DNA of 34,903 nucleotides from a virus. Its lineage: Duplodnaviria > Caudoviricetes. The notes below the pieces were generated by a model that made no database searches, was not told the DNA's origin, and saw only the letters and a program-made list of their open reading frames with translations. This document shows, in pieces, positions 1 through 34,903 of this stretch. How positions within the stretch are numbered: the stretch's first letter is position 1; each line of letters opens with the position of its first letter. A program made the position numbers and the translations under genes. Location of the stretch: positions 1 through 34,903 of the IMG/VR virus record IMGVR_UViG_3300048823_000024; one strand, written 5' to 3'.

Positions 1-366
1 GCACTCGTAGTGCGCAGCGCCATTGAGCCATTTACCATCGGGAAGCTCTGTGCGGTCGTCACGCTTTCCTCCCCCCATGCCTCGTGATAGCTCATGCTCG
101 AAACTTGCGTCCTTGAGCGCCAGCGGACCAGGGCACATCGGCGCGTACCCGGCAAGGCAGCAGATGCCATTCTGGCGCTTCAGCATGGCCGCGATGCGGC
201 GGTGGTACTCCCTGCGCCCCTCCGTGGTCCCCGTCTCTGGGTGGTTGCGGCAGATTTCGCGCCCGTCCCGCATCGTCTCAAAGGCCGGGTTGTAGCCCTC
301 AGGCTTCGGCTTTTGGCTCGGCTTAGGGAAGGCCGGCACGTAGCTCAGGTAGGCGTGTGGGCTCAT
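1..366 (-). CDS. HNH-type endonuclease, partial (runs off the left edge)
   Basis: Not in the ORF track. ATG at 366 overlaps the upstream stop (ATGA) and the frame is open to base 1. My translation MSPHAYLSYVPAFPKP...RQNGICCL...SFEHELSRGMGGGKRDD...NGAAHYEC has the RQxGxC and FxH...N.AAH..C pattern of HNH nucleases. Confidence 0.75.
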   Translation of the reverse strand, partial: MSPHAYLSYVPAFPKPSQKPKPEGYNPAFETMRDGREICRNHPETGTTEGRREYHRRIAAMLKRQNGICCLAGYAPMCPGPLALKDASFEHELSRGMGGGKRDDRTELPDGKWLNGAAHYEC

Positions 367-572
367 TGGCTCACACCGAGGATCAGTCGCCGCGCCTCGT
401 CTGACCGGCACTGGCAAAGCTGCCAGTAATGGGCGTTGCGGAGGCGGAGAATGCGCATCTGCTTTTTCGTCAGACCGAACCGCTCTTCCCATGCTCGGGT
501 AACGATGTTGCGGAAGGGCTCGGTTGAGAGTCCGCCGTCGTAGGTATTTGCGGGTTTGGCTTTTTGTTCCAC
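363..572 (-). CDS. Hypothetical protein (69 aa from GTG 572), or C-terminal half of a frameshifted gene starting at 655
   Basis: 3' part of ORF 363..731. AGGGAG precedes GTG 572, and the stop overlaps the HNH start (ATGA). Confidence 0.55.
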   Translation of the reverse strand: MEQKAKPANTYDGGLSTEPFRNIVTRAWEERFGLTKKQMRILRLRNAHYWQLCQCRSDEARRLILGVSQ

Positions 573-655
573 ACGCTCTCCCTGAGATATTTTGCTATTG
601 CGGCCACTTGCCGGTCCACGATGGCGCGGTTGTCTTGCCTGGGTGTGCCGCTCAT
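470..655 (-). CDS. Hypothetical protein (61 aa, MSGTPRQDNR...), possibly N-terminal half of a frameshifted gene
   Basis: ATG 655 is coupled to the methyltransferase stop (ATGA). The last ~30 codons overlap ORF 363..572 in another frame. Confidence 0.5.
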   Translation of the reverse strand: MSGTPRQDNRAIVDRQVAAIAKYLRESVWNKKPNPQIPTTADSQPSPSATSLPEHGKSGSV

Positions 656-1266
656 GCCGTCGCCTCGAAGTCGAATACCTCTTGCTGGAGTCTCCGCGCC
701 GCGATCTCGCAATATGGCTCGTGCAGTTCAATCCCGGTTGCGGTCAGGCCCATCGCCTTTGCCGCTACAAGCGTGGTTCCTGAGCCACAGAAGGGGTCTA
801 GCACTGTCTTTGCGTTGGGGAATAGGGATAGGCACCATTTCATCAGAGCGAGGGGCTTCTGGGTGGGGTGCCCAACTCGCTCTGCGTTCGTAGCGGCAAT
901 GGTCCAGTCGAAAAGGCGCGTATTTGCGTCCCGGCTCGTCCACGCAAGTTCGCAGTCTGCTGTGGAGGGCGTGCTATCGCGCTTATACCAGACAAGCCAT
1001 CCACGCGAGGGACGCAAAGGGAAATAATTTCCGCCCCAAATTATCTGTTCCTCTGCGCATTGCAAAGCTATGGATACGTCAGCCGCCTCAGAATCCCACT
1101 GGAGTTTAGCGCGTCTTCCCCACTTCCCGTTGCCTCCTCCTCCGCAATTTAGTAGGCCATACGGAGGATCAGTCAACAGCAGGTCGCACTTGGGCAGTGT
1201 CGGCAGAACTAACCTGCAATCTGCGTTATAAATGGTTATCCCACCATGCTGATAATAGGGTTTCAT
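652..1266 (-). CDS. Orphan DNA methyltransferase, N6-adenine/N4-cytosine family, class beta
   Basis: Catalytic motif IV TDPPYG precedes HPTQKP and SAM-binding motif I VLDPFCGSGTT, followed by GIEL...Y.EIA..RL. Confidence 0.95.
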   Translation of the reverse strand: MKPYYQHGGITIYNADCRLVLPTLPKCDLLLTDPPYGLLNCGGGGNGKWGRRAKLQWDSEAADVSIALQCAEEQIIWGGNYFPLRPSRGWLVWYKRDSTPSTADCELAWTSRDANTRLFDWTIAATNAERVGHPTQKPLALMKWCLSLFPNAKTVLDPFCGSGTTLVAAKAMGLTATGIELHEPYCEIAARRLQQEVFDFEATA

Positions 1267-1994
1267 GCCATCGCCTTCCGGCGCTCATACTCAACAGCCC
1301 GCGTGCAGCCGATGCGATGCTCTTCGTTCTCATGGATTGCCAGGTACAGGAGTGCTCCTTGGTGGTCGTCCGCGTCAAGGTCGGCTTTCTCTATGACCCA
1401 ATTCAGGAATTCGCGAATTTGCGAAGCATCCTTGGCCGGATATGTGAATGGGCCAATGGTCTCCAAGTACTCTAGCTTCTGGTCGTGTGTCACCGTCAGT
1501 ATGTGGAGGAACTTTTTGCGCGTTGCTGTCTTTGTTGCCTCAATCACAGATGGGTCGCTTCGGCATTCATCCGAGATGAACTTACTCGCCAGTTCTACAG
1601 CGTTGCAGCGCTTCATTTCACCTAGGTCCAGGAGCGAAGCGGCAGGCAACGCCTTTTGGGTTGTGTTGGCTTCGATTGCGTACCGAAGTTCCGAGTCATT
1701 CGGGTAGAGCACCTGCATCCAGCGGTACATCGACGTGTAGGGGATGCCGAAATCTGGGTCGATGTCCAATTTCCATAGCTCGCGTCCAGAGATGATTCTA
1801 AAGGCGCACATTCGGATATTGAAGATGCGCCCTCGAATCAAGCTCAACTTGGTTTCGGCATCCTCAAGGATGCGCTCGTAATCGATCAGAATTGACCGGA
1901 GTGCGGTCGCTGCCTCCTGAGCAGGACGTAAGGCTATGGCGTTCCAGTCGGGAACCTGTAGGGGATTGTCGGGGTGGGATATTACACCTTTCAT
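1263..1994 (-). CDS. Hypothetical phage protein (243 aa)
   Basis: Start reassigned to ATG 1994 (MKGVISH), which overlaps the stop of 1991..2509 (ATGA). The longer start at 2132 would overlap the upstream gene by about 140 nt. Confidence 0.75.
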   Translation of the reverse strand: MKGVISHPDNPLQVPDWNAIALRPAQEAATALRSILIDYERILEDAETKLSLIRGRIFNIRMCAFRIISGRELWKLDIDPDFGIPYTSMYRWMQVLYPNDSELRYAIEANTTQKALPAASLLDLGEMKRCNAVELASKFISDECRSDPSVIEATKTATRKKFLHILTVTHDQKLEYLETIGPFTYPAKDASQIREFLNWVIEKADLDADDHQGALLYLAIHENEEHRIGCTRAVEYERRKAMA

Positions 1995-2509
1995 AGTCGC
2001 TCCCTTGATCCGCCTTCGTATTCGAGTGCCTTCATAAAGCGATACATCTCCGGTGCTGACTTTGATGGGGAAGCCATCGCCGTTTCGTACATCTCCGTTA
2101 ATTCTCTCCATTCGCGCACAAAGGGCTTCCATTTAGGGAATCGCTGCGCAACTTCATCCATTCTTACCTTCCATGCAGGGAAGAGAGCGAGCAGCCGATA
2201 GCAGCGCCCGAAGTCGGAAGGATCATGCGGGACATCGTAATTGCGCATCGGCGTGTTCATCATCACCGCGTAGATCGTACATGATGAGGTCCCGGTATCT
2301 CTGCTAGCAAACCACTCTTCTGGAGTGTTGGTTTCCGGTTCGTGGAATTGGCCTTCCTTGCAGTGCAGGTGCATCGTCACGAAGGCTTTCATTGCTGCTG
2401 CGAAAATCGGAATAGGTTGCGAACCACCAAGGGATAGCCCCCTCCCACATCGTGTGCAGTGCCCAATCTCGCCAATCTTCCCACCAGCTACTACCCATTC
2501 TGCTTTCAT
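1991..2509 (-). CDS. Conserved phage hypothetical protein with N-terminal CxxC
   Basis: GAGG RBS. HCTRCG near the N-terminus, then a W..SRDTGTSS...PHDPSDFGRCYRLL..FP.W motif familiar from phage hypotheticals. Confidence 0.8.
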   Translation of the reverse strand: MKAEWVVAGGKIGEIGHCTRCGRGLSLGGSQPIPIFAAAMKAFVTMHLHCKEGQFHEPETNTPEEWFASRDTGTSSCTIYAVMMNTPMRNYDVPHDPSDFGRCYRLLALFPAWKVRMDEVAQRFPKWKPFVREWRELTEMYETAMASPSKSAPEMYRFMKALEYEGGSRERL

Positions 2510-2537
2510 ATTTTCCTCACTCCTCTCCTTGCACCTT

Positions 2538-2981
2538 TCATGCTTCTACCCCTGTCGGGAACGGTGAAGGGTGTTCGGTTTCTCCGAAATCTGGCACGTC
2601 GAAGAATCCGAGCATCCCCTTGAACGGAACCGGCTTCGGTAAGATGATTGGATCGCGCAACACAAATCCATACTCGCCCACAAAGAACGCGCTCGGATGC
2701 GACTTGACGCAATCGACAATCTCCACGCTTCCCACGATACAGCCGCCGGGATCCCGTAAAGCCTCTATTTCTGGGAAGTGAAGATATGGCAGGGAGATAT
2801 GATCTGCCATCTCCATGTCCCGAATGTCTTCGAGATCATCAAGGATCGCACTCATCTTCCAGAACTTGCTCGCGTGTATCCACACACGCCCTCGAAAGTT
2901 CGTCGGCCAGTCCCGATTCTCGACAGGCTTTCCGTGCAGGATTGCCCACCACCAAGGCGCCCTAACGCTCAATGCCTTCAT
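2538..2981 (-). CDS. ASCH-domain protein
   Basis: MKALSVRAPWWWAILHGKPVENRDW..FRG.V.IHA...G.IVG.V.IVDC...P.P.KG.LG matches the ASCH GxKxxExR signature. Confidence 0.92.
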   Translation of the reverse strand: MKALSVRAPWWWAILHGKPVENRDWPTNFRGRVWIHASKFWKMSAILDDLEDIRDMEMADHISLPYLHFPEIEALRDPGGCIVGSVEIVDCVKSHPSAFFVGEYGFVLRDPIILPKPVPFKGMLGFFDVPDFGETEHPSPFPTGVEA

Positions 2982-3474
2982 AGTTCACACACTCCATCAA
3001 TTCCGGTATGCCATATTCGGCGATGATCCGCTGCACTTCTACCGCGCATATTCGCCGTCTCAATTCAGATGGGAAAATTTTACATCTGAGATCGTACACA
3101 TGCTCAAAAAGATTTTGTTCCACTCGGCTCCAGTAATCCTGCTCCTCCAAGAAAACCGCTTTGGCCATGATGCACAGTCCATACTGATGCTCCAGCCTCT
3201 TTAACTCCTCTTCGTCCCTCCAGACTTGCATCATTGCCGGCGACGGCTTCCAACTCGAATCAGCGAACAGGTCTCCCAGCCTCAATCCTACCGCCGCCAG
3301 CACTGCATCCTTGGAGCATCCGGCATAACAGCCTACGATGGTCGTACCTGAATTCTTGCCTTCCTTGATCTCAAGGCTGGCCATCCTATCCCGGTGTACG
3401 GGGCACTTCGCCATCCACTTTCCACGGCCAACCCTACGCGCTCGGAACAGTTTCGCTATTTGCGAGGCGGTCAC
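2962..3474 (-). CDS. Protein with N-terminal primase-type (CHC2-like) zinc-binding domain
   Basis: WMAKCPVHRDRMASL...GCYAGCS...VLAAVGL..DLF is typical of phage primase Zn-binding domains. No TOPRIM domain follows. Confidence 0.8.
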   Translation of the reverse strand: MTASQIAKLFRARRVGRGKWMAKCPVHRDRMASLEIKEGKNSGTTIVGCYAGCSKDAVLAAVGLRLGDLFADSSWKPSPAMMQVWRDEEELKRLEHQYGLCIMAKAVFLEEQDYWSRVEQNLFEHVYDLRCKIFPSELRRRICAVEVQRIIAEYGIPELMECVNYEGIER

Positions 3475-3824
3475 GAGTCGATCTTTCCCCCGTTAGTTAA
3501 TTCCGCAAGCCGCCGTATCTGCTGCAATGTCAGGTTGTAAAAAGTTACCGCCCACCCGTTCTCCTCCGAGTAGCTGACTATGCTTTCCGCTCGGAACAAG
3601 CCGCAGAGAGTCGCCTTATTGATCTCCGTCGATGATACCGTGCTCCACCGGAGGCGGGTGTCCGCTGGTCGAAGATCGCCGAGATACTCGCCCTTGCGTA
3701 AATACTCAGACCTTGCTTTATCTCTGGCGATTGCTTCGCCTTCCGCTTCCACAGTCACAGACTCCGGCAATACCCTTCCGAAGCGCTTGATGTCAAATTC
3801 ATAAAAGTTCATGCTTATCACCAC
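3471..3824 (-). CDS. Hypothetical protein
   Basis: Fills the gap between the helicase and the Zn-domain gene, with short overlaps at both ends. Confidence 0.7.
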   Translation of the reverse strand: MVISMNFYEFDIKRFGRVLPESVTVEAEGEAIARDKARSEYLRKGEYLGDLRPADTRLRWSTVSSTEINKATLCGLFRAESIVSYSEENGWAVTFYNLTLQQIRRLAELTNGGKIDS

Positions 3825-5446
3825 TCTCCTTGATACTCCGGTTCTTCGGCTGCTTTGGTTGCCGCCATCTGCTTTTGCTGTTCACGCCATTTACGGCCCG
3901 ACTCTGCGATAAATTCCTTGACGGCCTTGCGTGGGGTCATTGGAACCTTATTCAATCCTGTTGGCGGTTGCCCGTATTTTTCGACATATTTATGCCACGC
4001 CCATCCATCTTTGAAACCCCGGCGCTCGGCAAAGTCCAGGAGCCCAGAGTAGAATGCTTGCGGCTCACCTTGTCTTTTCTTCTCAGCCCGCGCCGCTTTA
4101 TCTTGTTCCGCTAATGCCTTCTTCGCTTTCTTCGCAGCCCTCGACTGGCGCAAATCAACCAACTCTCCGTCGAGCGTCACGGTGTCGTCTACGACAATCG
4201 CGGTTCCGCACGTTGAGCACTTAAAAGCCCCACGCGGAAGGAGCGCTCGGCAGACTGGGCACTGCTTGCGCTTGACCTCTTGGGGAGCCGCTTCGTCTTT
4301 CTCGTAGGCGCTGCCCTTGACGTGAGGCGGTGTGGTGTCGAGTGTCTCATGGAAGATGTCGGCGAACCATCCGTAGCGGTTCGCATTGCCCACATGATCG
4401 TTGAGCCAGCAATACTCTTTGCCTTCCGCCGGCCTCAATCCGCGCCCCAACTCTTGCACGATGTCAGCTTGGTTCTTGCGCGGGGCCGCGCTGACAATGC
4501 AGCGCACATCCTCATCAACTCCGGTGGAAAGGCACCCAACGCTCACGATCCCCTGCGATTCCTTTCGGCGGAACCGCTCGAAGATGGGGCTGCGTTTCGA
4601 CGTGAAGGCGTCGATGTAATCAAACTTGATTCCCTTGGCCTTGAACGCTTCCTGATACGCAAGAGCCGTGATCCTCCGCCGCGCGAAAACGAACGTCCTG
4701 TCGCCTGGGTGATTGCCCTCTTGCCGGGTACGCAGCCATGTGTCAACTATGTCGGCTACGACTTCCGTTTTCTCCATAAAGTGTGCGGCGGCGTCTTCCT
4801 GAATGTCGCCATCCTGTCCGGTTTTCAGATGTTCAATCTCTCGCAAGAACTCTAGCTTTGGTCCGATTCCTTTGATGGGGACCAGACCAACGGACGGGTC
4901 TTTCTCGTGGTACTCCAGCATATCGTTGATTGTGGAAAGCACGATGAGCTTGCTGAAATGAAGACCTAACCCTTTCTTCCACGGCGTAGCTGTGAGGGCG
5001 AGAACGATCTTCCACCTCTCCATCAGCTTCCACATCCGGGCATCGGCAAGATGAATTTCATCGAGGATCACGAAGTCGAAGTCAGGCACTTCCCGCGAGT
5101 AGAGCGTATCAAAGCACGCGATCTGCAATTTAGAGCTTGCGTCGGTGCGCTTGTGGTTTGCCTGCATGATCCCAATGTCGTGTATTCCTTGCGCTTCAAA
5201 CGATTCGAGCGTTTGGTCTACCAGCGATATGCGCGGGCAGGCGAACAGAACTCTGTTCCCCTTTGCCATAGAGGAAGATGCAAGATGAGCCGCAATGACC
5301 GTTTTCCCGTAGCCGCAAGGAGCCTGCCCAACAATCTTTTTATGACCCTCTTTTACAGCGGCGCGAAACATGGGGATCGCAGGCTCTTGATACCAGCGCA
5401 TCGGATGAAGTTCGCGTACCTTTTTATCAAATAGAGAACGATTCAT
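3818..5446 (-). CDS. Superfamily 2 (DExH) helicase, RadD/YejH-like, with C-terminal Zn ribbon
   Basis: Walker A APCGYGKT, motif II ILDEIH, motif III LTATP, motif V STGVD, motif VI QELGRGLRP, CPVC..CSTC Zn finger, and a RGFKDGWAWHKY C-terminal helix. Confidence 0.95.
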   Translation of the reverse strand: MNRSLFDKKVRELHPMRWYQEPAIPMFRAAVKEGHKKIVGQAPCGYGKTVIAAHLASSSMAKGNRVLFACPRISLVDQTLESFEAQGIHDIGIMQANHKRTDASSKLQIACFDTLYSREVPDFDFVILDEIHLADARMWKLMERWKIVLALTATPWKKGLGLHFSKLIVLSTINDMLEYHEKDPSVGLVPIKGIGPKLEFLREIEHLKTGQDGDIQEDAAAHFMEKTEVVADIVDTWLRTRQEGNHPGDRTFVFARRRITALAYQEAFKAKGIKFDYIDAFTSKRSPIFERFRRKESQGIVSVGCLSTGVDEDVRCIVSAAPRKNQADIVQELGRGLRPAEGKEYCWLNDHVGNANRYGWFADIFHETLDTTPPHVKGSAYEKDEAAPQEVKRKQCPVCRALLPRGAFKCSTCGTAIVVDDTVTLDGELVDLRQSRAAKKAKKALAEQDKAARAEKKRQGEPQAFYSGLLDFAERRGFKDGWAWHKYVEKYGQPPTGLNKVPMTPRKAVKEFIAESGRKWREQQKQMAATKAAEEPEYQGEW

Positions 5447-5631
5447 TTGAATAGATTCCCCTGCTCAGGCAGCGGCGGTTCCGCCTTCTTCGCCGCCGAT
5501 TCAGCCGCGCTCCGGTCGTAACACGGGATGCAATAAGCGAGTTTCTTACCCGCAACACGGTGAGGAGTGTCTTTGTGGCAAACATTGCACCACCAGCTTA
5601 CCTCTACCGTATTGCGGGTGAAATGTTGCAA
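5443..5631 (-). CDS. Small Zn-finger protein
   Basis: CNVC...H...CIPC motifs. GGAG upstream of the TTG start, and the stop overlaps the helicase start. Confidence 0.75.
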   Translation of the reverse strand: MQHFTRNTVEVSWWCNVCHKDTPHRVAGKKLAYCIPCYDRSAAESAAKKAEPPLPEQGNLFK

Positions 5632-5649
5632 GGCTTACTCCCTAGAGAT

Positions 5650-5814
5650 TTATTCGCGGGTACGCGCCCACACAAGCAATGCTTTGAGTGTTTGGCTGAT
5701 TTCCGCCAGTTTCGCCGTCGCCTCGATCTGCAATCGGAGAACCATTTTCGGGTCTTCATCCTTATCCTTCCACCCGATTTGACGGTTGTAGTCTCTAATT
5801 TTGTCCGGCGTCAT
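5650..5814 (-). CDS. Small hypothetical protein (54 aa, MTPDKIRDYN...WARTRE)
   Basis: Below the ORF-track cutoff. Strong AAGGAGG RBS 6 nt before ATG 5814, open to TAA 5650, and it fills the gap. Confidence 0.8.
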   Translation of the reverse strand: MTPDKIRDYNRQIGWKDKDEDPKMVLRLQIEATAKLAEISQTLKALLVWARTRE

Positions 5815-5836
5815 TTGTAGCCTCCTTTGGCTTTCA

Positions 5837-6232
5837 TTATTCGCAGATGCTGGGTAGCCCCTTCCACTTCATCCAGCGGCGGCGTAGCTCGGTCTTTGCC
5901 TCCACCGACTGGAGCTTGTCGAAGCAGGACGTATTCAGATGTCGCCAAATGTCCGCATCGTTAAAGCCGTTCCATAGCTGGCCGAACAAACGCCCATCGC
6001 AGCAGAACGCCTCGCCTATCTCCGCACAGACCAAGCATGTGTTGTGGTGGCGCCATAGTCCCTCAAAGAGGACAGAATAACGCTCGTAAACCTGTCCAGG
6101 ACTTATCGTCTTGGCGCACTCGCAGCATGTGTGCGGTTTCCGCGCCTTCACTTCTCTCCGGTCCCATACTTCTGCTGGCCCGTCGAAATAATCGCCTGTG
6201 TTGATGCAAACTCCGCAGTCGCTCATATTCAT
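5837..6232 (-). CDS. Zn-binding phage protein
   Basis: AAGGAG RBS. KARKPHTCCECAKTISPGQVYE...HTCLVC-type motif common in phage early regions. Confidence 0.8.
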   Translation of the reverse strand: MNMSDCGVCINTGDYFDGPAEVWDRREVKARKPHTCCECAKTISPGQVYERYSVLFEGLWRHHNTCLVCAEIGEAFCCDGRLFGQLWNGFNDADIWRHLNTSCFDKLQSVEAKTELRRRWMKWKGLPSICE

Positions 6233-6244
6233 CTCTCCTTTGGC

Positions 6245-6697
6245 TTACTCTAGTTTCATGTAGGGATACTTCCCTTTGATGTTCGTGTGAAGTTGACGGT
6301 AGGCGAATCGCGCCCGCCGCAGTTTCAGGTACTCATCTTCCGGCACCCCGGCGTACTGCCCCTTCCCCTTGGCGAACTGGCAGACCAGCGTACCGTCAGA
6401 CCAGCCCGCAGAAAGCAGTTGACGGTTCGGGTCCGTAACTGCGTACATCGCTATTTGCCGGGGCACGGCGGCCTGTTCCTGAGGCTTCTGCGCCTCCGGG
6501 GTGGGGATGGATGGCTTGCACGTCTCGTAGTGCCTCACCGCTGGCCCGAGCAGTTGGCGCATAGGGTCTATGGCCAGTTCCCGCTTGCCCGGTGAAGCGA
6601 AGACCTCGACAGGCTCCCGACAGGCCGGGCACGTCTCGCATCGCAAAAAGACGTAGCCGGCTGCAAGGAGTGATTCAAGGTTGATCGGAAAGGGCAT
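6245..6697 (-). CDS. Zn-ribbon plus C-terminal KTSC-like domain protein
   Basis: N-terminal CPAC...HYETC. C-terminal SAGW.DGTLVCQF..G..QYAGVP...Y..L......IKGKYPY resembles the KTSC consensus. Confidence 0.7.
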   Translation of the reverse strand: MPFPINLESLLAAGYVFLRCETCPACREPVEVFASPGKRELAIDPMRQLLGPAVRHYETCKPSIPTPEAQKPQEQAAVPRQIAMYAVTDPNRQLLSAGWSDGTLVCQFAKGKGQYAGVPEDEYLKLRRARFAYRQLHTNIKGKYPYMKLE

Positions 6698-6699
6698 GA

Positions 6700-6882
6700 C
6701 TATTCCTCTGTTATCTTCCGCACAAGTTCACGCAAAATGAAAAGCTGCCCCATGCCGTAGGTTGAAGCTGGATTCCTGGTCTTCTCTAGTTCCGCGATAG
6801 CATTGAGCATTTCATCAACGGCAATTTCTTGCCCTTTGCGAAACGCCTCCTTTTCGCCATCGCTTAGCGTGTTGAAATCCAT
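6700..6882 (-). CDS. Hypothetical protein (60 aa)
   Basis: GAGG RBS and tight packing between neighbours. Confidence 0.7.
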   Translation of the reverse strand: MDFNTLSDGEKEAFRKGQEIAVDEMLNAIAELEKTRNPASTYGMGQLFILRELVRKITEE

Positions 6883-6891
6883 GCCACACCC

Positions 6892-8232
6892 TCAATACGA
6901 GAAGTTGACGTGGGGGATGAGTCCCTTGGTTATGGCCGTCAAGCCAGCGATAGCTTGCTGCCGAGTGTAACCGCAGTGGAAGATGAAGGCCGCTACAGCT
7001 TCGCTGTTGATGTGCTGCTCATGTGTCTTCTCCACGGGGCGCGTGACTTCCTGAGTCGGCTCATTCGACGGTTTGTCTACAACCTTGTCCGCCGCCTGCG
7101 CTTCCATCGCCGCGTACTCCGCTGCCGCCGCATCTGCCGCTCGCTTCCGTTCGGCCTCTACTGCCGCCGCGACCCGCTCTGTCCACATCTGCGAAGCCTC
7201 TGCCTCGTTCTCAGCCTCAGCCCTTGCCGCCGCATCCGCCCTCAGTCGCTCCAGTTCGGATCGCTCGGCCTCGGCCACCTTGCGACGCTCCAGTTCCGGC
7301 TTGAGCCGCTTGAGAACGGCAACGATGGTACTCTCCGCCGACACCTTGTACTCCTGCATGGTGGATGTGTCGTAGTTTTCTACTGCACGGATGGTTTCTT
7401 CGAGAAGCTCGATACCGGGATTGTCGGCGAAATTTGCCATGTTTTCCAGCATCTTTACTTTTCCGGCCAGCCGCATCTTGCGCGTCTCTTCCTCTTGCTC
7501 CCACGCCGTCAACGGCCCCAGCACAGCGTCTTCGATGTCACCGACGGCTCGGACCAATCGGCGCTTCTCCCCGTCGATGCCCGCGACATAGCGTTTCATC
7601 TTCCCAGTCAGTTCTTTCGCTCGTGCATCGAGGCCGGTACGCAGTTTCTGGAGAGGCTTCGCAAACTGCTTGAGTTTGGTACGCGCCTTCTCGGTGGAGA
7701 TGTCGTACTTCTTCGCCTCTGCGAGCCAGTCTGTGCGCATGGTAGCCAGTTGCTCGTCTGTGACCTTCCCCGGAGTGAAGAGCAGGTCGTCGGCCATGCC
7801 GTCAATCAGTGCCAGTGCCGTGCCGGGGGGTGGGGTATCATCCTGGGTCACGGTCTCCCCAGTCGTCGTGCTGGCCGTAGTCTTCATGTCCGTCCCAGTC
7901 CCAGACGATGAGCGGCTGGGTTGGGTAGGGTCCGCTTCCACCTTCACGTACGGGTACAGGTCCGGGCGGCTCTTGATGTCCCGCGCGAAGTAGGAGTGGA
8001 TGGACGGCGCATCCAGGATCGCCTGGTACTTCACCGGCGTCACATTCTTGTAGAGGTAAACGCTCCCATCCTCACCTGCCGCGAGTTGCCTCTTGTTCGC
8101 GGGGAACCTTACTCCAAACGGATATTCTGCTCCGCTCTCATAGCCGACTGCCGCGATTTGCGGATCATCGACTTCATACCACTTCATACCGGACGGTTCC
8201 GGCGTGGGGCGCGTGTTGAAGTCTTCCGTCAT
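6892..8232 (-). CDS. KTSC-domain plus long coiled-coil protein of the recombination region
   Basis: N-terminal IAAVGYE...V.F...GSVYLYKNV.P..YQ..LDAPS..SYF...IK..YPY (KTSC), a Thr/Pro linker, an E/A/R-rich coiled coil and a C-terminal AI.KG.IPHV.F.Y motif. Confidence 0.8.
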   Translation of the reverse strand: MTEDFNTRPTPEPSGMKWYEVDDPQIAAVGYESGAEYPFGVRFPANKRQLAAGEDGSVYLYKNVTPVKYQAILDAPSIHSYFARDIKSRPDLYPYVKVEADPTQPSRSSSGTGTDMKTTASTTTGETVTQDDTPPPGTALALIDGMADDLLFTPGKVTDEQLATMRTDWLAEAKKYDISTEKARTKLKQFAKPLQKLRTGLDARAKELTGKMKRYVAGIDGEKRRLVRAVGDIEDAVLGPLTAWEQEEETRKMRLAGKVKMLENMANFADNPGIELLEETIRAVENYDTSTMQEYKVSAESTIVAVLKRLKPELERRKVAEAERSELERLRADAAARAEAENEAEASQMWTERVAAAVEAERKRAADAAAAEYAAMEAQAADKVVDKPSNEPTQEVTRPVEKTHEQHINSEAVAAFIFHCGYTRQQAIAGLTAITKGLIPHVNFSY

Positions 8233-9116
8233 TTCACTTCTCCTTGAACCACAGGTTTCCCGTTGAGATACTCGACATACTCGCCGTTCTCATCCGTGAT
8301 CGCGACCACATCGTTAATGTCAACGAAGTGTCTGCCATCCTTGTCTCTCTCGGTTACAAACACTTCGATGAGTTTGCCTACCGAGTTTTGGAGCAAGTCA
8401 AACAAGCTCGCGTGCCAGCAAACCGCGTGCTCGCAGGTCCACTTCCCATCCGGCGCGAGGAGCTTCCCGGTGAACGCAACATTCATCGAGGCGTTGGTCG
8501 TGCCCTCGGCTGGCCAGAGTTTCACCGCCCGCACGGTAAAGACAAGGTTATGCCCCGCCCTTTTAACCGTCTGTTTGAAGCCCTGTGCGGCTGCTGGTGC
8601 GGTCGCTGCGCGTTGGGTGGTCTGTTGGGTAGGTTGCAGCGCTCCGGTCGCTTGTGGGGGTTGGAGCGATATTACACTCCCCGGCGTAACAGCCTTCGGT
8701 GTGCGCTTTCCCGCGCCTTGGGCATCGGTATCCTCGTCCGGGGCCACGCCGATGAAAGAGCATCCATCGTAACGCCGGAAGTAGGTGGACTCTGCCCCGA
8801 ACTGCTGAGGCTCGCCCGCTTCGGAGATTGCGATGCCGTCCGAGGCCATCCACTCGCCCGACTCGTGCAGTAGGAACGTGACCACTCGCAGTCCATCGGG
8901 GAAAATGACGTGGGGCTGCGAGAAGGCGATCCCGTGCTTCGAGAGCCGAGGGAGCGCCATTGCGAGACAGTCGGCAAGGTCTGCGTAGTTGTAGGAGTAA
9001 TCGCTGCCGGTCTTCGTTTTTATCTTTGCCGTCTTGTTCTTCGGCACCGTCACATACTCAGCTTGGGCCGCTGCCAGTGCCTTGGCGATTGCCGAGATTG
9101 ATTCGCTGTGTCTCAC
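8229..9116 (-). CDS. erf: ERF-family single-strand annealing (recombination) protein
   Basis: IAKALAAAQAE..VPKNK...YNYADL...L.KHGI...T.L.HESGEW...Q.FG...TY.RRY...G.A.DEDTD. Start reassigned to GTG 9116 behind AGGAGG. Confidence 0.9.
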   Translation of the reverse strand: MRHSESISAIAKALAAAQAEYVTVPKNKTAKIKTKTGSDYSYNYADLADCLAMALPRLSKHGIAFSQPHVIFPDGLRVVTFLLHESGEWMASDGIAISEAGEPQQFGAESTYFRRYDGCSFIGVAPDEDTDAQGAGKRTPKAVTPGSVISLQPPQATGALQPTQQTTQRAATAPAAAQGFKQTVKRAGHNLVFTVRAVKLWPAEGTTNASMNVAFTGKLLAPDGKWTCEHAVCWHASLFDLLQNSVGKLIEVFVTERDKDGRHFVDINDVVAITDENGEYVEYLNGKPVVQGEVK

Positions 9117-9239
9117 ATTACCCTCCTGTTTATCGGGTTGAATCCCCGGCCCTGCCAAGTGACACAGGCAAGGCTCCGTCGTAGACTGCCGCTAACTGAG
9201 CTTGGCCTCCAGCTTTGTTCTGCGGGCCGGGAAACTTGG

Positions 9240-9575
9240 TTAGAACGGTACGAGCGCCGCTTCTTCCTCAGCGGAGAGAATGGACGGGCACTCATAGCGG
9301 GCGGGGCGAGCGGGTTCAACGAGGATGCACATCTTGGAGCGCGGGATGCCGAGAACGAACCCGTCTCCTTCGAGAGTGAAATCCTCGTAGTCTGTGCCCT
9401 CGTGGCGAATCTTCTTCGTTAAGGGACGGGACAGAACCTTCGCCAATTCGAGGAATGTCTGCTTATCGTCGTTGACTGGGGTGATTGAAACGTAAGTATG
9501 GATTTCCGCTTCGGGAGCCTTTTCGAGGTCGCGGGCCAGCCTGCGGAGCTTCAGTACGAATTCAAGTGCTTTCAT
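9240..9575 (-). CDS. Hypothetical protein, first gene of the leftward early operon
   Basis: AAGGAG RBS directly downstream of the predicted leftward promoter. Confidence 0.8.
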   Translation of the reverse strand: MKALEFVLKLRRLARDLEKAPEAEIHTYVSITPVNDDKQTFLELAKVLSRPLTKKIRHEGTDYEDFTLEGDGFVLGIPRSKMCILVEPARPARYECPSILSAEEEAALVPF

Positions 9576-9597
9576 CTATTTTCTCCTTTCTTTACGG

Positions 9598-9626
9598 ATT
9601 AAAACATGCCGCCGCCTTTCTGTCAA
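9598..9626 (-). promoter_or_regulatory. Sigma70-type leftward early promoter
   Basis: Minus strand TTGACA (9626-9621), 17-nt spacer ending in TGt, TTTAAT (9603-9598), with an AT-rich tract upstream. Confidence 0.85.
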
Positions 9627-9647
9627 CTATTATTTCATATTTTTTAG

Positions 9648-9676
9648 TTGCCATATCGGTATGGTTGGTGTACTGT
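9648..9676 (+). promoter_or_regulatory. Sigma70-type rightward promoter giving a leaderless transcript
   Basis: TTGCCA (9648-9653), 17-nt spacer, TACTGT (9671-9676). ATG 9683 lies at the expected +1. Confidence 0.7.
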
Positions 9677-9682
9677 GTGACT

Positions 9683-9856
9683 ATGACTGAAAAGCCCAGT
9701 TCGATCATGCTAAACGCCGACGACCGGAAGATTGTCGAGTGGCTGCGCAAGCGTCTCAGTAAAACGCATGGTAAGGTTAGCTTTACCTTTATCGCGCGTC
9801 AGGCTGTCCGCGCTCTTCAACGTGAATTGAGGGGTCCGCGTGATGGCGCTGTGTAA
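9683..9856 (+). CDS. Small ribbon-helix-helix-like transcriptional regulator (57 aa)
   Basis: MTEKPSSIMLNADDRKIVEWLRKRL...VSFTFIARQAVRAL has a strand-helix-helix pattern. It is divergent from the early operon, at the usual repressor position. Confidence 0.65.
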   Translation: MTEKPSSIMLNADDRKIVEWLRKRLSKTHGKVSFTFIARQAVRALQRELRGPRDGAV

Positions 9857-9891
9857 TTGCGGATGCGGGCAAATAGCGAATAAATTTAGGC

Positions 9892-9920
9892 AAAGAGAAA
9901 GGGCATCCCGAAGGACGCCC
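9892..9920 (-). terminator. Intrinsic terminator ending the late/lysis operon
   Basis: Minus-strand RNA GGGCGUCC-UUCG-GGAUGCCC followed by UUUCUCUUU, about 45 nt after the endolysin stop. Confidence 0.85.
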
Positions 9921-9963
9921 ATCTCCGCTCTGGCGTAACGCAACGACTCTTTTCCGTATCGGG

Positions 9964-10341
9964 TTAGCCGATCAGTTCCTCAGTGATTACAGTCTCCGGC
10001 GCAACGCCCATCCATGAGCAGACGCTGGCCTGATAGCTGCTCTGATTGTTCCCATCGCTGGGCGGTGCCCACTTGTTGAGCGCCGCCGCGAGGTTCATGC
10101 CGAGGTAGCTTTCCATGAGCAGCGTCCGCATAGCGCCCCATCCGGCGTCAGGCGACGGGAAGCGGGCGAAGCGGGCGGTTCCCGTCTTTCCGTCCGGGAT
10201 CGTCTCCAGCACGGCATGGTAGGGTGCGCTTTCCTGCCAAGGTTCAAAGTTGAGATTTCCGGGATTGTTGTTTCGCGTTGCACGGTTTGCAGGAGGGCCA
10301 AAACCCTCCATGCGGGCTATAGCTTGGATGAGCGTCAGCAT
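9964..10341 (-). CDS. Putative endolysin, lysozyme-like RNNNPGN family (125 aa)
   Basis: AIARMEG...RNNNPGNL...RFARFP....G..A...L...Y...KWAPP..GNN...Y. Start reassigned to ATG 10341 behind AAGGAG. Last gene of the lysis cassette. Confidence 0.75.
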   Translation of the reverse strand: MLTLIQAIARMEGFGPPANRATRNNNPGNLNFEPWQESAPYHAVLETIPDGKTGTARFARFPSPDAGWGAMRTLLMESYLGMNLAAALNKWAPPSDGNNQSSYQASVCSWMGVAPETVITEELIG

Positions 10342-10405
10342 GAAATCTCCTTCGGAATGAGAATTATCCCTTTGGCTTCCACGGAAGTTAAAGGGACACC
10401 TTCCT

Positions 10406-11203
10406 TCAAAACAGCGGTGGCAAAATGTGTGAATGAATCCATAGGGTAGTGGCGTCCACGCCACCGAGAAAGGTCAGTTTCTTTTTTTCAGGGTGTAGCC
10501 ATTTGTGGTACCAAGTCGCGCTGTCGGTGGTCATTTCGGCGACGTTCCCGCTGGTGGTTGCTGTGCTATCGATTATCTTCTTCACGTCGTCCGACATGAT
10601 CAGCGCATTTACATCCTTTGCTGTGAGCGTGTACTGGGCCACGAGGGGCGGCAGGGCATCAATGGCAGGCTTAGCGGCAACCAGATCGTCTCTCGCCGCG
10701 TCCAGGGTGCCTGTGGCGCTTCTGGCGGTGCCTGCAAGGGCGGAAGCGGCATCTCCGAGCTTTGCGGATGAATCCCCCAACATATTCACTGCGGCGACCG
10801 TAGGTGGAGAGATTTGCTCCAGCGATGGGATCAGGCCGCAGTTTCCGCTAACAGTCTTGCCGGACATTTCCACCAGCACCTGGTGTGGCCCAAGAGGCCC
10901 CTCAGCCCAGGTTGTAGGCGGAAAATATCCGTTGCCCATCTTACCCGGCTTAGGGCATGGTTTCAGGAGAGCGATCACGATATCTCTGATAGAGGCGGTG
11001 GCGTCGAGCACCCCCTGATCCGTATCTGTGATTGTCTTGTTCGCAGGGGCCAGGGCAGCGCTCAATATGGCAGGGGAGTTCGCGAGGGCGGCACGAGCCA
11101 GCAATTGAGTTTGGTGCGTATCCCACGCAAAGAACGCTGCGCTCAGCCCCACGGCCAAAAGGCACAGCGTCTCCGCGATCAGTTTGGGAGTCTGCCAGTT
11201 CAT
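10406..11203 (-). CDS. Membrane-anchored, largely helical Ala-rich protein (spanin-like or MlaD-like topology, function unknown)
   Basis: N-terminal hydrophobic segment LCLLAVGLSAAFFAW followed by heptad-like helices. Start likely ATG 11203, just after the upstream stop. Confidence 0.7.
   Translation of the reverse strand: MNWQTPKLIAETLCLLAVGLSAAFFAWDTHQTQLLARAALANSPAILSAALAPANKTITDTDQGVLDATASIRDIVIALLKPCPKPGKMGNGYFPPTTWAEGPLGPHQVLVEMSGKTVSGNCGLIPSLEQISPPTVAAVNMLGDSSAKLGDAASALAGTARSATGTLDAARDDLVAAKPAIDALPPLVAQYTLTAKDVNALIMSDDVKKIIDSTATTSGNVAEMTTDSATWYHKWLHPEKKKLTFLGGVDATTLWIHSHILPPLF
10835..10930 (-). repeat. Copy 1 of an in-frame 96-nt/32-aa module (GYFPPTTWAEGPLGPHQVLVEMSGKTVSGNCG)
   Basis: By manual alignment, 74/96 nt and 24/32 aa identical to 14487..14582. 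Confidence 0.95.
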
Positions 11204-11207
11204 CAGG

Positions 11208-11444
11208 CTACGCCGCCGGGGTGAAGTCAACGTAGAACACGCCGCCAATCGGTAGTTTGGCAACAGCGTCCGGGTTGGTGATCGTCATAGTGATCTTCCC
11301 TGAAGGGGTTGCGGCAGAGTAACTGTTGTCTTCGGCGTTGGTACTACCGCCATAAACAGCATTCAGTTCAACTTCCACATAGGTTGAGGTCGCACTGTGA
11401 TTCGTGACCTTGCTTACGAAGAATTTTCCTCTTACATCGGACAT
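11208..11444 (-). CDS. Conserved small phage protein (78 aa)
   Basis: AGGAG RBS. VRGKF.V...V.L.AVY...ED..Y..ATPSG.I...I.NP.A...G..FYVDFTP is a widespread phage hypothetical motif. Confidence 0.85.
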   Translation of the reverse strand: MSDVRGKFFVSKVTNHSATSTYVEVELNAVYGGSTNAEDNSYSAATPSGKITMTITNPDAVAKLPIGGVFYVDFTPAA

Positions 11445-11552
11445 CGTATTTATCTCCTGTCAAGTTGGTCGAGTGTTGGTTTCGGCTTCACGCGCACCCC
11501 ACCAATCTGAGGAGGAAGCCGTGGGCGCTTTGGAGTCTTCTTGGGCATCAGG

Positions 11553-11981
11553 TTACGCTGCAGACGTGGAAGTCGCCGTCGATGCCGGCACCGGGAAAGA
11601 ACTTACCAGCGTGTTGACCGTGCTCACTGCCAGATTGACGGCGGCGACGGACTGAGGATTGGTGATGTTTTCCGCCTGCTCCAGGCTTCCTAGGTCCGTT
11701 GCGACGCCCGCGAGCAAACTCTTTCCAGAAGGCGTTGGCCCGACTGTTTTCACCAACGTGTTCACGGCCAGAAGTTCCTGTTGCGCCTTCGACACAATAT
11801 CGCCCACGAGAGTCGATGCCGGACCGTTGCTTTCAAGCGTGAATACGGTTTCCAGAGAAATGCCGACGACATTGACGCCGACGCTCAGGATATTGTAAAA
11901 GGCGGGTTCTTTGCCCCACCAAGACGCCAAAGTCTTTTCTGCTTTGGCAAGGACACTTTCGATTGCGGAGATAACACTCAT
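11553..11981 (-). CDS. Hypothetical protein of the lysis cassette (142 aa)
   Basis: Start reassigned to ATG 11981 (MSVISAIES) behind GAGGAGG. Amphipathic helices and one mildly hydrophobic segment. Confidence 0.75.
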   Translation of the reverse strand: MSVISAIESVLAKAEKTLASWWGKEPAFYNILSVGVNVVGISLETVFTLESNGPASTLVGDIVSKAQQELLAVNTLVKTVGPTPSGKSLLAGVATDLGSLEQAENITNPQSVAAVNLAVSTVNTLVSSFPVPASTATSTSAA

Positions 11982-12006
11982 GTTATGCGCCTCCTCTGGC
12001 GCTGTG

Positions 12007-12252
12007 CTACTTGGTTGGACTGTCGGGAAAGGTGGCGCCTGGGTTATTGATTGTAGCGTTGGGTCCTGTCGAGTTGCTGGTTGCGCTTGCGTGACCGGCA
12101 AAGGCTCCGAGGGCACCGCTGACGAGGTTACTTGCGATTGCGAGGACCGCAGTGCCAACTGCGACCGGGTCCGGGTGAAAAAGTACGGCCAATGCAACGA
12201 TCACCCCCAGAACTGCGAGTACGACTGCCCAGAACGGTTCAGGTAATTTCAT
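12007..12252 (-). CDS. Putative holin (two transmembrane segments)
   Basis: FWAVVLAVLGVIVALAVLF and VAVGTAVLAIASNLVSGALGAFAG, then a polar tail. GGGGGTG RBS, located in the lysis cassette. Confidence 0.7.
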   Translation of the reverse strand: MKLPEPFWAVVLAVLGVIVALAVLFHPDPVAVGTAVLAIASNLVSGALGAFAGHASATSNSTGPNATINNPGATFPDSPTK

Positions 12253-12253
12253 T

Positions 12254-12307
12254 TTACACCCCCAGAAGTGCCATTAGAACTGCCCAAAATAGATAGGAAA
12301 GCTTCAT
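12254..12307 (-). CDS. 17-aa mini-ORF MKLSYLFWAVLMALLGV, paralogous to the holin N-terminus
   Basis: ATG 12307 overlaps the upstream stop (ATGA) and has a GGAAGGGA RBS. 11/17 residues are identical to MKLPEPFWAVVLAVLGV. Confidence 0.55.
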   Translation of the reverse strand: MKLSYLFWAVLMALLGV

Positions 12308-12444
12308 AGCGTTCCCTTCCCGCTGCAAACGCAGCACTTCAAGTGCTCCTGAATCCCTTCGCGATAGTCAATCTTTACCCACCCCAGCCCATCGCAGAGG
12401 GAGCAGATACGCTTCCAAAACAGGTTTTTGATAAACCAAATCAT
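12304..12444 (-). CDS. Small DnaJ-type Zn-finger protein (46 aa)
   Basis: Not in the ORF track. MIWFIKNLFWKRICSLCDGLGWVKIDYREGIQEHLKCCVCSGKGTL has two CxxCxGxG motifs, with TAATG coupling to the upstream gene. Confidence 0.8.
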   Translation of the reverse strand: MIWFIKNLFWKRICSLCDGLGWVKIDYREGIQEHLKCCVCSGKGTL

Positions 12445-12776
12445 TACTTTAACCTCGTGAAGATGAGGCCGCCAATAAAACCAATCACACTACCGATCAT
12501 CGTAAACGCAGCGGCAATCCCGGCCACGAATTGCTTCCACGATTCCAATCGCGTGACTCGTTCTGCTAATTTGGGTAAATCCTTTGTACGCTCCACCAAA
12601 AGGTCGAGCGTGGTTTTCATATCGGCCAACGTTACGCTATGGTCCTTCAGGAGTTGGGTCTGCGAATCCTCTCGCTTTCTGGCAAGATCGTCGCGCTCTT
12701 TGGTGAGCCGCTCGATGTCCTTTTGGAGTGCGTTCACCCCCTCGAATTGGCTGACGTTTGTTCTGCGCTCGATCAC
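12444..12776 (-). CDS. XhlA/holin-accessory-like protein (coiled coil plus C-terminal transmembrane helix)
   Basis: Start reassigned to GTG 12776 behind AAGGAGG. Coiled coil ...LAERVTRLESWK followed by hydrophobic FVAGIAAAFTMIGSVIGFIGGLIF. Confidence 0.75.
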   Translation of the reverse strand: MIERRTNVSQFEGVNALQKDIERLTKERDDLARKREDSQTQLLKDHSVTLADMKTTLDLLVERTKDLPKLAERVTRLESWKQFVAGIAAAFTMIGSVIGFIGGLIFTRLK

Positions 12777-13061
12777 TTCCCCTCCTTCAGTCCCTAAGCC
12801 CCTAAGCTCCCTTGGGTATAAACCACCAGTACAGAGATACGCACCGTTTGCACTGCGCCCTCCGATACGGTGCCTACGGAGCGGCGTCAATCAAGGCCGT
12901 TCTCGGCTCCTGAGAGATGGCAGAGATTATCCTTGGCGGATTGGTACCACCCGTCTGGGCAAATAACCTTGTACCGAACAGTAGGCATAAGATCGTTCGT
13001 CTCAAGTATCGTGATTGGCTGAATTGTTTTGTCAATGGCTTCACCCCCTTCCCTGTGACTT

Positions 13062-16000
13062 CTAAGATGTAGGCGCTACAAACGAATGGTAGTAAACAAT
13101 TACCCGGATAGCACCAGCACCCGGAGTTGCATTAAAGGTTACTAACACCGCCGCAGCCGATGCTTGCAGAGCATAGGCGCTTGGGATACAAACCCCTGTT
13201 GCCCCACTAGTCAACGTGCTCTGTGTTGAGCAATACTGACTCGTAGACCCGGTTTGTCCAACAGTGAAACTTGCCGCCGTGGTGATGCTGGTAGTTACGC
13301 GATAAACCACCGCATCGATTATAGAGTTCGCCGGGAGACAACTTAAAGCGGTCGTCGTTGTGGCACTGCCTGTGTTAACAGTCGTGGTTCCAAACGAAGT
13401 AGCACAGGCGGAGGACGACTCGGTGATGCTGGACTGATACGTCGGGTCCGCCGTCGAGATAGAGCCAAGGAAGTTCTGCGGCCCGTCAGTCCCCTTCAGA
13501 TAAGTCAAAGTTGACTGGGTGCCGTCCTGAATCCTCCACATGTGATCCCAAACCGGAAGGATTGCGTTATCTCCAACGCCACTCGCCACCGCGAAGTTGG
13601 CATAATTTGTGCCAATGTACGCTGAGGTTGGAGTACTCGCGCTGGAGTTCTCAATGGTAAGTGGGGCAGTGCTCGAACCAGGAAGAATGACCCCGATCTG
13701 CCACTCCGCTGTCATGCCGCTCCCGATAGCAGCGTAGTTCTGATGATGCTGAATGTTGTGAATGACGGTGGGTCCGCTGAGCACGTCGTTTTCGTCAAAA
13801 CCAACCACATAAGATGTATCATCCTCCGCGTAGTCAATTTCAGTCCCAACGGCAACGAAGCCACAAGCAGCATAGAAAGAGTGTACAAACCCGAAGTGAG
13901 CCAGACCAAGATACTCACCACAGCCTTCATAGGTATAGTAGGCAATAGCCCCAGTCTGAGCAACTGTTTCACTAACAGTCAAAGTCAGACCAGTTATGGT
14001 GATCGTGTTTGCGCTTGCATTGACAGTCGGGGACCGGGACGTCCCTGGAAGCGCACACCCGCCAGCGGAACCTGTGAAGTTCGCAAACTCAACAGGCTGT
14101 GTCACGCCAGTTAAAGGGTCAATCGTTCCCGGCACGAATGTTCCCGGCAACCCAGTCGCGGGGTTGTATGTCAACACGATAGTTCCAGTGCCGGTTCCTG
14201 CGGTCGATGTGCAGCTTGTTACGTTGAATAAGGTCGCTGTTCTTTTACCATCCGCATCAGATACAAGTTCATTTGCTGCATTCGAGTCAGACCCATTTAC
14301 AACCAGTCCCCACTGCGCAGATGCATTGTTGTCAAACCACACAGTGAGTGTTGATGTGGAACTTGAGCAACCGCCAACAAGACCAGCATTGTTCTGCGAA
14401 CCATCCATTACGATGGTATAACTAGTGATCTGGTAACTTGAGTTGACATTTCCAAGAATCACCGGCACCTGGTAAAAGCAGGGAGCACCGTAACCACCGC
14501 TAATAGGCTTGCCGGAAATTTCACCCATTACCTGGTGTGGTCCAAGCGGTCCCTCAATCCAAGTGGTAGGAGGGAAATATCCGAGACAGGCGCTGCTTCC
14601 AGAGCCGGGGTGATCGCCAAGCGTACCGGAACAATTGTTTGCATTACTCACGGAAGTAACGTGAGCACCAGATGTGCCACTCAAATTTGCAATTGCTTGT
14701 GCCATGCCGGAACCGCCGCCAGATGAGCAGCATCCAATAACGGCAATAGACCCAAGCGATGCTTGACTCATCCCTTTTATCTCGCCCGCAAACGAGCCAT
14801 ATCCCCAATTAGTACCTGGTGTTCCTTGGATCTTGTCTATCTTTGAATTTTCCCCAAGATGCTGCCAATCAAATGAACACGGTGCTTCGTTGTTGGTAAC
14901 AATCAGATTGATATTTACCACATCGAAGACCTGAAAGGCCGCGTCATTCTTCTCCAGCATACAATTATTGGCGATATTTGTGTTGATGGTTGCGCCGGTC
15001 CAGTTGAGATTTGCTCCACCAAGATCAACAGATACAGTAGCCGGAAGAGCCGGGTATAGGACCGTTGGTGCCCCTGGATAGCTAAGTTGGGGCCACAGGC
15101 TTTGCGCCGCCGTATTGATGGTCCCGATCCCCCGAGCCTTCACGCTCTGCGCGTTGCCGGTGCTGTAGTATGTATTCACCGCGTTGTTGAACGCCACATC
15201 GTACTGGGTTGTGTACGATGTAGGAGTAATAGAGTACAGATTGAAGACCGTTCCTGCTGTTATGGCCGCCGTCGTTGGCGCGGAGAGCGTTATTGTCCCA
15301 GTTCCGCCGCTCAAAGACGAACTGCTGACCGTCACGAGCGGTGATGCCATTCCAGCAATCGTAGGAGCCTGGATCGTAAGCCCGTTACAGACACCGCTAT
15401 TACACGTGCCATAATTTGTCGCGCTGACTGTGACGGTCGCGCTGGAAGCACTTGCGCTTCCTGCCACTTGCGCGACTAAGGCCCACGCATTCACCACGGC
15501 TGACGCTGGCGCACACTGCACCGACCATTCCCCACCTATGGTCGCCCCGCAGGAGTTTCCTGCCGCAGTAACGGTTCCTGTCGTGTTCTGCGTAGGAATT
15601 GTCACCGGCGCAGGCGCGTTGTCGGTATCGATGAAGTCGCCGCCCACCTGATAGCAGGGAGCAACGGACTGGTAAGCCCCCCCATTGGTGGAACGCAAAA
15701 CGTAATAGCATGATTCGTAATCTGCCCCTGCTGGAAGAATGATGCCGTTGAAGACAGTCGGCGGATTACCGCCGACCAGAGTTGAAGCGTTTGTTACCGT
15801 GTTGCTCGCCGGACCGGGTACGGTCATGCCCTGGCAGGTGTTTGTGGCAACGCTGTACCCCTGGCAAATTCCAATCTTGTAGGAGTAAGTGGTGGCTCCT
15901 GTCCCATAAGCCGTTGCCACAGGCGCTCCGCTAGGCGTGGTTTGCTGCACCACACTGATGTTCCCAGTCTGTACCGCATCGTTAAGAAGAGAGCCGAAGT

Positions 16001-16862
16001 CCTGGAATTGAAACTTGTTGTAGCTGTTGGTATCCTTTGCCCCCAAAATAGAATTCCCTGCATCGTACCCAGGCTCCGACAGCCCCCACCGCGGGTTGTA
16101 CAACCCACTAACAGACACATAACCTAGAGTCGCCAACAGTTGCCCGTTAGGAGCCGGACTTACTCCTCCAATTGCCGGGCCATACAGAGCCGCATTTGTG
16201 TTCGACGGCTGCGTGTTGATCAGGCCGGAGGCGTTGATCTGAATCCCGGAAAAGCCCAGGTCAAATATATTTTGGCTGCAACCTACAGTCGCGCTCGACG
16301 AGTACCTCGCTATCGCGCCTGATGTAAACGGGGATGTGGCGCAAGGAGGCACCGGTGGGAAGTTTGAGTTATTCCCAGAAAATGGACCATAAGTTCCATA
16401 GCTGCTCACAATCCAATAATCAAACAGGCCGCCTGCATACCAGAAACCTACGTTTGCCGTCGTTCCCGATGATGCAGTACAAGTATTCCCAGGTAGCTGC
16501 ACCATCTGCGCGGTCGATGGGCACGTCGTCCCCTCTGTAGAATCCGTGTAGGTAGTGACCGGAGCCGCTTGGCAAGCTGCCAGCGTAGCCGATGGATGTG
16601 TGCAAACATAGACAAGCGAGTTCGCAACCCATAATGCTTGAGGCAATGGACCGCCAGAAATGGGAACGCTCGGCCCAGAAGTCAGTAATGGCAAATCGAC
16701 TCTAGCAGCCTGCCCAAAGGCGGAGACTGCGATGCAAAGCACACCTAGCGCAATCAGTAACCCTTTCCATGTATCGCGGGGCCAATCGCGCTCGTAGCAG
16801 ATTTCACCAACGGAATAAAGAACCCGCAGCGCGACCAATCCGAGAATGAAAATGAGAATCAC
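13062..16862 (-). CDS. Tail fibre/tailspike-like adhesin with signal-peptide-like N-terminus
   Basis: 1266 aa, G/S/T/A/N-rich beta-type composition, after the ejection genes and before lysis. About 30 Cys. N-terminus ...KGLLIALGVLCIAVSAFG-Q. Confidence 0.75.
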   Translation of the reverse strand: MILIFILGLVALRVLYSVGEICYERDWPRDTWKGLLIALGVLCIAVSAFGQAARVDLPLLTSGPSVPISGGPLPQALWVANSLVYVCTHPSATLAACQAAPVTTYTDSTEGTTCPSTAQMVQLPGNTCTASSGTTANVGFWYAGGLFDYWIVSSYGTYGPFSGNNSNFPPVPPCATSPFTSGAIARYSSSATVGCSQNIFDLGFSGIQINASGLINTQPSNTNAALYGPAIGGVSPAPNGQLLATLGYVSVSGLYNPRWGLSEPGYDAGNSILGAKDTNSYNKFQFQDFGSLLNDAVQTGNISVVQQTTPSGAPVATAYGTGATTYSYKIGICQGYSVATNTCQGMTVPGPASNTVTNASTLVGGNPPTVFNGIILPAGADYESCYYVLRSTNGGAYQSVAPCYQVGGDFIDTDNAPAPVTIPTQNTTGTVTAAGNSCGATIGGEWSVQCAPASAVVNAWALVAQVAGSASASSATVTVSATNYGTCNSGVCNGLTIQAPTIAGMASPLVTVSSSSLSGGTGTITLSAPTTAAITAGTVFNLYSITPTSYTTQYDVAFNNAVNTYYSTGNAQSVKARGIGTINTAAQSLWPQLSYPGAPTVLYPALPATVSVDLGGANLNWTGATINTNIANNCMLEKNDAAFQVFDVVNINLIVTNNEAPCSFDWQHLGENSKIDKIQGTPGTNWGYGSFAGEIKGMSQASLGSIAVIGCCSSGGGSGMAQAIANLSGTSGAHVTSVSNANNCSGTLGDHPGSGSSACLGYFPPTTWIEGPLGPHQVMGEISGKPISGGYGAPCFYQVPVILGNVNSSYQITSYTIVMDGSQNNAGLVGGCSSSTSTLTVWFDNNASAQWGLVVNGSDSNAANELVSDADGKRTATLFNVTSCTSTAGTGTGTIVLTYNPATGLPGTFVPGTIDPLTGVTQPVEFANFTGSAGGCALPGTSRSPTVNASANTITITGLTLTVSETVAQTGAIAYYTYEGCGEYLGLAHFGFVHSFYAACGFVAVGTEIDYAEDDTSYVVGFDENDVLSGPTVIHNIQHHQNYAAIGSGMTAEWQIGVILPGSSTAPLTIENSSASTPTSAYIGTNYANFAVASGVGDNAILPVWDHMWRIQDGTQSTLTYLKGTDGPQNFLGSISTADPTYQSSITESSSACATSFGTTTVNTGSATTTTALSCLPANSIIDAVVYRVTTSITTAASFTVGQTGSTSQYCSTQSTLTSGATGVCIPSAYALQASAAAVLVTFNATPGAGAIRVIVYYHSFVAPTS
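14487..14582 (-). repeat. Copy 2 of the 32-aa module (GYFPPTTWIEGPLGPHQVMGEISGKPISGGYG)
   Basis: In frame within the tail fibre gene. Aligns without gaps to 10835..10930. Confidence 0.95.
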
Positions 16863-18553
16863 TGTTCCCCCTTTTTGCGATCTAATTGAAGTGCGCCACC
16901 TACCAGCGGGCGTAATCCGTTAGCCTTATTTAGTGTTCGGGCAAGAGTCATTTGCCCCTCTGGAGAGGCAATAAGTTCTGGCGCAAGGACGCCAGTCAAG
17001 CCTCCGGCAATGGCACCCGGAACGCCACCTTCGCGATATCCCTGATAGCCCCCAATACCGCCAAGCGTCAATGCCCCGGTATGTGCCCCAAAACGTTGTG
17101 CAGCCCGCTGGAGAGTGGGAGCGCCACGGCTTATTGATTCCGCCCTCTGCGCCACAGGAATCAAGCTAGAGATACGCTGGTTCAGCCCTGCCGACTCTGG
17201 CACGGTGCGGTCAAGTTCTTGGTCGAGAGCGTTGTATGCCTGTCGCCCGGTAGAGAGTGCGCTCTTATGTGTCTCTGGATTCCATGTTAAATGCTGATCG
17301 TTAAAACCTCTTTTGAGGTCGAGTAGTTGCCGGGGTGTAACATTTTCAGGAATCTCCGCGCCAGTATCGAAATGCCTAGATAACGTGTCGCCCATGTCTG
17401 TCAACTGTCCATGTAAAGCCGCCGCATTTTGACGCAAAGCTGTGTCAGCAGATGTGTTGATGATAGAACGCGCCGGCCGAAGCGAAGCAACCGGATTGGA
17501 CTCGATTGTTGGCGGAATGGATGCGCTCATTTCCGGTTGGCGCAATAATGTTCCCATTCGCGTTGTCACCTGCTGAGGATTCTGGAGCGGTGTAACGCGC
17601 CCAGAAAGCTCAGGATGCTCCGATCCGCTTAGATAATGAGGATTAGAAAACGGCAAGTCTTCTATACTCCCACCTTCGCGGCGAAGTTGAAATGGCTCCT
17701 CTGGATTGACCCGTGCCGGAAATCCCATCGGGCTCATCTTAGGGTTGCGCGGAGTTGGCGCGGGCGCCAGTGGAATTTCTTCACGTGGAGGAGGTAAGAA
17801 TCCAGCAATGCGTGGAGCAGGACGCACACTGGCTGCATCCGCCGCTTGTTCAAGTTGAGGGTTCAACTTCCCTAAACGCTCTTGTGCACTAGCAGCAATT
17901 GTGGATGGACGTATTCCACGTGTTTCATCCAACAACGCCGTTCCCGGAGTCTTGCCAAATGCGCGAGCCGCCTTGGGGAGTCCCAGTGCCGTCTCGGCGA
18001 TAACAGGTGCCGCCGCTTTCAATCCTTGCCCAAGTACCTGCCCACCGGCTCCCATCAATGCGCCAGTAACAGGAGAGCCGCCCTGGGCCGTATTAACCGC
18101 ACTCGATCCTGCTGCCGATGTCAAGATGTGCGCCAACGGATCAGCATATTTACCAAGTTTCGGAGCAAGTTCGGCCAGTTTAAGAGCGCCCTTTTCCTCC
18201 GCCTCTCCGGGGATCATAAACTCGGCTGTTTGTTCCAGCCCCTTACCTATTGCCCCGGCTGTTCCGTGCGTCTGGAAAAGCGGACTATTCGGGTCAGCCT
18301 TCGGTGCGCCCATCTTCTCGGCAAGCCAACCCGCAGGCCGCCCAATCGTGCTGAGCGTGTGAAGTGCCCCAGAACCGATCCCGCCGAAGAAATCTCCTAC
18401 TCCGCCTGCTGCTTTCTGGAGCATTGAGGGTTCCGGCGGAGGCGCGGACGGAGCATTACCTTGGGGCGCGACTGTCTGCCAATCGCCGGGGTCATTCACG
18501 GTTTGCCAATCATTCGGCTCTTTTATTGCTGCTTTGGCTTGCCCGCTTGCCAT
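16859..18553 (-). CDS. Putative DNA ejection (internal virion) protein
   Basis: Gly/Ala-rich helical protein with an N-terminal DWQTV tandem repeat and glycine-zipper-like segments. Third of three such genes, as in P22 gp7/gp20/gp16 synteny. Confidence 0.65.
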   Translation of the reverse strand: MASGQAKAAIKEPNDWQTVNDPGDWQTVAPQGNAPSAPPPEPSMLQKAAGGVGDFFGGIGSGALHTLSTIGRPAGWLAEKMGAPKADPNSPLFQTHGTAGAIGKGLEQTAEFMIPGEAEEKGALKLAELAPKLGKYADPLAHILTSAAGSSAVNTAQGGSPVTGALMGAGGQVLGQGLKAAAPVIAETALGLPKAARAFGKTPGTALLDETRGIRPSTIAASAQERLGKLNPQLEQAADAASVRPAPRIAGFLPPPREEIPLAPAPTPRNPKMSPMGFPARVNPEEPFQLRREGGSIEDLPFSNPHYLSGSEHPELSGRVTPLQNPQQVTTRMGTLLRQPEMSASIPPTIESNPVASLRPARSIINTSADTALRQNAAALHGQLTDMGDTLSRHFDTGAEIPENVTPRQLLDLKRGFNDQHLTWNPETHKSALSTGRQAYNALDQELDRTVPESAGLNQRISSLIPVAQRAESISRGAPTLQRAAQRFGAHTGALTLGGIGGYQGYREGGVPGAIAGGLTGVLAPELIASPEGQMTLARTLNKANGLRPLVGGALQLDRKKGEQ

Positions 18554-19950
18554 GTCTCCCCCCCGTCTGTCGAATATCTATCCTGCCCGGTACTGGCCGA
18601 ATGTTGGACAATTACCTGTGCGCCGCCCTGTGCTGGCTGGTTGCCGCCTTCGCCTCGTCCCTCTCTTTGATAACCCTCCAACCACTTGTCGGCGTGAAGG
18701 ATACGAGCCTTCAAATCCTCTGGAGACTGCGCTTGGCTCAAATCTTTCTTGAGTCCTTCAATGAAATGCTGACCACCGCCCCGTGCCCCAAAGTGAGCTA
18801 CCGCTAAAGCACTGGCGTACAAACCTAAATCCTGGTCAAGGGCCGCATAATCAGGATCGTTCATGCCGCCTTTTTTCACCCAAAAATTATTCCATCGCCC
18901 CGCTCCCGGCCCAATCTTTTCACTCAACTTGTCAATCTCTTGTAGCATGGTTGGGGCCATTTGCAAAATCGTGTCCGACATTTCCCCCCTAGCCCTGGAA
19001 TTGTTGGTTACTCCATTCGCTCCGCCCTTCCCTCCACCTGTTGAAGCTACCCTAATCCGGGCAACAGCCTCACGAGTGCGATCCTGCGCGTCTTCGGCGC
19101 TTTTGCGCTCATCTGCGGCAATCTGAGCGGCTGTTTTCTTTGCCTCTGCTCCTGTTTGGGCTACTTGCTCACGACCAGCAACCGTCGCGTTTGTCGTGTT
19201 TTCTCTCGTCTGATTCCCGCTAAAAGTCTTTTCCATCAGCGCCCATGTAGCAGGAGTTTCCATCATTCCCTGAATCTCTGGATGATCTTTTACAAGAGCA
19301 TCAGGCGGCGGAACTTGAACTCCCGCCGCCGTCTGCTGCTGTGCGCGTTCCGTCTGTGCAGCGTGTAGCGGAACTTCAGACTGTTGCGCTTGCGTCTCCG
19401 CCTCTTTCCCCGCGTTGCCAATATCCTGCGTTAGTGCCTGGTTCACGTGGCCCAACTGTGCAGCGTGGTAGCCCGCTGTGCCGGGAATCATGCGTTCTGC
19501 GATCTGGCCCGGAACTGTGAGCGACAATCCAATATCCCCCAGCGTGGCGAGACCTTGTGCACCGATGCCTAGAACCTTCCCCAGAACAGGGTGATTCGGC
19601 ATGGCGCTTTCAATCCGCGAATGAATCTGCGATAGGCCGCTGCCTGTACTTAACAGCCGATCCCGCTCCTGTTCATCCCCCTCCTGCGTCCCACGTTGCG
19701 CTACAGGGCCGCTCTTCTGGCCAAAGGGTCCAAACACTACCGGCTGCTTACTGGGCGTCGGAGAGGGCATTGGCTTCTCAGGAAGGCTTATCTGCGGAGG
19801 CGGTTGCTGTCCTGCTGGCGGCATAGTGGCCCCTTGCGGCTGTGGAGGCTGCTGCGCCCCGCCCTGTGAAGCCATGAACGCAGCCTTGAGGGTAGGATTG
19901 TCGAGAATCGGATTGCCCGTCGGTTGCGGGATAATTGCCTGAGTCCCCAT
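18523..19950 (-). CDS. Putative DNA ejection (internal virion) protein
   Basis: Q/P/A-rich, helical, middle gene of the ejection trio. Confidence 0.65.
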   Translation of the reverse strand: MGTQAIIPQPTGNPILDNPTLKAAFMASQGGAQQPPQPQGATMPPAGQQPPPQISLPEKPMPSPTPSKQPVVFGPFGQKSGPVAQRGTQEGDEQERDRLLSTGSGLSQIHSRIESAMPNHPVLGKVLGIGAQGLATLGDIGLSLTVPGQIAERMIPGTAGYHAAQLGHVNQALTQDIGNAGKEAETQAQQSEVPLHAAQTERAQQQTAAGVQVPPPDALVKDHPEIQGMMETPATWALMEKTFSGNQTRENTTNATVAGREQVAQTGAEAKKTAAQIAADERKSAEDAQDRTREAVARIRVASTGGGKGGANGVTNNSRARGEMSDTILQMAPTMLQEIDKLSEKIGPGAGRWNNFWVKKGGMNDPDYAALDQDLGLYASALAVAHFGARGGGQHFIEGLKKDLSQAQSPEDLKARILHADKWLEGYQREGRGEGGNQPAQGGAQVIVQHSASTGQDRYSTDGGETWQAGKPKQQ

Positions 19951-20508
19951 TTATCCGCCTCCCCCTGCCATCTCTGCCCCCTTCTGCGCGTTGGAATCCG
20001 CCTGCATATAGAGCTTCAGCCACGGATTGTTTGCCGCGCTCTGATCCGCACCAGAAAGCGCAGAATTACTCAGCCCAAGAGCGTTCTCTCCGCCGCTCAG
20101 TTCCGTGCTGTTGAGGCTACTCAACCCGCCCAATGCCCCGGCTTGCTTCTTCTGAGTAAGGTTCGCATCCGCCATTTCTGTGCCTACTGCCTCACGCGAA
20201 AGATTGCTGCCTGCTGAGCGCACTGCCGAGCCGATAGCGTTTTGCGCCGCTCCTGCGTTCCTCGTCCGGGCTGCATACAAGCCACCCTGCCCCACAGCAC
20301 CCGCAGTTGAACCGCCTCCCGACTGCTGCGCGGCGGTATTCATGTTCGCCTTCTGCATTGGCGTATAGCCGGAAGGATGCGAGGCTTGGGCCTGTAGTGT
20401 CGGCTCCAAGCCACCGTAGATGTTTGCTGCGTTAGCGGTCAGATTGTTGGAAAGGTTCTGCGCCGTCGCACTGTTCGCCAATTGTTGGCCTTCAACACCC
20501 TTCGGCAT
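19951..20508 (-). CDS. Putative small ejection protein (P22 gp7-like position)
   Basis: Start reassigned to ATG 20508 (MPKGVEG) behind AAGGGGG. A/G/N/Q/S-rich. Confidence 0.65.
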   Translation of the reverse strand: MPKGVEGQQLANSATAQNLSNNLTANAANIYGGLEPTLQAQASHPSGYTPMQKANMNTAAQQSGGGSTAGAVGQGGLYAARTRNAGAAQNAIGSAVRSAGSNLSREAVGTEMADANLTQKKQAGALGGLSSLNSTELSGGENALGLSNSALSGADQSAANNPWLKLYMQADSNAQKGAEMAGGGG

Positions 20509-20914
20509 TTGATTCCCCCTTCCAATCCGAAATGCTGTATGCTGGCCATGTTTTCTCCCACCCAAACCATTTTCTCAAATGCCGCCCGTAAGCCTTTTCG
20601 ATGGATGGCGGGATGAACGCGAAACCTTCCTTGTACCCTTTGCTTGCTATAGTATCGCGTATTGCTCCGTGGAGTAACCTGATTCCTTCCATCTTGACCA
20701 TCGGGTGCAACTGACCGGCTGGAGAAAGAAGGTATATCTCCAGCGTCCGCTGTGCAACTGCCGCCATGATAACCTCGCCGCGCTCGTCTACGACCAGTTC
20801 TGCCGCTTCGATCATAGGCGAGGAAAGATCGGGCATCTCAAACTCAAGCCCGCTCTGCGCGTAAAACTGGCGCATCATTTTCCGATCTTCCGAATTGGCG
20901 GCGCGTGTCTTCAC
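20492..20914 (-). CDS. GNAT-like virion assembly protein
   Basis: 140 aa. Begins MKTRAA..ED and ends R.L.K.FGW, at the position of acetyltransferase-like genes between tail and ejection genes in podoviruses. Confidence 0.5.
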   Translation of the reverse strand: MKTRAANSEDRKMMRQFYAQSGLEFEMPDLSSPMIEAAELVVDERGEVIMAAVAQRTLEIYLLSPAGQLHPMVKMEGIRLLHGAIRDTIASKGYKEGFAFIPPSIEKAYGRHLRKWFGWEKTWPAYSISDWKGESNAEGC

Positions 20915-21453
20915 TTTCCCCTCACTGGCGGCTTGCTCCCGCGATATGGTCCGCCAAACCCAGGCGGCTGACTAGCCCGCGTTGTTCCGGCGCCCTGCGA
21001 AGGAAGTAGCGATGTACCCCCCCCTCCTCCGGTCACAGTCTTGGGATAGCGAACCGCGCTCGAAGATAAGCCGCTCGGATAGGTAGTGCGGACCTGATAA
21101 CTTGCTTTCAATTTTCCTACAGGCAGAATCCCGTTTCTCGAAGCCCCCACATCGTAGGTATGCGTCACTGTTCCAGCCGTGGCATCGATGCGATAAGTAG
21201 CGCCTTTGTAGAAATCAGCGTTGTGTGTAATCGAGAATTGGACTCCTTGAGGATGCGATACGACCTTCAACGCATCAGGCGCGGGCGGGGGAGCGGGAGT
21301 TCCATGCAGATTACTATTCGTCTGAGTCTCCAGGGTATTCACGCCAGAGATGATGTCCTTCACCATCTCGTGCAGTCTTGCACCTGCATCGTCAGGCAAA
21401 GTGTTACCTTTGAGAGAACGGAGCCAGTCGAGATTGCGCACCTGTAGAGGCAT
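20911..21453 (-). CDS. Hypothetical virion protein (possible Fn3/Ig-like domain)
   Basis: TAATG-coupled to the upstream gene. N-terminal helix, PAPPPAP linker, then beta-rich ...YQVRTTYPSGLSS. Confidence 0.65.
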   Translation of the reverse strand: MPLQVRNLDWLRSLKGNTLPDDAGARLHEMVKDIISGVNTLETQTNSNLHGTPAPPPAPDALKVVSHPQGVQFSITHNADFYKGATYRIDATAGTVTHTYDVGASRNGILPVGKLKASYQVRTTYPSGLSSSAVRYPKTVTGGGGGTSLLPSQGAGTTRASQPPGFGGPYRGSKPPVRGK

Positions 21454-24400
21454 TATTTATTCACCCCCGACATGATGAGCTTGGCATCCCGCAGAAACGC
21501 GGTCAGCCGTGACATGACGAAACTATTGTCCGTGCCGGCAATAGGCGAACTGCTGATCTTGATTGCGATTCTTTCCCCGGTGCACATCCCGCCGCCAAAT
21601 TGCCTGTCCTTGTAGAACCCCGGCGTCAATACTCGCGTCGTGCTGAGAGGCCACGGATTCGCCAAATCATCAGGATAATAAGTTGCTGTTACCTGCGAAT
21701 TCACGTCTCCCGCTTGCGGCTGAATATAAGCCATCAAGTAGGCCAAAAGCAGCCGTTGTCCTTTGAGTTGCAGCGCCATTGCTTTTTCAGGGTCGATAAA
21801 AAAGTACGTTGTGTAATACGGGTAAATCTGACCAAAATCATCGTCTGTGAATTTAGCTGGATTCAGTGTGTAGACATTCCCATACCCCCCCGTCACTCCG
21901 GGAGTCTGGCCGTTGCCGCCGCCTACAACCAACGAGAGCGCACCGGCAGCGCGGTACAATCGTGCTGCGCAATTTGCCTGGATATGCCACGGTCCCCACT
22001 TGCGGGAATTGTCCGTTGCAATCAATTTTCCCGCAAACGACGGATGGAACGGTGGGCTGTTTGCTATTGACTGCGCACTGCCTAGATTCCGGTAGTTGAG
22101 AACATAAATTCTGTTCGGGGCGGTCGCCGTCCCTATCGGTAAGCCAAACATCAGCAGGCGTTGCACAGGGTCATTCACTCCCCACGCCGTCAGAGAAGCC
22201 GCCATATTGATTTGCAAACCATTGTTAGGCCGGGTCGGGTCGTACCAGTTCGGTTGGATCTCTTGGCTGATCTTTTCCGCCTGCCCGCCGCCAAAGATGA
22301 TTGCTGCGCCCTCAGATGGCCATGCCATCCACTCATCGCCGCCGGACGCCGCCGTATCGTCCGCCTGTGAGTGCGTAAGTCCAAAAGCCGAGAGAACGCC
22401 GCAATTGGCCGCCACTTCGTCTATCTCCCAGCCGGAAGGCTCATTCGTTGCGCTGCCACTGGTTTCATGGAGTCGTCCTGTAGGAGCTTGAGTAAGCAGA
22501 TAAAGCGAACTGCGCAGAATTTCCATGTCCATCAGCTTTGACGGATCATCCGCGCCGAACTCTCCCGTTGTGCCGTCAAATCCCTCTGGATTTTTGACGT
22601 AACTCGCATTGGCAAGCTGGTCGGTATAGGGAGTTTCTGTCGGTATCGGCCATAGTTCATCGACGGTCAGCGTATATGCGATTCCCGTTACAGAGTTGGC
22701 AACACTGAAAGTGAAGTCGCTTGGGATATTGAGCGGAGTTGCAGCCGAAAAAGTTGCCTCAAGAAATGAGCCATTCGCATTCATGGCGCTATTCAAGATT
22801 GTGGCCGTGGCGCTGAAACTGGTAGACACACTACTTAGCGTAGCAACAAAATTAGGACCGCCCGCCCCAACAAAGGATGGCTGGAGCCAGACCCGGATCT
22901 TGTAAGTCAGATTCCCGGTAAAGATTGGATCGCCATAGCAGTCCTGATAGGCCGACTGAGAAAGTGTTGTGGCAATGTTTGTGTTGGAAAACTCCCACTG
23001 TCCACCAGCGGGACGGCCCGCTAATGCGAGTACCGTGCCGCCATTCCCGGTAATCGTCCACCCCTGCGGCGCTGTCACTCCGGCGGCATCCGCATCGAAG
23101 CCCATATTGAGAAGATTCTGAATTGTGTTGCGCTGGCCCCACGTTGTCAGCCGCGAGAGATACGCGCCGAATCCGAGCGCCCCATCAAGCACTATCTGAT
23201 TGGCGATATTGTTCCCAACGATACTTACACCGATTGCAGCATAGAGCGTATCATCCGAGAAATCAAGCAACACGGAAGTTGTTGTGTTGTCATCAATCTG
23301 CGTTGCCGTTGAAACGACCTGCCCTTCAAGCATCGCGGGAACTGGAATGTAGAAGAACGGCGGCAACTCTCCAGGAACATCAGGCTGCGCTCCAGTGAAT
23401 AAAAGAATGCGCCCAACCCAGTTCGAGGGACCAGGAAGAATGTTTGAAACGCTCACATACTGGCCGCCATTTGCAATGAATGTGGTAAATGGCCCCGGCG
23501 CGGTGATAGCACCTTGCCGCGTAATTCCGCACATGGCGCATAGATGCAGACCGGGCGCACATTGACCAAATGGAGTTACCGTGCCAATTGCACTTGTAGA
23601 ACCATTCGGACCTGGTTGAAAATACGTGAAAGTGGTTGCACTTGGAATGGTCGTAACAAAAAAGGTTCCTTCCCAAATAAATCCCACCGTTCCTGTTGCC
23701 CATGTCCCATCCGCGTAAGTCACTTGGACATAGAAGGTTGTCGTCGTCGGGCAGGAATCAACCTCGAAATATGTTGGGGTGGGCGTGTCATCTGGTATCG
23801 GCCATGCTACTGAAATCGTTCCCGTGTTGGTTGTCGCATCGATTACGTCGGGATCGGTTGCGGTGATTGGAGTTTGGTTATACGTCACTTGATTAGGAGA
23901 CGGAACCTTTTCAACGGTAAAAGTACCATTGAAACTAAACGTCGTACTGCCTGTCGAAGTGGTGATCCCGTTGTTTTGAATAACTGAACCAGGGGTAAGA
24001 TTGTGGCTGGCAACCGTAGTAATCGTCGTCACACCGGCAGACCATTGCGCACCGGAAACATTTGCGACGATAGCCGGTTCCACGCCGACAATCGAAATAT
24101 CCTCTTGAGGAGCTAAACCATGTGGCTGTGTGGTAGTCACAAGCGCGAGACCGGGCGCTACTTCATTGTTGATGACAATTGAAGAGATGATCGCAACCGT
24201 CCCGCTCCCGGAGAGCGTGTAGTACACCGTCATTTGGTAGGGAATATACAAAAACACGCGATTCCCAAGAGCAATTGAGACAGCAAAACCGAACGAAGGA
24301 TCATTGACTATAGATGGAGTGAGTGAGCCTCCCCACAAGTCACCCGCACCGCCATTGGGGAAATTTCCAATTGTGGGAAATGAAGGTATTGCGCTACTAG

Positions 24401-25328
24401 GTGTTTTCGCTGTTCCTATCTGACCGCTACTATTCCAGAGGGCGACCGCTGCAACGGTAGATGTAGATGTTCCCTGCGCCGCCGAATTAAAGTCGATTTG
24501 GACGCCTAGGATAGTCGCGTTTGATGGGATAGAAAAATTAAAGCCGGAGCATACCCAGGCCGATAACGGTGTCGTCCCAGAAAATACATCTGTGCGCCAC
24601 TCGTTCCCGTCCCAACTCCAGTACGGGCCTGTTCCAGTTTGGCTCCCCGGAGCCGGAGAGGTTTTAGTCTGATTTACCGTAGTCGAATTAGAATCCGGCA
24701 CGTTGGCAATCTGCGCCTGATACCCAACATTCAAGCCGTGGGGCGTAGCCGTTGCTGCTAACACCTGATTGGCGATGCGTGTGAGCGTATTGCCTGATGC
24801 AGCCATATTGACCGCTGGAAGGGCTACGCTGGTCACCGTGGGCGGCATAGCGGGTCCGTTCTGCGTCACGCGATCAAGATAGGTTCCATCCCATTGCAGA
24901 GGAACTTCCGCGCCATGCAGTCCGTCAGAGATTGCGATGTATACGCGCCCAAACGTGCCTGTGAACTTCGCATAGCTCCCCGGTGTGGATTGGAACAGTT
25001 GTGTGTATGCGCCCGGAGTAATGCTGAAATACTCAATCCAGAGAATCCCGTTGGAATCAAAATAGAGATTCTGAATCTGGCCAGTGGGTAGCGTATAGCT
25101 GTACATCCCGACGATTGTCGGCACGTAATCATTCGGCCCCCCAGCGGCGAAAGGAGAGGCCAAACACCGCTGGAGAGCAGGCCGCGACCCGACAGAGCCG
25201 GGAGCGAACGCCACATCGCCGCAGTCCGGCGAGATGTTTTCAGGAACCGCATTGGGCGAGACTTCCGTAACCCATGACCCATAGACGGTCAAAGGGACAG
25301 GAACCGCGCCCGCAGCGTTGATTCCCAT
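21453..25328 (-). CDS. Tail hub/DNA stabilization protein (P22 gp10-like) with large inserted beta-domains
   Basis: 1291 aa after the adaptor. C-terminal ...CG......W....G...F.G....KISQEIQP.W...IYVLNY propeller-like pattern. Internal T.PHGL.VG-type repeats. Confidence 0.7.
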   Translation of the reverse strand: MGINAAGAVPVPLTVYGSWVTEVSPNAVPENISPDCGDVAFAPGSVGSRPALQRCLASPFAAGGPNDYVPTIVGMYSYTLPTGQIQNLYFDSNGILWIEYFSITPGAYTQLFQSTPGSYAKFTGTFGRVYIAISDGLHGAEVPLQWDGTYLDRVTQNGPAMPPTVTSVALPAVNMAASGNTLTRIANQVLAATATPHGLNVGYQAQIANVPDSNSTTVNQTKTSPAPGSQTGTGPYWSWDGNEWRTDVFSGTTPLSAWVCSGFNFSIPSNATILGVQIDFNSAAQGTSTSTVAAVALWNSSGQIGTAKTPSSAIPSFPTIGNFPNGGAGDLWGGSLTPSIVNDPSFGFAVSIALGNRVFLYIPYQMTVYYTLSGSGTVAIISSIVINNEVAPGLALVTTTQPHGLAPQEDISIVGVEPAIVANVSGAQWSAGVTTITTVASHNLTPGSVIQNNGITTSTGSTTFSFNGTFTVEKVPSPNQVTYNQTPITATDPDVIDATTNTGTISVAWPIPDDTPTPTYFEVDSCPTTTTFYVQVTYADGTWATGTVGFIWEGTFFVTTIPSATTFTYFQPGPNGSTSAIGTVTPFGQCAPGLHLCAMCGITRQGAITAPGPFTTFIANGGQYVSVSNILPGPSNWVGRILLFTGAQPDVPGELPPFFYIPVPAMLEGQVVSTATQIDDNTTTSVLLDFSDDTLYAAIGVSIVGNNIANQIVLDGALGFGAYLSRLTTWGQRNTIQNLLNMGFDADAAGVTAPQGWTITGNGGTVLALAGRPAGGQWEFSNTNIATTLSQSAYQDCYGDPIFTGNLTYKIRVWLQPSFVGAGGPNFVATLSSVSTSFSATATILNSAMNANGSFLEATFSAATPLNIPSDFTFSVANSVTGIAYTLTVDELWPIPTETPYTDQLANASYVKNPEGFDGTTGEFGADDPSKLMDMEILRSSLYLLTQAPTGRLHETSGSATNEPSGWEIDEVAANCGVLSAFGLTHSQADDTAASGGDEWMAWPSEGAAIIFGGGQAEKISQEIQPNWYDPTRPNNGLQINMAASLTAWGVNDPVQRLLMFGLPIGTATAPNRIYVLNYRNLGSAQSIANSPPFHPSFAGKLIATDNSRKWGPWHIQANCAARLYRAAGALSLVVGGGNGQTPGVTGGYGNVYTLNPAKFTDDDFGQIYPYYTTYFFIDPEKAMALQLKGQRLLLAYLMAYIQPQAGDVNSQVTATYYPDDLANPWPLSTTRVLTPGFYKDRQFGGGMCTGERIAIKISSSPIAGTDNSFVMSRLTAFLRDAKLIMSGVNK

Positions 25329-25331
25329 GAA

Positions 25332-25733
25332 TTATTGCCCCTGCGGGAACCATGCTCTGAACTTCCACACTGCCGCCGCAAGCGCAGCACTACCAGAATA
25401 CGCATTGCCCTGCGTGTACTCTGTTCCATATGCGGTAGCGAAGCTCACTACCCCGTTGGCAATCGTTGTGCCGGGGCAAAAGACGGCGTTAAAGAATGAA
25501 GGCGCTGTTCCCGCAGGCGGCTGCTCGTAAATCTCCACCTTCAACGGAACCTTCTGCGAGAGCAGGCCAAAGATGTTGGCGAAGCTCAAGGTATCGCCGT
25601 GAGTTGCCGCGCCGCCATAGTTGCCGGAGAGCGTCAACGTTCCTTGATAAATCTGCTCACGCTCGGTTACGTCGGGAACTCCAAGGACATTCGCCCCGGT
25701 CCCGCCGCCGTCCAACGTCACTTTGACTGCCAT
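25332..25733 (-). CDS. Small virion structural protein
   Basis: AAGGAG RBS, beta-rich composition, within the head-tail module. Confidence 0.7.
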   Translation of the reverse strand: MAVKVTLDGGGTGANVLGVPDVTEREQIYQGTLTLSGNYGGAATHGDTLSFANIFGLLSQKVPLKVEIYEQPPAGTAPSFFNAVFCPGTTIANGVVSFATAYGTEYTQGNAYSGSAALAAAVWKFRAWFPQGQ

Positions 25734-25742
25734 AGTTCTCCT

Positions 25743-26552
25743 TTACCAGACCTGCATTCCGTATCCGTCGCCGCGCCTTCCGCAGAAAGGTTGGCGCTGA
25801 GTCGGAACGCGCTGTTTTTGTGAGACTTCGATGTTGTAAATCTGCCGAGCGGCTTGTTCCGCCTGAGCCTTGAATCCACCTGCCGGAGTGGTTCTTGCGC
25901 CATCAACCTCATCCGCTATGAAAAGTGAAAGGGCCGTTTTCGCCCGCATGATAGGGACCGGACGAGCAGACCAGAGAATCGATCCATCTGGGGAGGTTAC
26001 AAAATCCGGTAGATAGATCGCCAGTTCCATCCGCAAATCCATAGAGTAGACTGAACCGGGCATGTACAGCGTGTTGTTTTCCCAGAGCCAATGGCCGTTA
26101 TATACTCCCTTTTGCGTCTCACGCAAAGAGTCTTTGTCCATCCCCATAGGAGAAAACCTTGACTGGGAACCTGTAATCCTCTCTGCAACCTTGAGCGGAA
26201 GTATCACGTTTTGCGGAAGCACGGCCACATAAGGGGGCGCGTAGTTTGTGCCGCTTGCGTTGACGAATTGGCTCCAATTAAGGCTCGTCCATAGTGCCGG
26301 ATCAGTCGAGTCCACCACAGGATACCCAACCCCGATGAATGGCATTTTGAGCGCGGAGTATCCGAGCGTGGCCAGAAACACTTGCAACTCTCTCCAGCCA
26401 GCGTTCGTGTATTCCTGCATGAAGGGCTGCGCATCGGTGAGAATATCGCCCGCCAGTGAGCCGATAGTGTCCCCCATTTTTGAGCGCACCAGATTCAGCA
26501 CAGAATCAACGGTGTCAAACGGTGCGCTCGGCGCTGGAGGAGGAATCGGCAT
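25743..26552 (-). CDS. Putative head-to-tail adaptor
   Basis: TV..VLNLVRSKMGD...YTNAGWREL helical N-terminus and position upstream of the hub gene. Confidence 0.6.
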   Translation of the reverse strand: MPIPPPAPSAPFDTVDSVLNLVRSKMGDTIGSLAGDILTDAQPFMQEYTNAGWRELQVFLATLGYSALKMPFIGVGYPVVDSTDPALWTSLNWSQFVNASGTNYAPPYVAVLPQNVILPLKVAERITGSQSRFSPMGMDKDSLRETQKGVYNGHWLWENNTLYMPGSVYSMDLRMELAIYLPDFVTSPDGSILWSARPVPIMRAKTALSLFIADEVDGARTTPAGGFKAQAEQAARQIYNIEVSQKQRVPTQRQPFCGRRGDGYGMQVW

Positions 26553-27379
26553 TACTTCACCTTCGGCTTGGCTGCGATAGCCGCCTTCAACTGCTCATCC
26601 GCGGCTTGCAGTTCGAGGTAGAGTTCCATGTTCACCACATGGCCGGCCTCGCACGTCGCCACATCGGGATCGCAGAGGCGTCCACACATCTTGCACTTGG
26701 TACGCCCAACCGGGTTCGCATCAAGCATCCATGGGGAATCCTGCGGATTGTCACGGCCAAGAATCTTTGCGGCCAGGAAGTGAACTTCGGGGCGTACGGC
26801 GCGGGAAAATAGCTTTCGGTCTGTGGCGTAAATGTCTCCGGCCCACTTCACAATCTGGCGGCACTCTTCCTCAAGCGCCAGGTGCGCGTTCCGCAACTCT
26901 TCTCGCGTCGGCACTTCATTCTCCGAAACAAAAATGCCAAAGCGAACAAGGCTGCGATGCCGAGGCTTTCCAATGCCAATCATCCGGCTTGCGAAACCGA
27001 GTTTCCCGTCCTCATCGGCACCATTGTCGTAGAGTGCTGTCATCTCGTCTTCCGACTTGATGACAAATTCCTCCATGGTTTTCGAGATTGGAGATTCCCA
27101 CTGTCCCGTGACCGCGTTCATCACCAGCATCTCGACATATTCATCCCCGTTGGGACACGCGGGAATGGTGAAAGTGCCAGTTGACCCGGTATTCACAGTT
27201 TGCGCCCAGGGGCCGACATTGAAGATGTGGACTTTCTCTTTCTTCGACTCCTCAATGATCCGCAGTTTGATCGGGAGGATGCGCGATCTGCCGATGGACT
27301 GCTTTTGGCCGATTGCCCTGTCCGCCACGTCCGAACGAGGAACTTTCGGTAACGCCCTGTCGATGATGCTTGAAGGCAT
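26552..27379 (-). CDS. Hypothetical protein with C-terminal Zn ribbon
   Basis: AAGGAG RBS. KCKMCG......ATC..GH motif. Confidence 0.75.
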   Translation of the reverse strand: MPSSIIDRALPKVPRSDVADRAIGQKQSIGRSRILPIKLRIIEESKKEKVHIFNVGPWAQTVNTGSTGTFTIPACPNGDEYVEMLVMNAVTGQWESPISKTMEEFVIKSEDEMTALYDNGADEDGKLGFASRMIGIGKPRHRSLVRFGIFVSENEVPTREELRNAHLALEEECRQIVKWAGDIYATDRKLFSRAVRPEVHFLAAKILGRDNPQDSPWMLDANPVGRTKCKMCGRLCDPDVATCEAGHVVNMELYLELQAADEQLKAAIAAKPKVK

Positions 27380-27389
27380 ATTCTCTCCT

Positions 27390-28085
27390 TTAGAAACCGG
27401 CTACCTGAAGTTGCCCAGAGGTAGGTTTGATTGTTCTTGCGCCGCGCACGGGCAATCCCAGGCCCCGAGCATCTTTAAGCTCAGGGAAGGATTTTTGCGC
27501 CTTGACTCGTCCGCCGATGTTCGCAGCCCGGATACCTGATACCCGCTGACTGTCGTGCATCTTGTCGAAGTTCTGCTGAAATTTGTCCTGCTTCGCTTTT
27601 TCCGTAGCTTGCTGGATTGCCGCCTTATTCGCAGCCTGAGAGTTGGACTTTGCCTTATTGACGAGCGCCGCTACAATTCCCGCAGCACCAATCTGCTCCG
27701 GCTTGTTGAATGTCCACACCCACTGCCAATCACCGTTGGACGGGTAAGGCCCAGTGAGGCATAGATGCGTCTTGGGGTCTTCCCATGCAGCGCGATATTC
27801 AGGTTCGGTCTGCTTGGTGAACTCCTGAGCCGAAACCCACTTTTCCATGATCCATTTGTCGCCGATGTATTCATAACGAGGGCAAGAACGATAGCCGGTG
27901 AATTCAACAGCGCCCGTATCCGGGTCTGTAAATTCACCGCCTACCAGCCCGCGCACGGTCGGCGCAAAGACGATTCGGAAAAGAGGCTCATCCCTGCCGG
28001 GGATTTTCCCGTACTGCCCCATAGACATCGTAGGGTAGTGAGTAGGCTTGGGAATCTCCCCGCAGAGTTGGATGCTTTCAGTCAC
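27390..28085 (-). CDS. Hypothetical protein downstream of the capsid gene
   Basis: GGGAG RBS before GTG, and the ORF fills the gap. Confidence 0.75.
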   Translation of the reverse strand: MTESIQLCGEIPKPTHYPTMSMGQYGKIPGRDEPLFRIVFAPTVRGLVGGEFTDPDTGAVEFTGYRSCPRYEYIGDKWIMEKWVSAQEFTKQTEPEYRAAWEDPKTHLCLTGPYPSNGDWQWVWTFNKPEQIGAAGIVAALVNKAKSNSQAANKAAIQQATEKAKQDKFQQNFDKMHDSQRVSGIRAANIGGRVKAQKSFPELKDARGLGLPVRGARTIKPTSGQLQVAGF

Positions 28086-28094
28086 AAGTTCTCC

Positions 28095-29366
28095 CTACTG
28101 CCCATAGAGTCCGTGCTCGATGGCAATTCCATTCAAGAAGGCGTTCATTCTCGTTTGCACCCAAACGAGGTTAAGCTCAGCCACCATATAAAAGACCAGC
28201 CCGGAAGCCTGACCGCCCGACTGCCCAATGAGGCCGAAGAGCGTCTGACCGCCCACGTCGTAGAAGTCGATGGACTTGGTTTCGACCATGGAAGCGTTCT
28301 TGAGCGCCAGGAAGTCGATGTACCCCGGAACAGCGCGTTCGTTGATGAGCCAGCGGCGGCCTGCGATGGTTGTCGAGGCTTCCCGCTTGAGCATATCCTC
28401 GGACTCGGAACCCTTCATCTCAGCCATGTTGATGTGCTGGACGAGAAGAGCGTTCATCTCCCAGGCGTTCTGCTCATTGACGGTTGCATGGGCCACAAGC
28501 TCATCAGCATCCGCTTTCTTCTTGCCCATTGCCAGTTGAATCTGAGAATGGATGGCGCGGACGATCTGAGGGGTCAAGGCACCGTTGACGGGAATGTTCT
28601 GAGCAATGTACTTGCCAGACCATGCCGCACGCTGTACGGTCAGCCAGTTGCCGGTATCCGTGGCCACCTGATAGTAGCGTAGGCCGTTCAAGCCGGTGTT
28701 GGCCTGCCCGGAAGCTCCACTGACCATGAGCTTCATGCCGACAGTGATAGTTCCGGTCGGAACTGGATTCAGCAACAGGATTTGGTTCAGGGAAATATCG
28801 GAATCCTGCACTGTGATGGTTGCCACAAACGCACCGCCGACTGCTGTCCAAACGTCAATATCCTCATCGTCAAGGAACAGATTGGCGGAATTGACGCCAA
28901 GGGCGGTGATGTTGCCGCCAGAGGTCGCGATGCTGGTAACGGTGTCAATGGTGTTGGAAGCATCGCCCTGGAGGACGGTTTCGAGGAAGTCGGCAAACCG
29001 CTCCGGCGCAAGAGTGCGCGTGAGGGTAGCGAAGTTCTCGATTGCTTTTTCGTCGGTGTCGGTCGCGTATTCCGCCTGTTTGGTATAGCTGAAGGCGTGA
29101 ATGTAGCAAACCGGGGTGATCTGGCCGGGAACCTGAGTAGGCCCGGAGCCAATGCCCATGTCAACGCCGTTCATGTTGCCGACACGGGGCTTGCCGCCAA
29201 GAGACGGCATGGTGGGAATCCTCGAAGGCCGGTCACTAACCGCCTTGATTTTGGATTTCTGGATTTCCTTCAACAGAACGGATTGCGAGAGAACGTAATT
29301 CTCAAGTTCCGGCCTGACGTATTCCTGCTCAGAAGCAAGTGCTTGTGCCGCATCTGCGATAGCCAT
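28095..29366 (-). CDS. Major capsid protein
   Basis: 423 aa, follows portal and scaffold, GAGGT RBS. LQGD.S...G.NGL.YY patterns fit HK97-fold coat proteins with an insertion domain. Confidence 0.8.
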   Translation of the reverse strand: MAIADAAQALASEQEYVRPELENYVLSQSVLLKEIQKSKIKAVSDRPSRIPTMPSLGGKPRVGNMNGVDMGIGSGPTQVPGQITPVCYIHAFSYTKQAEYATDTDEKAIENFATLTRTLAPERFADFLETVLQGDASNTIDTVTSIATSGGNITALGVNSANLFLDDEDIDVWTAVGGAFVATITVQDSDISLNQILLLNPVPTGTITVGMKLMVSGASGQANTGLNGLRYYQVATDTGNWLTVQRAAWSGKYIAQNIPVNGALTPQIVRAIHSQIQLAMGKKKADADELVAHATVNEQNAWEMNALLVQHINMAEMKGSESEDMLKREASTTIAGRRWLINERAVPGYIDFLALKNASMVETKSIDFYDVGGQTLFGLIGQSGGQASGLVFYMVAELNLVWVQTRMNAFLNGIAIEHGLYGQ

Positions 29367-29540
29367 GAAAATAACCTCTGTTTGAGATCATCCCCACGCT
29401 CTCTTCGCTTCCCGTATGGGAGAGCCAGCACGAGTGCCGCTGTAGCTTTCGCGTGTCCCGATGTACTACGCCCAATCTTCCAATATCGGTTTATGGCTTC
29501 CCGCTGCCTTCTTCGGACTGGGGTACTTCATCTACCAAAA

Positions 29541-29549
29541 AGCATATCA
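29541..29549 (-). promoter_or_regulatory. Possible extended -10 promoter upstream of the capsid leader
   Basis: TGaTATGCT just after the scaffold stop. No recognisable -35. Confidence 0.35.
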
Positions 29550-29555
29550 CACGTA

Positions 29556-30857
29556 CTACTTCCTCTTCCACTTCACCGGCTTTGCACGTCCTACGATGTA
29601 GGCGGTGTTATCGGCTTGGATGCCCCCGCGGCGGAAGTCCACTTTCAGGCCAAGGCGGGTAGGAGAATCTGAAATCCACTCATACTTGTTATTATCCGTC
29701 TGCTGCTGGGCCTGTACGCCGGGTTTCTGCGCTTGCTGGCCTGTCGCCGAAGCCTTCTTGCCCTGCCCAGACTTGCGCTTCGCCAGAACGTCGTCTACGG
29801 CCCTACGAACGGCACCGGGAATGATCTTCTTATGCTCGGATTCTACCGTCATGCTGTACGAAGTCTTGTTTTTGGCCTTGAGTAAGCTCTTAATCTTTCC
29901 CTGATAGGCTGTGTTTGCGGTCACACGCGCATTTATCTCGGTTCGCACAGCGTTGCGGATAGAGTTCACCTCTACCGGCGTGAATTTCACGCTCGGGGCA
30001 ATCTTTTTAACCTCGTTCACGGTAAAAGACTCCGAACGGGGGCGGATCTCGCGCAACCACTCGTCATGCAGGACGTTCATCTCTCGCTGCTCAAGATTAT
30101 TGCCCTCTGTTCCGGTTTTCGCGCCCGGTTGCTGGCCCTGAATGGCTTTTGGCGCTATCGGATTCTTGGCGGTCGTATTGATCTGCTCCACAACGCCCTT
30201 GATTGCCTTAAACGCCTCAATTACCGTTTGCAAGTTGGGCTCTTCGGAAGTTTGCGGCAAAACACGCTCCAAAAGAGCCAGTTGTAGTGGGATACCCGCG
30301 TTACCCAGGTAGCCGGACACGGATTTACAGATGTACGCCGAGAATCCCTCTGGGTTAACGTCTGCAAAGCGGTCCATCGCCGCAGGAATCAGCTTTTGGA
30401 AGCTCTCTGGATTGGCTTCGACCATCTGATTGATAAGTTTGGGGTCGCCGGATTGGAAAGCGCGGTCATAATCGCGCCAAAAGCCACGCTCGGCCAGCGT
30501 GTTTGAGATAACTTGCTCAATCGGAGTAGAGCCAGCCACGTACTCAGCGTCTTCGGGGTTATCGTCAAGCTGCTCAATCAGCTTTAGCCGCTCAACGGTT
30601 TTTGCAACGCCGTCAGGAAGCAGTTTTCTGGATTCCTCCCAGTGATGCAGCGCCTTTTTGACCTCGCGGTGCAAATCTGGAGAATCTTTCAGCTTGTCCT
30701 TGAGTTGCTTCCAGGTACTCGCAGCCGACGCTGGTTCACCATCAATCGACTCCGCCTGTTCCGCGCCTTCGACTTCCGATTCGACTCCCTGCTCAACTTC
30801 TTCCGCGCCCTCGGATTCGAGTTCCGCGCCTATATCAAGTACCGCTTCATCTGCCAT
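29556..30857 (-). CDS. Putative capsid scaffolding protein
   Basis: Very acidic N-terminus, helical body, basic C-terminus, between portal and capsid. AAGGAG RBS. Confidence 0.7.
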   Translation of the reverse strand: MADEAVLDIGAELESEGAEEVEQGVESEVEGAEQAESIDGEPASAASTWKQLKDKLKDSPDLHREVKKALHHWEESRKLLPDGVAKTVERLKLIEQLDDNPEDAEYVAGSTPIEQVISNTLAERGFWRDYDRAFQSGDPKLINQMVEANPESFQKLIPAAMDRFADVNPEGFSAYICKSVSGYLGNAGIPLQLALLERVLPQTSEEPNLQTVIEAFKAIKGVVEQINTTAKNPIAPKAIQGQQPGAKTGTEGNNLEQREMNVLHDEWLREIRPRSESFTVNEVKKIAPSVKFTPVEVNSIRNAVRTEINARVTANTAYQGKIKSLLKAKNKTSYSMTVESEHKKIIPGAVRRAVDDVLAKRKSGQGKKASATGQQAQKPGVQAQQQTDNNKYEWISDSPTRLGLKVDFRRGGIQADNTAYIVGRAKPVKWKRK

Positions 30858-30869
30858 TTTTCTCTCCTT

Positions 30870-33260
30870 TTAGACTGTTGCCGTTCCTCGCGTTCCTGGG
30901 GCTGCCGCGTTCTTCTGCACTGAACTCTGCGCCTCTGGTGCCGCTTCCTTGATTCCCGCCTGTGCGTTCATTTGAATCTTATCTTGCGGTGGCTCGTCCT
31001 TGAAGTTTATCGACTCGCTCGGCGGCTTCATCTGCTGTTGAGCCTGGGCCGCTGCCTGGGCCTGAGCCGCCATCATCTGATCGTGGACCGCTTTGTGCAT
31101 CCTCACATTTTGGATACCGAGTGCGGCCCGTTTCAAGGCTTCTTCGGGTGCTTCCCCATCTTCCGGCTGAGCTACATTCATCCTCAACCAGCAATCCTCG
31201 CTCGATAGGTATTCTTGGCACTTTGCTGACTCCCACTTGTGATAATCGTCTTGCTCTGGCATTATTGACGGCTGCGGCTGTGGAGGAGTATACGGCGGGG
31301 CTGGTAGACCTTGCTGCTCGGCCTGTAATGCCTGCTCCGCGTGTTGAACCGCATATTGAGCAATTTCCTCTGGTGCTGGAATGTTTGGCGGTTCCTGCAA
31401 AAGCAGTTCAAGTTCTCTCGCCTGTTTCTTGTATGCGATTGCCGGGATGAACACCAAGTCTTGATTGCCATTGAGTTCGATGAACTCCTCCCAGTTGTCC
31501 GGTGACTCAAAAAGAGCTTGCCCAACCGGAGAAGCGGAGGCCATCTTCACAAGGTCGGTAAGATTCGCCCGCTTCGCCGCAGTGGTCTCCGGAAAAGATG
31601 AATCGGAAACATGGGCATGGAACTTGCCCTTTTTTAGTCGTTCCATCTTTACGGTGATCTTCGCCCCATCCTTACCAACGACTGCTATCTCTGTTCCATG
31701 GTCAGGATTCTTAGATGCCAGCCGCGCCGCCTTCTCTGCAATCCCCGCAAAGAGTATCTGCTCGTAAGCCCATGAAGGGCCAAGCATACCCATTGCCTGA
31801 GAGCGGTCCATCGCCTGCTGACTTGCCGTTGTCTCCTTATTGCTGGTTCCTTGGAGTACCGGCATAGCCCCAGTAATGTCTTGTGAAACTGCGCCGCGCA
31901 ACTCCTCAATCGCTTGGTCGAAACCTTCTGGGGGGGCCGTTGGGTCTTCACGATGAACAATACTTTTAGCTATTTCTTGTTCTGGCGGTCCTTCTTTCAG
32001 AAGCACATAATCATTTGGACGGCTCCGCTGATTTGAGATAGCCTGATAATCTTCGTCGCTGCCCCGGAAATACGTTACACTCCAGCCGGTTTCGTAATTC
32101 TCCCTCTTGGCATTCATGTAGTCGTTATAGGCGTCTTGGACAACCTTCATCGGCTCCATCAGCGCCCCGCCGGTCATGCCATCGCGCTCCATCGGGAACA
32201 CAATATCAATCGCATCGTCAGGGCACTCGTTCCAGCTTTCCGAGTATGACTTGCCTACATATTTAACGTGGCACCCATCGGGGAACAGTTGCAGGAACTT
32301 GTCGCGGTAAGTGAACTCTTTGTCATCATCTCGCACGTCTTTTTCATCAGCGCCAGGGTAAGCAGGGTCGAACATCTTGTCTTGGAATACTTCAGGGCGA
32401 AGGAAACCATTCAACTCGGTCGTTAGGTAACTCAGCGCCAGACCTGTAAGAAAAAATCCCTTTTTGGCTTGCTTGACTCCAATTCGCGCAAAACGATTCC
32501 AGTCCGATTCGCCAATGGACGGCTCCCCAGCGGTAATCTTCGAGCGAATCCAATCGTTCTGAGCTTTGAGGGTAAGAACGTTCTTGTCGTCAAACAGGAA
32601 GCAGTACGGCGCGTCAGCCCAGCACTTGCAGACGATAGGAACCTTGGACTCCATCGTTCCGTAAATGTCCGCCGTCTCCATTGAGCGCGGCTCATCCTCA
32701 TCATTCAAGCCAAAACGCGCTTTGGATTTCAGCGTGTGCGTCCATGCGATTGTCCGGCCCGACATTCCCATCATGTAAGAGACGCGCTTCTGGATTCTCT
32801 TTATCGCTCCACCTTTTTCCGACTGGTCGAATATCTCCCAGAACCCTTCTGCCGTTTCAGACGCCTCGATGGACTCGGAATCCTGCTTATCCGCCGCGAA
32901 CCCGATGCCGGGAGGATTCTGCGTCAGCACCGCATCGAGCGAACGCCAGCGAGAACGGAAGATGTTATACGCGCCCATGAACATTGGGCATTGAACATTC
33001 TGGCCATTCCCAATATCGACATATCCGCCAGCCGTACCAACTTGGTAAACACCTGTTGACCAGTTGGGGTAAACGTGCTGGATTCCGTCATAGTAGAAGC
33101 GCAAGATGCGGTCGAGCAGCACCTCGATGCGCCGGTCGTACATTTCCTGATCTTGGAGTTTCTTTACAATGCCTTCTAGCTTGTCAGTCAAGTCTTGAGG
33201 CATATCCCGGTTATTCTCCCCGTAGGTGGGAGGATCATCGGACTGCGGAACTGAGTCCAT
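30870..33260 (-). CDS. Portal protein (P22-like); start may be ATC at 33311
   Basis: About 800 aa. R.YYDG.Q, YNIFR, LMEPMK.VQD.YN, ITG...VLQG...ETTAS, and a Q/P-rich barrel-like C-terminus. Confidence 0.85.
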   Translation of the reverse strand: MDSVPQSDDPPTYGENNRDMPQDLTDKLEGIVKKLQDQEMYDRRIEVLLDRILRFYYDGIQHVYPNWSTGVYQVGTAGGYVDIGNGQNVQCPMFMGAYNIFRSRWRSLDAVLTQNPPGIGFAADKQDSESIEASETAEGFWEIFDQSEKGGAIKRIQKRVSYMMGMSGRTIAWTHTLKSKARFGLNDEDEPRSMETADIYGTMESKVPIVCKCWADAPYCFLFDDKNVLTLKAQNDWIRSKITAGEPSIGESDWNRFARIGVKQAKKGFFLTGLALSYLTTELNGFLRPEVFQDKMFDPAYPGADEKDVRDDDKEFTYRDKFLQLFPDGCHVKYVGKSYSESWNECPDDAIDIVFPMERDGMTGGALMEPMKVVQDAYNDYMNAKRENYETGWSVTYFRGSDEDYQAISNQRSRPNDYVLLKEGPPEQEIAKSIVHREDPTAPPEGFDQAIEELRGAVSQDITGAMPVLQGTSNKETTASQQAMDRSQAMGMLGPSWAYEQILFAGIAEKAARLASKNPDHGTEIAVVGKDGAKITVKMERLKKGKFHAHVSDSSFPETTAAKRANLTDLVKMASASPVGQALFESPDNWEEFIELNGNQDLVFIPAIAYKKQARELELLLQEPPNIPAPEEIAQYAVQHAEQALQAEQQGLPAPPYTPPQPQPSIMPEQDDYHKWESAKCQEYLSSEDCWLRMNVAQPEDGEAPEEALKRAALGIQNVRMHKAVHDQMMAAQAQAAAQAQQQMKPPSESINFKDEPPQDKIQMNAQAGIKEAAPEAQSSVQKNAAAPGTRGTATV

Positions 33261-33300
33261 GCCGGTTTCGTCCGCTTCAAGTCCATCCGGGCGTAGGGCG

Positions 33301-33582
33301 CTAGTTGCGATTTGCGGCCTCCATTGCCAAGTTCACTACATCCTCACGCGCTAGAATCGCCGCTATTGCTCTTGCAACCACGTCACAGCATGGTTTCCCG
33401 TCGGTAATGGTGCTCAGGCAGTACGGGCATTGAATCAGGCAGTCCTTGGGAGACAATCGCGCCTCGCGCATCTGCTTCCACACGTAATCGAGCTTCTGCT
33501 GCCCGGTCATGCACTGGCAACACGGCCCTTGCGTGAGAGGGTTCCACATATGCCGAACACAGTATGCTCCGTTGTGGTTCAT
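33301..33582 (-). CDS. Small Cys-rich hypothetical protein
   Basis: CVRH..CCQC and CPYC..CC motifs. Coupled to the upstream stop. Confidence 0.65.
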   Translation of the reverse strand: MNHNGAYCVRHMWNPLTQGPCCQCMTGQQKLDYVWKQMREARLSPKDCLIQCPYCLSTITDGKPCCDVVARAIAAILAREDVVNLAMEAANRN

Positions 33583-33806
33583 CTAACAACCTCAGCAATT
33601 CCAGTTAGCGCCCCGCGAAATACCTCTGTGAACATATTCACCCAAGGATCGCCCGGAAGTTCTGTAACAAATTTGTAGCCTCTTCGAGATACCGCAGAGT
33701 CGCTAAGACAATCATGACGATGATTGGGAGATGTGAATCCACATAAATAACAGATACCAGCCGATTCGCATCGTTTTACATGTTCTAGCGCCTGTTCATA
33801 TGTCAT
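33579..33806 (-). CDS. Small Zn-finger hypothetical protein (75 aa, MTYEQALEH...)
   Basis: ATG 33806 overlaps TGA 33803 (ATGA). CYLCG.....H..DC motif. Confidence 0.65.
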   Translation of the reverse strand: MTYEQALEHVKRCESAGICYLCGFTSPNHRHDCLSDSAVSRRGYKFVTELPGDPWVNMFTEVFRGALTGIAEVVR

Positions 33807-34007
33807 CGCTGATACAACTTTCCACGCGCCTTGGACTTGATGCGCTCGGCTTCTGATTCGCTGATGTTGCCAGCGCGTTCCGACCGCGTAGCGCCGCTGA
33901 TTGCTAGTCGAGCATGAAGTGGCATCGTTGACTGGGAAGCTGCGCCCAGGGCCGGCAAAGGAACTCTTTGGCATCCGCTTACGATCAGCTTCATAGAGCT
34001 TTGCCAT
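33803..34007 (-). pseudogene. Small basic protein resembling DUF6582, interrupted by a one-base frameshift
   Basis: MAKLYEADRKRMPKSSFAGPGRSFPVNDAT continues in the +1 frame as HARLAISGATRS...KLYQR. Removing one base at 33917-33918 restores a 67-aa gene. Confidence 0.7.
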
Positions 34008-34173
34008 ACAATTTCCCCTTCCGCTCAGGCTTACCCTTCTCGGAGCCGGTTGCAAATTCGTGAAGCTGGTTTTTAGAGAGCTTGAGCAGCCCCCGGTTCC
34101 TCGAATAGAGTTTGCCGGGGGCGTGCTCCGCGATTTGCATGGCGGTCTGTTGCGCCTTCGATACGGACGGCAT
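33991..34173 (-). CDS. DUF3008-like small basic protein
   Basis: MPSVSKAQQ.AM..A......LS..QL.EFA....KGKPER pattern. GGTGGTGAG RBS region. Confidence 0.75.
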   Translation of the reverse strand: MPSVSKAQQTAMQIAEHAPGKLYSRNRGLLKLSKNQLHEFATGSEKGKPERKGKLYGKAL

Positions 34174-34184
34174 CGCTCACCACC

Positions 34185-34901
34185 TTATTGCACCGAAACA
34201 GAATACTCCAGGATCACCTTCAAGGTTCCTGTTCCTGTAGTGAAGGCTCCGGTTGCATTGGTGATGTAGATGGGCTGATTGAGCACGTTGGCCGCAGTAA
34301 GGACCGCGTTCAATACGCCGCTTTCATTAATCTCCTGCATAGTGGTTCCCGACGTAAGGAAAGCCGCAGCAACTGTCGATGCAAGAGCATTTGTGGCTGC
34401 CGTTGTACCATACCCGACAGTCAGAACGCCTCCACTCGCATAGGCTGTGCCGGTATTCTCGTCAACGAGAGTCGCCTTCAGCACGTCATAAAACAGGCCG
34501 GTGCCGGGAGCGGGAAGCAATAGAACCGGCGTTGCATTCAGAGCGAGAACCTGGGCATTGGTCAGAGTCACGACCTGCCGCTGGACGCCCATGCTCGTAA
34601 AGTATTGAGTCGCCTCAAATACTCCACCATCCGATGCCCTCACCACGTCTCCAGCGCCATGCGCATAAGTGAAAGTCGCCGTCAATACGCATTGCTGGTA
34701 ACTGTTCGCCTGGCCGGTTGTGCATGATGCCGAACTCGGAGTGACAACCTCGTAGGTCGCGCCGGAGCCGATTGCGAACGGAGGATAGGTGGTCCCTGAA
34801 AATGGGTAAAGAGGATACGCGCCCACGCCGGTAGAGGTTTTTCCGTAATCCAGCGTGATTGAGTAGCTTCCCGAAGTTCCGCCGCCAGCACCAACAATAA
34901 G
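34185..34901 (-). CDS. Putative virion decoration/structural protein, partial (starts beyond the right edge)
   Basis: Frame is open from the window edge (LIVGAGGGTSGSYSITLDYGK...). C-terminal LT.AQ.LALNATPV.LLPAPG...GTGTLKV.LEY is a jelly-roll-like domain. Confidence 0.7.
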   Translation of the reverse strand, partial: LIVGAGGGTSGSYSITLDYGKTSTGVGAYPLYPFSGTTYPPFAIGSGATYEVVTPSSASCTTGQANSYQQCVLTATFTYAHGAGDVVRASDGGVFEATQYFTSMGVQRQVVTLTNAQVLALNATPVLLLPAPGTGLFYDVLKATLVDENTGTAYASGGVLTVGYGTTAATNALASTVAAAFLTSGTTMQEINESGVLNAVLTAANVLNQPIYITNATGAFTTGTGTLKVILEYSVSVQ

Positions 34902-34903
34902 CG

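Follow-up and report, generated by a model that had tools for sequence, protein, structure and literature searches.

A 90-nt piece of a tail-position gene, probably captured in the hinge of a phage membrane protein and still segregating

Diversity-generating retroelements (DGR) combine a template repeat with a variable repeat in which changes are confined to adenines, next to a reverse transcriptase gene, and Rickettsia palindromic elements are known to code for peptides in frame. In R. bellii 526 copies of the latter have been counted, 53 of them in genes (PMC1458961). The Erf protein of phage D3 recombines substrates of 78% identity, as stated in a study on phage mosaicism (PMC3945230), and in lambda Rz a replacement of the hinge was tolerated (PMC5295617). 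The phage locus described here shares some features with each of these systems and departs from all of them.

In the window, that is the whole stretch of 34,903 nucleotides analysed here, a small membrane-protein ORF on the minus strand (gene A, 10406..11203, 265 aa) and an ORF in tail position on the same strand (gene B, 13062..16862, 1266 aa with 32 Cys) carry a similar stretch. The first-pass annotation had aligned 10835-10930 with 14487-14582, which are A residues 92-123 and B residues 761-792, and we could confirm its coordinates, the minus-strand peptides, the identities (24/32 aa, 74/96 nt) and the 10 codons that differ synonymously. The match is beyond chance, with a blastp E of 3.5e-14 and 24 identical residues in the ungapped 32-aa alignment against 12 in the best of 60 shuffles. 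It is also the longest direct repeat within the window and the sole protein-to-protein match at E<=0.01 among 34 ORFs, and a DNA profile of the stretch found two copies in the window, those in A and B. The 32-aa alignment stands, and the shared unit itself was trimmed to a core of 29 codons (23/29 aa, 70/87 nt), for which the B counterpart lies at 14496..14582 on the minus strand (residues 761-789, in the interval Cys759-Cys795). From the 17 nucleotide differences in this core 11 are found at third codon positions, and the synonymous excess between the copies that had been noticed before is real (pS 0.45, pN 0.11, Fisher p=0.001; dN/dS about 0.17). An assembly artefact, which had been named as a possible refutation, is contradicted: a contig of 15,426 nt from run X1, possibly the source sample, spans 10300-16653 with zero differences from the window, and the A copy is letter-identical in two further loci (L003 and L004).

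In gene A the stretch is an insertion. A joint from 10840 to 10931 omits exactly 90 nt in two of the four runs (X3 and X4), with three letters fitting both sides, and defines a 90-nt in-frame insertion on the minus strand at 10841..10930 (or 10844-10933, with the junction up to 3 nt further) which encodes A residues 92-121. At its ends lie two copies of a direct repeat on the minus strand, AAC at 10931..10933 and AAC at 10841..10843, which extend to 6 nt with one change (GGCAAC / GGAAAC). The empty alleles encode 235 aa instead of 265 aa, are 96-100% identical to the filled ones and read GK-[T/R]-GNCG at the site, so that the cysteine of the NCG motif does not belong to the insert. We compiled 27 records of A alleles, possibly including repeat assemblies of shared samples, of which 3 do not cover the site; the 24 informative ones divide into 12 filled and 12 empty, in a population of peat and permafrost phages. 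Contig mean depths, a poor measure, give a rough empty share of 7.4/19 in X3 and 12.1/20.5 in X4. The module is absent from 9 of 10 homologues and from 16 of 16 viral loci, and the closest outgroup (P0010) has a hinge loop of 7 aa; judged by these alignments, the empty state of gene A is ancestral. All filled records that cover residue 89 have a Met there and none of the 12 empty records does, thus the empties are not clean excisions. Between the records with the insert in two loci no difference was found inside it (0 in 2/2 loci), compared with 15/235 and 4/161 codons outside, which is too little to prove its youth. One A allele carries T117P, which is the residue of the B copy. The view that the synonymous changes speak for a selected peptide and against recent duplication is not supported, the stretch being polymorphic for presence in nearly identical alleles with an ancestral empty form.

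The host of the insert belongs to an unnamed phage family which often lies beside endolysin-like genes and measures 217-281 aa in the viral loci. Its protein has a single hydrophobic peak at the N-terminal residues 8-26, predicted helices and a hinge, flanked by Cys83 and Cys122, in which the insert lies. Both cysteines are already present in the empty alleles and in the family, so that, as far as the aligned proteins tell, the cysteines bracketing the insert are the host protein's own hinge and not, as had been proposed, a disulfide brought along by the module; the disulfide itself is putative. On another point the first-pass annotation was right, as the A copy does sit as an insertion within a cysteine-flanked loop of a protein anchored in the membrane. 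In the 16 viral loci the spacing between the hinge cysteines is 4-9 aa in nine and 22 aa in one, and the pair is missing in six. The 22-aa loop differs from the insert and is conserved across different A backbones, which shows that hinge loops are able to persist and has to be counted against a mere passenger. Since the upstream long proteins of loci L023 and L024 contain no donor for the 22-aa loop, recurrent capture from tail genes is not demonstrated. The A hinge probably tolerates extra residues.

Directly downstream of A a lysozyme-like gene, likely an endolysin, is located at 9964..10341 on the minus strand (the longer ORF 9964-10464 matches phrog_873, endolysin, at E 4.9e-17). Similar neighbours, judged by their N-terminal sequence, accompany A in several but not all viral loci, and the label "lysis cassette" given to its surroundings is suggested by position, as is "tail fibre" for B. 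Together with the one N-terminal membrane segment this arrangement would fit a membrane protein of type II topology whose helical rod lies in the periplasm, a predicted layout like that of i-spanins, in which the helices come from an AlphaFold model that is otherwise unusable (pLDDT 34) and the orientation is deduced. Pfam, PHROG and PDB gave no assignment for the A protein, and PDB matches to its profile were helical proteins with E 0.008 or worse, which we rejected. In the minus-strand frames of 9300-13100 a simple pattern search found no convincing lipobox of an o-spanin lipoprotein. The related phage L006 is devoid of gene A altogether.

Gene B shares about residues 1-170 with proteins of 1917 and 1406 aa in related phages, and the remainder is replaced: L006 matches residues 1-165 at 65% identity and L020 residues 42-172 at 77%, with nothing beyond. 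Hydrophobic segments were found at residues 1-19 and 35-53. For both A and B the N-terminal anchor-like segments noted earlier could be seen as hydrophobic stretches, on a reading of hydrophobicity. The conserved N-terminal anchor, the exchanged C-terminal part and the location after the virion genes point to B being a tail fibre or spike. A beta-helix lead was weak (0.88-0.89, below 0.9), Pfam, PHROG and PDB gave no match, a model of residues 561-1020 was unusable (AlphaFold, pLDDT 33), and no homologue of residues 560-960 was found among proteins of near lengths. Neither B nor P0003 was found in GenBank phages.

The check proposed before, whether the module is an insertion, supports one in A and not in B, where no empty site appeared in the runs examined. 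No joint skips the B stretch in four runs over 10300-17000, nor in four runs over 14425-14645 (X3 is in both sets and X7 barely covers the region). Three contigs cross the 3' edge of the stretch ungapped, with point changes, and B alleles of a diverged form continue past the 5' edge, where they read W-IAGPTGPAM versus W-IEGPLGPHQ (hand-read from loose ends). As alleles run over both edges and a diverged form exists, the stretch appears likely to be native to B. One B allele has I787V, the codon of the A copy, and one diverged B contig has its first 26 nt, the letters of which are not shown, placed on the A copy and not on the B copy. Every B allele observed across the site contains the stretch while A is polymorphic, which would speak against presence in one gene predicting presence in the other. 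Contigs with an empty A come from X3 and X4, and in X3 there are B alleles carrying the stretch as well, the two sites being unphased, as no contig joins both in an empty genome. Because the A insert is polymorphic and B is co-linear without an empty site, the synonymous differences are best taken to reflect the divergence between B alleles.

Beyond A and B no carrier of the module was found. A search of 1.84 billion cluster representatives gave none, and from a search of 5.8 billion proteins 11 candidates were obtained with one match, A's own cluster, which is weak evidence. Neither viral contigs nor phage and plasmid records held a further copy, and a metagenome scan with the B residues around the module and a genome scan with B-region patterns yielded no confirmed one, with the limit that such pattern scans require exact short words and diverged copies can escape. 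The genome scan gave two weak matches, at E 3e-4 and E 5e-4; both fall outside the module and were taken as chance. In the literature, covered with few subscription papers, nothing was found on the motif or on such an event. The portable docking tag that had been suggested, for which a profile search was to find further carriers, is thus not borne out, and the insert looks like ordinary gene shuffling in progress instead of an old portable module.

We give a probability of roughly 0.7 to the reading that illegitimate recombination copied part of a B allele into the tolerant hinge of A, where it now segregates, likely without a job of its own. The donor would be a B allele other than that of the window, and hence the synonymous differences and the low dN/dS would mostly, and most likely, have been earned inside B. 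The junction would have arisen by template switching or illegitimate joining with 2-3 nt of microhomology, perhaps aided by a stem-loop at the 5' junction, and later homologous recombination would have spread the insert over flanking haplotypes. At 9 flanking positions each of the two residues is found with the filled and with the empty state. A possible agent of this reshuffling is the Erf-family single-strand annealing protein encoded at 8229..9158 on the minus strand (Pfam ERF, E 1.4e-13, and PHROGs). The cassette around A has further segregating indels. A 78-aa accessory gene (11208..11444, minus strand) is absent in part of the population; it lies between imperfect direct repeats, and the corresponding joint runs from 11200 to 11546 with 10 letters fitting both sides. 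Some observations speak against simple capture: the exact donor allele was not recovered, the piece nearly equals the Cys-to-Cys loop of B (a bracketing like this occurs by chance in 3-7% of comparable windows of this cysteine-rich protein), and it keeps the reading frame of B; four of six frames are open.

A selected role of the insert is conceivable given its middling frequency on several haplotypes. In large populations, neutral insertions of recent date do not usually become this frequent. The origin would then be the same, and selection would keep the insert with balanced alleles, the A hinge displaying the tail loop at the cell envelope as a decoy, a receptor mask or a docking site for a partner that B also meets; we consider this narrower version of the first-pass proposal rather unlikely. 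In line with it are the transfer of one Cys-to-Cys loop into another with the frame kept, the hydrophobic N-termini of both A and B and the conservation of another long loop in the hinge of the A family. It is opposed by the half of the informative A records that do without the insert, by its lack in other relatives and other proteins, by phage L020, which has orthologues of A and of the B N-terminus without the module, by the variation of B's own version and by the 22-aa loop with its missing donor. The more specific idea of a disulfide-closed display site that captures tail loops, with filled and empty forms balanced by a decoy or receptor mask at the cell envelope, seems unlikely to us likewise.

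It is improbable that the stretch is a hairpin DNA element inserting in frame in the style of the Rickettsia palindromic elements, old in B and recent in A. The A copy can form an imperfect stem-loop (10861..10931, minus strand, arms 10917-10931 and 10861-10874; z -2.46, with 4 of 200 shuffles equally good) that begins at the 5' junction, the length is in frame and the 3-nt direct repeat resembles a target duplication, which microhomology explains equally well. But the stem stops about 20 nt before the 3' junction and the B copy does not favour a hairpin (z +0.19), so the palindrome of RPE/REP/MITE-like elements, present only in A, does not reach both ends. Two copies lie in the window, none was confirmed in the collections searched, and B showed no empty site in the runs examined.

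As a very improbable option, the two 87-nt direct repeats, which share a frame and are separated by 3652 nt, could act as a recombination switch giving A/B hybrids. The geometry would allow an in-frame crossover that joins the B N-terminus to the A tail or the A anchor to the B C-terminus, an Erf recombinase is encoded, and the D3 protein uses 78%-identical substrates (PMC3945230). No A/B joint inside the module was listed in the four runs, however; the one in-register joint, from 10932 to 14598, can be put down to a diverged B allele in X1, while in X3 its far side is not shown, and the deletion would lose several genes, including the C-terminal part of B. Scarcely credible, finally, and largely refuted by joints in DNA runs and independent filled loci, is an intron of 90 nt or a repeat made by assembly: the skip is clean and in frame, but the joined form stands in X3 and X4, runs marked DNA (guessed), the RNA run X2, with hardly any coverage there and a main contig that ends in adapter at 10977, lists no joint of this kind, and no Rfam match exists at the site.

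On the best reading the locus cleanly catches, in nature, how one phage protein acquires part of a different gene of its own genome, with the states before and after and the junction in one wild population. It also carries a warning, as a synonymous excess between two copies need not mean selection on both when one may have been captured recently from a diverged allele. The unnamed membrane-protein family with its variable Cys hinge merits attention, and if selection proved to act on the insert, a phage would have a novel route for redeploying a tail epitope at the envelope of its host.

Like DGR, the locus has two similar repeats of about 90 nt with one in a tail gene, but here the differences extend beyond adenines and fall mostly on third positions, and none of the 35 ORFs scanned in the window, which may be a partial genome, encodes a reverse transcriptase. 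What it shares with the Rickettsia palindromic elements is a short stretch within coding genes that could fold into a hairpin; those elements occur in hundreds of copies per genome, as PMC1458961 states, against two here, of which one is apparently native to its gene. The A protein shares with i-spanins such as lambda Rz the type II layout, helices with a Cys-bearing linker, the endolysin-like neighbour and a linker that tolerates change (PMC5295617 and PMC6139136), and it differs from them by its greater length, no sequence similarity found, no nearby partner lipoprotein and its absence in a related phage. With phage mosaicism by illegitimate or relaxed homologous recombination, as De Paepe et al. 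2014 (PMC3945230) present it, the locus has in common a moved gene piece, an Erf recombinase and mosaic alleles; in contrast to the homology-driven exchanges presented there, the piece moved probably within one genome type and between unrelated genes, is 90 nt long, was joined at 2-3 nt of junction homology, which is far below theirs, and is still segregating.

The main genes of the phage lie on the minus strand in the order portal-like gene, virion genes, gene B (13062-16862, minus; 1266 aa, in tail position), small membrane genes, gene A (10406-11203, minus; a 265-aa membrane protein) and lysozyme-like gene, then Erf and helicase. Two nearby genes (6245-6697 and 6892-8232, minus) each carry a KTSC-like domain. 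The match between A and B described in the first-pass annotation is a real feature, with 24/32 aa and 74/96 nt identical and 10 synonymous codon differences; it is well above chance (E 3.5e-14; shuffles reached at most 12/32) and the sole stretch in common among the window's 34 ORFs. The best explanation is gene shuffling in a phage on a small scale, caught in progress.

In A, the copy is an insertion that still segregates. The 24 runs listed for 9900-17000 come from 23 studies and are all metagenomes of peat or permafrost; 7 were compared (X1-X7). In X3 and X4, contigs lack precisely 10841-10930, a stretch with an AAC repeat at either end. The 27 records in three A clusters, some possibly repeat assemblies, comprise 12 alleles with this 90-nt insert (filled), 12 without it (empty) and 3 lacking coverage of the site. 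Of the ten homologues of A found, P0001 alone contains the module; P0002 and P0003 share 96-97% identity with A but are 30 aa shorter. None of 16 viral loci with outgroup A genes contains the module. At nine flanking positions either residue occurs with the filled and with the empty state, which points to recombination around the insert site, and since residue 89 is Met in filled but Thr or Arg in empty alleles, the latter are not clean excisions.

In B no joint in the runs compared skips the stretch (14496-14582), and the B copy looks native. Three contigs run ungapped across its 3' edge, and within the copy most of their changes are conservative or silent; diverged B alleles follow the window sequence from upstream to beyond the 5' edge and depart from it after Trp, and a hand reading of their loose ends (about 30 letters visible) gives IAGPTGPAM, in register with the window's IEGPLGPHQ. 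In X1 one diverged B allele had its first 26 nt assigned to the A copy and not to the B copy, one B allele has the A-copy codon at residue 787, and one A record has B's Pro. B thus holds a pool of diverged alleles, and the A insert looks like one of them; its exact donor was not recovered in the data compared. The N-terminal part of B is common to related phages and the remainder differs, a pattern typical of tail fibres and spikes, and B is a putative protein of this kind. Like its orthologue in L006, a related phage locus, it begins with two hydrophobic segments (1-19, 35-53) ending AFG-Q and resembling an export signal; with B's 32 Cys, this may mean that the tail proteins fold outside the cytoplasm. 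In both (B, 16704-16862, minus; L006, 10001-10160) a GTG start overlaps the upstream stop. L019 and L023 also encode long proteins with signal-like starts upstream of A.

We consider it probable (about 70%) that a short piece of gene B was copied into gene A and survived as an insert in A's hinge, the loop between Cys83 and Cys122. The piece would have been carried across by a switch of template or an illegitimate join, with microhomology of 2-3 nt, perhaps aided by a stem-loop of the A copy that begins at the 5' junction (z -2.46, against +0.19 for the B copy). Its reading frame and its place in the hinge would account for its survival. Other indels also segregate in the cassette, one of them with 10 nt that fit on either side, and gene A is missing from a related phage. 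Selection on the peptide had been read from the synonymous differences; the excess in the 29-codon core is real (pS 0.45, pN 0.11, dN/dS about 0.17, p=0.001), but given capture of a B fragment it is best ascribed to selection in B.

Four points speak against capture: the frequency of the insert is middling, the insert nearly equals B's Cys-to-Cys loop (chance 3-7%), its youth has no statistical backing, and another hinge loop, of 22 aa, has stayed nearly unchanged across several A backbones with differing C-termini. That the insert is kept for a selected display role is unlikely. The first-pass annotation pictured a disulfide-closed docking loop, but the hinge cysteines are the A family's own: in 16 loci their spacing is 4-9 aa in nine and 22 aa in one, the pair is missing in six, and the window's filled hinge has 38. 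Nor did portability bear out. The module had 0 matches in 1.84 billion representatives and only A's own cluster in a 5.8-billion search, the reach of these protein searches being limited for this population since B itself was not among their matches; viral, metagenome, genome, phage and plasmid scans gave no further carrier. Slightly less likely still is a hairpin element. That the A/B repeats act as a recombination switch is very improbable.

The 22-aa loop, unrelated to the module, occurs in L018 (357-422), L023 (7085-7150), L024 (362-427), L025 (9426-9491) and P0004, and no donor was found within these four loci. A-family genes usually have, immediately upstream, a gene for an unnamed protein of roughly 140 aa (window 11553-11981, minus; also in L001, L004, L009, L010 and L020); this protein could be a functional partner of A. 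The 78-aa gene is absent from X3 and X4 contigs (joint over 11200-11546) and is flanked by imperfect direct repeats, including A's start region. Further joints, the letters between their ends not read, skip most of gene A (10352-11105), a piece of 55 nt that lies between A and the lysozyme-like gene (10350-10406), and 673 nt that take in the greater part of the 142-aa and 81-aa genes (11559-12233). At 12202-12289 a 33-nt direct repeat (82%, spacing 55), present in L001, L004 and L005 too, duplicates the region in which the 81-aa gene, hydrophobic and holin-like, starts. An RNA-library contig (X2) over 10977-12164 has a depth of 63, above its neighbours, but may be DNA, and contigs give no ranking of expression.

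A literature search of incomplete coverage found no published account of the module motif or of this type of event. Rickettsia palindromic elements code for peptides in frame. These elements are the subject of PMC1458961, and phage gene mosaicism by recombination that of PMC3945230. A is similar in layout to an i-spanin (PMC6139136), but is not filed as a spanin as no o-spanin was found near it in the window. In the lambda i-spanin Rz, according to PMC5295617, the linker can be replaced by Ser-Gly repeats.
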